Shown piece by piece: positions 1-52,176 of a stretch of 52,176 nucleotides of DNA (the first letter of the stretch is position 1; the number at the start of each line of letters is the position of its first letter). Where the stretch lies: IMG/VR virus record IMGVR_UViG_3300036823_000134, positions 1 through 52,176 of that record; one strand, 5' to 3'. The notes under the pieces were generated by a model. The model was given only the letters and a program-made list of their open reading frames with translations. It was not told the DNA's origin and did not search any database. A program made the translations under genes and the position numbers. Source of the DNA: a virus (Duplodnaviria; Caudoviricetes).

Positions 1-127
1 GAGGCTCAATGCGGCTAAGTACGTACTTGACTTGATCAAGGGAAGCAAGGGCGCTAGCGGCGACCCGCTCTTGGACATGGTAAGGATGTTCCAGGAGACA
101 CAGGGCAAGAAGGCACGAGAGCAATAA

Positions 128-162
128 CGATAAGGTAATGACGAAGGTAATGACGAAGGTAA
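128..162 (+). repeat. Short tandem repeat: (TGACGAAGGTAA)x2 plus a degenerate 11-bp unit, between terS and terL
   Basis: cgataaggtaa tgacgaaggtaa tgacgaaggtaa. Confidence 0.85.
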
Positions 163-168
163 CCTAAG

Positions 169-182
169 CCGTGTGGGTTTTG
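169..182 (+). repeat. Dispersed 14-bp motif YCGTGTGGGTTYTG, copy 1
   Basis: CCGTGTGGGTTTTG; 12 further copies across the genome. Confidence 0.85.
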
Positions 183-195
183 AAGCGAGAGGAGG

Positions 196-1659
196 GTGCG
201 GGTGGACAAGTCAACGTTCTTCCACGAGATCGGATACCGCCCGCACCTTCAGCAGTTGTGGTTTCACACGTCTGAGGCGCGTTTTAGGGTGGCATGTTGC
301 GGACGTCGCTTTGGTAAGAGTACCATGGCGGCGCGTGACTTGGAGCCCGAATTGTTTCTGCCGGATAGAAGATTCTGGATTATCGGCCCTACTTACGATT
401 TGGGCGAGAAAGAGTTTAGAGTTGTCTGGGACGACCTGATGGTCAAGAAGGGCTTGGCTGCAGATAAGCGGATCAAGAAAAGCTACAGTAAAGCTCAGGG
501 GAACATGTTTATTGAGTTCCCGTGGCACACACGCTTGGAAGTCAGGTCTGCAGACCACCCGAGCAACCTTGTTGGAGAAGCACTCGATGGGGCCATTATT
601 TCCGAGGCGGCCAAGCAGAAGGAAGACACCTGGAAGCGCTACATTCGCCCCGCACTAAGCGACAAGCGGGGGTTTGCTACGTTTCCTACTACGCCTGAGG
701 GGTTCAATTGGCTGTACGACCTATGGCAGTTAGGTCAGGACCCTGACGAAAAGCTGTATGAAAGCTGGTGTTTTCCTAGCTGGGCGAACACAGCAATTTA
801 CCCCCAAGGGTTCAATGACCCTGAAATCCAAGATATGTATCGGACCACCTCGACTGAATGGTTCGACCAAGAGATCGGCGCAAAGTTTACGAGCTTTGTC
901 GGTAAGATTTACGCCGAGTTCGACGAAACCAGGCATGTGCAGAAGCTTGACTTTAACCCTTTGTGGCCGAACTACCTCGCCATTGACTGGGGATTTACAA
1001 ACCCTTCGGCTTGGATCGAGTTTCAAGTCACGCCTAATGACGAAGTACGTATCTGGCGAGAGCATTACCAGTCAGGCTGGACTGTAAGTCGGCACTGTGA
1101 ATATATGAAGACGCGCGAACAGCCGTCCGGTTACCATTTGGATTTGGCCTTTGGTGATAGTGCAGACCCTGCGGCCGCTGCTGATGTGTCTAACTTCCTT
1201 GTAGGATGCTGGACTGACCCGATGGCGAAGGATAATTGGCGCCAGGGAACCGATTTAGTCAAGTCGTTCCTGAGAAACCGCGACGGTGACGGAACAGAAC
1301 CCAGGTTCTTTGTCGACCATAAGTGCAAGCATGTTATCAAGGAGTTCAACAACTACAGGTCGAAGGAAGCCATTAAGGGCAACAACGTACCTGAGTTGGG
1401 CCAGAACGCACAGAACCACGCGATGGATGCAATCCGCTACGGGTTGATGCATGTCTTTGTACTAGGTGCGAACGTGCACTTGAGTGATGTGTACAATCAG
1501 AACGAGTTGTACGGGATTGCAGAAAGCAACTACCGAGAAGTAGTTGACGCTAATAACATAGGCAGCCCGGACAAATCATCTGGGGTGTCCTTGATGTCTC
1601 TTAACGACATGTCTGGATTCGGTGGGGATACTCTCTTCAACGCTGGGACGCGGTTCTGA
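196..1659 (+). CDS. terL: Terminase large subunit
   Basis: Walker A GRRFGKS, Walker B-like IISEAA, PTTPEG coupling motif, RNase H-like nuclease domain (AIDWG...NHAMDAIRY); RBS GAGGAGG before GTG. Confidence 0.95.
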   Translation: MRVDKSTFFHEIGYRPHLQQLWFHTSEARFRVACCGRRFGKSTMAARDLEPELFLPDRRFWIIGPTYDLGEKEFRVVWDDLMVKKGLAADKRIKKSYSKAQGNMFIEFPWHTRLEVRSADHPSNLVGEALDGAIISEAAKQKEDTWKRYIRPALSDKRGFATFPTTPEGFNWLYDLWQLGQDPDEKLYESWCFPSWANTAIYPQGFNDPEIQDMYRTTSTEWFDQEIGAKFTSFVGKIYAEFDETRHVQKLDFNPLWPNYLAIDWGFTNPSAWIEFQVTPNDEVRIWREHYQSGWTVSRHCEYMKTREQPSGYHLDLAFGDSADPAAAADVSNFLVGCWTDPMAKDNWRQGTDLVKSFLRNRDGDGTEPRFFVDHKCKHVIKEFNNYRSKEAIKGNNVPELGQNAQNHAMDAIRYGLMHVFVLGANVHLSDVYNQNELYGIAESNYREVVDANNIGSPDKSSGVSLMSLNDMSGFGGDTLFNAGTRF

Positions 1660-2342
1660 TGGCGCGCCATGTGAAGCCACATACGGTTAAAGCCCACACT
1701 GTGCAGGGCCACATGGTGAGTACACACACGGTTCGAGCGCATACTGTACCAGCACATTCCGTTGCGACGCACACGGTCAAGGCACATACTGTGAAGGGGC
1801 ATGAGGTTCCTGCTTCCTTCATTCCAACGTACGAAGTGCCAGCTTTTATTGTTCCCGCGCACACTGTGCGAGCTCATGTTGTTGCGGCGCACGAAGTTAA
1901 GGCTTACGTGCAGCCGGCACATATGGTACGTGCACATATGGTACGAGCTCACAGCGATCGCGCCCACTTTGTTCGGCAGCACACTGTTCGAGCGCACACC
2001 ACTAAGCTTGGCACGTTCGTCTCAGCGTATGTGGAATCTGGCCATATGGTCAGTGCGCATATGGTCCGCGCACATATGGTTCGTGCTCACATGGTCAGAA
2101 CACATATAGTGCGTGCACACTTCGAACCTGCACACCGCGTTCCTGCATTCCGTGTGTCGGAGCATAAAGTTCAGGCACATACTGTTAAGGCACATACTAT
2201 ACCCGCACACTTTGTTAGCACTTACAGTGTTCCTGCGCATACTGTACGCGCACACACAGTTGCAGCACACACTGTCCGAGCATTTACCGTTCCTGCACAC
2301 TTTGTACCTTCTTACTTCGTTGCAGCATACACGACCAAGTGA
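1659..2342 (+). CDS. His-rich pentapeptide-repeat protein (x-A-H-x-V)n
   Basis: 45 pentads with one 6-residue break (KLGTFV) at mid-protein; start overlaps the terL stop (TGATG). Confidence 0.85.
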   Translation: MARHVKPHTVKAHTVQGHMVSTHTVRAHTVPAHSVATHTVKAHTVKGHEVPASFIPTYEVPAFIVPAHTVRAHVVAAHEVKAYVQPAHMVRAHMVRAHSDRAHFVRQHTVRAHTTKLGTFVSAYVESGHMVSAHMVRAHMVRAHMVRTHIVRAHFEPAHRVPAFRVSEHKVQAHTVKAHTIPAHFVSTYSVPAHTVRAHTVAAHTVRAFTVPAHFVPSYFVAAYTTK

Positions 2343-2354
2343 GGATTCGACATA

Positions 2355-2588
2355 ATGGCATTTACTGCTAAGATGGCTATCTGGGACATGGCAGACGCTG
2401 GAGATAACCAGACGCGTCTTCGATTCAATGCACCTTACAACGACAAGGACGGCAATAGGATCAACGAGGAGTGGGCTAAGTATACTCCTGCTCTAAACCT
2501 CGACATGACCGTAATGAACGAAGTTGTTGAAGCTCAGGCACTGGAGATCGGCGACTCGTTCACGGTTAGGTTCGACAAGGAGAACTGA
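2355..2588 (+). CDS. Hypothetical protein
   Basis: RBS GAGGA, 77 aa, co-oriented within the operon. Confidence 0.75.
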   Translation: MAFTAKMAIWDMADAGDNQTRLRFNAPYNDKDGNRINEEWAKYTPALNLDMTVMNEVVEAQALEIGDSFTVRFDKEN

Positions 2589-2689
2589 TGCCTTGGTGGG
2601 CCTGGCTGTTGATAGGACTTTTCGGTGGAGCTGGAATAGTCCTCGCAATTATGTATAAGGGTCTGATAGATTTGCAGAGGAGGCTCTAG
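2588..2689 (+). CDS. Small membrane protein (33 aa, MPWWAWLLIGLFGGAGIVLAIMYKGLIDLQRRL)
   Basis: Not in the ORF track; start and stop overlap both neighbours; one hydrophobic helix. Confidence 0.7.
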   Translation: MPWWAWLLIGLFGGAGIVLAIMYKGLIDLQRRL

Positions 2690-2916
2690 TGCCACTCATT
2701 ACCGCAGCTTCAGCGAACTGGAAGAAGAGGCGCACGCTCACGTACGTTGACGTCAACGGCAAGACACATAACGTCGTACAGACTGCAGCACCTTCCGCTG
2801 GCGCTGCTACATTCCGGATCGCAGAGCGTCTGGGCACGACAGCTCGTGTGCTCACTGGCATTGCTTCGGCAACGACTCTCGCCAGTACCAACGCTTACCA
2901 GCTGAGGCAGGACTAA
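2689..2916 (+). CDS. Hypothetical protein
   Basis: RBS GAGGAGG; coupled to the portal start. Confidence 0.75.
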   Translation: MPLITAASANWKKRRTLTYVDVNGKTHNVVQTAAPSAGAATFRIAERLGTTARVLTGIASATTLASTNAYQLRQD

Positions 2917-4499
2917 TGACTAACGCTCGTGTGGGTTTTGTGCGAAGCATTGCAGGAACCGGTCTGCGCAAACCGACTACGAGCGTTGAGTTGCGTTCTC
3001 TGACTGAAGCACTTGCGAGCAAAGATATTATCGATATCGATCCTGATACCGGTGCTATCCTTACGACAGAGCGAATTAGTCTTGCCGAGCCGAAGAGCAA
3101 GCCGAATCTGTCTGAACTTGGTTCTGTTAGCCCTTCTCCGTTTACTGCATGGCTTCGACGTGAATACAACCCCGAACTTCGAGATCTTCAGGGGCTTCGC
3201 AAGTTCGACGAAATGTGGCGATCGGACTCAACTGTACGTGGCACTGTACGCGCGATGATGACACCTATTCTGACTGCTCGCTGGTTTATCAAGCCTGCGA
3301 GCGATTCAGCGCAGGATAAGAAGATTGCCGACTTCGTCTATTGGAACTTGACGGAGGGTATGACAATCTCGTGGGCGCAGATTGTCTATGAGGCACTCCT
3401 GATGCTGAAGTACGGCTACTACATGTTTGAGAAGGTTTACACGTCTTCGAAGTCGACACCGTTTGGCACTCGTACATGTTGGCAGAAGTTTGCTCCTCGA
3501 CACCCAATGGATGTTGTTGAATGGCACTGGGATGGAAACGGCGGACCTGAGTCCGTCGATGTTTACAACCCGGTACAGCTCACATCTGGCGGTGTCGATA
3601 ACACGACGAAGAATATTCCAATCGACAAGTTGGCAGTATTCACGTTCGATAAGGAAGCTGGAGACATGACAGGTGTCTCGCTTCTTCGTTCAGCATATAA
3701 GCCTTGGTACTACAAGACGCAACTGGAGAAGATCGATGCTATCCAGAAAGAGCGTCACGGCATCGGTGTCCCGATCATTACGTTGCCTATCGGGTTCAAC
3801 AACGACGACAAGAGTCTTGCGGAAGCAATTGGACGTAACCTGCGAACCAATGAACGTGCGCATATCGTTCTTCCGCCTGGTTGGACAATCGAGTTTGCGA
3901 AGCTCGAAGGTCAGCTAACCGATGCTCTGAAGTCAATTGAGTACCACTCTACCGAGATCGCTAAGAATATCCTCGCGACGTTCATCGAGAACCGTGCAGG
4001 CTCTCCCGATGCTAGTCAGGACCTATTCTTGAAGTCCTGCCGGTACGTAGCTGCGGTGGTTGAACAAGTGTTCAACATTTACTGCATCCCGCAGCTAGTG
4101 AATTTCAACTGGTTGGGGATCAAGAGGTTTCCGCAGCTGAAGGCTCGACGTATTGGCGAAGTCATCGACCAGCGCACGTTCAGTTTTGGTGTTAGGAACA
4201 TGGTAGGCGCTGGAATCATTCGGCCAGACGATCCGCTAGAGGAACTGGTCCGCGATGAGATGGATCTGACTCCGATTGATGAAGAAACACTTCGTATGGT
4301 TGCTGCTAACTACAACCGGAACGAAGAACCAGTTCCTCCGCAGGAAGATCCCTCCAAGGGAGTTCCTCCAGGAAATCAGAACGCCGGACCTCCGACGGCG
4401 CCTACTCCGTCACCGGCTCAGCTACCTCGACAATCAGCCAAGCCGCCAGTGAATGCTGGCAACAAGAGTATTGGTACCGACAGGAGTGGTGGAAAGTGA
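2916..4499 (+). CDS. Portal protein (DUF935 / Mu gp29-like)
   Basis: Position after terminase; G-Y-x-x-F-E-K motif, G-x-S-L-L-R-S-A-Y, ERHGIGVP; Pro-rich C-terminal tail. Confidence 0.9.
   Translation: MTNARVGFVRSIAGTGLRKPTTSVELRSLTEALASKDIIDIDPDTGAILTTERISLAEPKSKPNLSELGSVSPSPFTAWLRREYNPELRDLQGLRKFDEMWRSDSTVRGTVRAMMTPILTARWFIKPASDSAQDKKIADFVYWNLTEGMTISWAQIVYEALLMLKYGYYMFEKVYTSSKSTPFGTRTCWQKFAPRHPMDVVEWHWDGNGGPESVDVYNPVQLTSGGVDNTTKNIPIDKLAVFTFDKEAGDMTGVSLLRSAYKPWYYKTQLEKIDAIQKERHGIGVPIITLPIGFNNDDKSLAEAIGRNLRTNERAHIVLPPGWTIEFAKLEGQLTDALKSIEYHSTEIAKNILATFIENRAGSPDASQDLFLKSCRYVAAVVEQVFNIYCIPQLVNFNWLGIKRFPQLKARRIGEVIDQRTFSFGVRNMVGAGIIRPDDPLEELVRDEMDLTPIDEETLRMVAANYNRNEEPVPPQEDPSKGVPPGNQNAGPPTAPTPSPAQLPRQSAKPPVNAGNKSIGTDRSGGK
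2927..2940 (+). repeat. Dispersed 14-bp motif copy
   Basis: TCGTGTGGGTTTTG inside the 5' end of the portal gene. Confidence 0.8.
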
Positions 4500-5359
4500 C
4501 GGCTCTCTTCGAGTTGGGGCGGCAAGATTTCCTTGCTGGGGCGATCGCTGCCGCTTCCGACACACTACGTGTAGCGCTGCTGAACCTGTCTACAGGCGCG
4601 GCGGGTGCTAAGTCGATCTCAGGCGCAACCAACGCTACTCCTATTGTTGTTACGACGACTTCAGCGCATGGCTTCGCCAATGGTGACGTCGTCTACATCG
4701 ATGGTGTTGCAGGCAACGTTGCAACGAATGGCATCTGGACTATCTCTAGTGCTTCTGGTTCGAACTTCACACTGGTCGATCCTGTAACAGGTGCACAGCC
4801 TGTGGTGGGCTCAGGTGCATACACTTCAGGTGGCGTTGCTGTAAATCTGGGTCCGTCGATCAGCTTCTGGAGTTCGTACTCTGCACTGCTAGTAGGAACG
4901 GCGGGTGCTTTGGCATCAGTCACTACTACACAGGGCGTACTAGATGCTTCAGACCAGACCTACACCAACGTTAGCGGCTCGCAAGTGCAGGCGATTGGTA
5001 TCTACAAAGATACTGGTACGGCAGGCACTTCCAGGATGATCGCGCTGATCGCAGGCAAGTTCGTTGTGACGTGCGATACTCAGGCCGCTTCTTCGGCGAC
5101 GACGATTGCTGTCGAACCACTGAAGGCAGGGATCCCGAGTGGAACAACGCTTGTCTTTTCCAACGGTGCTTCGGCCACTACGTCCGCCGCTGCGAATGCT
5201 GGTGACCGATCGCTCACTGTTTCGGCGCTGGTTGCAACTGTCTCTGCAGGGAGTCGTGCTCTCGCTCCTGCGACGGGTTCTGGTCTTCCTGTCACACCAA
5301 ACGGCGGCAACATCACAATCCAGTGGGACAACGGTCCGAACAAGATCTTCAAGCTCTGA
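4496..5359 (+). CDS. Virion structural protein with an inserted FCCH-like beta domain
   Basis: Ends in GLPVTPNGGNITIQWDNGPNKIFKL, typical of actinophage minor virion proteins; ISGATNATPIVVTTTSAHGFANGDVV resembles E1 FCCH-like domains. Confidence 0.65.
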   Translation: MTALFELGRQDFLAGAIAAASDTLRVALLNLSTGAAGAKSISGATNATPIVVTTTSAHGFANGDVVYIDGVAGNVATNGIWTISSASGSNFTLVDPVTGAQPVVGSGAYTSGGVAVNLGPSISFWSSYSALLVGTAGALASVTTTQGVLDASDQTYTNVSGSQVQAIGIYKDTGTAGTSRMIALIAGKFVVTCDTQAASSATTIAVEPLKAGIPSGTTLVFSNGASATTSAAANAGDRSLTVSALVATVSAGSRALAPATGSGLPVTPNGGNITIQWDNGPNKIFKL

Positions 5360-5372
5360 CTGAGGCGGCGAA

Positions 5373-8300
5373 GTGGTCGCGATCGACTGGGTAGTCCCTT
5401 GGGACTATGTTCAGGGTGTGGACACCTTTCCTAAGACGGTGTCCATACCTTCTGCGCTAGTAGGACACAAGTTGTTCTTCCTGGCTGCAGGTTTCGCGAT
5501 TGCTGATGCTTCAAGCTTTACACGACTTGACGCTTATCCTGGTCACGGCAATCAAGATGTTGGAATTTCAGAACTAGTAGCTGCTGGTGGTGAGACGTCA
5601 GTCACCTTCAGTCTTAATGGTAGTGGCGCAAGTTGCTCAGGTGTTATCTTTAGTGTAGGCTCTGGGACTTCGTTTGTGGCGTTTAGTAATAACGATGGTG
5701 GTGCTACAGTTGATGTCACAACCGACTTCCAGATCACTCCGACAACAGATCTTACTGCCACAGGTGATAGTATTCTACTATCTGTCGCATCGGTGAGTTC
5801 GGCTTCCGCCTTCTCGACAGCTAACAGACTTAGGCAGCATGGACCGTACGCCAGGATTCTGCGAGAAGGCGGAAACCAAAGCTTTAGCAGTGAAAAGTTA
5901 ATCTTCCAATGTGCTATTGCTGATGTCAATGCTACAACTAGTTATCCCAGGTCACTTGCTGCAGGTCATTGGCGTGCGACTACCGACTGGCTTGCATCAG
6001 GTGACTGTTTTATCACTCAGGCACTTCTTACTGATACTAGTGGCGTGCCCACAGTATCAGTAGCACCTAATGCGATTGTAGAGGAAAACAGTCTTCCAGG
6101 TACAGACAATGGTAACTACTTCCTGGGAATAGCTGGCACATCACCCAACGTTTCTGGATATACTGATAAGTGTACTTACCAGGCAGGCGATACGGTTAAC
6201 TTCCAAGTCTTCACCGAAGACACCGGAACAGGTCAAGTAGAGATCTATCGTCGAGGTTTTTACAGTCGTCAGTCCTTTGGTGCACGCAGTGTGCTAGGCA
6301 ACCAGGACGGTTATCTAACAGTAACTCCTACAGTGCAGCCTGCACCTACGTTTGATAGTACTACAGGTATGAACTCCTGTGCATGGACAACTAATGCAAG
6401 CTGGACCATACCTTCAGATACGCCTTCAGGTCTATACTATGTCGTTTATCGACGTACAGATATGACAGCTGCAGCATCAGGACACTTTATCGTTAGGCCT
6501 AGTAGTTTTGCAGATAAGTTCGTTTACCTGATCAGTGATGCAACGCACCAGATGTACAATCTCTGGAGTGATCCTGGTGACTTTGGGCCGCGCGATATTG
6601 GCGGCGTATATTCAACTAACTCGCACGACGTATATCAGGCCGGCACGGATCTTGCATTTTCGCAGTTTACAAATCGAGGTTATCAAGTATCGTTTGATCG
6701 ACCATATACTACGCAGTCTAATAATGATACTACGTATATCAACGACGTATGTGTAGGACAGATCTGCTTCTTCGAAGCGCAGGGCTACGATATAGTCTAC
6801 GCATCCGATATGGATTGCATGACTGACGAGCACGTCTTCGACGATGCCAAGGCTATCATCTTTGGCGGACACCATGAATATGTCCATGAGAAGATGTACA
6901 ATGCTTATCGCAACGCTCAGGCTAACGGTGTAGACTTTGCCGATCTTTCTAGTAATACAGCACTCTGGCGTATAGGATTTGATCCGGCAGACACAAGTTT
7001 TCGTAACCCTTTCTGCTACAAGGATACGGGTACTATCACAACAGGTGCAGGTTTCACAGGCGATGGATTTACTCCTGCTGGCGTACTCGACACTGACTGG
7101 ACAGGTACTTGGCGAGATTCACGTTCACTAAATCCCGACATACGACGTGAGAACGAACTGTTCGGACAGATCTTTGTAGCTTCAGGTCCTGCACTGCAGG
7201 TAGCGCAGATCGATCAAGCGTTCCAGAATTCGCCTGTCTGGCGTAACTCTTCTGACATCCTTGCCTTAGGTCCGAGTGCTACTTATTCTAGTACAACGAA
7301 TATGGAAGGATTCGAGCTAGAAAGTCGCGACGGTTCTCTGGGTGAACCTACTAACATAGTTGATCTTTGGCGGCACTTGTACACAGGTCTTCACTTCCTG
7401 ACTAATGATGATGGTTCTACGTACAATGATATAGGCGATCTAGAACTTGGCTGGACACTGCACCGTGTTGATAGTACTGAAGCAAATGGCATTCCTGCAC
7501 CATTCGTCTTCAACGGTGGCGCTTGGCGTTGTACGTGGAGTTTAACGCTGTGGCAGTCAGGAAGGCCTTCTGGGTCTGTTACTGACCTGAATATGCAAAA
7601 TGCGTTCTTGTCTATATTCAATGATATAGGCATGGTTCCTGTTACTCTTCAGTCAATGAAGCCTGGTGAAGATCCTGACGTTACAGATCCCAGTATCGGT
7701 GCTCCTGGTCCAGGTAGAGCTGACGTAGCAAAGGCGTACGGACTATCTGTACCTGATCAGACTATTAATGCGGTAGGTATCTCAAGCTCCGAATCGTTCG
7801 AGAATGTCACTGTCGCGTCTGGCTCGACGAGCCTAACTCCCAGAGGCGTGATTAGTGATGAACGATTCGGAACCGGTACCCTGACTACAAGTGTTACCGT
7901 ACCTCCAGTAGGGATTGTTTCTTCTGGCTCCGTAGGCAACGCTACCTGCACTAGTGTAGTCTTCGTCGAGACTCAAGGAATTCCTTCAGCGGCAGCACTT
8001 GGTAGTCAGGGTACCGCACTATCTACGTCTGTGACACCTCCAGGCTTGAACTTTTCTGGTTATCCGGGCGCTGCGGAGGTTGTGCCTATAATTTCCTCCA
8101 CAAGTGTTTCGACAGGTGAACTAGTAAGTTCTGCCGATTCTGTATTTGGTGTAAACACCATATCACCGGCAGGAGTGAAGAGTAGTGAAGAGTTTGGCGC
8201 GTCACAGACAACAACCCAGAGTTTCATTCAACCATCAGGATCGACATCCAGTGAACAAACTGGATCTCCAACACGCTCAACCACTACAGGAATCCTTCCC

Positions 8301-9476
8301 GGAGGGGTTGGAAGCGTTGAGGGGTTTGGAAACGCTTCGGCTACTGGTAGCAACATCATATCCCCAGGTGGACTCCCAGATGCTGCTCGATTCGGAAACG
8401 GAACTGTTGCAAACCTTGCTGAAGCTCAGCCGGTCGGTATCACGTCACAGGAAACCGTCGGCGCCTCGACGGTTGTGGCGGGGAGTATTGGAATACTTAC
8501 GACAGGTTTGGCAGAACCTGAAACTGTAGGTATGCCTACGGTCGTAGTAGGCCTGGCTACTATAGATCTTGCGGGAGTTGTATCTAGGGAACAACTGGGT
8601 AACACCAGCCTCACGACAAGTATTACATCCAGTGTTAATACAATTCCTACTAGTGCAGAAGTGGGAACGCCAAATGTCTCTGCAAATGTTTCAATCTCCC
8701 CTACCGGAGGACCTTCTTCCGGAGAGGCATTCGGATCTGCCTCTCTGGATGCTGCAGTGGCAGCAGTGGCAGGAAGCGTTACGAGCGAACAAGCGACAGG
8801 CACGCCGCAGGTCGGATCAAACATACGGTTCACCGTTCCAAGCAATGTTGGACCATTCGAGAGCGTGGGCACGCCTAGTGTCAGCATTGGCGCCGTTACG
8901 ATCATTCCAGCTGGGATTAGATCTGAAAATCGTTTCGGTGTCTCATCTGCAACCCCTAGCAGTGTATCCGTTCAGTTGGTCGGAATCACCAGTGATGCAG
9001 CCACTGGCGCCGTCTCGGTCGCAGTACTCGGAGTACTTATCCAACCAGTTGGCATTGTTTCCGAAGAGCATACTGGAAATTCCCGTACAATCCCGGGTAG
9101 CCTCACGATTGCCACTAACGGTATCGATTCAGGCGAGGGATTCTCTGTCACCGACGTTGAACTCACTAGATCAACCCCTGTTGAATCTGTGCCGTCGGGA
9201 GAGCAGCTGGGTAATGTAACCCTAGGCCGTGTGGGTTCTGCTAGTAGTATTAGTTCCGCTGAAGCGTTTGGCATTCCAGCTGTTCATACAGGAGCGGCAT
9301 TCATTGTACCTCCGGGTATATCTTCGTCGATACAGGTAGGGTCCAGCCGCATAAGTTTGGCTATTTCATTCGTGCGCGTCGAAGCTGATGGTGCAGTAGT
9401 CTTGTTCGGTGCAGATATGGGTGAGTTGTTCTATAATGCTGTACCTGTCCTGCTCTGGGAAGGTGAACCAGAATGA
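5373..9476 (+). CDS. Large virion appendage/fibre-like protein with an N,N-dimethylformamidase beta-subunit-like (DUF6605-like) domain and a C-terminal repeat stalk
   Basis: Motifs ENSLPGT, IYRRGFY, PSDTPSGLY, HFIVR, THQMYN, VSFDRPY, GYDIVY, GHHEY; about 20 G-I-x-S-x-E-x-x-G repeats of ~24-26 aa after ~7755. Confidence 0.7.
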   Translation: MVAIDWVVPWDYVQGVDTFPKTVSIPSALVGHKLFFLAAGFAIADASSFTRLDAYPGHGNQDVGISELVAAGGETSVTFSLNGSGASCSGVIFSVGSGTSFVAFSNNDGGATVDVTTDFQITPTTDLTATGDSILLSVASVSSASAFSTANRLRQHGPYARILREGGNQSFSSEKLIFQCAIADVNATTSYPRSLAAGHWRATTDWLASGDCFITQALLTDTSGVPTVSVAPNAIVEENSLPGTDNGNYFLGIAGTSPNVSGYTDKCTYQAGDTVNFQVFTEDTGTGQVEIYRRGFYSRQSFGARSVLGNQDGYLTVTPTVQPAPTFDSTTGMNSCAWTTNASWTIPSDTPSGLYYVVYRRTDMTAAASGHFIVRPSSFADKFVYLISDATHQMYNLWSDPGDFGPRDIGGVYSTNSHDVYQAGTDLAFSQFTNRGYQVSFDRPYTTQSNNDTTYINDVCVGQICFFEAQGYDIVYASDMDCMTDEHVFDDAKAIIFGGHHEYVHEKMYNAYRNAQANGVDFADLSSNTALWRIGFDPADTSFRNPFCYKDTGTITTGAGFTGDGFTPAGVLDTDWTGTWRDSRSLNPDIRRENELFGQIFVASGPALQVAQIDQAFQNSPVWRNSSDILALGPSATYSSTTNMEGFELESRDGSLGEPTNIVDLWRHLYTGLHFLTNDDGSTYNDIGDLELGWTLHRVDSTEANGIPAPFVFNGGAWRCTWSLTLWQSGRPSGSVTDLNMQNAFLSIFNDIGMVPVTLQSMKPGEDPDVTDPSIGAPGPGRADVAKAYGLSVPDQTINAVGISSSESFENVTVASGSTSLTPRGVISDERFGTGTLTTSVTVPPVGIVSSGSVGNATCTSVVFVETQGIPSAAALGSQGTALSTSVTPPGLNFSGYPGAAEVVPIISSTSVSTGELVSSADSVFGVNTISPAGVKSSEEFGASQTTTQSFIQPSGSTSSEQTGSPTRSTTTGILPGGVGSVEGFGNASATGSNIISPGGLPDAARFGNGTVANLAEAQPVGITSQETVGASTVVAGSIGILTTGLAEPETVGMPTVVVGLATIDLAGVVSREQLGNTSLTTSITSSVNTIPTSAEVGTPNVSANVSISPTGGPSSGEAFGSASLDAAVAAVAGSVTSEQATGTPQVGSNIRFTVPSNVGPFESVGTPSVSIGAVTIIPAGIRSENRFGVSSATPSSVSVQLVGITSDAATGAVSVAVLGVLIQPVGIVSEEHTGNSRTIPGSLTIATNGIDSGEGFSVTDVELTRSTPVESVPSGEQLGNVTLGRVGSASSISSAEAFGIPAVHTGAAFIVPPGISSSIQVGSSRISLAISFVRVEADGAVVLFGADMGELFYNAVPVLLWEGEPE
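7755..9360 (+). repeat. Protein-level tandem repeats (~24-26 aa, GIxSxExFG) forming a stalk
   Basis: e.g. AVGISSSESFE, PRGVISDERFG, PAGVKSSEEFG, PVGITSQETVG, PAGIRSENRFG. Confidence 0.8.
9227..9240 (+). repeat. Dispersed 14-bp motif copy
   Basis: CCGTGTGGGTTCTG. Confidence 0.75.
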
Positions 9477-9799
9477 AGCAGATAGTAATGCCTGCAATCT
9501 CACAGCAGTACATTCGAGCACGTGTGCGAGCGTTTGATGTCGATGGTAATGAAACAGACCCCACGAATGCAACTGCGACGTGGGCGTTTACTGTTGACAA
9601 CAGTGAAGTGCAGGTTAGTGACTGGCAAGCAGGTGACTGGGAAACCGGAACCGATGCTAATGGGAAGCCGCAGTACTACGCACGGTACTTGCAGGAAGCC
9701 AATGTCTTCACCGCAGGAGTGCAGTATGCTATGTGGTTGAAGGTTGATGGAGTTACTGAGGCGCCAGTGATGCTACTGGGTAACCTCAACGTAGTGTAA
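9473..9799 (+). CDS. Small Ig/BppU-like virion protein (possible appendage anchor)
   Basis: 108 aa, beta-rich, follows the fibre gene; start overlaps its stop. Confidence 0.55.
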   Translation: MKQIVMPAISQQYIRARVRAFDVDGNETDPTNATATWAFTVDNSEVQVSDWQAGDWETGTDANGKPQYYARYLQEANVFTAGVQYAMWLKVDGVTEAPVMLLGNLNVV

Positions 9800-9847
9800 C
9801 CGGTATATACTAATACGTTGTTTCCCAAGTTGACCATATAGTATACT
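9794..9847 (+). promoter_or_regulatory. Putative late promoter with an upstream conserved box
   Basis: TTGTTT(9818)-N18-TATACT(9842); 9794-9820 matches 51674-51700 at 22 of 27 positions; RBS GGAGGAGG follows. Confidence 0.75.
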
Positions 9848-9867
9848 AGTAGGGAGGAGGTTCCTGA

Positions 9868-10896
9868 ATGGCTACGATGTCCTTCCTGGTCGATATGGCC
9901 AAGGTACAGCTCAACGAATCCGGGCCCACCTGGATTCAGGGTTTCCCACTGGGCACGTGGCATCACCCAGCGCACGGCGAGATCAAGATCACTCCCGAGC
10001 GTGTCAAGCGGTTCGCCGAGGGTGTTGCGAACCGCGTACGTGGTCAGGATCTGAACATTGATTACGACCACCAGACGGGTGAAGCTGCAGGTTGGGTTCG
10101 TGCAGCAGAAGACCGTGGCAACGATGGCCTCTGGCTCAACGTTGATTTCACGCCGACTGCACGCCAGCAGTTGTCCGAGAAGAAGTACCGATACTTCAGT
10201 CCGGAGTATCAGGATGAATGGGAAAGCCCCGTCAGTAAGCAGAAGTTCACTGACGTACTGTTCGGTGGTGCTCTCACCAATCGGCCGTTCCTCAAGGGGA
10301 TCGTGCCGATCAACCTGTCCGAGGCATTCGCCGAGGCGTTGAAGGGAGATCCAGTGGGACAACCGCCCACGCCGCCGACGCCCCCAGCGCCGACGCCTCC
10401 GACGAATACTCCGCCAGCTCCGGCACCTGTCATGCTGACTGAAGATCAGTTGAAGGAAATGCCCTTCATCAAGACGCTCATGGAGCAGAACAAGACGCTG
10501 ACTGACACGGTCAAGACGTTGGGTGAAGCTCACAAGCTGAGCGAGGCCAAGTCGCAGTTGAGTACTCTCAACCAGCCGACCAACGGTCACGCTCTGTCGA
10601 GTGCTGTACTTGATCAGGCAGCTGTTATGCTAGCAGATCCAAGCAAGGCAGCTTTGGGCATCACGACGATCTTGCAGGCTGTCAGGGACGGTAACGCTCT
10701 AGTTCCTGTAGGTGAGACTGGTGGTCAGCGTACGCGCCACGAAGATCCTGATGCGATCAAGCAGTTCATGGAACTGGTAACCAAGTACCAGACGGACCAC
10801 AAGTGCGACTACGCTATGGCTGCAGCGGCAGTCCAGCGTGAGAACGTACAACTGGCCGAGCGGTACTCCAACGCAGTCATGGCGAAGGAGAACTGA
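9868..10896 (+). CDS. Capsid maturation protease/scaffold (Mu gpI-like)
   Basis: IDYDH...AAGWV, YRYFSPEY, GGALTNRPF; Pro-rich linker and helical scaffold C-terminus. Confidence 0.9.
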   Translation: MATMSFLVDMAKVQLNESGPTWIQGFPLGTWHHPAHGEIKITPERVKRFAEGVANRVRGQDLNIDYDHQTGEAAGWVRAAEDRGNDGLWLNVDFTPTARQQLSEKKYRYFSPEYQDEWESPVSKQKFTDVLFGGALTNRPFLKGIVPINLSEAFAEALKGDPVGQPPTPPTPPAPTPPTNTPPAPAPVMLTEDQLKEMPFIKTLMEQNKTLTDTVKTLGEAHKLSEAKSQLSTLNQPTNGHALSSAVLDQAAVMLADPSKAALGITTILQAVRDGNALVPVGETGGQRTRHEDPDAIKQFMELVTKYQTDHKCDYAMAAAAVQRENVQLAERYSNAVMAKEN

Positions 10897-10897
10897 C

Positions 10898-11359
10898 ATG
10901 GCCGGTCCGAACATGATTCTGGACAAGGGCTTTTACCTTGACCCTGCGTCGACTGCGGTCAACTTCGGTTGCGCTGCAGTATTCGCTTCAGTGTCAGGTG
11001 GTAACTCTGGTGTTCTGGGTGACACTGTAAAGTCCGCTGCGACGAGCGACGGTGCAAACTTCGTTGTCGGCATATATCAGGAAACTCTGGATGCTGTGAA
11101 GGTTAGTACTGGCAAGGCCACAGCCAGCGTTCGCGTGATGGGGATTTCCCGAGCTGTATCTGATGGTGCTGCAGCTATTACGGTAGGTCAGTCGATCGTA
11201 CTGTCGGCTGCGACTGCCGGTCAATTCAAGGGCGCCGCTACTGCAGTTGGTAACCAGAGGATGGTTGGCGTCGCAATGAGTCCGGCTGCTGCTACGGCGG
11301 GAGCGGTCTTCGACTTGCTCCTGACGCCAGGTGGACAGCTCAACACGGCAGCTAGCTGA
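10898..11359 (+). CDS. Capsid decoration/cement protein (DUF2190-like)
   Basis: Ala/Gly-rich ~153 aa, immediately before the capsid gene; RBS AAGGAG. Confidence 0.7.
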   Translation: MAGPNMILDKGFYLDPASTAVNFGCAAVFASVSGGNSGVLGDTVKSAATSDGANFVVGIYQETLDAVKVSTGKATASVRVMGISRAVSDGAAAITVGQSIVLSAATAGQFKGAATAVGNQRMVGVAMSPAAATAGAVFDLLLTPGGQLNTAAS

Positions 11360-11376
11360 CAAGGAGGAGGTGAAGC

Positions 11377-12369
11377 ATGGCGGTTTACAGTCCTTCGGGA
11401 TCTGGGCAGGTCCACATTGATATTCTGCTTACGCAGATTTCGATGCAGTTCCCGTTGAACCGGAACTACGTGGGTCCCAACCTCTTCCCGCAGGTGACGG
11501 TCCAGAAGCAGTCGGACAAGTACGGCATCTTCGATCGTGAGAACTTCAAGCTCGAGGCGCACGACGTCCGTGCTCCTGGTGATATCGCGAACGAGATTCC
11601 TGGTCTGCGGTTCTCCACAGACACGTACTACTGCAACGAGCACGCTCTGCAGATCGCGATCACGGATGAGGAGCGGACTAACGTCGATGCTCCCCTCCAG
11701 CCCGACATTGACGGTACCACTTTGGTGACTGACCGCATCATGTTGGGTCGCGAGAAGAAGATGCATGACTTGGCAACCACAATCGGTAACTATGCATCGG
11801 GCATGTCTGCTAACTACGCGAGTTCGTCTACTTCGCAGTGGAACGACTACGTGAATTCCAACCCCATCCAGGACTTCCGTACGGCGTGCCGTGCTGTTAA
11901 TGCTAACATCTTCATGGATCCTAACCTGGCGATCATTCCCTACCAGGTCATGTCGTTCCTGGAGGATCACCCGGACTTCATCGAGCGCATCAAGTACTCG
12001 GAGAGGGGAGTCATTACGGAAGAGATCATTGCCACAGTGATCAACATCTCCAATATCAAGGTGCCTTCGGTCGGCTTCTCCAGTGCTGGTACGGGTGTTC
12101 CTGTCACCACGTCGTCTGTTGGTTACATGTGGGGCAAGGATGTCATCATCGCATATGTCCCACCATCGGCAGGTCTCCGTCAGATTAGCTTCGGCTACGA
12201 ATTCGTGTGGCCGATCGGCGGCACGCAGCAGCTCGTGGATCGCTGGCGTGAAGAGCAGCGTGTGTCTGACCTCGTCCGGGTTAGGCGACGCTACGACCTG
12301 AAGCTGACTGGCGGCGAAACTGCCAATCAGCAGCTGGTTGGCTTTCTCTACAAGGCAGCGATCGCGTAG
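11377..12369 (+). CDS. Major capsid protein
   Basis: 330 aa, strong RBS AAGGAGGAGG, LFPxVxVxKQSDKY motif of phage capsid E-like proteins; position in the head module. Confidence 0.9.
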   Translation: MAVYSPSGSGQVHIDILLTQISMQFPLNRNYVGPNLFPQVTVQKQSDKYGIFDRENFKLEAHDVRAPGDIANEIPGLRFSTDTYYCNEHALQIAITDEERTNVDAPLQPDIDGTTLVTDRIMLGREKKMHDLATTIGNYASGMSANYASSSTSQWNDYVNSNPIQDFRTACRAVNANIFMDPNLAIIPYQVMSFLEDHPDFIERIKYSERGVITEEIIATVINISNIKVPSVGFSSAGTGVPVTTSSVGYMWGKDVIIAYVPPSAGLRQISFGYEFVWPIGGTQQLVDRWREEQRVSDLVRVRRRYDLKLTGGETANQQLVGFLYKAAIA

Positions 12370-12569
12370 TGGCAAGTGGTGACATCGCTTATAGTCAGAG
12401 CGGTCTGAATGTCGTCAGTAATGGAACGAGTGGTAATACGCTGACTACGACGTTAAGCAATGGTACCGCGCAGAATGTTACAGTTGTATCTGTTCATTCT
12501 GTCCCTACCGATTCGACGTTTCATCAGGCTGGAGATCCTACGTACACGGTAACGATTACGGAGGACTAA
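12369..12569 (+). CDS. Hypothetical virion protein
   Basis: 66 aa, Thr/Ser-rich, coupled start and stop. Confidence 0.6.
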   Translation: MASGDIAYSQSGLNVVSNGTSGNTLTTTLSNGTAQNVTVVSVHSVPTDSTFHQAGDPTYTVTITED

Positions 12570-12760
12570 TGGCAGGCAAGCTCAAGGGTGGACAGTTCGT
12601 CTCTAAGACTGTTGCTAATGCTGCTCTTGCGAAGTTGTCGGGCAGTCCTGCAGCTGCAGTTCCTACGGGCAAGGGCGGGAAGAAGCGCAAGAGGCGCGGC
12701 TCGCCAATGGCTGGCAAGAGCGGCGCAGGCGTTGCAGCAATGAAGAACCCAGGTTACTGA
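12569..12760 (+). CDS. Small basic (Lys/Arg/Gly/Ala-rich) protein
   Basis: 63 aa, no acidic residues, GGKKRKRRG tract; RBS GGAGG. Confidence 0.65.
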   Translation: MAGKLKGGQFVSKTVANAALAKLSGSPAAAVPTGKGGKKRKRRGSPMAGKSGAGVAAMKNPGY

Positions 12761-12761
12761 T

Positions 12762-13010
12762 ATGTCCAATGCTTACCGAGTTGCAGCGGGGAACTACGTT
12801 TTGTATCTTCCGGCGCACAACTCGGTAAGCAACCCTAACGACACATTCGACGTGCGTTGGCGTTCGGCTTACGTCGTTTCGGTAACCGATCAGAGCAATC
12901 TTGTCCTTGCAGTTCACAGATCTGACGGCAGTTTCGTAAACCTTAACGCTGGAGAAGCTGTTCCGAAACGAACAGCACATGGACAGACAAACGTTTGGAG
13001 GCCTTACTAA
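12762..13010 (+). CDS. Hypothetical protein
   Basis: 82 aa, tightly packed in the operon. Confidence 0.65.
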   Translation: MSNAYRVAAGNYVLYLPAHNSVSNPNDTFDVRWRSAYVVSVTDQSNLVLAVHRSDGSFVNLNAGEAVPKRTAHGQTNVWRPY

Positions 13011-13252
13011 TGGCTAACCAGTACGTAGCCAATACGCTTGTCGGCATCGATGTGCCTGCTGATGACGTCGACAGCGGTTTCAAGACTGCCTGGTACGAAA
13101 AGGGTGAGGTCATCGAGGCGCCTCACGCTAGTGCTATGAAGGAAGAAACACTGCGAACTATGATCAACGACGGTTCAGTGCTCGTGCAGAACATTCGTAA
13201 TCAGCCGGCCGAAGCTCCTGCGCCCAATGACCCGCCGAAGGACAGCAAGTGA
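13010..13252 (+). CDS. Hypothetical protein
   Basis: Start MANQYV overlaps the upstream stop; RBS GGAGG. Confidence 0.65.
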   Translation: MANQYVANTLVGIDVPADDVDSGFKTAWYEKGEVIEAPHASAMKEETLRTMINDGSVLVQNIRNQPAEAPAPNDPPKDSK

Positions 13253-13740
13253 GAATCACTCCAGCAGATGTGCAAGCTTGGTGCGAACCCACCAAGCTGC
13301 CTATCGCTGAGCTGGAGGATGTTCTTGATACACAGGTAGAAGCTCAGGTGATGGGCACGCTCGAAGCAGGCTTCGACGTGTCCCCCTGGGTTGATACTGA
13401 TACTACGCCTCGGATCATTCGTAATGCTATCGCAATGAAGTACGCTTCATTGCTTTATGACAGAACGTATTCTGAGGACAGCGACAGTAGTAATGCCTGG
13501 GCAGCACGTCTTGACATGATGTCAGACGACCTGATATCAGGCATGCTCGATGGCAGTGTAACAATTGATGGATTTGTGAGTGCTGAAGAGCATTCTAATC
13601 CTGAGGCATATCCTACCGATCAATCTTCCACACCTATGCCTGAACGTGACGGCTTTCGGAACGTGCAATGGTCTCCGAATCACATTAGTGGCGATCCTTC
13701 CGCGCAGCCTCCTGCCTTTTCAGTAGGGATGAGGTTCTGA
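13249..13740 (+). CDS. Head-to-tail adaptor
   Basis: Position; helical Mu gp36-like pattern ending FSVGMRF. Confidence 0.65.
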   Translation: MRITPADVQAWCEPTKLPIAELEDVLDTQVEAQVMGTLEAGFDVSPWVDTDTTPRIIRNAIAMKYASLLYDRTYSEDSDSSNAWAARLDMMSDDLISGMLDGSVTIDGFVSAEEHSNPEAYPTDQSSTPMPERDGFRNVQWSPNHISGDPSAQPPAFSVGMRF

Positions 13741-14243
13741 TGGCGATCACAGGCATGGTAGTTGATTACGGTTTTCACCCGAGCCCGCTGATTATGGCAG
13801 GCGAGATGGAGACGTTCGGCCTGAACGTTCGATCGTTCCGCGAACCCCTTACGCGTGCTGTCAAGCAGGTCATGATTCCCTCTATCCAACAGAACTTCAA
13901 CGTCGGTGGTCGTCCTGCATGGCAACCTGTCAGTGATGCTACTGACCAGATCAAGTTCGCTGGCGGCTTCAATGGTGGTCCACTGATCCGCACAGGTACT
14001 CTGAAGCGTAATATGGGCTACCAGAGCATGTGGACAATCGACAAGAGTCAGGCAGCGATTCAGGACTTGCCTGAACGTATTGCATACGGAAGTGTACATC
14101 AAGCAGGCTCTTCATCTGGTTCGGGCAGGGGTTCTAACATTCCTGCCCGACCTTTTGCTACGATCCAGGATGCAGACGAAGAACGCATCGAAGATGTCTT
14201 CGCGACCTGGCTCGCCGAAAGAGCGGCGGCTGTCGGATGGTAG
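13740..14243 (+). CDS. Virion morphogenesis / neck protein (Mu gpG-like)
   Basis: GGRPAW, LIRTGTL, YGSVHQAG, IPARPF motifs. Confidence 0.85.
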   Translation: MAITGMVVDYGFHPSPLIMAGEMETFGLNVRSFREPLTRAVKQVMIPSIQQNFNVGGRPAWQPVSDATDQIKFAGGFNGGPLIRTGTLKRNMGYQSMWTIDKSQAAIQDLPERIAYGSVHQAGSSSGSGRGSNIPARPFATIQDADEERIEDVFATWLAERAAAVGW

Positions 14244-14692
14244 ATCTTACAGATAGTCTTGTAGCCCTTTCTGACTTCCTCTTCAACTTGGTGGAAGACA
14301 ATAAGGTGCCACTAGGCATCATTGATACGTTTTATGGCGAGCAAATGAAGTATCCGCATACTCCTGCAGTATCGATCGAGACAGATAATAAGGCGCGCGA
14401 AATCGATGGTGCTCCACGTCGCACGTTGAACACACTTACTGGTTATATCATTGTATATCACAGCCCTGTGTCGGATGTGCAGAAGACGCGTAGGGATGTA
14501 GACTTAATGGCGGAGGCCATTGAGAAGCTGGTCCACGCCGACAGCACGATGGGCGGCTTGGTTATCCATTCGCTGGTAACAGAGATACAGTCAGGCTATC
14601 AGAATAGGCCTGGGACACAGTATCGCTCTAGTCGTCTTACAGTAGTAGCGACTACGCAGTCCCAACTTCCCCTAGCGAGGCGACCAATATGA
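14237..14692 (+). CDS. Tail terminator
   Basis: Position; P-A-V-x-I and DSTMGGLV motifs. Confidence 0.65.
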   Translation: MVDLTDSLVALSDFLFNLVEDNKVPLGIIDTFYGEQMKYPHTPAVSIETDNKAREIDGAPRRTLNTLTGYIIVYHSPVSDVQKTRRDVDLMAEAIEKLVHADSTMGGLVIHSLVTEIQSGYQNRPGTQYRSSRLTVVATTQSQLPLARRPI

Positions 14693-14994
14693 GCGACGAA
14701 CAACCAGAATGGACGATCGAGATCGACCTGCAAAACGTCCCCGAGGGCATCCCGGTGGAAGTTCATGGTCTGGGTTCCTTCAAGAACGGTGGCACGTACG
14801 GCATTCCTAATGAGATGGTTAATCTGTACAGGTTGGAACGTGCCGAGCGTGATGCAGGAGGCAACGTAGTCAAGGGTCAGAAAGATCCGATGACTACTAT
14901 GAACCATACCGACGGCATCATGATCTATCCGACAGCTGGCGGGCGCCCGGAAAGCCGTGTGGGTTCTGAGAGTGAAGAAGGGGTTGCGCAGTGA
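14689..14994 (+). CDS. Hypothetical protein
   Basis: 101 aa, overlapping start and stop. Confidence 0.65.
   Translation: MSDEQPEWTIEIDLQNVPEGIPVEVHGLGSFKNGGTYGIPNEMVNLYRLERAERDAGGNVVKGQKDPMTTMNHTDGIMIYPTAGGRPESRVGSESEEGVAQ
14955..14968 (+). repeat. Dispersed 14-bp motif copy
   Basis: CCGTGTGGGTTCTG. Confidence 0.75.
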
Positions 14995-15932
14995 CTACTC
15001 CAGGCATTGGTGGCTCCGGATTCATTGGCGTTGCCATCGAAACTACGTCAGGCACGTACTCACCTCCGACCAAGTTCTTCCCGATCACGTCCGAGACGTT
15101 GAAGCAGATGCAGGACACCCAGTATCGCACTCCGATTCGGCACATGGTCGACATCCTAGGAGCCGTACAGGGTGACGTACACATTGAAGGCGACATCGTC
15201 ATGGAGGCACTGGTCGATGTCTTCCCGTACTTCCTCGACGTATCTCGTTGCACTCTAGTCAAGACGGGTTCTAGTTCTCCCTTCACCTACACTGCAACAC
15301 CCACAGCGGTTGCGCTTCCGACTAAGACAATGTCGATCACTATTGTCAGGAATGGCATTGTGATGGGCTACGTTGGCTGTTCCGTGTCACAGTGGAAGCT
15401 GGAGATCAACAACGGTATCCTACAGGTTACGTGGTCAATGGTAGGATTCAACGAGGCAACTCAGTCCGTTCCGTCGGACACGTACACCAATGGCGTTCCG
15501 TTCGGCGAGGGTATGTACGATGTCGAACTGCCCACAGGGACGCCTGTGTTTGACTCAGACACGTTTGACTTTACGGTCAATGACAATGGCACGCCAAACT
15601 ATCGCATGCGAAGCGATACTGTTGGAGCTTCGTTCATCAACTGGGGAGAACGACAGGTAACGTTCGACTACACTCGTGACTTTCTGAGTCGTGCTGACTA
15701 CGATGCATACAAGGCGTTGTCTGTCTTCGGCTCTACGTTCAAGGCAACACAGAATGCAAACAACAGTATCGCAGTGACATGTCCTGCATCGATCCGTGAT
15801 ACTCACGAGACCAACCTGGACGGACAGGGTAACCTGATCCGCTCGAAGATCGCCTACAAGTCGATGTGGGACGCAGGAACCTCTCGTCCGTACCAGATTG
15901 TAGTGATTACTACCGAGAATATGGTTCCATGA
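14991..15932 (+). CDS. Major tail (tube) protein
   Basis: GVAIETTSGTY...P motif; 313 aa; precedes the chaperone and tape measure genes. Confidence 0.85.
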   Translation: MTTPGIGGSGFIGVAIETTSGTYSPPTKFFPITSETLKQMQDTQYRTPIRHMVDILGAVQGDVHIEGDIVMEALVDVFPYFLDVSRCTLVKTGSSSPFTYTATPTAVALPTKTMSITIVRNGIVMGYVGCSVSQWKLEINNGILQVTWSMVGFNEATQSVPSDTYTNGVPFGEGMYDVELPTGTPVFDSDTFDFTVNDNGTPNYRMRSDTVGASFINWGERQVTFDYTRDFLSRADYDAYKALSVFGSTFKATQNANNSIAVTCPASIRDTHETNLDGQGNLIRSKIAYKSMWDAGTSRPYQIVVITTENMVP

Positions 15933-15933
15933 T

Positions 15934-16044
15934 GTCTATGAGAGTCTAACAACTGAATGATCATGCCCTATAGTTGAGTAGCTGAGCAGTAAGTCCAAGC
16001 GAGCAGACCCAGCGTAGAATCGGTCTATCGCTCAAGTCTACGAG
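15934..16044 (+). repeat. ~112-bp intergenic element, copy A
   Basis: GTCTATGAGAGTCTAACAAC...CGGTCTAT...AAGTCTACGAG; homologous to 26327-26438 and, reverse-complemented, to 43406-43518. Confidence 0.85.
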
Positions 16045-16088
16045 ATTAGCTAATCAAGTAATCTTGGAGCCCGCGTCCAAGGAGAGCA

Positions 16089-16493
16089 ATGCCAATCGCG
16101 ACAGTTAGTCAGGATGCTGAGAAGTTCCAGTTGAAAACTGCACCACCCGATGGTTGGGTCTCGCTGAAGCGTATGACCTACGGGCAGAAGCTGACCAGGT
16201 CTCAGACGACGACCAAGATGTCCATCCTCATGAGGAAGGGACAGAAAGACGCACAGGGTTCGCTGGAGACGTTGCAGATGGCAGCGGCTATGCACGACTT
16301 CCGGGTGTGTGTTGTAGATCACAACCTGGAAGACTCTCAAGGGCGGAAGCTAGACTTCAACAGCCCACAGGATGTGTCAACTCTCGACCCACGAGTCGGC
16401 GAAGAGATTTCCACCTACATCGACAAGCTGAACAACTTCGAAGAGGATGATGAAGAGGGAAACTTGCCGAGCGCATCCGACAAGCAGTCCTGA
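16089..16493 (+). CDS. Tail assembly chaperone (G)
   Basis: Lies between the tail tube and tape measure genes; ends EEGN at a slippery site. Confidence 0.85.
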   Translation: MPIATVSQDAEKFQLKTAPPDGWVSLKRMTYGQKLTRSQTTTKMSILMRKGQKDAQGSLETLQMAAAMHDFRVCVVDHNLEDSQGRKLDFNSPQDVSTLDPRVGEEISTYIDKLNNFEEDDEEGNLPSASDKQS

Positions 16494-16738
16494 GGAACGA
16501 ACAGGACATAGGGCCGCTTGTCGAGTATGCTATAAACATTGGACGTACATGTAGAACGTTCCAGTGTCTTCCTTCGGCAGGTGGCTTGCTTGATCAGGAT
16601 GCGCGTGACGTGTTCTTTCTCCAAATCGTAGCGGCAGCTGATAACGAGAAGGCGGAGATCGAACGTAAGGCGAATCAGGAGATGAACCGTGGGCCTGGGA
16701 ACCAGAGAGCTCCTTCTTATCATTCGCGGACAGGATGA
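16457..16738 (+). other. Programmed -1 frameshift (G GGA AAC, 16457-16463) and GT extension ending at 16738
   Basis: The -1 frame is open: KLAERIRQ...CLPSAGGLLDQD...RTG*. Confidence 0.85.
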
Positions 16739-19700
16739 ACTGTCAAAAGTTCTTCGTGGCGTCGGCGGATCGATGGGAACTCTTTCGGCTCAGGCCCAGC
16801 AAGCAGCACAGAAGCAAATGGCCCTTGGCAGCGCCATATCAACCGTAGGTGTTGGTATGGCTGCTGTCGGGGCCATTGGTGTCAAATGGCTCGGTGACGC
16901 GGTAAGTACGGCAAAGACGTTTGACACTGCTATTGCACTAGTCAAGACACAGGTTGACAATGTTAATACTAGTCAGCAGCAGTTGGCAACGGTCTCCAAG
17001 AACGTTGCGAAGAGTATTGCAGCGCCAATCGATCAACTGAACGCTTCGCTGTATGACATCTTCTCTTCGATGGATGTTACAGTTCCACAGTCGCAGCAGA
17101 TCCTCACAGGATTTGCTAAGGCAGCTGTTGCCGGTCAGGTCGATGTGCAGACGGCTGGCCGCGCGACGATTGCAATTCTTAATGCTTGGCATCAACCAGT
17201 CTCAATGCTGAGTCAGGACTTGGACGTCCAGTTCCAGCTGGTGAGAAAGGGTGTTGGTACATACCAAGAATTCGCTCAGTCTATTGGTCAGGCGATTCCG
17301 TCTGCGCAGCGAGCAGGTCAGAGTATCCAGACACTAGCTGGTATGCTAGCGTACTTGACTCGTAACGGTTTGAGTACGTCTATGGCAGCAGCATCTGCAC
17401 AGCGCGCCTTGGATGCATTCTCGAACCCGAAGGTTGTCGATCGCCTCAAGGGTATGGGCGTCGCCGTCCTTAATAATAAGGGCGGCTTCAATGACTTTGG
17501 AGTTGTGATTGACCAGCTACAGAAAAAGCTGGCCAACATGACTGAGCCGCAACGTACTGCCGCCTTGCAGAACCTATTTAAAGGCGCAGGCGGTACGATT
17601 CAGGCGATGCGCTTCTACGACACTGTTACGCAGAGTTCAACAGCTGTAAAACAGTTCACTTCACTAACCGACGACATGAAGAACTCTTCCGGCGCACTCA
17701 ATACAGCGTACGGTACCATGTCGAACACGATGACTGCCAAGACGCAGCTGTTGAACAACCAATATCAGCTTCTGAAGGTCAGTGTAGGTAATGCACTGAT
17801 TCCAATCTTGACAAAACTGATTCCAGTCATCCAGGGCATCTTCAACTGGTGGAATAGTCTGTCGGGTAGTACGCAGAAGATTATCGTTTGGATCGTCGCA
17901 GCAACGTCAGCCTTCTTCTTGGTTGGCGGTGCGATTCTCTTTATCGCTGGCACCTTCATTATGCTGAGTGCGGCTGCTGCATTAGCCGACGTTGCTTTAG
18001 CTCCAATCATTCTTACAGTCATCGCAGTCATCGCAGGCCTGGCACTTCTAGGCGTAGCTGTCTATGAATTGATTACGCACTGGAACCAGGTGGCCAGCGC
18101 TGTCAAGTCCGTGTGGGTTCCGGTAGTCAATGCCTTGGGCGCTGCCTGGAACTGGCTCTGGAAGACAATTCTCAAGCCGTTGTTTACATGGCTCTGGAGT
18201 CAGGTAGGCGGACCGCTTACCTCACTCTGGAACTCCATGAAGAGTGACGTCTCGAGTGCAATGGATGCCATTCACCAAGCTGTGACAGGTTCGATCGGCA
18301 AAGTTGGCCAATTCATCAACGAGATGATAGCCAATGTCACTGACTGGTGGAATACACACTGGCAGCAGATCAAAGGCACTGTTCAGATCTTTGTCAACTT
18401 CTGGACAGCGATCTGGCCTTACATGCGAGGCTTCTTCAGTAACATTCTATACGCGATCATGGCTACGTTCCGCAACGTTTGGGACTTGATCGCAGGCATC
18501 TTCCATGATGTATGGGCAGGCATCGTCGGTGTCATCAAGGGTGCATGGGAAATTATTTCTAGTGTCATTCGCGGTGCGATCGACATTATCGAAGGCATCT
18601 TCGGTCTATTCTTCGATATCATTACTGGCAGGTGGGGGCAAGTATGGGGCGACATTGTTAAGATCCTCAAGGGTGTTTGGGAGATCATCCGAGGTGTAGT
18701 GGCAGGTGGCTGGGAGATCATCGAAGCCATCTTCAATACTGGTGGTAGGATTATTGGTTCGGTCTTTACCTTCGCTTGGCGTGAACTAGTTGTTCTCTTC
18801 AAGGCAGGTGTAGGCCTTGTAGGTAATATCTGGGATGGCTTCGTAGCAGGTTTGGAGCAGGCCTGGAAAACGGTTTGGAATTCAATTATCGACTTCTTCA
18901 AGGGTGTTGCACGGAGTATTGGCACTCTTGTTAAGGACCTCGGCAGTGCGATCGGTTCAGCCTGGAAAAGCGTTGAGAGTGCATTCGTTGCACCCATTAA
19001 CTGGGTGATCGACATTGTCATTAACGGTGCACTGATTCCGTTCTGGAATAGTGTTATGAACTACCTAGGACTCCAAGGTTTGTACATGCACGACTTTTCG
19101 AAGATCGGAGGCCATAAGGAAGGTGGCCTAATTTCAGGTGCGGGCTCCGGAACAAGTGACAGTATTCTTTCCTGGCTATCAGACAAAGAGTTCGTTGTTA
19201 ATGCCAAGTCGACAGCACAGTGGCTACCATTCCTACATGCAATCAACAACGGTATGGCACCCGGATTTGCTCAAGGCGGGCAGGTCAATGCTAATGTTAG
19301 TCAGGTTCTAGGAAGTGCAAGCATCTCCAAACAGGCATCGACAGTTATTAGCGATCCATATAACGCTGTTGCATCTAAGGGCAACATAGCTAACAACTGG
19401 CTAGTAGCTGGTGCGACTTCAGGTTTGAGTCTTGTCAATAGAGCAGCTAACTTCCTCGTAGGGAAGATTACTAAATTCCTTGGCAGTATTGGTAATGCAT
19501 TCCGTGCTACGCCAGGTGGTTCGCCTTCAGCTGCACAGTCGACAATGTATCAGTACGCTTCAACTCTGTTCAGCCGCTACGGATGGGCAGCCCGAGATAA
19601 CCTTCCTGCACTGATTAGGTTGTGGACAAAGGAATCCGGCTGGAACCCGTTTGCAGTCAACAAGAGCTCCGGTGCTTATGGTATCCCACAGGCTCTAGGT

Positions 19701-20102
19701 CATGGACACCCGTACAACTTGGGTGACTGGAAAGCACAGATCCAATGGGGTGAAAATTATATCTCAGGCAGGTATGGTAGTCCACTAGCTGCTTGGGCAC
19801 ATGAAGTATCGCACAACTGGTACGACAAGGGTCTTATGTCAGGCTTTGTGCCAAAGGGCGCTTCGATGATGCTCAATGGTACGGGTGCCGACGAACATCT
19901 CAGCGTTATGACTACTTCGCAGTGGAGTGTTCTGGATAAGCTGGCAAACAGTAGTACAGGACTTATTAACAGTCAGACTGGAAACACATTCAACATTACC
20001 GTTGAAGGTATTAACATCTACACCGATGGTAGTGATCCTGCTGCACTTGGTGCGCAGTTGGGTGAGTACCTAGTTGGAATGGGGGCGAGAGTAACACAAT
20101 GA
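16689..20102 (+). CDS. Tape measure protein with a C-terminal lytic transglycosylase-like domain
   Basis: TP901-type N-terminus, Trp-spaced amphipathic repeats, ESGWNPFAVNKSSGAYGIPQAL...YISGRYGSP. Confidence 0.95.
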   Translation: MGLGTRELLLIIRGQDELSKVLRGVGGSMGTLSAQAQQAAQKQMALGSAISTVGVGMAAVGAIGVKWLGDAVSTAKTFDTAIALVKTQVDNVNTSQQQLATVSKNVAKSIAAPIDQLNASLYDIFSSMDVTVPQSQQILTGFAKAAVAGQVDVQTAGRATIAILNAWHQPVSMLSQDLDVQFQLVRKGVGTYQEFAQSIGQAIPSAQRAGQSIQTLAGMLAYLTRNGLSTSMAAASAQRALDAFSNPKVVDRLKGMGVAVLNNKGGFNDFGVVIDQLQKKLANMTEPQRTAALQNLFKGAGGTIQAMRFYDTVTQSSTAVKQFTSLTDDMKNSSGALNTAYGTMSNTMTAKTQLLNNQYQLLKVSVGNALIPILTKLIPVIQGIFNWWNSLSGSTQKIIVWIVAATSAFFLVGGAILFIAGTFIMLSAAAALADVALAPIILTVIAVIAGLALLGVAVYELITHWNQVASAVKSVWVPVVNALGAAWNWLWKTILKPLFTWLWSQVGGPLTSLWNSMKSDVSSAMDAIHQAVTGSIGKVGQFINEMIANVTDWWNTHWQQIKGTVQIFVNFWTAIWPYMRGFFSNILYAIMATFRNVWDLIAGIFHDVWAGIVGVIKGAWEIISSVIRGAIDIIEGIFGLFFDIITGRWGQVWGDIVKILKGVWEIIRGVVAGGWEIIEAIFNTGGRIIGSVFTFAWRELVVLFKAGVGLVGNIWDGFVAGLEQAWKTVWNSIIDFFKGVARSIGTLVKDLGSAIGSAWKSVESAFVAPINWVIDIVINGALIPFWNSVMNYLGLQGLYMHDFSKIGGHKEGGLISGAGSGTSDSILSWLSDKEFVVNAKSTAQWLPFLHAINNGMAPGFAQGGQVNANVSQVLGSASISKQASTVISDPYNAVASKGNIANNWLVAGATSGLSLVNRAANFLVGKITKFLGSIGNAFRATPGGSPSAAQSTMYQYASTLFSRYGWAARDNLPALIRLWTKESGWNPFAVNKSSGAYGIPQALGHGHPYNLGDWKAQIQWGENYISGRYGSPLAAWAHEVSHNWYDKGLMSGFVPKGASMMLNGTGADEHLSVMTTSQWSVLDKLANSSTGLINSQTGNTFNITVEGINIYTDGSDPAALGAQLGEYLVGMGARVTQ
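18109..18122 (+). repeat. Dispersed 14-bp motif copy
   Basis: CCGTGTGGGTTCCG. Confidence 0.6.
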
Positions 20103-20980
20103 CAGCGCCTGTTCTTGCTGACTACTCATTTCAGTATGGTGACAGTGGTATCCTATTGAATGGCGATCCACTGTCTGACGGCTCCATACTTGACATTACA
20201 CAGATTGATGGCCTTGACTCTGCGCCACTCAAAACGTCAACTGCTTCGTATGAAGGTCGCGATGGAGGCATCATCAATGCCTTCAATGAAGATATGCGAC
20301 AGCCGGTAATCACTGGTACGCTCTACGGTGGCAGTGATCCGATCTTCCAAACTATCGACATGCTAAAGGATAACTTCGCACCGCGTGACGATGGGGAGCC
20401 TCAGCCTCTTTACTTTCAGCAGGAGGGTACTGATCTCCGGCAACTCTTCTGTAAGCCGCTAGGGTTCAATTATTCCTGGACAGCAGCAATGCGAACAGGT
20501 ACTACGCCGTTCACGATTAAGTTTCAGGCAGAAGATCCTACCATCTACGGTACTGATTTTCAGTCGATCCAGGGAACATGTCTGACACCTAACAGTGTAC
20601 CCGGCTACGCTTGGAGTCGAGCTTGGTCGTATAGCTGGGGTGGTGCAGCATCCGTTGGCACGTCACAACTCTTTAACAACGGTAACAAGTATACAGGCTT
20701 CTACGCAGACATTATGGGTCAGGCATGTACCAATCCGGTTATTGCTTGCGACACGCAACCTGGCATGTTCGTGTCGACTAATATTACGATTGGTGCTCAG
20801 GATACGCTGAGGTTCGACTTCTACAATCAGGCGCTACTACTTAACGGGCAGAGCAGAGGAAATTCCGTGCTAAATGAAGGATGGTTCTTCCTAAAGAAGG
20901 GAATCAACCAACTTCGATTCTCTGCTGATTCCCTCACGCCCGCAAACATTCAGTATCAGTACTTCTACGGCTACCGGTAA
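20099..20980 (+). CDS. Distal tail protein (Dit)
   Basis: Follows the tape measure gene; GRDGG, FQAEDP, NNGN, WFFLKKGINQL. Confidence 0.85.
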   Translation: MTAPVLADYSFQYGDSGILLNGDPLSDGSILDITQIDGLDSAPLKTSTASYEGRDGGIINAFNEDMRQPVITGTLYGGSDPIFQTIDMLKDNFAPRDDGEPQPLYFQQEGTDLRQLFCKPLGFNYSWTAAMRTGTTPFTIKFQAEDPTIYGTDFQSIQGTCLTPNSVPGYAWSRAWSYSWGGAASVGTSQLFNNGNKYTGFYADIMGQACTNPVIACDTQPGMFVSTNITIGAQDTLRFDFYNQALLLNGQSRGNSVLNEGWFFLKKGINQLRFSADSLTPANIQYQYFYGYR

Positions 20981-20989
20981 GGAGCTGAC

Positions 20990-22063
20990 GTGGCCATTAT
21001 TCTTCCCGGAGCCTTCAACCAGAATGCGAACGTTTCGGTCACAGCACAGTATGAACGACTTCGCAATGCATTCTTTACACGTGCATATCCAGCAAGCGCG
21101 ACCAACGGCAATACGCGATCTGACGGTCAGGGCGGTGTCTGGCCTCAGCCTAATGCACTAAACGTAACTGCGACTGCTACGCCTGACATGAATGTTCACG
21201 TAGATCGTGGCGGCGGCTTGCTGCCCGGCTCACAGAACACTAATCAGGGTAACTACCCGTTCTTTAACGGCGCAAGCTTTCCCGTAGGGATCAACCCCTC
21301 GAATACGCAGGCACGTATCGACTCGATTGTCGCACACTCGAAGGACACGTTCTATTCGGGCACACAGGATGTTCAGGAGTTCTTTTCCTTTCCCGGTACG
21401 CCTGGCTCAGGCAGTCCGCCCAACTTGACTTCGCTTGACAACAACTTCCTAGAGATTGCCCGAGTCGCTGTTGGTGCGAATGTCTCATCGATTAACAATT
21501 CAAATATCACAAACATGCAACACTTGCTCCCTGTGGGTCTTGACATACCGCTCAGTTCCGAGTTGTCGAACCCTGGATCATTTGTTGGTCAGCCTCGAGT
21601 GAATACAACCTCAGGCGAATACGAATGGTGGGATGGTAGTGCATGGCGAGGGCAGAAGTGGGTTGCCTACAGTCCTACCTGGGCAGGCATTTCTGCTGTA
21701 GGCACAGGTTCAACCTTCGGGGGTAGGTACTTCAAGACAGGTACTAAGTGTCTTGCAAAGGCTTGGATTAAGGCTGGTAGTACGGGTGCAGTTACACTTG
21801 GTACTGGACATGTAACTTTTACACTGCCTTTTACTGCCGCTAATCCTTCGACTAACGATCAGTGGTACGGCGAGGGATCGTCTCGTCCAGCTCCTGCCGG
21901 TTTGATCAATTTGCTATGGACTGTAGTAGGCACGGGTGCTACAGCTGCTGAAGTTCTGGCAGTAAGTAGTACTAACACGTTGGTAGTTCCAGGCACTGCT
22001 AGTATTCCATGGACTTCCAACTCGATCATCTTGGCGCATGTAGAGTACGAAACAGCCTCGTAA
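20990..22063 (+). CDS. Minor tail protein
   Basis: TPDMNVHV...RIDSIVA...EIARVAV...I-N-N-I motifs of actinophage minor tail proteins. Confidence 0.75.
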   Translation: MAIILPGAFNQNANVSVTAQYERLRNAFFTRAYPASATNGNTRSDGQGGVWPQPNALNVTATATPDMNVHVDRGGGLLPGSQNTNQGNYPFFNGASFPVGINPSNTQARIDSIVAHSKDTFYSGTQDVQEFFSFPGTPGSGSPPNLTSLDNNFLEIARVAVGANVSSINNSNITNMQHLLPVGLDIPLSSELSNPGSFVGQPRVNTTSGEYEWWDGSAWRGQKWVAYSPTWAGISAVGTGSTFGGRYFKTGTKCLAKAWIKAGSTGAVTLGTGHVTFTLPFTAANPSTNDQWYGEGSSRPAPAGLINLLWTVVGTGATAAEVLAVSSTNTLVVPGTASIPWTSNSIILAHVEYETAS

Positions 22064-22072
22064 GGAGGTGCT

Positions 22073-22873
22073 ATGAAGATCCTACCGGATAACATGTACG
22101 ACGCTATCCCTGCGTTGATCTCTAAGATTCCAGCCAACGCTAAGTACGTTGCAGGGTACGTAGATAGTGTCAGCTTTACATGGTCGAAGGCTAATTGGGA
22201 TAAGTTCCCGAACGCTGTACATGTTACGATTAGCACACGAGGTCTTGTCCCTGCACATTGGGGTGATGTTGAAACAGGTGACTTGACACCTCAGAGGGGA
22301 TATGACCTGTACGTCGCAGGTAAGATCAGAGGTATCTACTGCAATACAGGTGAGAAGTGGCCACTAGTGCAGGCTATCTTCAGGAGTCACGGCACCCCGC
22401 AGCCCCCGTATTGGGTTGCAGCGTACCCTGGTGGAGGTCGAGTACTACCTGTGTTGAATGGCATTACATCAGTAGGACATCAGTATATCAATACTGATCC
22501 GGTAGATGAGTCAGTTATTACAGATACGTTTCTTGAGATTGTTACTGGAGGAAGTATGACGCAGCCGACCAATCAGGATATTTCCAATCTGATCAAGGCA
22601 CACGATACACATCTACTGACAGTGCGTGATGAGCTGACGACGACGATCGCCAATGCCGTCACTACGCTTGCAGGTGACGTAACGGCAGTCGACGAACATA
22701 CGTCGGCACAGTTCGCAGCAGCTGTACCTCAGCTCATGACGGCGATGAGCCAGGCAGGTCCGATCAATGTGACGCAGGATGAGATTCAGGCAGCATTGTC
22801 GAGCTTGAACATCCCACAGGGGATTATTACGGCCTTCTACAACGTGCTTGCTGCAAGCCAGAAGCCAGCGTAG
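22073..22873 (+). CDS. Putative endolysin (GH25-like muramidase domain)
   Basis: AGYVD, DVETGD, IYCN, YWVAAY, GHQY...DESV pattern; RBS AAGGAGG. Confidence 0.6.
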   Translation: MKILPDNMYDAIPALISKIPANAKYVAGYVDSVSFTWSKANWDKFPNAVHVTISTRGLVPAHWGDVETGDLTPQRGYDLYVAGKIRGIYCNTGEKWPLVQAIFRSHGTPQPPYWVAAYPGGGRVLPVLNGITSVGHQYINTDPVDESVITDTFLEIVTGGSMTQPTNQDISNLIKAHDTHLLTVRDELTTTIANAVTTLAGDVTAVDEHTSAQFAAAVPQLMTAMSQAGPINVTQDEIQAALSSLNIPQGIITAFYNVLAASQKPA

Positions 22874-24033
22874 TGACAGGTTTTCTCGTAGGATCTCGGC
22901 CTGACCCCAAGTACAGGTATATCTTCGAAGATACACTAACTGGAGCAAAGATTCGTACGCTTCCGATGTATGGTGTAAACTTCAAGAGGTACCTTGCTAC
23001 TTGGGGTCAGTCGAGTACCTATGGTACATTTACTGGAACAGTACGTGCAGATACACCAGGGCTTGCAGTATCTGATATCCTCGAGGCAACACTTCCAGGT
23101 AGGACAAACGTTTGGGTAGAGCGAGACGCTGTCTTGATCTGGGGCGGCCTTATTACTACTCGAACGTATCAGTCTCAGGCTTACACTTACCAGATCGATG
23201 CACAGACGTTTGATACGTTTACACAAGGAGTATTTCAGCTTACCGATCAAGCTTCGACGTCTGACGATCCTCGCAATGTCATAATCAATCTGTGGAACAG
23301 TATGCAGTCGGATTCCACACAGGACATGCGTGTCATCATACCACCTCTAGTGTCAGCACTGACTCCTGAGTACACGTACTCGTGGACAGGTACTGACCAG
23401 AATGCAAACTCTGATCTTATCAGTTCCGCTGTGCAGGGTGGCGCTGAATACAGGTTGGACTATGCCTACGATGTTAATGGCAACCGAACGTGTACGCTTG
23501 TTCTCGGTCGTTGGGATCAGTCAGGCGTAGGTACTACCATTGGTGCTCTCCCCGGTGATGTTAGTACGACAACGTTTAAGTACCCTGGTAGCATATCTGA
23601 TTATTGGATCAGTGAGTCAGGTCCTCAAGGAGCTACGTTCGTATTGGGTATCGGCTCGGCAAGTGGTGACACGACTCCGAGCGGCACATTGACTAATACT
23701 GGAATGCTAGCACAGGGCTGGCCCAAGTTTGGGATCAAGTTTAACTGGACTGATGTTACTGCTCAGTCACAGTTAGATACGCAACTAGCGACAGCTCTTC
23801 AACAGTTTGCACCGCCGTTCATTTCGCCTACGTATAAGTTGAACGGTAGTGGCGACTATGGCAAGTTCAACTTGGGTGACTATCTTCATATCGTGCTAAA
23901 CGATCTGAACCGTTTCCCCGATGGTCCATTTGTGCAGGACATTAGAGTGCTTGCCATGGAGCTCAGTCCTACAACTGACACGGATGTTGAACAGGCTGAC
24001 TTTACTGTCGACCAACCCTCTACGACAGGGTGA
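22873..24033 (+). CDS. Minor tail / baseplate hub protein (ReqiPepy6 gp37-like)
   Basis: VERDAVLIWGG, FKYPGSI, FNLGD motifs. Confidence 0.75.
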   Translation: MTGFLVGSRPDPKYRYIFEDTLTGAKIRTLPMYGVNFKRYLATWGQSSTYGTFTGTVRADTPGLAVSDILEATLPGRTNVWVERDAVLIWGGLITTRTYQSQAYTYQIDAQTFDTFTQGVFQLTDQASTSDDPRNVIINLWNSMQSDSTQDMRVIIPPLVSALTPEYTYSWTGTDQNANSDLISSAVQGGAEYRLDYAYDVNGNRTCTLVLGRWDQSGVGTTIGALPGDVSTTTFKYPGSISDYWISESGPQGATFVLGIGSASGDTTPSGTLTNTGMLAQGWPKFGIKFNWTDVTAQSQLDTQLATALQQFAPPFISPTYKLNGSGDYGKFNLGDYLHIVLNDLNRFPDGPFVQDIRVLAMELSPTTDTDVEQADFTVDQPSTTG

Positions 24034-24037
24034 TACG

Positions 24038-24175
24038 ATGCCAGTGAGACAAAGGCGAAATGTTCCGACTCAGACACCTCCACTACAACGACCGCACCAG
24101 CCCGATCTGTACGGAATCATTAAGGACCTGCAGAGGAGGATTTCGAAGCTTGAATCAAGATTGAATACGCACTAA
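24038..24175 (+). CDS. Small hypothetical protein with a coiled-coil end
   Basis: MPVRQ...PDLYGIIKDLQRRISKLES. Confidence 0.55.
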   Translation: MPVRQRRNVPTQTPPLQRPHQPDLYGIIKDLQRRISKLESRLNTH

Positions 24176-24184
24176 GGGGTACTC

Positions 24185-24475
24185 GTGGACGAGGCTGCCT
24201 GGATTGCTATCGTTTCAATCCTAGGAACTCTTCTTGCAGGCATGCTGATCCCAATTGCTACGGGTGGTTTCGTTCGACGTGCAGAGTACGACAAGGTCCA
24301 GACTAAGCTCGAACACGAACAGGAACTTCGTACGATTCAGGACAAGCGCATAGAGGAGAAGGACAAGGCCATCCAGCTGATCGAACACCAACGGGACATG
24401 CTGGAAAACAAGGCCGATATCGCAACCGACGTACTGACAGCTATTAGGGCAGCAGTACAGGGTGGTGGAAAGTAA
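24185..24475 (+). CDS. Membrane protein of the lysis cassette (1 TM plus coiled coil)
   Basis: N-terminal hydrophobic helix. Confidence 0.7.
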   Translation: MDEAAWIAIVSILGTLLAGMLIPIATGGFVRRAEYDKVQTKLEHEQELRTIQDKRIEEKDKAIQLIEHQRDMLENKADIATDVLTAIRAAVQGGGK

Positions 24476-24690
24476 TGAGGCTCTTCAAGCGGAAGTCGGA
24501 GACAAATGTAAAGCCACATCCTGACGCCGATATCGTTGAGGCGAGAGCCAAGCTTCAAGAGGATAAGGACAAAGTACAACAGGTTCGCGAACATGCTAGT
24601 ACTGTTGCGGACAAAGTTAACAAGGCATCCTATCACACTGCACGCAACGGATTCACTGAACTGTTCAAGCAAGGCTTGAAGGGGGCGTAG
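24475..24690 (+). CDS. Lysis-cassette hypothetical protein
   Basis: Ends in RNGFTELF, a pattern common in actinophage lysis cassettes. Confidence 0.65.
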   Translation: MRLFKRKSETNVKPHPDADIVEARAKLQEDKDKVQQVREHASTVADKVNKASYHTARNGFTELFKQGLKGA

Positions 24691-24691
24691 T

Positions 24692-24991
24692 ATGAGCGCC
24701 ATCACAGTAGAAGTATTTATTGCAGGCTTCTTCTCGCTGGGAACGCCGTTCATCTACCTGGGCTTTCATAAGTGGCGAGCTAATCCCTTCACTCGTATGT
24801 TTGCAACGTTAACTACGGGCTTTGCATTGATCCTTGCGTACGTTTGGTATAACATTGCAGCGGAACTCTTCGGTTGGCCAATTGCTACAGGTACGATCGT
24901 TGCAGTGATAGTGTACGGTCTAATCGCATTGATCGAAGTTGTTATGTTCTCTGTTGTGTACTATCTAACATTCATCAAGAGGAGATTGTAA
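24692..24991 (+). CDS. Holin-like membrane protein (3 TM)
   Basis: Three hydrophobic segments, WRANPFTR loop. Confidence 0.65.
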   Translation: MSAITVEVFIAGFFSLGTPFIYLGFHKWRANPFTRMFATLTTGFALILAYVWYNIAAELFGWPIATGTIVAVIVYGLIALIEVVMFSVVYYLTFIKRRL

Positions 24992-25224
24992 TGTTCACAA
25001 AAAAGTTCTGGCTCGATGCGTCAGAGAGATGCATCAAGACAGGCGCACAAGTTCTGTTGGCCACTCTTGCTGTTACAAATATCTTTGTCCTTGCACACAC
25101 TACAATTATCGCCGACCTCGGTGCAGCAGGTACGGCGATGGTGTTATCGCTACTGACGTCCGTTGCCTCAAGTGCAGTTGGGGACAAGACGAGTGCTTCG
25201 CTCGTCAGTACTACCTCTGGGTGA
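24991..25224 (+). CDS. Holin (r1t family)
   Basis: MFTKKFWLDASERCIKTGAQ...SLLTSVAS; RBS GAGGAG. Confidence 0.85.
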   Translation: MFTKKFWLDASERCIKTGAQVLLATLAVTNIFVLAHTTIIADLGAAGTAMVLSLLTSVASSAVGDKTSASLVSTTSG

Positions 25225-25241
25225 CTGCGTCCGCTCAGAGA

Positions 25242-25279
25242 GCAACCCCCCGGGAGCGCGGGCCCTCGGGGGGTTGTTT
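25242..25279. terminator. Bidirectional terminator between the convergent arms
   Basis: GCAACCCCCCG...CGGGGGGTTGT stem. Confidence 0.85.
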
Positions 25280-25284
25280 ATGCT

Positions 25285-25836
25285 CTACTTCAGTAGTTGG
25301 AACCATCGTTCATCTTGGAGAGTAAATGTCATATGGTGAAGTAGGTGCTTGAGGGCATCCATCTCGTGCCTGCGGTTCGGAGCCCACAGCCCCAGTTGCT
25401 TTACCTTGTCATCGGTCCAGAAGACGTTGTCGTTGCCCTTGATGGTAGCAGCAACCTGTTCAAAGTACCATTCGCGTTCCCTGAACATGGTCATTTGATT
25501 GCTTTCCTGCACGAAAGCCTTGACGACACCAATGTACTCAGCAGAGACGATCTCTTTCCCCATGCCACGATTTTGAAAAGATTCACATACTAGGTGCATA
25601 TTGTCGTGACGCTGATGCTCCAGGAACCGGAGCAGTTTCTCGTGGTGCTCTCCTGGCCCTAGAGTTAAGAAGTCGAAGCGAGCAGAGAGTGGGACACTGC
25701 CACTACCAAGCCACTCCACCTCGTTGTCCGGATTGACCATAAGGCTCTGAGCGAACATAGCAATGCCAGTATGACCGCCAGGGTCAAGTGCTGTAACAGT
25801 GTAAGTACCGCTTCCGCGGATCAGATCAATCCTCAT
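25285..25836 (-). CDS. RuvC-like Holliday junction resolvase
   Basis: ALDPGGHTG, VCESF, HEMDALKH. Confidence 0.75.
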   Translation of the reverse strand: MRIDLIRGSGTYTVTALDPGGHTGIAMFAQSLMVNPDNEVEWLGSGSVPLSARFDFLTLGPGEHHEKLLRFLEHQRHDNMHLVCESFQNRGMGKEIVSAEYIGVVKAFVQESNQMTMFREREWYFEQVAATIKGNDNVFWTDDKVKQLGLWAPNRRHEMDALKHLLHHMTFTLQDERWFQLLK

Positions 25837-26144
25837 CCGCGCTCCGTATAGGTTATAGGTCCTATGTTCATGCCTAGTAGCACGACAAGAACCTGCTCGA
25901 GTTCGTCGACCGCGAGCGTACTGCGATCCATGAAGAAGTTCGACCTGCCACGAAGAGAGTGCAGAGTGTGCGGAGTAACGATTCGACTGTACACTTCGTC
26001 TTTCGGTGAGATGTGATACTGACGTCCGATACGTACCTTCTCGTGTTCACTCATAACTAGTAGTGCGCGGCTCTTACTCCGCATTAGCCACTCTACGACT
26101 CTGGTAGTCTTCCCAGTGCCTCGAGGCATTTCAATCAGTTCCAT
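25833..26144 (-). CDS. Small P-loop NTPase-like protein
   Basis: PRGTGKTT Walker A and LAVDE Walker B in ~103 aa. Confidence 0.6.
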   Translation of the reverse strand: MELIEMPRGTGKTTRVVEWLMRSKSRALLVMSEHEKVRIGRQYHISPKDEVYSRIVTPHTLHSLRGRSNFFMDRSTLAVDELEQVLVVLLGMNIGPITYTERG

Positions 26145-26317
26145 ATTGGATGTCCAATCACGAAGAAGAATCCGAACACGATACCTGCACATGCAGCACA
26201 GATGACGACAGAGGCGATTACGATACTGATCAGGAAGCCAATTCGCTCTGACCAACGCATCTCTGCCCAGAGAGTCTCTCCCCATGTACGATACGTCCGT
26301 GTGGGTTTTGCTTGCAT
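26135..26317 (-). CDS. Small membrane protein
   Basis: MQAKPTR start with RBS GGGGAG; hydrophobic C-terminal half. Confidence 0.65.
   Translation of the reverse strand: MQAKPTRTYRTWGETLWAEMRWSERIGFLISIVIASVVICAACAGIVFGFFFVIGHPIWN
26297..26310 (+). repeat. Dispersed 14-bp motif copy
   Basis: CCGTGTGGGTTTTG. Confidence 0.85.
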
Positions 26318-26326
26318 AGCTCCCCT

Positions 26327-26438
26327 AAGTCTATGAGAGTCTAACAACGAAGGATCTTGAGGTATAGATAGGTACGAGAGCTACGGCTAAAAGCTAGTAG
26401 AGTCCTAGAGACTCGGTCTATGAGCTAAGTCTGCGAGC
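26327..26438 (+). repeat. ~112-bp intergenic element, copy B
   Basis: AAGTCTATGAGAGTCTAACAAC...TCGGTCTATGAGCTAAGTCTGCGAG. Confidence 0.85.
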
Positions 26439-26444
26439 TTTGCT

Positions 26445-26852
26445 TCACTTGAAATCCTTGAGCTTGTAGGCGTCCTGCGCCTGAGGAAGAGCTGTGATAC
26501 CTTCTAGCGCATCTGCAACAGTTTGACCTTGTTCTGCCAGCTTCTTCTGGTTCTCTACATCTTCGATCATAGCAAGGATGTCGTCACGCTTAGTGTATAG
26601 CGCAGCGAGCTGCGCGTCGAACGTGACAATTCGCTTCGTGCGAACCTCGATATTGTCCTTATTCAGGTTCCTTCGATTACCATCACTGAAGTAAACTCGC
26701 TCACCCTTACGTAGCGGTCGACCAAGCTTCTCTTCCATCAGGATGTGATGGGTTAGTCTGAACCTTCCATCCTGCTTCGTGTAGTGGTAGCCATTGTCAC
26801 TAACGTACGTAGATCCGTCAGGTTTACCGACAGCTACGCGGGAATTGGCCAT
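26445..26852 (-). CDS. HNH-family protein (degenerate active site) with a coiled-coil tail
   Basis: HHILMEEKLGRPL...ERVYFSDGNRRNLNKDNIEV. Confidence 0.7.
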   Translation of the reverse strand: MANSRVAVGKPDGSTYVSDNGYHYTKQDGRFRLTHHILMEEKLGRPLRKGERVYFSDGNRRNLNKDNIEVRTKRIVTFDAQLAALYTKRDDILAMIEDVENQKKLAEQGQTVADALEGITALPQAQDAYKLKDFK

Positions 26853-29188
26853 TTCTTCAAGTCACCCCATGTCTCGCCGACTTTGGCATCTACTTCGAAC
26901 GGAACGTAGTCGGTCCACTGTGCACCCGAACCAACCATTGCAGTCTGAATAATGTGCGCAACTTCAGGAAGGTTTTCTTCTGAGCATTCAGCCGTAAGAG
27001 CGTCGTGAATAGTGAGTCGAAGAAATCCAAGCCCGACCAACTTAGGACGACAGTTAATAAGAGCTCGGAGACAGATATCGGATGCCGTTGATTGTGGTTT
27101 GAACGAGAGTGCCTCATTCAGTACGTCCTTCCGGTTCTCTCTAGTGATAAGAGGAAAGCGTCGATGACGTCCGAATGTTGTAGTGAGATCCCTTCCAGAT
27201 AGAACCTGACGCTGAATAGATTCTTGCCATGCCACAATGCCTGGGATAAGTCCCTTGAACGCTGCTACATCTCGTTCAGCTTCTCGAGGAGACCATCCGT
27301 ATTCCATTGCAATGCTATAGGCATCTCGGCCATATCCAAGGCCATAGAAGTACGCCTTGACTCTGACTCGCTCATCTTCGGTCAGACCATTCTTTGAATA
27401 CAACTTCGTTCCCAGTTCAGTAAACAGGTCACGCTCTGAGTCACAGAAGATACTGCGCAGGTATTCATCCTGCGCAAGTGTTGTCATTACTCTTCCTTCA
27501 GCCTGCTTGTAATCAAATTGTGCCAGAACGTTCCCCACCCGTGACACTCGGAACTGTCGCTTGATGTTATCATCACGGACAATATTTTGTAGGTTGGGGT
27601 TTCTGCTGGCCAGTCGACCTGAAGTAGAACCGTGTAGGAGGTAGGTGGTGAAGAGGCGTCCTCGATACACACGCTTACGTAGTCCCTTGACGTATGTACT
27701 GTGACGTTTAGCCTCTCGCCGATGCTTGAGAAGTTGTCGTGTGAATTCGTGGAGCTCCCCTGTGAGCCTAGGAAGGATAGACTCGAGAGTATCTGCAGTG
27801 GTGTCCCTAAGGAAGATTCGATGATCGGCATAGAATGCTGTGAGCTGTTTGGGGCTTCGTGGATTGATCCCCCCTTTCTTGTCGTAGTCTTTCGAAACCA
27901 TTTCATCGAGTGCCTCTTCCATTTTGCCTAGTACTTCAACGTACGAAGCATCTAGTGCGGCGTTATGTGTAAGGTCGAACTTGATTCCGTTGAGTTCCAG
28001 AAACATCAGCTCATTGGAAGCCGCAACGAGAAAATCGTGAAGCTTTCGGAGCCCAAGTCGCTCAAGTTCATCCTCGAAGAACGTAGCGAGCTCCCAAGTG
28101 CAGTCAACATCATAAGCGTTGTATCGATAGAGGACTGGTCGAGGGATGTTAGCGTAGGAAGCTCTCTTACCAAGGTACTTATCCAAGTCCCTATCGTACT
28201 GAGGTGCGCCAAGTATTTCAACAGCGAGGTACTTGAGGCCGTGGTGCCCTGGCCTTTCATCGAGACAGTAATGCGCAAGCATGGTGTCGAAGTGCAATCG
28301 TAGACGACCCACGTATCGATAAAGGCCTGAGAGGTCAAATTTGCCATTCTGCGCAATCAACTTCTTCCGGTTGAAGAGCCACTCTAAGCGTGACCAAACT
28401 CTAGGAGTGAAACAGTTCTCACCGAAGACGAGCGCCTTCTTCTTTGCATACTGCACACCAACGCAAAGCATGTCATGCTCGTTGGGATGATCGAAGCTGG
28501 TATCCTTCTCGATTCCAACTTCGATGTCAACGACAAGTTTGTCTGTTAGTACATCGAGTTGCGCAATCGCTTCGAGAGCACGAAGTTCGTCATCCACAAT
28601 GTCGATCGTCGGCGGAATCCACTCGGGCTGTTCATGAATGAGCTTACCGGTGTCATTGACGAGCGAGGGGAAGTGGTCCCCACTGCGAAGACAAGCAGCA
28701 GGATGGAAAGTAGCAACGACCTTTTTGCCTTCCCAGTCACGGGCTGGACCGACGCGGAGAGCTGTGATGCCTTGTGTTGCACGAAGGATAGACCTCGCTG
28801 CGACATTTCCCAGCGCAAGAACTTGGTCAGCTTCTCGGAGGTCGTCGAGTAGCCGTCCCCTGCAAGCCTCGACTGCTGCTGCTGGAGGCGTTGCATTATC
28901 GAGAGGGCGGCAGAGGCAGGCGTTAGTGACGATCGCAGCCTGGCGATCAAGTCCGTGGTGGTCGAGTACTCGCTGGAGGAGCTTACCCGAAGGGCCAATG
29001 AATGGCTTACCGGCGTACGCTTCCTGTAGTCCGGGAGCTTCTCCAACAATTGCAAGACGTTTGGCCCCGTTATGTGAACGGCTTGGGGACTGTGTAGGGA
29101 CAAAGGATCCATCCTCTCGTAGAGGGCAAGATTCACAGTGCGCTCTTGGATCTTTTCGCCTTACTGACGAGGCGCGGTCTTCCACCAT
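26834..29188 (-). CDS. Family A DNA polymerase with an N-terminal family-4 uracil-DNA glycosylase-like domain
   Basis: UDG: CESCPL, GEAPG, PFIGPSG, TNACLCRP, TFHPAA; exonuclease: DIE, NGKFD, YNAYD; polymerase: GRLASRNPNLQNI, DYKQAE, KAYFYGLGYG, TIHDAL. Confidence 0.95.
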   Translation of the reverse strand: MVEDRASSVRRKDPRAHCESCPLREDGSFVPTQSPSRSHNGAKRLAIVGEAPGLQEAYAGKPFIGPSGKLLQRVLDHHGLDRQAAIVTNACLCRPLDNATPPAAAVEACRGRLLDDLREADQVLALGNVAARSILRATQGITALRVGPARDWEGKKVVATFHPAACLRSGDHFPSLVNDTGKLIHEQPEWIPPTIDIVDDELRALEAIAQLDVLTDKLVVDIEVGIEKDTSFDHPNEHDMLCVGVQYAKKKALVFGENCFTPRVWSRLEWLFNRKKLIAQNGKFDLSGLYRYVGRLRLHFDTMLAHYCLDERPGHHGLKYLAVEILGAPQYDRDLDKYLGKRASYANIPRPVLYRYNAYDVDCTWELATFFEDELERLGLRKLHDFLVAASNELMFLELNGIKFDLTHNAALDASYVEVLGKMEEALDEMVSKDYDKKGGINPRSPKQLTAFYADHRIFLRDTTADTLESILPRLTGELHEFTRQLLKHRREAKRHSTYVKGLRKRVYRGRLFTTYLLHGSTSGRLASRNPNLQNIVRDDNIKRQFRVSRVGNVLAQFDYKQAEGRVMTTLAQDEYLRSIFCDSERDLFTELGTKLYSKNGLTEDERVRVKAYFYGLGYGRDAYSIAMEYGWSPREAERDVAAFKGLIPGIVAWQESIQRQVLSGRDLTTTFGRHRRFPLITRENRKDVLNEALSFKPQSTASDICLRALINCRPKLVGLGFLRLTIHDALTAECSEENLPEVAHIIQTAMVGSGAQWTDYVPFEVDAKVGETWGDLKKWPIPA

Positions 29189-29538
29189 TCTTTGACACCT
29201 TTCTCACGCGCCATCAGAATGTCAATATAGTGCTGACACTTCTGCAAGTCTTCTTCACTGCCTTTACGATGATAGCGAAGGAGATACTTAAGTGCATTAC
29301 CCTCGAAGAAGTCCAGACCAAGAGCTGCAATGATATCGAACGGCTGGATAGCGAGTGACGTGTAGTGATCTCCGCCGACTTGCACACGAGGCATGGCGAC
29401 CTCAGTCGGCGGGTGCTCGAGAAAAACGTAATCATCGTGCGGCGTAGGCATAGGTGGTGGCATCTCACCTTTGTGAGGATCACCGCCGAAGCCAGGCAAA
29501 GCATAATCCTTCTGCGTGCGCCTCACGTGGTCACCCAA
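29161..29538 (-). CDS. DUF3310 / T7 gp1.7-like putative nucleotide kinase
   Basis: QVGGDHY...FFEGNALKYLLRY..KG..EDLQKCQHY. Confidence 0.8.
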   Translation of the reverse strand: MGDHVRRTQKDYALPGFGGDPHKGEMPPPMPTPHDDYVFLEHPPTEVAMPRVQVGGDHYTSLAIQPFDIIAALGLDFFEGNALKYLLRYHRKGSEEDLQKCQHYIDILMAREKGVKEWWKTAPRQ

Positions 29539-30290
29539 TCAATCATTTCCTGACAGTTATGCTTGACGGAGATGTTATCGAAGTGATGCTGGTCAAGGTG
29601 GAAGTATTCTCCCGGCCGTGATATGTTATCGAAGTGTTCGACGAACTTGCCGCAGTTAGCATAGTTGAAGGGTGCAGATGTGTCTACGCCGCGAACACCC
29701 AAGGCAACGAATTCTGATCCAAATCGAGAAAGCTCGCGGATATAATTCGGGTTAGTTCCGAGTAGGTGTAGTGCGAATCGCGATCCATAACGCTCTGTAA
29801 TGTTTCTGCACACTGACAAGCGAGCTTCAGGGTCACCCAATGTGTCGAGAAGGATTCGGGGGATGCCAAGGGTGGTAACGTGATCGAAGGAATTATAAAA
29901 GTCAATGCATGTAATGACGTCATTCCACGTCTGACCTTGAATAACTCCCATGTATCGGAAGTCATGAAGCTCTGCGATGTTAGTAGGCCGGTAGAGATGT
30001 TCATTGAAGTCCAACACCTCCTGCTTCGTACCTTCGAGATCGCCTAGAACGTCAGGCATAACAACCTCTTGCACCATGATATCTTCAGCTGTGGCAAGCA
30101 GTTCTTCGTTGTCGGCCTTGTGTCCTTCTGCAGCGCCGTTGTCGAGGATGAGAAAGTCGCCACGCTTGCGAGCTTCTCGGTAGGCGTCGTAGTAGGTCAT
30201 GTCGTTCGTAAGGTGCGGCAAGAGCAGCTGATAGTCGGTTCTGAAGATGTTATCAAGCAAGCTGATCGGAGGAATCAGTGCGATTTTCAC
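29523..30290 (-). CDS. DpdA/TGT-like TIM-barrel protein (7-deazaguanine insertion or nucleotide synthesis)
   Basis: LILDNGAAE, PDVLGD, GVIQG, LHLLG and GVDTS motifs in TGT-like order; sits inside the que cluster. Confidence 0.65.
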   Translation of the reverse strand: MKIALIPPISLLDNIFRTDYQLLLPHLTNDMTYYDAYREARKRGDFLILDNGAAEGHKADNEELLATAEDIMVQEVVMPDVLGDLEGTKQEVLDFNEHLYRPTNIAELHDFRYMGVIQGQTWNDVITCIDFYNSFDHVTTLGIPRILLDTLGDPEARLSVCRNITERYGSRFALHLLGTNPNYIRELSRFGSEFVALGVRGVDTSAPFNYANCGKFVEHFDNISRPGEYFHLDQHHFDNISVKHNCQEMIDWVTT

Positions 30291-30654
30291 TCTTGATGAA
30301 CCTTTCGTTGTTGAATTCACGCTTCACTTCGTACGCGGTAGCAAGATCGATGCCTAGCATGCCGACTACGTTCATCAGATAGATGAATATGTCTGCTACC
30401 TCGTCCGTGAGGTTGGGAAACTCGACTTCGACGCTTCTGTCGCCACGCTCGATCTTCTTGACGATATTGGCGAGTTCGCCGGTTTCACCGCACAGTGCCA
30501 GAACACTATGTGCTAGACTTTTTGCCGTCTCCGGGAAGTACTTCTTGCTGTCACCGATGCACTGATTGGCGAAGTCTCGTAGTACTTCGCGTTGCCTAAT
30601 CTCACGCGCCGTACGACCGAACTTACCTTCGGGGTGATTAATCAGATTAGCCAT
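30253..30654 (-). CDS. MazG-like NTP pyrophosphohydrolase
   Basis: LCGETGELANIVKK...DEVADIFIY. Confidence 0.85.
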   Translation of the reverse strand: MANLINHPEGKFGRTAREIRQREVLRDFANQCIGDSKKYFPETAKSLAHSVLALCGETGELANIVKKIERGDRSVEVEFPNLTDEVADIFIYLMNVVGMLGIDLATAYEVKREFNNERFIKSENRTDSSDQLA

Positions 30655-31180
30655 TACGGATCCACTCCATGAATTCAACCTTCGCAGTGCGATCGTGAAG
30701 AGCGAACACACCTGTCATCTTCGCCGTTGTCGTAATTACTCCAGGCTGCTTCACTCCTCGCATTGCCATGCACAGATGTTCTGCCTTAAGTACTACTGCA
30801 ACTCCCTTCGGGTTCAAATGTGTTTCCAAACCTACTGCGATAGCACCTGTCAACTCTTCCTGCACATGAAGACCCTTGGCAATGTACTTCACGAGGCGTG
30901 GGATCTTACTGAGTCCTGCAATATCCTTATTCGGTACGTAGCCGACCCACACGTTGCCAAAGAACGGTACGACATGATGTGAGCACAACGTATAGAACGG
31001 AATCGGACCCATTGTCACCATCTCGTCAGACGTAGATGGAAACGTCGTGAAATTGAATTCCTCGGGCGTCATCATCTCCGTCATCATGTCAACGAAACGC
31101 TCCGCGGTCCTAGCCGTGTGGGGTGTGCGTTCAATGCCCAGTTCCGAAAATAGATTCTCTGCAGCAGCGTATGGTCCCAC
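30647..31180 (-). CDS. folE: GTP cyclohydrolase I
   Basis: LCSHHVVPFFG, GLSKIPR, VQEELT, AEHLCMAMRG. Confidence 0.95.
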   Translation of the reverse strand: MGPYAAAENLFSELGIERTPHTARTAERFVDMMTEMMTPEEFNFTTFPSTSDEMVTMGPIPFYTLCSHHVVPFFGNVWVGYVPNKDIAGLSKIPRLVKYIAKGLHVQEELTGAIAVGLETHLNPKGVAVVLKAEHLCMAMRGVKQPGVITTTAKMTGVFALHDRTAKVEFMEWIRNG

Positions 31181-31941
31181 TACACACCTCGCTTATTGTC
31201 GTTGAGAAGGATCTGCTGCCGAAGAGTAAAGTTCCACCCCTGATCCAGTACCGCTTGCTGAAGACGACGACCGTTCCAGATTACATGACCTGACATAGTA
31301 CCTTCAGGCATGATCCAGATCTGTCCAGGAAGTAGGCGTAACCTACTTGCGATACTATTTACCTCGACTAAATCTTTCGCGCTTACAATTACAAACTTAA
31401 AGTCGCAACCTGTACGTGCGTACTCTTCCAGACGAGGCCAGATAAGTCGACGTTCCAATGGATTGCCGCTATTTGTCAATTTCGGACTAACTGTGATATG
31501 CATTGTCTGACTGTCGCGGAGATATTCCACTAGCGGCTTCATTGGGCGAGTACCCGCAGTCTCGATTGCGTACTCACCATAGCCGTTCTGGTAAAGAAGT
31601 TCACACACTTCTGCGATCTTCTCCGACTGCAGCATTGGCTCTCCACCACTGAACACAACGAGAGTGTTCAAAGGCACAAGTTCCATGATACGTTCAACGA
31701 CAGCCTGTGCTGACATGTTATGGATCTCGACTGCAGGATCGTACGTCTTGCTCTCCACATGTAGAGATGCCTTACGGTCATCGAAGAAGACTGCAAACGG
31801 TGTATCACACCATACACAGGCGAGGTTGCACGTGGCCAATCTCACGAAGACGCAATAGCGACCAGCCTGAGAACCTTCTCCTTGCCACACAGGACCGAAG
31901 ATCTCATTCACTAGTAGTTCAGAAGCCACACTCAGCCCCAT
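31180..31941 (-). CDS. queE: 7-carboxy-7-deazaguanine synthase (radical SAM)
   Basis: QGEG, VFVRLATCNLACVWCDT, SGGEP, IETAG, VSPK. Confidence 0.95.
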   Translation of the reverse strand: MGLSVASELLVNEIFGPVWQGEGSQAGRYCVFVRLATCNLACVWCDTPFAVFFDDRKASLHVESKTYDPAVEIHNMSAQAVVERIMELVPLNTLVVFSGGEPMLQSEKIAEVCELLYQNGYGEYAIETAGTRPMKPLVEYLRDSQTMHITVSPKLTNSGNPLERRLIWPRLEEYARTGCDFKFVIVSAKDLVEVNSIASRLRLLPGQIWIMPEGTMSGHVIWNGRRLQQAVLDQGWNFTLRQQILLNDNKRGV

Positions 31942-32398
31942 TCGAATTAGTCTCTTGTACGTTTACACGTACATGTAGTGGGCTGTAAATTTCGGATGCC
32001 CAACCAAAGATCGTCTTGGTCAGGTTTTCAACGTTTGGATCGCCACTGGTCATTAATAGACCTGGGTAGAACTTTTGGAAGATGTCTATCTTTTCATCAA
32101 GTGAAATGGTGAAGCTTTCGTTTCCGTGAGTCCAGAAGTCGAAACACTGCCTGAGCAACGGATCGTTCACGTTCAGAAGTAGTCGGTGATCGTAGTGCTG
32201 ATCGATCCAACTGCGGAACTTCTTTTTGATTACGCCAAAGTCGAGTCCACCCATAATGCCATTGTCATCAGTCGGACCCATCAACCACAGTTCCACCTGA
32301 AGAGAGTGCCCGTGGATCTGCTGACACTTCCCTGGAAGCATCGACAATCTGTGGGCGATCTCCGCGTTGTGCTTCACGTATAACTTCACCGTAGACAT
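31919..32398 (-). CDS. queD: 6-carboxytetrahydropterin synthase
   Basis: AHRL...CQQIHGHS, LDFG, DHRLLLN, PNVEN, QET. Confidence 0.9.
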   Translation of the reverse strand: MSTVKLYVKHNAEIAHRLSMLPGKCQQIHGHSLQVELWLMGPTDDNGIMGGLDFGVIKKKFRSWIDQHYDHRLLLNVNDPLLRQCFDFWTHGNESFTISLDEKIDIFQKFYPGLLMTSGDPNVENLTKTIFGWASEIYSPLHVRVNVQETNSNGAECGF

Positions 32399-32532
32399 TA
32401 AACCTCCACCACAATGCGGCTTCGTCATGACTACCCGACACATGGCAGTTACGTACGGCGTAGAGCTCTTCGTCCGTAACCGTTACGTTGCCGCCTAGTT
32501 TACTGATCAGGACCTTGATAATGCCTTCGAGG

Positions 32533-33198
32533 TCATCCCTCGTACTGTGTCGGGTCGTCGATGCAGGCAAGCTTAAAGGCTTCCTTGCGTTCGACGCAGG
32601 TTCCACACTTTCCACAGTGCAACTCTCCTCCCTTGTAGCAACTCCAGGTCTCTTCCCACGGTACCAGGAGCTGATTACCTGTTTTGGCAATCTCTGCCTT
32701 GGATAGCTGTACGAAGGGTGCTGCGACCTGAAAACTGGGAACGATAAAACCTTCGTTGGCAACTCGGAGTGTCTGCTCCAACGAATAGATGAATTCGGGT
32801 CGACAGTCAGGATAGATGGCATGATCGCCAGCGTGTACACCCGTTGCTACGATATTCGCCTCAGAGCTGATTGCCCAACTGGTCGCGATGGATAGCATAA
32901 CCATGTTGCGGTTGGGAACTACTGTAGCCTTCATCGACTCTTCGGCGTAATGACCTTCGGGCACTTCGATCTTATCGTTGGTCAGTGCACTCTTGGCGAT
33001 TTCCTTCATGCACGACAGGTCAAAGATGACATGAGGTACACCTAGCTTGTCGCAGGTAGCTGAAGCAAACTTCAACTCTTTGACATGCTTCTGTCCGTAG
33101 TTGAAACTGATCGCAGCAGTTTCGAAGTCCATATTCCTCATCCAGTACAACAAGGTGGTAGAGTCCATACCGCCCGACAGAACAGCGACAGCCTTCAT
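32533..33198 (-). CDS. queC: 7-cyano-7-deazaguanine (preQ0) synthase
   Basis: SGGMDS, YGQKH, VPNRN, YPDCRPEF, TWSCYKG...CGKCGTCVER. Confidence 0.97.
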   Translation of the reverse strand: MKAVAVLSGGMDSTTLLYWMRNMDFETAAISFNYGQKHVKELKFASATCDKLGVPHVIFDLSCMKEIAKSALTNDKIEVPEGHYAEESMKATVVPNRNMVMLSIATSWAISSEANIVATGVHAGDHAIYPDCRPEFIYSLEQTLRVANEGFIVPSFQVAAPFVQLSKAEIAKTGNQLLVPWEETWSCYKGGELHCGKCGTCVERKEAFKLACIDDPTQYEG

Positions 33199-35360
33199 GC
33201 GTACACTCCAATGGATGTGTATGTAACTGGATGCTTGCCCAGCTCTTTGATTTCGCCACGCTGTATGAGCGTTTCGAAAAGATTGTTTGCATCGCGTGCA
33301 TTAAGATGATACGCACGCATTAGTTCGCTGCGAGTTACTCCAGGTTGCTTACGTACTGCATCGCGTATTTGATCTAGTCGAACCTCATATGCAGTCGTTC
33401 CTACGCCAGTAAGTACTTCATCAACGTAATCTTTCCAGCCTTGGACATAGGCAATCGCGGAAAGTATATGTTCTAAACCCACACGGACTTTGCTTCCCGC
33501 TTCCGGATGTTGCATGCTTGCTGCGATCAGGATAGCGACACGTAATCCACTCTTGCACAGGCGGTCATAGGTTGGTGTCATGTAGTCCTTGCGATCTGTA
33601 TCCAACGCTAGGACCATCATGTCATGTTCTAGTCTATTGTAACGATCCCATGCTTCAGGCGTTAGTTCAGCCATGAAAGGATTTGTCTCACGAAGCTGAA
33701 CGAAAGTCTTCTTCGTTATAGGATCTTGTGTCACGATTTGTTCCTGCGTTGATGCGTAGCGCGTAATCATCGAACGCATTTCGTCTAGGAGAGATTCCTT
33801 CCCAGTCGTATCGACCTGCGTCGGCGGTCCCATAGGCTTAATGCGACTCGTGTCGCTTTCCGCAGTGATAAAAATGAACCGAGGAATAAAGCCAGAACTA
33901 ACATGCTCCGCAGTAAGAAGCGAACAAACACGATTCTTAATACCTCCGGCGAACAAGATTAGGGTTGGGTCTCTGATCTCGATCGTCTCTTTACGGAGTA
34001 CGCGCTTCTGCATTTTACCGTCGTACAGCTTCGTGAGCATCTCCGCAAAGCCTGCGTAGTAGTCTTTCTTCACCATCTGCTCCAGGAGTCCTGAAAACTC
34101 ATCCCGAAGGAAGATTGATGGGATACCTGCACGTACAGCAAGTCCTCCCAAGAGCCCCTCTAGCGATCCGTCAGTTGCAAGCAAGGGTTCGCCATCGATA
34201 TCGTTGAGCAGGTCCATGGCAATATCCATTGCGGTTGATTTCCGTGTGAGTGTGGTGTCTGCTAGTAACATAAACCAGACGTTCGGCTTTATAATGCCGA
34301 AGGAAGTAGGTAGATGAACCCTCCCACTAAGAAGAGCAGACAAGATAACAAAACCACCAGCCTGGTGATATTGCGTTGCCGCATCGCCCAGACTGCTAGC
34401 CCAATGTATGTAGCGATCAATAAAAGTGTCAGTAGTTCTGTTTTCATATTCCTGATCTGACATCAACCGTGTGGGCTTTGGGATTGACGGTGCCGTGCGC
34501 TTCGCATTGTTCTGGTAGGTAAGGAATCCTCGTACGACATCACTCCAGAGATAAGTGTCCGATCTACTATCGCGTGCATACTTGTTGCATTTTGCTCCGC
34601 GACAAAGAACGAACACTTGCTCTCTAGTCAAATCGGCTTCGAATAGTGCTAGGATAAGGTTCCAGAGCCTACCGCTCCAGTCCTTCTCAGGCACGGTGTC
34701 GTAGAGAATGTGAATCGAATTATTAAATCTGTCATCGTATTCTGTTAGAAGTCCTTCTGCTGTGTCGGTGATTCCTTGTGGATAGGGAAACTTTTCCACT
34801 GCGGTATCGACAGCATCTGGATAGGCAGTAAAGTCTTGGAGACGGTAGGCGCCAGGAACTTCCCATTCCAAAGCAACAATGGGTTTGTCATCGTACTTAT
34901 GGTTCTTGGTATCTGGTACCCGTAGGAGTTGAGTAAGGTCCCAACCTGATCGATCGCATCCTTCGTCTGCATGGTAGTAAGCAATCCGTTTGGCAAGACG
35001 TTCGGCGATCTCACCTTCGATCGGGTCATCAAGTCGCCAATAGCCTTGCCAACGGCCTGGAGAGCTCTGTACCACCAACGAAGGATGGACCAGAAGCTTT
35101 GTAGGGTCACATGTATCGAGATCAGCCCAGATCGCAATGCATCGACTAATTGCATCCTTGCTCCTCTTCTTTCTGTCGAGGAGTTGTGCACAGAAGTATA
35201 CGTCGAAGGTGTCTTTGGAAGTCTCACACAACGCTGATGCCGCTGCGACATCCTGGGGATAATTGAAGTATCTTTCAATCATCCCTTCGCCCCGCTTAAG
35301 GAGCGCAATACACAGGTAGCCGGTTTCGTTACCGAACAGACTCCTAAAGAATCGTTCCAC
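33195..35360 (-). CDS. RepB-like (AEP) primase fused to a DUF3987-type helicase-like domain
   Basis: WADLD, QSSPGRWQGYW, LLRVP.T.N.KY; C-terminal RKST, RDEF, YDG, GFIPRF. Confidence 0.85.
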   Translation of the reverse strand: MERFFRSLFGNETGYLCIALLKRGEGMIERYFNYPQDVAAASALCETSKDTFDVYFCAQLLDRKKRSKDAISRCIAIWADLDTCDPTKLLVHPSLVVQSSPGRWQGYWRLDDPIEGEIAERLAKRIAYYHADEGCDRSGWDLTQLLRVPDTKNHKYDDKPIVALEWEVPGAYRLQDFTAYPDAVDTAVEKFPYPQGITDTAEGLLTEYDDRFNNSIHILYDTVPEKDWSGRLWNLILALFEADLTREQVFVLCRGAKCNKYARDSRSDTYLWSDVVRGFLTYQNNAKRTAPSIPKPTRLMSDQEYENRTTDTFIDRYIHWASSLGDAATQYHQAGGFVILSALLSGRVHLPTSFGIIKPNVWFMLLADTTLTRKSTAMDIAMDLLNDIDGEPLLATDGSLEGLLGGLAVRAGIPSIFLRDEFSGLLEQMVKKDYYAGFAEMLTKLYDGKMQKRVLRKETIEIRDPTLILFAGGIKNRVCSLLTAEHVSSGFIPRFIFITAESDTSRIKPMGPPTQVDTTGKESLLDEMRSMITRYASTQEQIVTQDPITKKTFVQLRETNPFMAELTPEAWDRYNRLEHDMMVLALDTDRKDYMTPTYDRLCKSGLRVAILIAASMQHPEAGSKVRVGLEHILSAIAYVQGWKDYVDEVLTGVGTTAYEVRLDQIRDAVRKQPGVTRSELMRAYHLNARDANNLFETLIQRGEIKELGKHPVTYTSIGVYA
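33473..33486 (-). repeat. Dispersed 14-bp motif copy (minus strand)
   Basis: Reverse complement is CCGTGTGGGTTTAG. Confidence 0.7.
34467..34480 (+). repeat. Dispersed 14-bp motif copy
   Basis: CCGTGTGGGCTTTG. Confidence 0.7.
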
Positions 35361-35395
35361 TACACCCCCTTAAGTCTGCGAGCGAATTGAAGGTA

Positions 35396-35433
35396 CGGCG
35401 CCGGTCGAAGCTCTTCGCATCCGACCGGCGCCG
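35396..35433 (-). terminator. GC-rich hairpin, probable terminator or attenuator upstream of the primase
   Basis: CGGCGCCGGTCG / CGACCGGCGCCG 12-bp stem. Confidence 0.65.
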
Positions 35434-35446
35434 CGATCAGGGTGTA

Positions 35447-35713
35447 TCAGGAACTGCTGGGCGGAGCCTCACTTGGTACAGGATCGCTGCCCGTCTGCGC
35501 CGCCTTGCCCGCGACGTCGGCGAGATCACTTGCGCCTTCCGACCCGAGCTTCTTCGCCTCCTCGAGAGCTTCGTTGGCGTGATTCTTCAGATCGGTCTTG
35601 GCTTCGTCGAGCAGGTTGCCAACGTCGGTCTTGACGTCATCACCTACCTTGCCAGTGACCTTGTGCCAGAGGTCCTCGAAAACCTCTTCGACCTTCTCGA
35701 TCAGGTTTACCAC
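35447..35713 (-). CDS. Hypothetical acidic helical protein
   Basis: GTG start with RBS AGGAAAGGA; GC3-rich codons. Confidence 0.7.
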   Translation of the reverse strand: MVNLIEKVEEVFEDLWHKVTGKVGDDVKTDVGNLLDEAKTDLKNHANEALEEAKKLGSEGASDLADVAGKAAQTGSDPVPSEAPPSSS

Positions 35714-35744
35714 AATTATTTCCTTTCCTATCTTCCCTGATCGA

Positions 35745-36254
35745 TCAGGGAAGCAGTGCCGACTCCCCTGCAGCGGGAGTCTTGCCAGTATATTCCAGGT
35801 AACCCTTGATCTCGTTCCTGGCATCGTACTGGCCGCTTTCGGGCTTGATGCGAACCTTGCCGATCACGTGCTGGCCGATCAGCGACTGAGTAGTTGGTAG
35901 CTTGAAGCTACCCTCCTCGATGTCATTGCCGAGCGCCTTCATGAGCTGGCTGAGAGTGTACAGTGCACCGTTGAAGAGCATGCAGTTGTCCCAGACCTTA
36001 CGGCCGTCGTAAGGACCTTCCTGTACCGTAAGCGTTAGCTTCCAGTACGGCTTGCCAGGGTTCTTGCTCTCCGGGCCACAGCGCGCAACTTCTGCGTCAG
36101 TGATCACGAGATGGTAGTTGCCACGCGGGAAGGGGTCGAGCGCCTTGCTCTCCGCTTCCTTGTCAGTGAAGTTGACCCTCAGTTCGTCTGCACCCAGGTC
36201 GGGGTCGACCTCGTTCGAGAAGTCGTCAGGCATTGCGTCTTCGAAGTCAGGCAT
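35745..36254 (-). CDS. ssDNA-binding protein (DUF669-like)
   Basis: P.G.Y..VITDAEV, GPYDGRKVWD, RNEIKGY; follows Sak4. Confidence 0.8.
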   Translation of the reverse strand: MPDFEDAMPDDFSNEVDPDLGADELRVNFTDKEAESKALDPFPRGNYHLVITDAEVARCGPESKNPGKPYWKLTLTVQEGPYDGRKVWDNCMLFNGALYTLSQLMKALGNDIEEGSFKLPTTQSLIGQHVIGKVRIKPESGQYDARNEIKGYLEYTGKTPAAGESALLP

Positions 36255-37011
36255 TTTCAGTTTCTCCGTTGATGAGTTTCCAAATAGTGGACATAGTTGG
36301 ATTGGCGAGAACCATTGGAAGCTTCGCCGTACGATCCTTGGCTGTGAACTGATCCGTGGATCCGGTGAGCAGCATGCGCGTCTGAACGCCATCGACGTCC
36401 TTGACGTACATGTATGTCACGATGTCCAGGAAGGCCGTAATCTCTCCAGAGAGCTTGCCGGAAAGAGAAGGCAACCTAGTTGTGACACCTGTCTTCTCGT
36501 TCTTCTTGTCCATTGCTAGACAAGTGAATAAGGTGTTCATGGGGAGATCTCGAAATGCACGAATGTACTTGCGCATCTGTTCTAGATTCTTACCCCACTC
36601 ACGCATGCCTGGAATGTCAGGGTCGAGATCGGGTCGACTTTTGACTAGCTCGATCATGACATTGGACATGTTGAACTTCTGCATCTCGTTGGCTGAGTCG
36701 ACTACTGCTGTAGTGTACCCGTGACTCGTACCCTTGAGGCCTTCGTAGACCTCTCTGATTTGCGCGAAGCTAGTAATGCGAACGGTATCGATGTTAGGAT
36801 ACAAGTCCCTGATCGACATTGTTCCGCCTTCGATGTCCAGGAAGATGATCTTGCGAAAATCCGGAACCTCATCGGCGGAGCCTAACAGTCGCGTCTTACC
36901 GACACCACTGTCACCGTATACCATCATGTTGATTGTACTGATTGCCTGACCGGACTTGATCAGAGGCAAGCCAGCAAATCGCTTTGCAGGTGTAAGAACT
37001 AGGTCAGACAC
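36247..37011 (-). CDS. Sak4-like AAA ATPase (single-strand annealing protein)
   Basis: YGDSGVGKT, DIEGG, VVDS, AKDR. Confidence 0.9.
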   Translation of the reverse strand: MSDLVLTPAKRFAGLPLIKSGQAISTINMMVYGDSGVGKTRLLGSADEVPDFRKIIFLDIEGGTMSIRDLYPNIDTVRITSFAQIREVYEGLKGTSHGYTTAVVDSANEMQKFNMSNVMIELVKSRPDLDPDIPGMREWGKNLEQMRKYIRAFRDLPMNTLFTCLAMDKKNEKTGVTTRLPSLSGKLSGEITAFLDIVTYMYVKDVDGVQTRMLLTGSTDQFTAKDRTAKLPMVLANPTMSTIWKLINGETENA

Positions 37012-38305
37012 CCGTAGCCCTCCTGTCAGTCGACATGGGCTCTTGTTCCCAGTAGTGATATTCCTTCTTGTCGAACAACGTAGCCAATGTATATGCTACG
37101 TCCCCTTGGCTATTCGCCTCGAGACATGGTTGCCTGAACGCACAGTTCTGGCAATTGAATCGACCTGGGTTCGGGTAGATCTTCAGATCGGGATCAACCT
37201 GATCAGAGGCTTCATCCCAGATGACCTTGCCCGATTGGTCAAGCTCACGTTCGTTTCGGTAAATCTGGAAGCGGTGGTAGAAGTGTTCGTTGCGTTCCTT
37301 GAGCTGTTCGATAAACTCTTTGTAGAGTCCGTCGCCGTAGGCCTCAGGATCAAGCTCACGTACAGTCCGCTCGTAGATCTCTGCAGTGGTGTCAATATCC
37401 TTATTGACACTGAAGAGCCGTCCGAGCCGCCTTCGCGTCATCGGTTCTGGCTCTATCGGGAATGCCTTCTTCAGTTCGTGATACAGAAAGCCTGCAATGT
37501 TGTAGCCCAATGACCGCAATGCATAGCAGTAGCGAGTGATCTGATCATCCAGAAGAAGAAACTCTTCCTGATCGACACTCAGCTGCGCTGCCGTCTTCCA
37601 GTCTACTATCCAGACCCTACCGTCAGGCCCTTCCACGACACAGTCGATGCGACCGCCGTAAGTAACAGGAAGACCCTTCCAGTCCAAGTAAGCCTGGCGG
37701 TAATAGTCCTTACCTACGCAATGGCGAGCGTATCGGTCCCAGCAGTTGGTACACTTACACCAGAGGATATCATCGACAGCTTGTGCTTTCTGTTCCAGGA
37801 TCGCCTGAATGGTGTCGTTGTCCGGGATGGTCTCGTAGGGGTCAATGATCGGAATCTCGAACTTGACCTCAACAAGGATTGGCCTGAAGCCGTTTTCCTT
37901 GTCCTTACGTCGACCTGTCTTGACGCAATTTTCCAACATCCCTCTGCCGAGCCACTTGCGTTCACGGTAGTCAGCGAGCACTTCAGGATCGGCTGCACCG
38001 AAGGCTTCTTCGTATTTATTGAACTGTGCGTCGCATATCCTGAAGAACGTAACAATTGCCAGTTGGAGAACTACATCTTCTGGCTTGTTCCAGAGTTCAG
38101 GGTCGTACAGCACTTCCATCGCCTTGTGAAAGGCGACGCCGAACTCTAGCGGCTTAACAGTTACCTTCGGGTAGTAGAGTTCCTGCGTGAGCCAGCTCCA
38201 GCGACGTCTGCACCCGCGGAAGCTCTTCGATCCTGAAGTATGTATCGAGTGCGTAAGATCCGCCTCGATGTAAGCATTAATGTTAGGCAACATTGCAGTA
38301 TCCAC
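37004..38305 (-). CDS. Cas4-like PD-(D/E)XK exonuclease
   Basis: FRGCRRRW, FGVAFH, GRID...VDWKT, C-terminal CQNCAFRQPC. Confidence 0.9.
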   Translation of the reverse strand: MDTAMLPNINAYIEADLTHSIHTSGSKSFRGCRRRWSWLTQELYYPKVTVKPLEFGVAFHKAMEVLYDPELWNKPEDVVLQLAIVTFFRICDAQFNKYEEAFGAADPEVLADYRERKWLGRGMLENCVKTGRRKDKENGFRPILVEVKFEIPIIDPYETIPDNDTIQAILEQKAQAVDDILWCKCTNCWDRYARHCVGKDYYRQAYLDWKGLPVTYGGRIDCVVEGPDGRVWIVDWKTAAQLSVDQEEFLLLDDQITRYCYALRSLGYNIAGFLYHELKKAFPIEPEPMTRRRLGRLFSVNKDIDTTAEIYERTVRELDPEAYGDGLYKEFIEQLKERNEHFYHRFQIYRNERELDQSGKVIWDEASDQVDPDLKIYPNPGRFNCQNCAFRQPCLEANSQGDVAYTLATLFDKKEYHYWEQEPMSTDRRATGV

Positions 38306-38330
38306 TTCTTCCTGTGGCTGCTTCTATATA

Positions 38331-38359
38331 AGTATATAGTATTCAATCTTAGAAATCAA
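38331..38359 (-). promoter_or_regulatory. SigA-like promoter
   Basis: TTGATT-N17-TATACT. Confidence 0.65.
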
Positions 38360-38751
38360 GGGAAAGCTTTTGCTATCGCATTTACAAAAGACTCAGGAAG
38401 TAGTTTTTCCCTATTGATCTTGTCACGCTTACGCAGCTCGATGATCAATGGCTGTTCTTCGAACCATTCCTCGTCGCGCTGTTCCAGCAGACGGTCAGCG
38501 ATATCATCGAGAGCGTCCTGGGCCATCTCACCACCATCGTGATGTACGGCAATCATGCACCACTTGTTTTCGTCCATGAACTTGAGCGTCTTCCGCTTCT
38601 TCCAGAGGTAGTTTAGTACATTGGAGATATACTGGGGTTCCATGTCTCTGATGCGAATCTTCCGACCAGTAATGTCGTACCAGAACTCAGCCTGTTGCAA
38701 TGTGTCTGCACGTATCTTACCTTCACGTGCTTTCATTGAATTAGTTTTCAT
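38356..38751 (-). CDS. Hypothetical protein
   Basis: Open frame; start uncertain. Confidence 0.65.
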   Translation of the reverse strand: MKTNSMKAREGKIRADTLQQAEFWYDITGRKIRIRDMEPQYISNVLNYLWKKRKTLKFMDENKWCMIAVHHDGGEMAQDALDDIADRLLEQRDEEWFEEQPLIIELRKRDKINREKLLPESFVNAIAKAFP

Positions 38752-38762
38752 TCTCTGACTTT

Positions 38763-39287
38763 CTAGTGAGCGAATATTGCTATCATCAGTGCGAACCATA
38801 TTAACATGAAACATGTCATTAAACATGTCCAACTTGTGAGGGGCAGCTCCCCGACTCTACGCCAGACTCTACGCCAACTGACTTTCGACCGTGTGGGTTT
38901 TGGGTAGAGCCAGTTCATCAGTTCTGCGAAGCGTTCCTCGTCTACCCAATCCCAATCAGGGTGAAGATGTTCCATCCAGGACCGGAATGCTGCCTTCTCA
39001 TCTTTATTATCCGTATACTTGAAATGAGGGTAATAAAATTCGGACTTTTTACCGCAGTTGCACCGCCACAGCATGCCGTTGAAGCCTTTTGGCTGAAAGA
39101 GTTTATACTCCCAGTCAGGACTGCAGCGAGGGGTGGTTCTTATGATCAGGCCCTCGATATTCGGGAGCTGATTCCGATATTGGAAGTAGGTTGGTCCCAA
39201 GGGCTGTGTACCAGGCATCTCCACGTGCCCATCCTGCTCCTGGTTTGTGGCAGATTGTGCAGACCCACCATCCAAACTTTCGTCCAC
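38763..39287 (-). CDS. Hypothetical protein with a C-terminal TM segment
   Basis: WRCNCG and a hydrophobic C-terminus; start uncertain. Confidence 0.5.
   Translation of the reverse strand: MDESLDGGSAQSATNQEQDGHVEMPGTQPLGPTYFQYRNQLPNIEGLIIRTTPRCSPDWEYKLFQPKGFNGMLWRCNCGKKSEFYYPHFKYTDNKDEKAAFRSWMEHLHPDWDWVDEERFAELMNWLYPKPTRSKVSWRRVWRRVGELPLTSWTCLMTCFMLIWFALMIAIFAH
38889..38902 (+). repeat. Dispersed 14-bp motif copy
   Basis: CCGTGTGGGTTTTG. Confidence 0.85.
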
Positions 39288-39513
39288 GAGTCCATCCTCT
39301 CTGCTTCATGTTACTTGCCTTGACATCACTGTTAATACCACACTTACAAAACATCGTCGGCATCTTCCACATGCCTCGAACGTACGTGGTGATCGGAATT
39401 ATGTGTCCGACTTTGTCACTATCGAAGCCGTGCTCGGAAGCATTCTGCATACCGTCAACGAAGTCGAGAGCATCTTGATCACTCTCGAATGCTAGTAGTA
39501 TGTATCTAGCCAC
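39115..39513 (-). CDS. Zn-ribbon hypothetical protein
   Basis: FCKC...WVCTICHKP. Confidence 0.65.
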   Translation of the reverse strand: MARYILLAFESDQDALDFVDGMQNASEHGFDSDKVGHIIPITTYVRGMWKMPTMFCKCGINSDVKASNMKQRGWTRGRKFGWWVCTICHKPGAGWARGDAWYTALGTNLLPISESAPEYRGPDHKNHPSLQS

Positions 39514-39772
39514 GTCCCAGGATCTCCTCTCGCATCGCAGGGTCAACTCGATCGAGGTTGACCAGGCGCACATCCTTGTGCTGACAGTCACAGAACGAAG
39601 CTGCGTCCTCTTCCTGTAGCCTGAGAAGCTCCACGTCGTACGGTGTACCAATGGTAACGTCCTGAGCTAGAACTACCTGTGCACTCTTACATCCGGCCTG
39701 AGCATGTGCAATGAGGCCGAGGAGTTCGACGTCGGCAGCACGGCGGCAATCTTTGCAGATCAAAACCCACAC
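39506..39772 (-). CDS. Cys-rich hypothetical protein
   Basis: CKDC...CDCQH. Confidence 0.6.
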   Translation of the reverse strand: MWVLICKDCRRAADVELLGLIAHAQAGCKSAQVVLAQDVTIGTPYDVELLRLQEEDAASFCDCQHKDVRLVNLDRVDPAMREEILGRG

Positions 39773-39774
39773 GA
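39761..39774 (-). repeat. Dispersed 14-bp motif copy (minus strand)
   Basis: Reverse complement is TCGTGTGGGTTTTG; overlaps a start codon. Confidence 0.8.
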
Positions 39775-39790
39775 CCTTAGGTTGCAGTTA

Positions 39791-40075
39791 TCAGATTAGA
39801 CCTAGCTTTTGCAATTCCTGGAGACCCTGCACGAACTCGTGCACAAGTGTGACTACAGAAGTTGCTTGCAGCGCGGCAGAGATCTTCACTTGTTCGTGCG
39901 TATTGTTCTTGAAGCCTTCCATGTCGATGATGAAGATCGGTTCCGGCGGGTGAAGTTCGTGACACGAATCGCACGCATGTGGCTCACCCATGCCCATGAT
40001 TAAGGAAAAGCCTTCGATCAGGATAGTCTCCTGTCCAACAGCGAAGAGGTCACCTGGCCTCATCTCATGACTCAT
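39791..40075 (-). CDS. Hypothetical protein
   Basis: Start overlaps the helicase stop; RBS GGGGAG. Confidence 0.65.
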   Translation of the reverse strand: MSHEMRPGDLFAVGQETILIEGFSLIMGMGEPHACDSCHELHPPEPIFIIDMEGFKNNTHEQVKISAALQATSVVTLVHEFVQGLQELQKLGLI

Positions 40076-41568
40076 CAGATCTCCCCAAGGAGTTGTCGAA
40101 TCGTCTTCCACTTCAGTGCTATCTGTTGGAGTCGGCCGCGGTCAACAGTGTTCGTAGCGACGAGGTCGATGATGTGTACAGCGTTTTTCTGACCAACTCG
40201 GTGACAGCGATCTTCCGCTTGACGGTTTTTCGAAGGCGACCAGTCACGGTCAGTGAATACCATTGTGCGTGCTCGTGTGAGTGTAATTCCTTCTCCACCC
40301 GCACGGATTGTTCCTGCAAAGATTCGTATGGTGCCGAGTTGGAAGTCTCGTACTATAGCATCTCGAATCGGCTTCGGAGTGTCTCCAGTGTACACCCCAT
40401 GACTGATTTCCGATCGTACGAGGCGCTCAGCGAGTAGGTTGATAACCTGTTTGAATTGCGAAAAGACAACGATGCTCTCATTGGGGTTGTCCTCAATGAT
40501 TTGCATTAGGGTGTCCAGCTTGGAGCTGGGCTCGACCATTCGGTATACCTTGATGGGCACCTTGTACGGTTGTCCAACTTCTATCATGTTACCTTGACGC
40601 GCTGCGACTCGTACGTCAGCTTCGTTGTAGTGCTGCGTCTTGAAGCCGTCAACCAAGTCCATGTGTGTCAGAGCAAACTGTTGCAGCCTCATCAGTCTGC
40701 TAATAGCTACTGGAGCTGCAAGTGGTTTGTCTTCGTTCTCTCCGACCCAGGCAAGCATCTTCGACTTCATGTCGTTGTATGCCTTACGCTGCTTAGGACT
40801 GAGTTGAATATGGTACTCGGTGTACTGCTTGTCAGGCAGCTCTGGAAGGACTTGGTCCTTCATCCGCCTGATGTAGAACGGTTTGATATCATTCAGGAAC
40901 TGTGGAACGTTCTTTACACCCTTGACGATACGATAGCCACCCTTGGGATGTGTATCCCAGAGAATGTGCTCGTTGTAGAATCGCCAGTACGAAGTGTACT
41001 TCTTCGGCCACAACCAGTTGAGGATCGACCAGATGTCGTGCGGCTTATCCTCTGCTGGCGTACCCGTACATGCTGTCTTGTTGTCGGCACGAATGCGCTT
41101 GAGTGCCTGAGTCATCTGTGCTTTACGATTCTTTGCACGGTGTGCCTCGTCGGCAATCACGTGGAACCACTGACGCTTGTTCAGGCCAGGCATCAGTCGT
41201 AGTGAATCCCAGTGCACGATGTACACGTCGACGTTCTGCTTGAAGAGGTCATTGCGATCCTTGGGGTCAAGAACCGCAACAGTTAGTTCAGGTGCCCACT
41301 CTGCGAAGTGCTCTCGCCAAACGTCCAGGACGCTAAGAGGTGCTACGACTAGAGTTCGCTTCTTAGCTGCCGGAGTCTGTTGGCGCTTTATCTTGTCCAA
41401 GAGAACGGCCTCGACTGTTTTCCCAAGTCCCATATCGTCGCCGATTAGTACGTTTGCTACCTTGGTCATCCGTTCCACGCACTGCACTTGGAACGGGAAC
41501 GCAATCTTCCCGGTTCTCGATGTTAACTGCGACTTCGTAATGCCTGATGTTGCACCACGGGAAAACAA
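40075..41568 (-). CDS. SNF2-family (DEAH) helicase
   Basis: DDMGLGKT, IADEAH, TGTP, VFSQF, GEGITL, QAEDRCHRVGQ; start uncertain (TTG at 41568 proposed). Confidence 0.92.
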   Translation of the reverse strand: MFSRGATSGITKSQLTSRTGKIAFPFQVQCVERMTKVANVLIGDDMGLGKTVEAVLLDKIKRQQTPAAKKRTLVVAPLSVLDVWREHFAEWAPELTVAVLDPKDRNDLFKQNVDVYIVHWDSLRLMPGLNKRQWFHVIADEAHRAKNRKAQMTQALKRIRADNKTACTGTPAEDKPHDIWSILNWLWPKKYTSYWRFYNEHILWDTHPKGGYRIVKGVKNVPQFLNDIKPFYIRRMKDQVLPELPDKQYTEYHIQLSPKQRKAYNDMKSKMLAWVGENEDKPLAAPVAISRLMRLQQFALTHMDLVDGFKTQHYNEADVRVAARQGNMIEVGQPYKVPIKVYRMVEPSSKLDTLMQIIEDNPNESIVVFSQFKQVINLLAERLVRSEISHGVYTGDTPKPIRDAIVRDFQLGTIRIFAGTIRAGGEGITLTRARTMVFTDRDWSPSKNRQAEDRCHRVGQKNAVHIIDLVATNTVDRGRLQQIALKWKTIRQLLGEI

Positions 41569-41707
41569 TGCGATCACCCCACTCGGGCGTGTTAGGACGA
41601 ATAATGAGACCAATCGGTGCTGGTCGCCAAGAGTAATACTTGACGCCCCCGACCGTGTATGCGAGCGTCTCACCGTCCATGAAGACGATTGTTAGTTCAG
41701 CCGACAT
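41363..41707 (-). CDS. Hypothetical protein (3' part overlaps the helicase)
   Basis: N-terminal ~60 aa look coding. Confidence 0.5.
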   Translation of the reverse strand: MSAELTIVFMDGETLAYTVGGVKYYSWRPAPIGLIIRPNTPEWGDRIVFPWCNIRHYEVAVNIENREDCVPVPSAVRGTDDQGSKRTNRRRYGTWENSRGRSLGQDKAPTDSGS

Positions 41708-41909
41708 CTTCGACCTTCACTTCTGCACTACCCTTGACAACGTCGTCGATCTCGATCCCGATTTCGTTGCCATCCAGGTAGTAGAAGTACTCACCTTCAT
41801 TCAAGTCTTCCTTGAGGAGAGCCAGCTTCTCGTTCAGCCTCTTGGTCATCTCGGTCGGCTCGAGATCGGAGCTCACTACGAAGGTGATCGTGATTCGCTT
41901 GTCAGCCAT
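41697..41909 (-). CDS. Hypothetical protein
   Basis: RBS GGAG; packed operon. Confidence 0.65.
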   Translation of the reverse strand: MADKRITITFVVSSDLEPTEMTKRLNEKLALLKEDLNEGEYFYYLDGNEIGIEIDDVVKGSAEVKVEDVG

Positions 41910-42183
41910 TGATGTCATCTCCCATGATTCGTGCGATCATGTCGTCGGCACTCTCGTACGGGTCGACATTTCTGCCCGCGTTCTTGATTTCGAGTTCCAG
42001 AACCTTTTCGGCTGAAATCGTCAAGGCGAAGTTACGTCCGAGTGCTGCGTTCACATCGCTCAGCCACATCTCTTCAGCCTTCTTCTGGTTCTCCCGCTTC
42101 TTCTGGAGTGCCTTCAGTTTTGCGATCTTCACCTGAAGTGCTACCTGTTCCGGATTCCTCGGTACTACTATCGCCTTTGGCAA
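41902..42183 (-). CDS. Hypothetical protein
   Basis: 93 aa, helical. Confidence 0.6.
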   Translation of the reverse strand: MPKAIVVPRNPEQVALQVKIAKLKALQKKRENQKKAEEMWLSDVNAALGRNFALTISAEKVLELEIKNAGRNVDPYESADDMIARIMGDDING

Positions 42184-42424
42184 GAATCAGCTCTCCAATG
42201 TCATGCCCAAAGTTCGGGCAAAGCCAACGTAGTCTAATCGGGTCTCTGTCGAAATCGTACGCTATCTTACATACCATGTATCCGTGTCGCTGCTTGCACC
42301 GGCGACACCAGGGTCCATCTTCCTTCAGCTCTGCACCTGTATACAGACTGCTGAAAGATGCACCCTGGTGACGACGTCTCCGCCGATAGACTTTCCTACC
42401 GGCGGAGAAAGCTTCGTCACTCAC
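42074..42424 (-). CDS. Zn-finger-like hypothetical protein
   Basis: WCRRC...WLCP. Confidence 0.5.
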   Translation of the reverse strand: MSDEAFSAGRKVYRRRRRHQGASFSSLYTGAELKEDGPWCRRCKQRHGYMVCKIAYDFDRDPIRLRWLCPNFGHDIGELILAKGDSSTEESGTGSTSGEDRKTEGTPEEAGEPEEG

Positions 42425-42732
42425 GGCGTGATTGGTCCCTTGTCGGTAAACCTAACCGGATACTCTTCGTCCATCGCCTCACGGTCAAGATACTCCTCAA
42501 GGCGAGCTCTGCAGCGCTCTAGATTGCGCTCCGCTCCTAGAACATCTCGAACGCGTTCGTACTCCGGGCAGTAGCATGATGTGCTATAGTCGGTGTTACA
42601 CACACAGTTGAAGTTACGTGCGAGTAGGTGTTCGAACCATTCCTTGTCGATTTTGAAGAATTCTAGAACACGTTCGACGTCTTCAGCTTCCAGCGTTGGC
42701 CATTCCTTGATCTTCTTCGTCGCTAGAGTCAT
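42421..42732 (-). CDS. Hypothetical Cys-rich protein
   Basis: NCVCN...SCYCP. Confidence 0.6.
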   Translation of the reverse strand: MTLATKKIKEWPTLEAEDVERVLEFFKIDKEWFEHLLARNFNCVCNTDYSTSCYCPEYERVRDVLGAERNLERCRARLEEYLDREAMDEEYPVRFTDKGPITP

Positions 42733-42964
42733 TAGACTGCACACCCTTCTTGAAGATCTGATCTGCCTCTGCGATCACGATCACGCGGCGTCCACATTCA
42801 CACGTACGTGTCTTTAGCTTTCCTGTTCGGATGTAGTAGTAAACCATCTGCGGACGAATGCCATGAGTCTTGGCGTAATCGACCGGTGAGGCAAGTGTTT
42901 GCAAGGAGACACGATCTGCACGTTCGTCCTCCTCCATTGCCGCCAGAAGCTCGTCAGTGTTCAT
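42683..42964 (-). CDS. HTH DNA-binding protein (Xis/MerR-like), paralog 1
   Basis: SPVDYAK...IRPQMVYYYIRTGKL. Confidence 0.7.
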   Translation of the reverse strand: MNTDELLAAMEEDERADRVSLQTLASPVDYAKTHGIRPQMVYYYIRTGKLKTRTCECGRRVIVIAEADQIFKKGVQSNDSSDEEDQGMANAGS

Positions 42965-43205
42965 CCGGAAACATCTCTTCGATTGTATCCGGAAGATCGC
43001 TGAGTTCAGCTCCTCCCACTTCACGGATCTTCGTCTCGACACGGCGAATGTTCTCGCGATCCTTCTTGATGATCTCGAGTGAGTACTTCGTGTCAGGATC
43101 GTTGATCTCTGCGAGCTCCTCTTCTGAAGTGCCCCAGTCGATGTCGCTTTGCGCGAGAGAGCGAAGGGTGCTCGAAGCTTCCTCTGATGTCAAATTGATA
43201 TCCAT
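42954..43205 (-). CDS. Hypothetical acidic protein
   Basis: RBS AGGAGG; downstream of a promoter. Confidence 0.7.
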   Translation of the reverse strand: MDINLTSEEASSTLRSLAQSDIDWGTSEEELAEINDPDTKYSLEIIKKDRENIRRVETKIREVGGAELSDLPDTIEEMFPDEH

Positions 43206-43223
43206 CTTACCTCCTCTCCTTTA

Positions 43224-43253
43224 ATTATATAGCGGAATCTCGCTTGACATCAA
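43224..43253 (-). promoter_or_regulatory. SigA-like promoter
   Basis: TTGATG-N18-TATAAT. Confidence 0.75.
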
Positions 43254-43383
43254 GTCCCAGACGGCGTCTCACCTTCGGGTCAAACCAGTCATCGGTAGCG
43301 ACAACGTGATCTAGCTTTTTCAGACATCTGAACCACAGCCGTGTGGGTTTTTTATCTGAAAGGAATACTCGCACCCTTCGCAT
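43225..43383 (-). CDS. Small basic hypothetical protein (52 aa)
   Basis: Not in the ORF track; RBS AGGAG; MRRVRVFLSDKKPTRLW... Confidence 0.5.
   Translation of the reverse strand: MRRVRVFLSDKKPTRLWFRCLKKLDHVVATDDWFDPKVRRRLGLDVKRDSAI
43339..43352 (+). repeat. Dispersed 14-bp motif copy
   Basis: CCGTGTGGGTTTTT. Confidence 0.8.
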
Positions 43384-43405
43384 TGAAAAACTCCTAGTAG
43401 CTCAA

Positions 43406-43518
43406 CTTAGTAGACTTAGTGATAGACCAAGTCTAAACGGGGTCTACTCGATTTTTCCCCTAGCTCTCGTACTCATCTAACGGGCATGATCCTTCACTTG
43501 TTAGACTTTCAGAGACTT
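43406..43518 (-). repeat. ~112-bp intergenic element, copy C (inverted)
   Basis: Reverse complement is AAGTCTCTGAAAGTCTAACAAGTGAAGGATCATGCCC...TAGACTTGGTCTATCACTAAGTCTAC. Confidence 0.85.
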
Positions 43519-43826
43519 GTGTCTTCCGTTAGTCCGTTTGCGGCATCGATGATCTCATAGGCAACACGAATCGGTACATCATTAAACATTACTTCATGCT
43601 GGCGAACAGCTTGGGCGAGATCGGCGAATAGCACTACGAGTGCTCCAGCAGTGTTAGGCATGTTTGGAAATACCTTGTTGACTAAGCCTGCAGCCTCCTT
43701 CAGTACCTCGATTGCGCCTGCGTCCTTTGCTGCGCTGTTCATCGATTCCAGTAAGTTATCCTTGGCGTCCTGCAGAATTTTGATCTGCGGATCCATTGAG
43801 TTCACTGCCAACTTCCCTTCTTGCAT
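43509..43826 (-). CDS. Hypothetical protein
   Basis: Helical, ~95-105 aa. Confidence 0.6.
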   Translation of the reverse strand: MQEGKLAVNSMDPQIKILQDAKDNLLESMNSAAKDAGAIEVLKEAAGLVNKVFPNMPNTAGALVVLFADLAQAVRQHEVMFNDVPIRVAYEIIDAANGLTEDTSL

Positions 43827-43968
43827 CTAGCACCATGTGTACGACCTGACCTAGTTCTCCAAGCGTAAGGCCCTGGAGAGTCCGGAAGCGCGCATCGCCA
43901 ACCATCTTCGGAACGATTCGTTCGACCAGCTCACGTCTTGTAATGGCCACGATGTTCCTCGTTTCCAC
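43756..43968 (-). CDS. Hypothetical protein
   Basis: 70 aa. Confidence 0.5.
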   Translation of the reverse strand: METRNIVAITRRELVERIVPKMVGDARFRTLQGLTLGELGQVVHMVLDARREVGSELNGSADQNSAGRQG

Positions 43969-44299
43969 TGTCGCTGTTGAACGGCTTTGTCGTCAACAGC
44001 GACGGTGCCTTTTTGAACTCTGACTCCTGCGAAATCGGATCCAGGCCAAGCGCTTCCATGAGCTCCGCAGCACAACCCACAGGGTCGTTGCTATCCAAAA
44101 CATGCTTCGAGCCGCAGATGTTCAGGCGAGCGTGCAAGAGGGTGTCGTCGTCCAGCTTGGGAACACCCTCAGATACGATTGGAACGTTTGCGAGAAACAC
44201 GTCTGCTTTCTTCACCAATTTGGTCTGACCCACCGGAGTGCCATTTCTAGAAGCTCGCATACCTTCAGAGCGGATCGTATTGAAACGGTTGACTCTCAC
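43931..44299 (-). CDS. Hypothetical protein
   Basis: 122 aa; start overlaps the upstream stop. Confidence 0.6.
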   Translation of the reverse strand: MRVNRFNTIRSEGMRASRNGTPVGQTKLVKKADVFLANVPIVSEGVPKLDDDTLLHARLNICGSKHVLDSNDPVGCAAELMEALGLDPISQESEFKKAPSLLTTKPFNSDSGNEEHRGHYKT

Positions 44300-44625
44300 C
44301 TAACTTCTCCACCACCTCGTGTGTCAGCGTCGAGAATCCTTTGGCCCTGCTCTAGTGCGGCCTTGTTCCTCTGGTTGAACAGCAACGGATTGATCCGAGG
44401 GTACATCCGCTCCTCGCGATCGTCAGGCTTACGGTCTCGCGCCTCGGGAACTGAACCGTCGGGATTGATCTGAACAGCCCATCCGGTGTTGAACCAGCGG
44501 CACTTGTCGTTACGACAGAGTAGCGTAGCGACCTTGTAGCCAGGCTTCTTACCAGGCAATCTATTAACTTCTTCGCCTGGCAAGTCACAGCGCGGGCATC
44601 GAGATGCATCTTCCCAACTAGCCAT
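44296..44625 (-). CDS. Zn-ribbon hypothetical protein
   Basis: CPRC...CRNDKC. Confidence 0.7.
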   Translation of the reverse strand: MASWEDASRCPRCDLPGEEVNRLPGKKPGYKVATLLCRNDKCRWFNTGWAVQINPDGSVPEARDRKPDDREERMYPRINPLLFNQRNKAALEQGQRILDADTRGGGEVR

Positions 44626-45049
44626 CCAACTCAACACCTTTGGCAAGCAAGTCGTACAGTCGATCGACACGGCTAGACAACCGAATGACTCGATCTTCAA
44701 TTTCATCCATGCGTGTCAACTTCTTTGTTTGCACCATCTTAGGGCCTTCGAATAGCTCTAGTGTAGGCTCATGAAGAAGCTCCCACTGGCTAGGTGTCGA
44801 AGACCCGCCGCGTCGTAACTGTTCGACGCAGCCCATTGCTTCAAGTGCCTTGAGAATCTTCGTGTAGTAGGGAACAGACAGACTCAGCTCGTCTCGAATA
44901 ACGTGCGTCATGAAGCCAGTCCACACTACGCGCTCGTTGCGATTGTCATCCTTGATGATGTCACTCTTAGAGCGCAGAAACTGATACGCTCGTACACAAT
45001 GATTGAACAGCATCACTGGGGGAGAATCGGTCTCCGTCATGGTCATCAC
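44618..45049 (-). CDS. Winged-helix DNA-binding protein (possible transcription regulator)
   Basis: LSVPYYTKILKALEAMGCVEQLRRGG wHTH-like pattern plus a coiled-coil tail; RBS GAGGAGG. Confidence 0.6.
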   Translation of the reverse strand: MMTMTETDSPPVMLFNHCVRAYQFLRSKSDIIKDDNRNERVVWTGFMTHVIRDELSLSVPYYTKILKALEAMGCVEQLRRGGSSTPSQWELLHEPTLELFEGPKMVQTKKLTRMDEIEDRVIRLSSRVDRLYDLLAKGVELDG

Positions 45050-45063
45050 CTCCTCTATATCTA

Positions 45064-45093
45064 ATTATATAGTAGTCATTACTGTGAAGTCAA
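45064..45093 (-). promoter_or_regulatory. SigA-like promoter
   Basis: TTGACT-N18-TATAAT. Confidence 0.8.
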
Positions 45094-45100
45094 CGGGGTA

Positions 45101-45134
45101 TAAAACTAGCCCGTACGGACTTGTACGGGCTAGT
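45101..45134 (-). terminator. Rho-independent terminator
   Basis: ACTAGCCCGTAC/GTACGGGCTAGT 12-bp stem followed by a T tract on the minus strand. Confidence 0.9.
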
Positions 45135-45168
45135 AAGTGACTTGCAACGGACTCGTTATTGTCACTCG

Positions 45169-45314
45169 TAGGAGAGGCTGGATTCGAACCAGCTGACAGG
45201 TTATCCAAGGCCAAATACATTCGGCGGATAACTCTATAGGAGTGCACTTCCTACCATGCTTCCGAGAACGTCTTATGAGTTCTCACCGACGCTCATCACG
45301 TACGGTACTCTCCT
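45169..45314 (-). ncRNA. tRNA(Met, CAU)-like RNA with a ~70-nt structured insertion in the variable region
   Basis: Acceptor AGGAGAG/CUCUCCU, U8A9, D-like stem, GAGAA-CUCAUAA-gacg-UUCUC, T arm GCUGG-UUCGAAU-CCAGC. Confidence 0.75.
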
Positions 45315-45465
45315 CCAGCAGCGTAAGTAGACCAGGCAATAGAGAAGCTCACCTATTGTCAGTTACCATGCGCTACGTGTGTTGGCCCGACTCGAAATTA
45401 AGGCTTTCGCCCGGGCAGGGGATCCTAACACAGGTCGCCGTGCCTGTTTCTCCCGCAACACATCA
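45315..45465 (-). ncRNA. Structured non-coding leader upstream of the tRNA-like domain
   Basis: Hairpins ACAGG/CCUGU, UGUGUU/AACACA enclosing GCCCG/CGGGC and GGC-GAAA-GCC, GUAGCG/CGCUGC enclosing CAAUAG/CUAUUG. Confidence 0.45.
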
Positions 45466-45469
45466 CTCG

Positions 45470-45967
45470 TCAGCTCTCGGCTTCGGTGAACTCACCTTCG
45501 GCCTCGACCGGCGAAGCTTCCTTCACTGCGGGCTTCGCGACCTTCTTCGCGGCGGCGTTGGCCTTGCGCTCGGCGGCGCGCTTCACCTTGTCGGCCCACC
45601 ATGCCAGGCCTTCGTCCAGCTTGAACGCCCGACGCTCGACCTGGTTGTCGTCGAGGATCATCTTCAGGTCGCCGTTCTCGGTGTTCGGGAACGGGTGATC
45701 CTTGGGAGCATTCTTGATGTAGCTGTACACGACCTGCGGAGGCACGATCACGTTCGTCTCCGCGGGCTGATTGTCATCGTTGCCGTAGCCCTTGCTCGTC
45801 AGCTCCTTGGCGAACTGCACTGGCGTGACGTAGCCATCGGGCAGCGTGCCTCGCTTCGGCTTCGTGGCGACAGTCGGCTTGGCTTCGGTGGGGGTAGCGG
45901 CCGTCTCGGGAACCTCTTCGGTCTCGTCGAAGTTCTCGACTTCGGCGTCCGTGTCTGCGTGAGTCAT
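45470..45967 (-). CDS. HTH DNA-binding protein, paralog 2
   Basis: VTPVQFAK...VPPQVVYSYIKN; acidic N-terminus, Lys/Ala-rich tail; GC3-rich codons. Confidence 0.75.
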   Translation of the reverse strand: MTHADTDAEVENFDETEEVPETAATPTEAKPTVATKPKRGTLPDGYVTPVQFAKELTSKGYGNDDNQPAETNVIVPPQVVYSYIKNAPKDHPFPNTENGDLKMILDDNQVERRAFKLDEGLAWWADKVKRAAERKANAAAKKVAKPAVKEASPVEAEGEFTEAES

Positions 45968-46010
45968 TTCTGCGTCTCCTCGCTTGGTAATGTTTTTTGC
46001 TTCTGAGTTA

Positions 46011-46040
46011 ATTATAGCTTAGGACATACTAGGATATCAA
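46011..46040 (-). promoter_or_regulatory. SigA-like promoter
   Basis: TTGATA-N18-TATAAT. Confidence 0.75.
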
Positions 46041-46085
46041 GGCTAAAAACTGGGGAAATTTCTGATTTCAGCAAGATCTTTTTGA

Positions 46086-46304
46086 TCAGTCTCGCGCATA
46101 CCTGGCCACCTTGGAATGCCTAACCCAAACAGGCCTTCCCATGACCATGTTGACTCCTAGAGCGCCAAACATAGCTGCTCCACCGAACATCATGATCCCG
46201 AAGGGTGCAAGAACGATCGTGCAGCATAGTGCTGCTCCTACTAGGCAAACAACAGTAGCTACCAGACAGATAAGCAACCCCCCGATAACTTTAACGATGC
46301 GCAT
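46086..46304 (-). CDS. Small membrane protein (2 TM)
   Basis: RBS GAGGAGG; hydrophobic. Confidence 0.75.
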   Translation of the reverse strand: MRIVKVIGGLLICLVATVVCLVGAALCCTIVLAPFGIMMFGGAAMFGALGVNMVMGRPVWVRHSKVARYARD

Positions 46305-46317
46305 ATTCACCTCCTCG

Positions 46318-46371
46318 GGACCATCGTCAGGGCGGTCTCAATTCCGCCGACCCCTCACGGGGTTTCGGTCC
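46318..46371 (-). ncRNA. Type II hammerhead ribozyme (HH1)
   Basis: GGACC-GAAA-CCCC-gtga-GGGG-UC^GGCGG-aauugaga-CCGCC-CUGACGA-u-GGUCC. Confidence 0.9.
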
Positions 46372-46373
46372 AG

Positions 46374-46568
46374 CTACTTACGGATTACTTTCCGTGCGAT
46401 CACAATCGGATCGTCGACGTACTCGGCTGCAAACGGTTTCGCCAACGCATCTGCATGCACTTCGGTGATTGCCTTCAGAACGACAATGACGTCAGTCTTC
46501 CCAGAAGGTCTCTGGCTCTTCTTCCCCTGGAACTTCACTTCCCAGGTCTTGGACGTTAACTTTCGCAT
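46374..46568 (-). CDS. Hypothetical protein
   Basis: 64 aa; stop abuts the ribozyme. Confidence 0.65.
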   Translation of the reverse strand: MRKLTSKTWEVKFQGKKSQRPSGKTDVIVVLKAITEVHADALAKPFAAEYVDDPIVIARKVIRK

Positions 46569-46704
46569 GTCTTCTCAGGCTCCTGTAGTCCCAACCGATT
46601 TCTCTGAGCACTTGAATTGCCTGTCTCCGCAACGATACTCCGATATCGTACGGGTGTGCAACAGTGAGTGTATACGTCCTTGGCTGTACTTTAGCGAACC
46701 GCAC
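46492..46704 (-). CDS. Hypothetical protein
   Basis: 70 aa; overlaps the downstream ORF. Confidence 0.45.
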   Translation of the reverse strand: MRFAKVQPRTYTLTVAHPYDIGVSLRRQAIQVLREIGWDYRSLRRHAKVNVQDLGSEVPGEEEPETFWED

Positions 46705-46906
46705 GACGCCACTGCTTCTTGGACACGCCGTAAGGCTTGCGGACTCTTGTCTTCACCTTGTTGATGCCCATGTTGTACGTGGATACCTGAACACGCTCTT
46801 CCTTGCGGCCTTGAGCATTCTCCACGAGCAACGACCTGTGTTCGACGATGAAGTGCTTCTTCGAACCTTCGATCTCCTGCAGCTCTAGCGACTTACCGTG
46901 TGCCAT
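46691..46906 (-). CDS. Hypothetical basic protein
   Basis: RBS GAGGAG before MAHGKS. Confidence 0.65.
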   Translation of the reverse strand: MAHGKSLELQEIEGSKKHFIVEHRSLLVENAQGRKEERVQVSTYNMGINKVKTRVRKPYGVSKKQWRRAVR

Positions 46907-47126
46907 CGGACTGCTCCTCTGCGCGGTTCTTTTCGGTACGCATTGGTAGTGATTCGTACGCCCGTACGGCTGCGAAGTGAGCCTGAGCGAGAGTTGCCAA
47001 CGCAGTTGCCCTTTCGTGATGGAAGATCGTGTGATCAAGATCGATAGACTCCGCTGCGATCTTCAGGCACTGATTCGCTTCGACGAGAAGCTCTTCGCCC
47101 TTGTCGTAGTGTTCGTTCCTGTTCAT
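46893..47126 (-). CDS. Hypothetical protein
   Basis: MNRNEHY...LAQAHFAA. Confidence 0.65.
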   Translation of the reverse strand: MNRNEHYDKGEELLVEANQCLKIAAESIDLDHTIFHHERATALATLAQAHFAAVRAYESLPMRTEKNRAEEQSDGTR

Positions 47127-47128
47127 CA

Positions 47129-47275
47129 CTACTTTCCAATCGCCGGATTGATGTTGTGTGCGATGTTGATAGCGATCCACTCGAACGCACCTGCGATGGC
47201 TTCGATCACCTGAGGCCACACGATGGATACGATCAGGTAAAGAATCGCAATCAGGCCCAATACTGCCCACTTCAC
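47129..47275 (-). CDS. Small membrane protein (48 aa)
   Basis: Not in the ORF track; MKWAVLGLIAILYLIVSIVW...; start overlaps the upstream stop. Confidence 0.6.
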   Translation of the reverse strand: MKWAVLGLIAILYLIVSIVWPQVIEAIAGAFEWIAINIAHNINPAIGK

Positions 47276-47568
47276 CTTTTGTGCTCCCAGCTCTCGATCA
47301 GCTTACGCATACCTCTGTCATACTCCGGGAAGAAGCTGTAGTGTCCCCAGTTACCTTCCAGGAACTTCTGAGAGATCAGGTAAACGCGTCCATCCTCATG
47401 GGTGAAACGCTTCAGTGCTTGCGCACTGGTTACCTCTGCATCAATTTCTCTTACTAGGTCACTCATGACTAACTCTCCCTTGAGCTCATCAGCACGGTAT
47501 TGAACCGTGGACGCCTCTCGGCGTTTCGCTCTGTCAGCCCTTGAAGTCCGGTTCGTCTTCTGTCTCAC
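47272..47568 (-). CDS. Hypothetical protein
   Basis: Start uncertain; possibly an internal ATG with RBS AGGGAG. Confidence 0.55.
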   Translation of the reverse strand: MRQKTNRTSRADRAKRREASTVQYRADELKGELVMSDLVREIDAEVTSAQALKRFTHEDGRVYLISQKFLEGNWGHYSFFPEYDRGMRKLIESWEHKR

Positions 47569-47737
47569 GTCCTTCCAGGTTCGCTTTCTCTGCGTCGGTC
47601 AGCTGAGCCTCCTGAATAATTTCGTACCTGCCGTGGTGCTCGTCTTCGGTCGAGAGATCCAACTGGTGTTGGTACGCCTCGACCACATCACCGAAAAGGT
47701 CCTGACAGTCGAGACACTTCAGAATCAACGTAACCAT
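47534..47737 (-). CDS. Hypothetical Zn-finger-like protein
   Basis: CLDC...H...H; RBS AGGAG. Confidence 0.65.
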   Translation of the reverse strand: MVTLILKCLDCQDLFGDVVEAYQHQLDLSTEDEHHGRYEIIQEAQLTDAEKANLEGRETEDEPDFKG

Positions 47738-47741
47738 CTTG

Positions 47742-48047
47742 CTACTCCTGTCGTCCTCGAACTTTCGACGCGTAGTTCTTACACGTCATTTCGCCACACG
47801 CTCCGTCGGAGAACTTCTTGTGTCTGCACTCTTTGACGATCATCACGAGGGCGAAGTGGTAGAGATCCCAGAGTATGTTCGGATTGCCTGCATGACGGGA
47901 GTTAACGATGTCTTCAGGTGTGACGTCCAGCTGCTGGTAGTAGTGAACGACTGTCCACACGGCTTCATCGTTCAACGGTTCACCATCAGCGTCTGCGGTG
48001 ATCTCCTGCACAACCCAGTTGTGCAATGCAGTGATATCCTGAGGCAT
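47742..48047 (-). CDS. Hypothetical protein
   Basis: MPQDIT start overlaps the upstream stop. Confidence 0.65.
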   Translation of the reverse strand: MPQDITALHNWVVQEITADADGEPLNDEAVWTVVHYYQQLDVTPEDIVNSRHAGNPNILWDLYHFALVMIVKECRHKKFSDGACGEMTCKNYASKVRGRQE

Positions 48048-48391
48048 TATGACCAACCCCTCAGTGCATTGAGGCGTGCCTCTTGCTCGTCGCCTTCGGT
48101 CCACTCCGTGAACTCCACATCATCGAGCGTGTGCTCCTGCTTCCGGAGCTTCTCCGTACGCACTGCCTCGTTCGCGACATTGCGGTGGTGCTTGGAGCAC
48201 ATCTTGTCGTGCGCCTTGATCACTGCATTCCTCGACCCGAACACCAGCAACTTACTAGCAGACTTGTTCAGGACGGTGTGATTCGCACTGTTGTCGTAGA
48301 TGCAGAACCTCGCACCATGTCCGTAAAGCTTTCGATCGTCTATCGTCAAGAGCCGGATCTCGTAGCGGCAGGTGTGGTCAACCGCTTCCAT
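48047..48391 (-). CDS. Hypothetical protein
   Basis: 114 aa, directly downstream of HH2. Confidence 0.65.
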   Translation of the reverse strand: MEAVDHTCRYEIRLLTIDDRKLYGHGARFCIYDNSANHTVLNKSASKLLVFGSRNAVIKAHDKMCSKHHRNVANEAVRTEKLRKQEHTLDDVEFTEWTEGDEQEARLNALRGWS

Positions 48392-48417
48392 CTTGTGAAC
48401 TATTTCGGTTCCTCTCT

Positions 48418-48469
48418 AGGTCTCCTCAGCACGCCTATTAGACGTGGACCCCTCACGGGGTTTCGACCT
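48418..48469 (-). ncRNA. Type II hammerhead ribozyme (HH2)
   Basis: AGGUC-GAAA-CCCC-gtga-GGGG-UC^CACGUC-uaaua-GGCGUG-CUGAGGA-GACCU. Confidence 0.92.
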
Positions 48470-48471
48470 CA

Positions 48472-48675
48472 CTAGATTTCGTTGACTGCTGCAAACCAAT
48501 GTCCGTTGGAGAGCCCAACCTGCACGTTGTAGCTCCAATCCCACGGGACGCCTGCCCAGAACGTGCTACCGTAGAACGCAAAGCTTCCGCTGATGAACAT
48601 GTACGCCAACGCGCAACCGAGAACGATCAAAACCCACACGGACTTTCGTTGCATGACCTTGTTCATGCTCTCCAC
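48472..48675 (-). CDS. Small membrane protein
   Basis: One TM segment; stop abuts the ribozyme. Confidence 0.65.
   Translation of the reverse strand: MESMNKVMQRKSVWVLIVLGCALAYMFISGSFAFYGSTFWAGVPWDWSYNVQVGLSNGHWFAAVNEI
48628..48641 (-). repeat. Dispersed 14-bp motif copy (minus strand)
   Basis: Reverse complement is CCGTGTGGGTTTTG. Confidence 0.85.
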
Positions 48676-48914
48676 CCTTCTCCCATCTGTCCTTTGATCT
48701 GTGACATCGCGGTCAGCATGTCCGATGCTGTCCTGTGAAAGAACGCCATCTCCTCCTGCTCGGGTGCTGTGAGGTGTCGTCCTGCAGCCTTCTTGCTCAG
48801 TACTTCGATACCGTCAAGCACCGCATCCAGTTGCGTTTCGCAAGCAAGGTACACTGGACTGCACATGTGCTCCGAAATCTGTATTTCGCCGTCCATTGTA
48901 TACATTGTTCCCAC
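48663..48914 (-). CDS. Hypothetical protein
   Basis: RBS AAGGAGG; downstream of a promoter. Confidence 0.7.
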   Translation of the reverse strand: MGTMYTMDGEIQISEHMCSPVYLACETQLDAVLDGIEVLSKKAAGRHLTAPEQEEMAFFHRTASDMLTAMSQIKGQMGEGWRA

Positions 48915-48959
48915 CTCCTTTCAGACGGATAGTAAGTCCCAATCTTTTGCTTTCAATTA

Positions 48960-48989
48960 ATTATATCTGCGACCACAAGGACTAATCAA
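48960..48989 (-). promoter_or_regulatory. SigA-like promoter
   Basis: TTGATT-N18-TATAAT. Confidence 0.75.
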
Positions 48990-49005
48990 GGCTCAATTTT
49001 TGACT

Positions 49006-49263
49006 CTAACTTGACTTTGCCACCGTAAGAGGCCCCGCAATCGTAACAAAGGTCTCAACGTCGTTCGTACCGTCGTTCATCCACTGCTGAACTAGGTCCC
49101 ATGCGTGCTTCTCGAGTTCCTTTATCATCGTCGTGATATACACCTCTGTCTGCTCCTCCGTGAACCCTGGCGGAATAGCTAGTTGCATCGGTCTCACGAA
49201 GGTCACTTGCACTTGGAGGTTGGGCGGCGTCTTCCTCGGCCAACTGCGCTTCCTTAGCTTCAT
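49006..49263 (-). CDS. Hypothetical protein
   Basis: 85 aa; RBS AAGG; overlaps the 3' end of the upstream ORF. Confidence 0.55.
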   Translation of the reverse strand: MKLRKRSWPRKTPPNLQVQVTFVRPMQLAIPPGFTEEQTEVYITTMIKELEKHAWDLVQQWMNDGTNDVETFVTIAGPLTVAKSS

Positions 49264-49861
49264 GTAGTTCTACCTTTCTTACTGCATTGGTGAATTCGAG
49301 CTTAACCTGCTCACGGATCATTGGTGGAACTGTTGTGTACAGGAGCTGCACGGCTTCTCTTGAGACCCGTTCCATTTCATCCAGGAACGCAATGACATAC
49401 CGTGGCACTACAAGGTATGGATCGTTGGGTAGAATGGGCCGCCCTTGTTGCTCACGACCAGCTTCCTGCAACTCACAGTAGATGGAAATGTCTATTCTTT
49501 TATCCACGGCGTGCCACCTGCGGTAAGCTATCATGCATTGCGAGCAGATACGTTCCCCGAGGTAAGTAGTTCGAATTTTCGTGCCACAGCACCTGCAGGG
49601 CTCGACGGTGGCCTTCGCCCTACCACCCGCGTGAACCTTGTGAAATGGTATCGGCAACCCCAATCGCGCCCGCAGCGTGCGGTAATCCTGAATAGAGAAC
49701 TTCTCGCCCCTGGTCTTGGCACGGTTACGCCTGCGTTGGTAGTCACTCCAACAATCTGCGCAGTAGTTCGCACCGCCAGTCATCGCTTTGGCCTCAGGCG
49801 GACGCTCTGTGCCACAGATGGCACAGATGAATGACCCCGGAACTCTCAAATCGTCGTTCAT
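49055..49861 (-). CDS. Zn-finger protein (two CxxC...CxxC units), probably leaderless
   Basis: CAIC...CADC, CRCC...CSQC; ATG 7 nt from the -10 box. Confidence 0.65.
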   Translation of the reverse strand: MNDDLRVPGSFICAICGTERPPEAKAMTGGANYCADCWSDYQRRRNRAKTRGEKFSIQDYRTLRARLGLPIPFHKVHAGGRAKATVEPCRCCGTKIRTTYLGERICSQCMIAYRRWHAVDKRIDISIYCELQEAGREQQGRPILPNDPYLVVPRYVIAFLDEMERVSREAVQLLYTTVPPMIREQVKLEFTNAVRKVELHEAKEAQLAEEDAAQPPSASDLRETDATSYSARVHGGADRGVYHDDDKGTREARMGPSSAVDERRYERR

Positions 49862-49867
49862 ATTTCT

Positions 49868-49896
49868 ATTATATAGTAGTCACTGGGTAATCTCAA
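49868..49896 (-). promoter_or_regulatory. SigA-like promoter (leaderless)
   Basis: TTGAGA-N17-TATAAT. Confidence 0.7.
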
Positions 49897-49899
49897 CTC

Positions 49900-50395
49900 C
49901 ATACCCTCCGGTTACGCTTTTTGATGCTCTATATAATTTTTTCGCTACCCTCCGGCTAATCTCGATACCGGCTCATGCGCACTCTGATCGTAGAATTCAA
50001 TTGAAAAAACAGAGCGTCATTCGGTGGATGATCAACGCTTTTACTATGCCGGTATCGATAATAATCAATCATCGCAGCAAGCTAACCTTTTATAAGATTT
50101 ACGGTCCTACTTTTTGGCTTCTGCCAGGAAATTTAGGGGAATCTACAAGAAATTTGTGCTCTGCGAGGTCGTTTTCTTATAGATTCCCATGAAGTCTCTA
50201 GTAGAGGATCATTAGGATCTTACTTTGTGTATTTATGAGGATGTTGTTACTATATATATATAAGTATATAGTAGAGATATGAAAATATCATGTGTTCCCG
50301 GGTTACTACTGCCTCATAAATACACAAATCGCTCTTTTAAAAGATAGTTCTACAGAGACGATCATGAGGCTGCTATATACTAGTAACCCGATATA
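49900..50395. other. AT-rich non-coding region with long inverted repeats; candidate replication origin
   Basis: Inverted repeats 50137-50152/50173-50188, 50224-50240/50312-50328 and 50299-50308/50381-50390; (TA)n tract. Confidence 0.5.
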
Positions 50396-50396
50396 G

Positions 50397-50582
50397 TCAG
50401 ACGCTGATTATCCAAACAAAGACGTGTAGACCATCGTTGGAGAACCACGCGCCCATACCTGGAATTCCGAGAACCACTACGAACAACCAGTGGATCGCGA
50501 AGAGAAATACGGCTCCCGCTACAGCGGCGACTCCGGTTGCCACGGCAGAAACTTCAATGATGTCCTTGATCCGAGTCTTCAC
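50397..50582 (-). CDS. Small membrane protein
   Basis: 61 aa, hydrophobic; RBS GAGG. Confidence 0.6.
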   Translation of the reverse strand: MKTRIKDIIEVSAVATGVAAVAGAVFLFAIHWLFVVVLGIPGMGAWFSNDGLHVFVWIISV

Positions 50583-50674
50583 GGTGACCTCTCATTCTGG
50601 AAGAAATCCTGAAATGCTGTGTAGGGGTCGATCTCTTCGCTCCGTAACGAAGAGATCCGCCCATGGAACGCACG

Positions 50675-50688
50675 TCGTGTGGGTTTTG
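50675..50688 (+). repeat. Dispersed 14-bp motif copy
   Basis: TCGTGTGGGTTTTG. Confidence 0.8.
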
Positions 50689-50884
50689 GGCCTAGATGTG
50701 TGCGAAGAGGGTGACCAACATCACGATCAGGAAGCAGAAGGACATCCACGGGTACGTGTACTTCGGCATTACGCACCCACCGCCACGTAGGTTACCGATA
50801 TCACCAGTACCACCAACAGGCAGTAGAGTGACATCCAGGTTGCCCGAACGGTCAACATCACGAACCTTTCCGTCGACAAGTAAA

Positions 50885-50919
50885 TAAGGAAAGGGGAGGG
50901 TCGGTCGATGACCCTCCCC
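50885..50919 (-). terminator. Rho-independent terminator
   Basis: GGGGAGGGTC/GACCCTCCCC stem followed by TTTCCTTA on the minus strand. Confidence 0.75.
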
Positions 50920-50927
50920 AACCTTAC

Positions 50928-51209
50928 CTACTCGCTGATCGGGTTCGCGGGAGCGTTCAGGATCACCGACTCCTTCTTACCCAACACGTTCTTGTTGTAG
51001 TACTTCGTGAACCAGGTCTGCAGTTCGGTACCGTTGACGTACGACTTACCCTCGATCACGTCGGAGACGATGTACCCCTTCTTGACGTAATTGTAGAACA
51101 TCTGGGGGGCGACCTTCTTCTCGACACCCAGCTCCTCCAACCATCCGTTCACCACGGAGCTGCACTCGTAGGGGGAGTAGAAGCTGTTGTTCTCGTCGAT
51201 CTTGATCAT
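50928..51209 (-). CDS. HTH DNA-binding protein, paralog 3
   Basis: YSPYECS...VAPQMFYNYVKKGYI; has its own promoter and terminator. Confidence 0.7.
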   Translation of the reverse strand: MIKIDENNSFYSPYECSSVVNGWLEELGVEKKVAPQMFYNYVKKGYIVSDVIEGKSYVNGTELQTWFTKYYNKNVLGKKESVILNAPANPISE

Positions 51210-51621
51210 GATCTTTACCCTTCGGGTTGGTTTTTCTTTTCCTTCTAATTCTATTATACAGCGGATCTTGAAGACCTGCAATGGGATCTTGATAACTTTC
51301 ACAAGATCTTTATTACATGATCTTTACCCTACCCGTATATCTTCTACCCTAAGATATAGGTACCCCTAAGTGTCCAGGGTCTAGGTATCTTAGGTACGTA
51401 AGGATCTAGTGTCGTCTTGATCCTTACGTCGGTGCAGGACATTGAGTTGTCAATGATCTACTTCGTCTTGATGTTGTTTTTTTTCTTATACCTTAATTGT
51501 AGTCGCGATCTTGTAATTACATACCCGCCATTCAGGTCATGCTTACATGATCTTTTTGTCAAGATCATTTTCGTTAGGAAACCTTTTAGTTACTGTACGA
51601 AACTATATTCTAAAAGATCTT
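51198..51621. repeat. Cluster of GATCTT repeats in the AT-rich divergent control region
   Basis: Nine GATCTT copies plus further GATC sites; TTACATGATCTTT occurs twice. Confidence 0.7.
51253..51281 (-). promoter_or_regulatory. SigA-like promoter
   Basis: TTGCAG-N17-TATAAT. Confidence 0.65.
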
Positions 51622-51673
51622 GACGTAAACATCGTGTGACGTTAGGGTAATATCAAAATGGAGGAAGAAACAT

Positions 51674-51727
51674 GTGTTACCTTTATATACCAATAGGTTG
51701 CTTACATCGTTGTCCTTGTGATATACT
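51674..51727 (+). promoter_or_regulatory. Putative late promoter with an upstream conserved box
   Basis: TTGCTT-N18-TATACT; upstream box shared with 9794-9820. Confidence 0.75.
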
Positions 51728-51749
51728 ATACGTGGAGGAGGTGGCGTTG

Positions 51750-52127
51750 ATGGCCGCAGATCCGAAGTTGGTCTACATGATTCGAGAGGATCAGTGGAAG
51801 CAGGGCAAGGGCCCGCATCCTGGTCCTCCTCCCCCAGGCTACCGTGAGATGTATGGCGAGCCAGAAGAGCCTGAGCATGGCGGTGAGCACGACGGTGAGA
51901 CTTCCGCCGCGGCAGCTTTGCGCAAGCTTGAGTCGGTTGCCGGTGCGGCTGCACAGGTTGTGACGGACATCGCCCTCGATGAAAAAAATGCGCCAGCAGT
52001 GAGGCTCAATGCGGCTAAGTACGTACTTGACTTGATCAAGGGAAGCAAGGGCGCTAGCGGCGACCCGCTCTTGGACATGGTAAGGATGTTCCAGGAGACA
52101 CAGGGCAAGAAGGCACGAGAGCAATAA
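51750..52127 (+). CDS. terS: Terminase small subunit
   Basis: Directly upstream of terL across the circular junction; VRLNAAKYVLD motif; RBS GGAGGAGG. Confidence 0.7.
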   Translation: MAADPKLVYMIREDQWKQGKGPHPGPPPPGYREMYGEPEEPEHGGEHDGETSAAAALRKLESVAGAAAQVVTDIALDEKNAPAVRLNAAKYVLDLIKGSKGASGDPLLDMVRMFQETQGKKAREQ

Positions 52128-52176
52128 TGACGAAGGTAATGACGAAGGTAACCTAAGCCGTGTGGGTTTTGAAGCG
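52001..52176. repeat. Terminal direct repeat, right copy
   Basis: Matches 1-187 minus 11 bp. Confidence 0.95.

Follow-up and report, generated by a model that had tools for sequence, protein, structure and literature searches.

A histidine-rich pentad-repeat protein encoded next to terL in an uncultured soil phage and its predicted fold-back into a long β-ribbon

The window analysed in this work is the whole of a 52,176-nt stretch of viral DNA (Duplodnaviria; Caudoviricetes; positions 1 to 52,176 of IMG/VR record IMGVR_UViG_3300036823_000134). Directly behind terL it carries a gene, referred to here as the pentad gene, whose product (P0001) is built of five-residue units. The relevant features are as follows.

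196..1659, + strand: terL, large terminase subunit (phrog_2, E 2.1e-34; weak Pfam matches to Terminase_3C and Terminase_6N)
1659..2342, + strand: pentad gene, product of 227 aa with 44 x-A-[H/Y/F]-x-V units
1659..1688, + strand: irregular first two pentads, MARHV KPHTV (aligned orthologs: MAT.R..P.PH.V)
1659..2003, + strand: N arm, residues 1-115, 23 pentads
1884..2141, + strand: residues 76-161, segment modelled by AlphaFold2 as a β-hairpin (mean pLDDT 76.8)
2004..2021, + strand: break KLGTFV, residues 116-121, inside the conserved turn motif HTT[KR]xGxxVSxY
2022..2339, + strand: C arm, residues 122-226, 21 pentads, plus terminal Lys
2355..2588, + strand: 77-aa ORF (matched by the C-terminal part of phrog_6978, E 2.1e-9)
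2689..2916, + strand: 75-aa ORF upstream of the portal gene (similar ORFs begin MPLITAA... in locus L006 and MPLLALN... in locus L009)
2916..4499, + strand: portal protein (Pfam Portal_Mu, E 4.5e-32; phrog_113, E 5.7e-57)
13740..14243, + strand: tail completion protein (phrog_26, E 2.4e-15; TIGR01635, 38.8 bits vs a cut-off of 37.65)

The sequence reads ATGA where the ATG of the pentad gene overlaps the TGA stop of terL, in line with the initial annotation, which had described the gene as translationally coupled to terL and upstream of the portal gene. Two small ORFs of 77 and 75 aa separate it from the latter. The 77-aa ORF shares the frame of the pentad gene and starts four codons beyond its TGA. 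A read-through fusion of the two was rejected because the ORF is missing from the ortholog locus L006, because its homologs, present in 40 Arthrobacter phage records, coincide with small annotated genes, in many cases gene 1, and because TGA is the stop of 13 of the 19 genes checked. The 77-aa ORF is thus a separate, non-conserved small gene. The 75-aa ORF had no family match in Pfam or PHROGs; in relatives, too, it is kept ahead of the portal gene. Over the whole pentad array only the frame of 1659..2342 on the + strand is open. We read the pentad gene as a late gene of a siphovirus-like phage from soil, as yet uncultured, whose product is probably made together with those of the packaging and portal genes.

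Translation and parsing bore out the composition first described for this protein, i.e., 227 aa with about 34 His, arranged as 23 pentads (the first, MARHV, irregular), a six-residue break at residues 116-121 and a further 21 pentads. The 34 His occupy positions 3 mod 5 between residues 8 and 113 and positions 4 mod 5 between residues 129 and 214, which amounts to a single register shift of +1. Among the 44 units, position 1 is mostly basic or Pro (R13, P12, K6, S6, A4), Ala occupies position 2 in 32, His occurs at position 3 in 33 (otherwise Tyr in 6, Phe in 3 and another residue in 2), position 4 is variable (T16, M7, F6, S3, E3, V3 and others), and position 5 is Val in 36. The protein is rich in Val (40), Ala (36), Thr (24) and Phe plus Tyr (16 per 227 residues), with Gly, Ser, Gln and Glu scarce, Asp nearly absent and Cys missing. 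Its net charge (R+K minus D+E) is +18 and its pI is 11.3.

Orthologs are encoded at two further loci, L006 (3780..4529, 249 aa) and L009 (933..1505, 190 aa), in both cases starting 4 nt after the terL stop. The three proteins have net charges of +18, +32 and +28 and pI values of 11.3-12.0; the two orthologs contain 44 and 32 His. All three keep the turn motif HTT[KR]xGxxVSxY, and residues F63, Y83, Y124, F164 and F209 are invariant between the protein of the window and that of L006. The turn Gly is residue 118 of 227, 130 of 249 and 101 of 190, which corresponds to 0.520, 0.522 and 0.532 of the respective length. The central position of the turn, for which a comparison of homologs of different length had been proposed, is therefore maintained. 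N and C arms comprise 23/21, 25/23 and 19/17 pentads (P0001, 249-aa and 190-aa protein), so that the N arm equals the C arm plus two in all three cases, and each arm differs between orthologs by an even number of pentads; the resulting totals, 44, 48 and 36, lie multiples of four apart. Since the excess is exactly two pentads in each of the three, the two extra N-terminal pentads probably form an overhang without a partner in the C arm. A mirror-image zonation of the arms was also scored, but the test is weak: of 2000 shuffles run for each ortholog, 532, 54 and 180 scored at least as high as the actual sequence.

The distribution of the gene is narrow. It is present in one of 80 TerL-related loci and missing from the other 79 and from L007, which marks it as accessory and dispensable for such virions. 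A metagenome scan gave 15 loci, of which six from one sample were dropped as HILQK/AHTAK arrays, and L016, L019, L021 and L023 were dropped as short arrays of doubtful status. A contig scan of genomes gave no match for orthologs of the pentad gene. As for sequencing runs carrying it, one soil DNA run, probably the one from which this record derives, and no RNA run was listed.

Selection acts on the protein and not on the DNA. All 44 of the 15-nt units differ in nucleotide sequence, and they encode 38 distinct peptides. Codon positions 1 and 2 of the Ala, His and Val codons carry 1.1-1.4 bits each over the 44 units, the wobble positions of Ala and Val codons 0.18-0.20 bits, and that of His, where only C/T occur, 1.0 bit. 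Tandem Repeats Finder reported short patches only (eight rows, at most 79 nt). When the three orthologs were compared in the sense frame, pS (0.75-0.82) was far above pN (0.28-0.31), which places the gene under selection; in the codon-aligned antisense frame the two were about equal (pS 0.37-0.43, pN 0.39-0.43). The pentad gene is thus real, conserved and under purifying selection, and the original view that its DNA repeats have diverged while the protein period is selected proved correct. That the region is no gene at all, its open frame having merely arisen from a 15-nt repeat in the DNA that serves, e.g., as packaging or recombination site, is hardly credible. Although the 15-nt periodicity leaves other frames partly open, and an antisense frame of 269 aa stays open in L006, the latter openness follows from the near absence of TTA, CTA and TCA codons (1, 0 and 1 in the three orthologs). 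Conservation at the amino-acid level, variation at wobble sites, an excess of pS over pN confined to the sense frame, and an ORF that exactly fills the gap between terL and the next gene all speak against it.

The initial annotation knew of no characterised family like this protein, and searches of Pfam, NCBIfam, PHROGs, the PDB and the literature agree with it. No Pfam family was matched at E ≤ 1, no PDB sequence below E 0.1 and no ESM Atlas entry at 0.9 or above; no paper in the openly accessible literature searched mentions these pentads. At the level of structure, Foldseek returned nothing significant (best E 0.31, TM 0.16), and VIA-align gave none of 48,161 chains with Z of at least 2. 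A search for longer proteins, which is weak evidence, also gave no match. With phmmer, 522 matches at E ≤ 1e-3 were obtained among 1.84 billion representatives. Among the 13 inspected of the 150 listed none has a turn, and they were not treated as relatives: twelve are uninterrupted arrays of other five-residue units (SHLIS, HAVDK, AHMVL, AYTVM, AHTAP and the like), and the remaining one (P0030) belongs to the canonical pentapeptide-repeat proteins, its unit being AHLEG. A tblastn search of 50,697 phage records matched eight; the two examined, Caulobacter phage RW and Ralstonia phage Sarlave, are spurious, as the match lies on the opposite strand of canonical pentapeptide-repeat genes and reads EVRAA or QVRAA. 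The pentad protein is thus a kind of repeat protein without a described family.

The same pentads occur, in much shorter form, inside other proteins. A profile search identified 16 proteins, 12 of them tail-completion-like with pentads and two (P0002 and P0158) secreted-looking; the remaining P0157 and P0162 were dropped as simple arrays. In all nine tail-completion-like proteins that were aligned, the pentad stretch lies between the Y..VHEG and RPF motifs. These inserts comprise three to seven pentads per arm around a Gly-containing loop, and by a crude count of runs the arms are within one pentad of each other in eight of the 12 carriers. In P0002 and P0158 a turn is flanked by 6+6 pentads; as both proteins look secreted, the module does not seem to need a DNA partner. 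A single contig-scan match to these two proteins was rejected as merely the signal peptide of a TonB-dependent receptor. The inserts are covered by no Pfam model and go unmentioned in the open literature. The protein of the window shares the x-[AEG]-[HY]-x-[VI] pentads with a basic residue or Pro at position 1, and, like its two orthologs, has arms of similar length around a Gly-containing non-repeat loop. It has neither the tail-completion core (PVDTG..L, Y..VHEG ... RPF) nor a profile match in Pfam, PHROGs or NCBIfam, the tail-completion profiles considered being PF04883, PF05069, TIGR01635 and phrog_26. In an alignment, the tail completion protein encoded in the window itself has a short Gly/Ser loop where those of other phages have the pentad hairpin. 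The break had also been likened to a small hairpin motif. That motif is found literally in the tail-completion-like P0167 (...VKGYTRKDGTYVKGHTV...). A regex search gave no match in the window outside the pentad gene.

Structure prediction points to a hairpin at the centre of the protein. Residues 76-161 (86 aa, alignment of five rows) were modelled by AlphaFold2 as a β-hairpin with a mean pLDDT of 76.8 and a loop at T115-T119; two of five models exceeded pLDDT 75, the others scoring 58, 50 and 36. Mirror symmetry holds for each of the ten strand segments, with i+j equal to 84 in segment numbering and 234 in protein numbering, and H-x-V triplets make up the distal strands. The predicted register, deduced from the symmetry of the strand list and not from model coordinates, places His opposite Val rather than opposite His; the cross-strand His-His ladder originally envisaged is thus not supported. 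The full-length AlphaFold2 model (mean pLDDT 35, strands 20 residues apart) is unreliable, and the ESM Atlas full-length model has a pLDDT of 0.43. An AlphaFold monomer model, one of the checks initially proposed, consequently gives the expected hairpin for the central 86 aa and fails for the complete chain. The single fold-back is favoured by this hairpin, by the central turn of three orthologs, by the co-varying arms and by the short two-armed inserts of the same pentads in other proteins; the full-length models are too poor to speak against disorder or a solenoid.

Taken at face value, the model suggests that the chain probably reverses direction a single time, giving a two-stranded ribbon that measures tens of nanometres. 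Reversal would take place near residues 115-119, and about 21 N-arm pentads would pair antiparallel with the 21 pentads of the C arm to give a β-ribbon of about 35 nm (105 residues at about 0.33 nm each), or about 28 and 38 nm in the orthologs. H-x-V triplets would pair across the arms with His facing Val and the two position-4 residues facing each other, while the basic or Pro residue and the Ala would serve as two-residue linkers between these rungs. Such a role of position 1 would account for the Pro tolerated there.

Two other conformations were weighed against the fold-back ribbon. Pentapeptide-repeat proteins (clan of Pfam PF00805; e.g., MfpA, Qnr and HetL) form a right-handed quadrilateral β-helix with four pentads per coil and follow the consensus A(D/N)LXX, in which a central Leu or Phe is preceded two residues earlier by a small residue. 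A divergent β-solenoid of this type, with four pentads per 20-residue coil and the break at 116-121 as a one-residue bulge, would fit the five-residue period, the small Ala two residues before position 4, the pentad totals differing by multiples of four as whole coils would, and the strands that recur every 20 residues in the low-confidence full-length AlphaFold2 model; P0030 among the phmmer matches is also a protein of this class. We nevertheless regard it as very unlikely. With Ala as the small residue, the centre of A(D/N)LXX would be T16/M7/F6 and so on, and the best-conserved residues, His (33) and Val (36 of 44), would sit on exposed positions, in disagreement with the pattern. No profile match to PF00805, PF13599 or PF13576 was found at Pfam E ≤ 1, and NCBIfam penta_HetL scored 12.1 bits against a cut-off of 260; judged by its sequence, the protein is not a canonical pentapeptide-repeat protein. 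A solenoid also leaves unexplained the central turn and length changes that are split equally between the halves, loop inserts of the same pentads must leave and return at one point, and the central segment was folded by AlphaFold2 as a hairpin. It is likewise unlikely, if less so, that the free protein is a mostly disordered, polycationic, His-rich chain which becomes ordered on a partner (DNA, metal or a virion protein) or as cross-β fibrils. The poor scores of both full-length predictions and the very high positive charge would agree with this, and an isolated two-stranded ribbon of 35 nm would have little buried core; against it stand an order- and β-promoting composition, the strict conservation of positions 2, 3 and 5, the matched arms, which argue for a defined pairing, and the pLDDT of the central segment.

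A primary role in metal chelation or as a pH switch, as initially considered, would mean that the ribbon is stiffened, zipped or released when His pairs, formed across it or along its length, take up Zn, Ni or Cu or become protonated at about pH 6. His makes up 34 of 227 residues, with similar abundance in the orthologs, and in the modelled register both His of each H-x-V/V-x-H rung may share one face in a diagonal arrangement. His-rich metal binders are common in the compartment to which the secreted-looking P0002 and P0158 would belong. However, HH, HxH and HxxH clusters able to chelate one ion are absent from the protein, the smallest His spacing being 4 (once) and the usual one 5; Tyr or Phe replaces His in nine of 44 units, at the same sites in the orthologs; and Cys and, very nearly, Asp are lacking. 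His residues spaced at least i+4 apart that exchange with Tyr or Phe fit a packing role better than classical chelation, and we consider the metal or pH role quite improbable.

Where a fold-back ribbon might act is suggested by the tail completion proteins. In the neck of phage 80alpha, as described in a preprint, the tail completion protein occupies the lumen as a monomer; the end of the DNA is capped by its extended loop, and its β-hairpin joins a sheet with the N-termini of the tape measure protein (bioRxiv 10.1101/2024.12.10.627806). From the pentad inserts in the loop of tail completion proteins and the neck-lumen position of the 80alpha relative, we infer that the giant version could stand free inside the virion as a rod, bound to DNA or lining the lumen. 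By this analogy our best guess for the protein is a basic rod inside the virion, bound to DNA or to the neck lumen; both location and partner are to be read as conjecture. A fold-back pentad ribbon acting as such a rod is the best explanation overall, and to our minds has an even chance of being right as a whole.

A wider and more tentative reading, against which we would still lean, is that a new tandem-repeat architecture is at hand, i.e., a single-chain, free-standing pentad β-ribbon of H-x-V rungs and two-residue linkers that phages use inside the virion. Its length would then be tuned in steps of two pentads per arm (28, 35 and 38 nm in three relatives), and the module would lie next to the end of the DNA and to the lumen of neck or tail, either as a short tail-completion insert or as a separate giant rod, made in this clade together with terminase and portal. 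If the ribbon is true, its repeat architecture would belong to none of the known classes (fibrous, solenoid, toroid); it would be a monomeric β-hairpin about ten times the usual length, with a simple, designable five-residue code of His/aromatic and Val rungs and with natural length variants. A previously unnoticed module has in any case been found in the loop of phage tail completion proteins; as the solved 80alpha relative touches both the DNA end and the tape measure, this module could bear on how the genome end is held or released. The pentad protein is small, and binding to IMAC resin is expected through its own His.

Comparison with known systems sets the protein apart in several respects. 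With pentapeptide-repeat proteins it has in common the five-residue tandem period, a strong tendency to β structure and one fixed position taken by a small residue, but it conserves His or an aromatic residue plus Val instead of a central Leu/Phe, and has one central reversal with matched arms. Short His-rich tandem repeats also occur in Plasmodium HRP2, vertebrate histidine-rich glycoprotein (GHHPH repeats) and Helicobacter Hpn. In these, His residues are adjacent or close and Val and Thr are few, whereas the pentad protein has one His per five residues, exchanging with Tyr/Phe in a β-prone context rich in Val, Ala and Thr. The DNA-binding arms of HU/IHF are basic two-stranded β-ribbons and offer a likeness to the predicted antiparallel ribbon, which with its Arg/Lys and Pro could lie along DNA; they have about 10-15 residues per strand, as against about 105 here, and share no sequence or fold match with it. 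Hairpins of β-pore-forming toxins (lysenin, aerolysin, epsilon toxin), the sole solved chains topping the Foldseek results, resemble the model in shape only; unlike the pentad protein they show polar/apolar alternation and exist only within oligomeric barrels. The inserts of the tail completion family (HK97 gp10, lambda gpZ, P2 gpS, 80alpha gp51) are embedded in a core that the pentad protein lacks and have three to seven pentads per arm compared with its 21-23, but share with it the consensus [AEG]-H-[TQM]-V-[KR] and two arms joined by a basic, Gly-containing loop that is often flanked by Tyr.

The window record is linear (52,176 bp, estimated completeness 86%), and a siphovirus-like phage gene order was read from it. 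Window DNA was found in only one public sequencing run, a soil metagenome from which the record probably originated.

Features of the window
196..1659, terL (phrog_2, E 2.1e-34)
1659..2342 (+), pentad gene encoding P0001, 227 aa
2355-2588, 77-aa ORF in the frame of the pentad gene, TGA and four codons further on
2916..4499, portal (Portal_Mu, E 4.5e-32)
between portal and major head protein, head protease
11377..12369, major head protein, after the head protease
13740..14243, tail completion protein (TIGR01635, 38.8 bits vs cut-off of 37.65)
16689..20102, tape measure, with Dit next

The 77-aa ORF matches phrog_6978 (284 positions) over the C-terminal 72 positions alone, and its homologs are small genes at genome ends in 40 Arthrobacter phage records. 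Between portal and head protease (4496-9476) lie two unusual genes, encoding a 287-aa protein whose weak matches are Ig-like or major-tail-like and a 1367-aa protein with Ser/Thr/Gly/Val-rich repeats that matches a 'minor tail protein' PHROG. Over its final ~26 codons (5279-5360), the 287-aa ORF shows 77-82% DNA identity to Mycobacterium and Pseudomonas phage genes; apart from this stretch, the first 8 kb of the window had no DNA match among 50,697 phage records.

P0001 contains 34 His in 227 residues and parses into 23 pentads, the break KLGTFV (residues 116-121) and 21 pentads; the initial annotation had described these features accurately. In the 44 units, position 2 is Ala in 32, position 3 is His, Tyr or Phe in 33, 6 and 3, respectively, and position 5 is Val in 36. 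Up to residue 113 the His residues fall at 3 mod 5, and from residue 129 at 4 mod 5. Orthologs were found at two other loci, and the L006 phage shares 66% portal identity and 74% TerL identity with the window.

Orthologs of P0001
L006 3780..4529, 249 aa, start 4 nt past the terL stop
L009 933..1505, 190 aa, start 4 nt past the terL stop

All 44 of the 15-nt units of the pentad gene differ from one another, and the information is concentrated in the first two codon positions of Ala, His and Val (1.1-1.4 bits), the wobble positions being nearly free. Between ortholog pairs the sense frame gave a saturated pS of 0.75-0.82 versus a pN of 0.28-0.31; in the codon-aligned antisense frame pS was about equal to pN. 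In L006 the antisense frame is open throughout because TTA, CTA and TCA codons are nearly absent. ORF 1659..2342 is a real gene under selection. Its ATG overlaps the terL stop (ATGA), its end lies 12 nt before the next ATG, and it is putatively expressed from the packaging/portal block. P0001 and both orthologs lack Cys and Trp and are strongly basic, with net charges of +18, +32 and +28 (His not counted) and pI values of 11.3-12.0.

Sequence searches for relatives of P0001 were swamped by period-5 look-alikes. The phage tblastn matches examined were rejected as antisense frames of canonical pentapeptide-repeat genes: in L001 (4611-5681) and L002 (4656-5603), the antisense of ADLSG and AYLSG units reads as EVRAA or QVRAA arrays, which matched P0001 with E values of 3e-4 to 2e-3. 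Such antisense frames are a general trap for period-5 queries. The 13 phmmer matches examined were other simple 5-residue arrays and were likewise not accepted. Credible relatives, defined by the specific pentad consensus and a two-armed layout, fell into three groups: (i) the two orthologs; (ii) P0002 and P0158, in which 6+6 pentads flanking a turn come after a hydrophobic signal-like segment; (iii) tail-completion-like proteins, comprising 12 of 16 profile-search matches and four metagenome loci, sets that overlap in that one of the 12 comes from locus L017. The members of group (ii) are small proteins from contigs under 1 kb, in which the signal-peptide-like segment ends ...ASG[AT]VHA/AG and precedes 6+6 HTV pentads. 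In all nine tail-completion-like proteins aligned, the pentad stretch lies between the Y..VHEG and RPF motifs. One of them, P0167, holds VKGYTRKDGTYVKGHTV, an exact fit to the small hairpin motif to which the break had been likened.

Comparison and prediction together lend moderate support to a single fold-back (hairpin) of P0001. The turn motif HTT[KR]xGxxVSxY is conserved across P0001 and its orthologs, and the turn stays central as length varies, with its Gly at 0.520, 0.522 and 0.532 of the chain in the 227-, 249- and 190-aa proteins. In pentads counted from the turn, the arms measure 23/21, 25/23 and 19/17; all three N arms are longer by two, the surplus being the irregular N-terminal pentads (MAT.R..P.PH.V). 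Arm lengths differ among orthologs by 2, 4 or 6 pentads, and such even steps would fit a β-strand, in which a repeat of odd period returns to a given face only after ten residues. Further, where pentads are inserted into a loop of a globular protein, the chain must exit and re-enter at one point, which favours a fold-back; in 8 of 12 tail-completion-like carriers the arms are within one pentad of each other (crude count). AlphaFold2 models of residues 76-161, based on a shallow alignment of the orthologs with P0002 and P0158, reached mean pLDDT values of 76.8, 75.9, 58.0, 49.8 and 36.0. The ten strand segments of the best model mirror one another (3-5/79-81 ... 23-35/49-61), with i+j = 84 throughout, equivalent to 234 in P0001, the register being taken from strand-list symmetry.

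A solenoid with 20-residue coils would also fit the pentad totals: 44, 48 and 36 differ by multiples of four, as expected of such coils. Mirror zonation of the arms was a weak test, shuffles scoring at least as high as the real arms in 532, 54 and 180 of 2000 cases. The central turn, the matched arms and the 76-161 model favour the giant hairpin of the initial annotation, with substantial reservations; full-length models were too poor to use (pLDDT 35 with AlphaFold2, 0.43 in the Atlas). Its cross-strand His-His ladder does not agree with the predicted register, which sets His of one arm opposite Val of the other and position 4 opposite position 4; two His per rung would sit diagonally on the same face. 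Positions 1 and 2 are off the ladder in the distal part of the predicted hairpin, which would account for the 12 units, of 44, that begin with Pro.

The short pentad module in tail completion proteins is the sole functional anchor for P0001, which was itself rejected as a tail completion protein. As outlined in a preprint on the 80alpha neck structure (bioRxiv 10.1101/2024.12.10.627806), a monomeric tail completion protein lies within a neck lumen whose wall is negatively charged; its extended loop caps the DNA end, and its β-hairpin extends a sheet with the three tape-measure N-termini. A basic pentad hairpin inserted in this protein should run along the DNA or the lumen. It is from this placement of the short module that the giant P0001 is proposed as an internal rod: by analogy it might, although we consider this rather doubtful, be free-standing, ~35 nm long and bound to DNA or lumen. 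The secreted appearance of P0002 and P0158 suggests that the module can function without DNA. At the exact site where other phages bear the pentad hairpin, the window's tail completion protein shows just a Gly/Ser loop (SSSGSGRGSN); the pentads of this phage reside in a separate gene in place of the insert.

Only one of 80 TerL-related viral loci, the contig of L006, carries a pentad gene. Its rarity, its absence from locus L007 and the occupation of the terL-portal gap by other accessory genes in neighbouring clades argue against an essential role. This gap behaves as an accessory-gene hot spot. In the next TerL clade (L026-L032, 65-66% identity) it holds no pentad gene, and encodes a 171-174-aa Thr/Gly/Ala-rich, Ig-like-looking protein and a 67-69-aa protein (e.g. 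L026 4992-5716). In L100 (3149-5050) the portal gene is seemingly split at the conserved YYKD / LYKIDAIQKERHG site by a long insert resembling an intein, with Cys as its first residue and ...FTGN as its end, after which the portal resumes. The DNA pattern of the turn motif occurred in one other contig among 2.9 million viral contigs, and two scans of genome contigs found no relative. Word-based protein searches missed the known orthologs, so that absence there is weak evidence.

No match to P0001 was obtained in a PDB sequence search, at E <= 1e-3 in BFVD (viral models) or at Z >= 2 among 48,161 chains in VIA-align; Foldseek against the PDB returned nothing resembling it (best E 0.31, pore-toxin hairpins). 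In full-text literature searches neither the pentads nor the small hairpin motif came up. As a repeat protein P0001 is real, under selection, rare and undescribed, and so is its module. Membership in the pentapeptide-repeat family was rejected, since P0001 had no Pfam match at E <= 1 and scored 12 bits against HetL (cut-off 260); the conserved positions of that family are not the same. The His-ladder and metal-binding readings are unsupported rather than refuted. Tyr or Phe takes the place of His at positions that P0001 and L006 share unchanged (F63, Y83, Y124, F164, F209), and whereas classical metal-binding repeats have clustered His, those of P0001 are unclustered, with a minimum spacing of 4.

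Follow-up and report, generated by a model that had tools for sequence, protein, structure and literature searches.

A type II hammerhead motif between two early genes of a soil-metagenome phage and its two further copies in the same operon

The window analysed here, a stretch of 52,176 nt, is the whole of the IMG/VR record IMGVR_UViG_3300036823_000134 (Duplodnaviria; Caudoviricetes). The record is linear, is estimated to be 86% complete, and the only sequencing run found to contain its sequence is a soil-metagenome DNA run, possibly its source. The plus strand carries structural genes, including those for a Mu-like portal and a tape-measure-type minor tail protein, and the minus strand encodes a PolA-UDG fusion, a DUF3987 protein, a PD-(D/E)XK nuclease and a SNF2 helicase. 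The fusion (26834-29188, minus strand) combines a family A DNA polymerase with an N-terminal uracil-DNA glycosylase superfamily domain in one ORF. On the plus strand, a 1367-aa protein of the structural module (5373-9476) matches DMFA2_C (E 8e-49), the C-terminal domain of N,N-dimethylformamidase beta subunit-like proteins, which is unusual for a gene of a virion module.

Upstream of these minus-strand genes lies a row of small ORFs, none of which matches a PHROG. Between 48914 and 46086 the genes mostly overlap or abut, and the sizeable gaps, of 80, 67 and 69 nt, each hold a hammerhead motif. The element HH-A (46318..46371, minus strand), a type II hammerhead motif of 54 nt, is located between two genes of this putative early operon. 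The upstream ORF of 64 aa (46374..46568, minus strand) ends with a TAG at 46376..46374, 2 nt before HH-A. The downstream ORF of 72 aa (46086..46304, minus strand) starts with an ATG 13 nt past HH-A, and the Shine-Dalgarno sequence GAGGAGG (46316..46310, minus strand) is situated in between; neither ORF has a PHROG match. The 72-aa product is strongly hydrophobic: its Kyte-Doolittle mean over 19 residues reaches a maximum of 2.87, within residues ~1-55, and it likely is a membrane protein with two spans. A preliminary description of this DNA had placed the element 2 nt past a stop codon and directly before a GAGGAGG ribosome binding site, filling a gap ahead of a small membrane-protein gene. 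The positions of the TAG and of the Shine-Dalgarno sequence agree with this, the hydrophobicity supports the membrane protein, and HH-A does occupy one of the few sizeable intergenic gaps.

Two further hammerhead motifs are located on the same strand of the same operon, at spacings of 938 and 1160 nt. HH-B (47482..47531, minus strand, type II, 50 nt) begins 2 nt after the TGA of the ORF 47737..47534 and is followed, 15 nt on, by the next ATG at 47466. HH-C (48418..48469, minus strand, type II, 52 nt) begins 2 nt after the TAG of the ORF 48675..48472, the next ATG (48391) following 26 nt on.

Upstream of these genes, the sigma70-like promoter match TTGATT-18-TATAAT (48960..48989, minus strand, 10/12) is a candidate start of the transcript bearing the three hammerheads. 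A stronger match (11/12) is found at 49896..49868 and further ones at 46040..46011 and 45093..45064, likewise on the minus strand, all four being consensus matches only. Each of these matches (10-11/12) is located just 5′ of the start of a minus-strand ORF, which suggests host-polymerase early promoters before these ORFs; the total number of sigma70-like matches in the region is 13, compared to 8.1 +/- 2.9 in shuffled sequences, an excess that is not significant. Terminator-like sites were found on the minus strand neither between 48960 and 46086 nor from the match at 49896..49868 down to 46086. The early polycistronic mRNA assumed in the preliminary description is plausible, because the block of small ORFs comes with promoter matches and without a terminator-like site down to 46086. 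The stem III hairpin of HH-A was considered as a terminator itself and rejected, since no U tract follows it and no terminator-like site is listed there.

Read on the minus strand from 46371 to 46318, HH-A consists of GGACC-GAAA-CCCC-GUGA-GGGG-UC/GGCGG-AAUUGAGA-CCGCC-CUGACGA-U-GGUCC, the slash indicating the predicted cut. The 5′ strand of stem II (GGACC, 46371..46367) is followed by GAAA (46366..46363), which comprises G12-A14 and A15.1, and by the stem III hairpin (46363..46350), in which A-CCCC pairs with GGGG-U around a GUGA loop and U16.1 is located at 46350. Next to C17 (46349), the stem I hairpin GGCGG/CCGCC with the loop AAUUGAGA extends over 46348..46331. The core C3-A9 (CUGACGA, 46330..46324), an extra U (46323) that separates A9 from stem II, and the 3′ strand of stem II (GGUCC, 46322..46318) complete the element, all on the minus strand.

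These assignments agree with the definition of the hammerhead class as regards core bases and helices. HH-A has the core C3-U4-G5-A6-N7-G8-A9, the bases G12-A13-A14, the pair A15.1-U16.1 and, at position 17, where any base other than G is admitted, a C; its three helices meet at the core with paired 1.1-2.1 and 10.1-11.1. Each helix is 5 bp long, namely stem I with G1.1-C2.1, stem II with G10.1-C11.1, and stem III including the A-U pair. Both the 5′ and the 3′ end lie in stem II, and the topology is type II because loops close stem I as well as stem III and stem II is open. Application of the hammerhead consensus to the sequence places the predicted scissile bond at 46349/46348 (minus strand), 3′ of C17 and 5′ of G1.1. 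Moreover, the predicted minimum-energy fold is identical with the hammerhead secondary structure in contexts of 71 nt and 111 nt. The full catalytic core previously reported for the locus (CUGACGA, GAAA and the cut-site bases) was recovered with every conserved base on the minus strand at 46371..46318, and the cut proposed then coincides with the consensus placement after C17. Of the three closed stems in type II topology, the stems and the topology stand but the closure does not, stem II being open, and the extra U (46323) after A9 corrects the earlier account.

In the whole window the type II motif scanner returned three motifs, all of them on the minus strand, and a topology scanner detected no type I or type III hammerhead on either strand of the window. 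In 300 dinucleotide-preserving shuffles of the window, which served as the chance control, the mean was 0.03 motifs; at least one motif occurred in 9/300 and at least three in 0/300. HH-B has the core CUGAUGA, the stem III CGCC/GGCG and a predicted cut at 47510/47509 (minus strand), and HH-C has the core CUGAGGA and a predicted cut at 48447/48446 (minus strand). All three share a block of 19 nt (C-GAAA-stem III-UC; 46349..46367, 47510..47528 and 48447..48465, minus strand), for which 0 occurrences are expected (100 shuffles) and whose copies show at most 3 mismatches.

The three copies differ in the sequences of stems I, II and III with the pairing retained. In their alignment, 93.3% of the 45 pair cells are standard and 7 of the 15 pairs show double-sided, compensatory changes; none of 500 shuffled controls reached the observed value for pairing or for changes on both sides. 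When the structure was shifted by 1-3 columns, pairing amounted to only 33-42%. In the model-fitted alignment stem II of HH-A is partly off register because of the extra U, and all five of its pairs form once U 46323 is taken as an insertion. The folding-energy z-scores of the hammerheads are ordinary (-0.4 to -1.6). Among the predicted minimum-energy folds in contexts of 106-111 nt, only that of HH-A contains the full hammerhead, while in HH-B and HH-C stem II is lost to other pairings.

Searched with Rfam at gathering thresholds, the whole 52,176-nt window gave 0 matches, and in E-value mode it gave 5 weak unrelated matches that did not include a hammerhead. The Hammerhead_II model RF02276, with a gathering score of 37, assigned 18.1 bits to HH-A (E 0.29 in a 301-nt search) and 24.8 bits to HH-B (E 0.02 in a short-region search), both under 37, and HH-C was unlisted at E values up to 10 in a short-region search. 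At the membership level of at least 37 bits HH-A is not part of RF02276, and the Rfam Hammerhead_II search that had been put forward as a check in the preliminary description missed this threshold.

For comparison, viral contigs were fished with a degenerate stem III pattern taken from the window, yielding at least 120 loci. Among the matches listed, 59 of 136 pattern matches are complete type II hammerheads according to a strict scanner, and the remainder mostly have a CCGAUGA core or resemble hammerheads whose stem II is closed. When the loci were scanned over their full length, 130 type II hammerheads were found, again among the matches listed, of which 110 are unique. Alignment A1 comprises 82 of these 110 unique viral type II sequences (among the matches listed) and none from the window; the other 28 were omitted, comprising sequences with long insertions in stem III or a loop and three long doubtful matches. 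The covariance model R1 was built from A1, and the window was searched with filters off. R1 scored HH-B at 61.0 bits (E 1.1e-21), HH-C at 59.8 bits (E 3.5e-21) and HH-A at 50.1 bits (E 2.7e-17) in the whole window, scores whose stem III share is circular because the training loci had been baited with the stem III motif of the window; neither stem I or II nor the CUGANGA core formed part of the bait. In the 52-kb window the model reported exactly these three elements, the next best site scoring 12.9 bits. Applied to 16 viral loci, Rfam reported 13 Hammerhead_II matches, all of them copies in which loop I is long and the 3′ tail complementary, and none of the compact 50-nt copies in the same 16 loci. 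As the Rfam model reported only copies of the pseudoknot type, HH-A is classed as a hammerhead of type II outside the RF02276 subgroup. Phage hammerheads are probably under-counted, since standard Rfam annotation misses the pseudoknot-less build.

The 112 non-redundant viral type II hammerheads among the matches listed fall clearly into two builds of almost equal size. The pseudoknot build (55/112) has a stem II of 3 bp and a loop I of ~12 nt, and its best Watson-Crick run between loop I and the tail is 4.56 bp, compared to 3.2 bp with shuffled tails. The pseudoknot-less build (57/112) has a stem II of 4-5 bp and a loop I of ~8 nt, and its best run of 2.8 bp is close to the 2.7 bp obtained with shuffled tails. 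HH-A, HH-B and HH-C all fall into the latter. In terms of the pseudoknot-less viral type II subgroup as defined in this analysis by R1 and the build statistics, HH-A has the expected stem II of 4-5 bp, loop I of ~7-8 nt and location between stop codon and ribosome binding site. A pseudoknot of at least 4 bp between loop I and the 3′ tail is absent from HH-A, HH-B and HH-C; their best runs are 2 bp of Watson-Crick pairs, or 3 bp adjacent to stem II with G-U pairs. Comparison of loop I with both tails of the three copies gave only runs of 2-4 bp, and the 4-bp runs were rejected as pseudoknots, being far from stem II or in the 5′ tail.

Contacts of the loop I/tail type are usual in fast natural hammerheads and are not strictly defining. 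The majority of type II hammerheads carry such pseudoknots (PMC3088659), and in a tested type II ribozyme the pseudoknot was needed for rapid cleavage at 0.5 mM Mg2+, its absence lowering the rate more than 100-fold (PMC3088659); nevertheless, the known tertiary contacts are missing from many hammerheads (PMC3088659). By analogy HH-A, HH-B and HH-C may be slow cleavers, because they have no pseudoknot whereas the tested type II ribozyme needed one for fast cleavage. One extra base after A9, as in HH-A, is present in 8 of 110 unique viral type II hammerheads among the matches listed and is a U in 8/8; the CChMVd(+) hammerhead tolerates an insertion there at the cost of a moderate drop in rate (PMC1636495).

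The pseudoknot-less hammerheads show additional sequence features. Among the matches listed, 53 of 59 have an A immediately 5′ of stem II, and the 7-nt loop I follows the pattern G-U-R-A-N-G-C (G1 in 37/41, U2 in 39/41, C7 in 37/41). Together, this A and the loop I pattern may be the signature of a tertiary contact that has not been described. In 9 of 59 pseudoknot-less hammerheads from 7 contigs among the matches listed (L006, L043, L064, L070, L075, L095 and L122), the 5 nt after stem II are exactly complementary to the core C3-N7, AUCAG occurring with CUGAUGA six times and GUCAG with CUGACGA three times, with 0 mismatches. Such a core-complementary 5-nt tail was found in 0/55 hammerheads of the pseudoknot build among the matches listed and in none of HH-A, HH-B and HH-C. 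The covarying alternative hairpin would sequester the core and perhaps provide an off-state or a post-cleavage lock.

Another variant, with C instead of U at position 4 (CCGAUGA, CCGACGA or CCGAGGA), accounts for 11 of 110 unique type II hammerheads among the matches listed, two of them doubtful long ones, and occurs at the loci L011, L012, L020, L039/L052, L065, L067, L074 and L086. Apart from the two doubtful cases, these variants have intact stems, and among them are the hammerheads most similar to HH-A, HH-B and HH-C; no discussion of the variant was found in the accessible text of PMC3088659. Furthermore, L047, L074 and L007 among the matches listed contain 7-9 type II hammerheads arrayed over a few kb. 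In such arrays stem II is often near-identical per contig, e.g. GUC/GAC or GGC/GCC.

The placement of HH-A behind a stop codon is shared with other viruses. In a set of 116 non-redundant viral type II hammerheads that includes the three of the window, the stop codon of an upstream frame of at least 50 codons is located -1 to +6 nt from stem II in 81/116 among the matches listed, such a frame being missing in 13/116. Start codons with a Shine-Dalgarno motif are mostly found 17-30 nt downstream of the viral type II hammerheads among the matches listed. This stop-adjacent placement is general among viral type II hammerheads.

A distant relative, L052, shares a 124-aa (41% identity) and a 143-aa protein (37% identity) with the window and has three hammerheads in the interval between the two, the order being that of the window. 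Among the matches listed, HH-A is most closely resembled by a hammerhead in L065, which has the loop AAUCGAGA, the extra U and the tail CGAGGAGG, together with non-homologous flanking genes and the C at position 4 described above. Using blastn with positions 45000-49000 against the phage collection, no match was obtained, and queries with the 143-aa and 165-aa proteins retrieved no close relatives. The SNF2 helicase query retrieved one locus, L124, at 46% identity, in which hammerheads are absent, with only 2.7 kb available upstream of the helicase match. Neither blastn against the phage collection nor the neighbour-protein queries yielded a close relative showing conservation at the same site.

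The type II hammerheads described by Perreault et al. in 2011 (PMC3088659; RF02276) have the same core and the same permutation as HH-A, and those in prophages occur, like the hammerheads of the window, in multiple copies flanking single genes or short blocks (PMC3088659). In the published type II consensus and Rfam model, stem II has 2-3 bp and loop I forms a pseudoknot with the 3′ tail, whereas HH-A has a stem II of 5 bp, an 8-nt loop I without a tail complement of at least 4 bp, and the extra U. Three type II hammerheads of Desulfovibrio vulgaris (PMC8782182), two of them close together, have phage-like gene neighbourhoods as HH-A does, and they cleave in vivo and during in vitro transcription. 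Unlike those of the window, they reside on a bacterial chromosome and were predicted by existing models. HHphage of the haloviruses HF1/HF2 (PMC3088659) is located 13 nt before a start codon, as is HH-A, and belongs to a polycistronic early transcript of which a 5′ end has been mapped close to the cut site; in contrast to HH-A, it has a two-base insertion near C3, depends on salt and precedes the first ORF, a helicase gene, rather than being located between ORFs. As regards the extra U, the still active CChMVd(+) hammerhead also has one extra nucleotide between A9 and G10.1 (PMC1636495), but this viroid ribozyme is of type III and carries an A (A10) there.

The preserved form of HH-A could also be that of a hammerhead-shaped relic or a very slow cleaver acting mainly as a structured intergenic spacer, for instance as a hairpin barrier to exonucleases or as a protein-binding site. 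The lack of a pseudoknot in all three copies, the extra U after A9 in HH-A and the Rfam scores under the threshold would fit this, as would the more than 100-fold lower rate of a tested type II ribozyme after removal of its pseudoknot (PMC3088659). However, the catalytic bases are intact in 3/3 copies while the stems drift with compensation, and a mere spacer is disfavoured because 13 unpaired core bases are preserved. Since, moreover, 57 of 112 viral type II hammerheads among the matches listed are pseudoknot-less and yet retain an intact core, and many hammerheads exist without the known contacts (PMC3088659), we regard a relic or a spacer as unlikely.

It is still less probable, and in our view quite doubtful, that the hammerheads act as paired ribozymes for RNA rearrangement, the released segments being re-joined into circular or spliced RNAs by the reverse ribozyme reaction or by an RtcB-type ligase acting on 5′-OH and 2′,3′-cyclic-phosphate ends. 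Three hammerheads on the same strand, 938 and 1160 nt apart, would suit this idea, which was raised in PMC3088659, and the required end chemistry follows from the hammerhead mechanism, but such products were sought by the authors of PMC3088659 and none were detected, and neither a ligase nor features of circular RNAs are indicated in the window. That the motif is a chance match or, at the DNA level, a repeat such as a protein-binding site or recombination motif that resembles a hammerhead is hardly credible with 0.03 motifs expected per shuffled window and R1 E-values of 1e-17 to 1e-21. The 19-nt block common to the three copies with at most 3 mismatches could be taken for such a repeat, and the Rfam scores are below threshold, yet beyond this block the copies differ and stay paired, which a DNA repeat does not need, and 3/3 copies are on the transcribed strand.

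Judged by its sequence, HH-A is very probably a genuine self-cleaving type II hammerhead that would process this transcript, the remaining doubt concerning mostly rate and role and not identity. The sequence analysis establishes the motif and its copies, their covariation, the agreement with other viral type II hammerheads and the layout of the genes. On the basis of known hammerhead chemistry we infer the cleavage of HH-A and its rate, its effect on expression and its role in operon processing as follows. The 54-nt motif would fold during synthesis of the polycistronic RNA, and the 2′-OH of C17 (46349) would attack the next phosphate, resulting in a cut at 46349/46348. The upstream RNA, its stop codon retained, would terminate in a 2′,3′-cyclic phosphate at the GC-rich hairpin of stem III. 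In the downstream RNA, a 5′-OH would directly precede the stem I hairpin, and next would come the released strand of stem II, the Shine-Dalgarno sequence and the ATG that opens the membrane-protein gene. Cuts at all three hammerheads would leave the operon of ~2.9 kb in four blocks that comprise 2, 3, about 5 and 1 genes, and we propose that the stability and translation of each block would thereby become independent of its neighbours. Ends with 5′-OH and 2′,3′-cyclic phosphate are poor substrates for end-dependent decay. Engineered insulators of the RiboJ type, derived from a satellite-RNA hammerhead, consist of a self-cleaving hammerhead before the ribosome binding site that leaves a defined 5′-OH end plus a hairpin, and they uncouple gene expression from the upstream sequence. 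By analogy, HH-A may be a functional parallel of such insulators.

With regard to known systems HH-A is ordinary, as clustered type II hammerheads by small phage genes have been known since 2011 (PMC3088659). For clustered phage hammerheads, the processing of polycistronic transcripts has been proposed (PMC3088659; PMC6765202), and their role is still called open in reviews (PMC6155905; PMC6765202). The additions made here are modest and consist of two further copies, a pseudoknot-less build that is missed by Rfam, and the rule of stop-codon-adjacent placement. The phage is a compact test case, with three canonical-core ribozymes in a 2.9-kb string of small early genes, each located 2 nt past a stop codon and 13-26 nt ahead of the next start codon. 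A more speculative reading, which we consider possible but rather improbable, is that HH-A, HH-B and HH-C belong to a large, unmodelled pseudoknot-less phage subgroup with an undescribed docking of stems I and II that serves as a natural "insulator". If this were true, the conserved A 5′ of stem II and, usually, the G-U-R-A-N-G-C loop I would be the marks of the subgroup, and early operons would be cut right behind stop codons, each gene block thereby obtaining a hairpin-protected 5′-OH or 2′,3′-cyclic-phosphate end, and stability and translation rate would be set per gene block.
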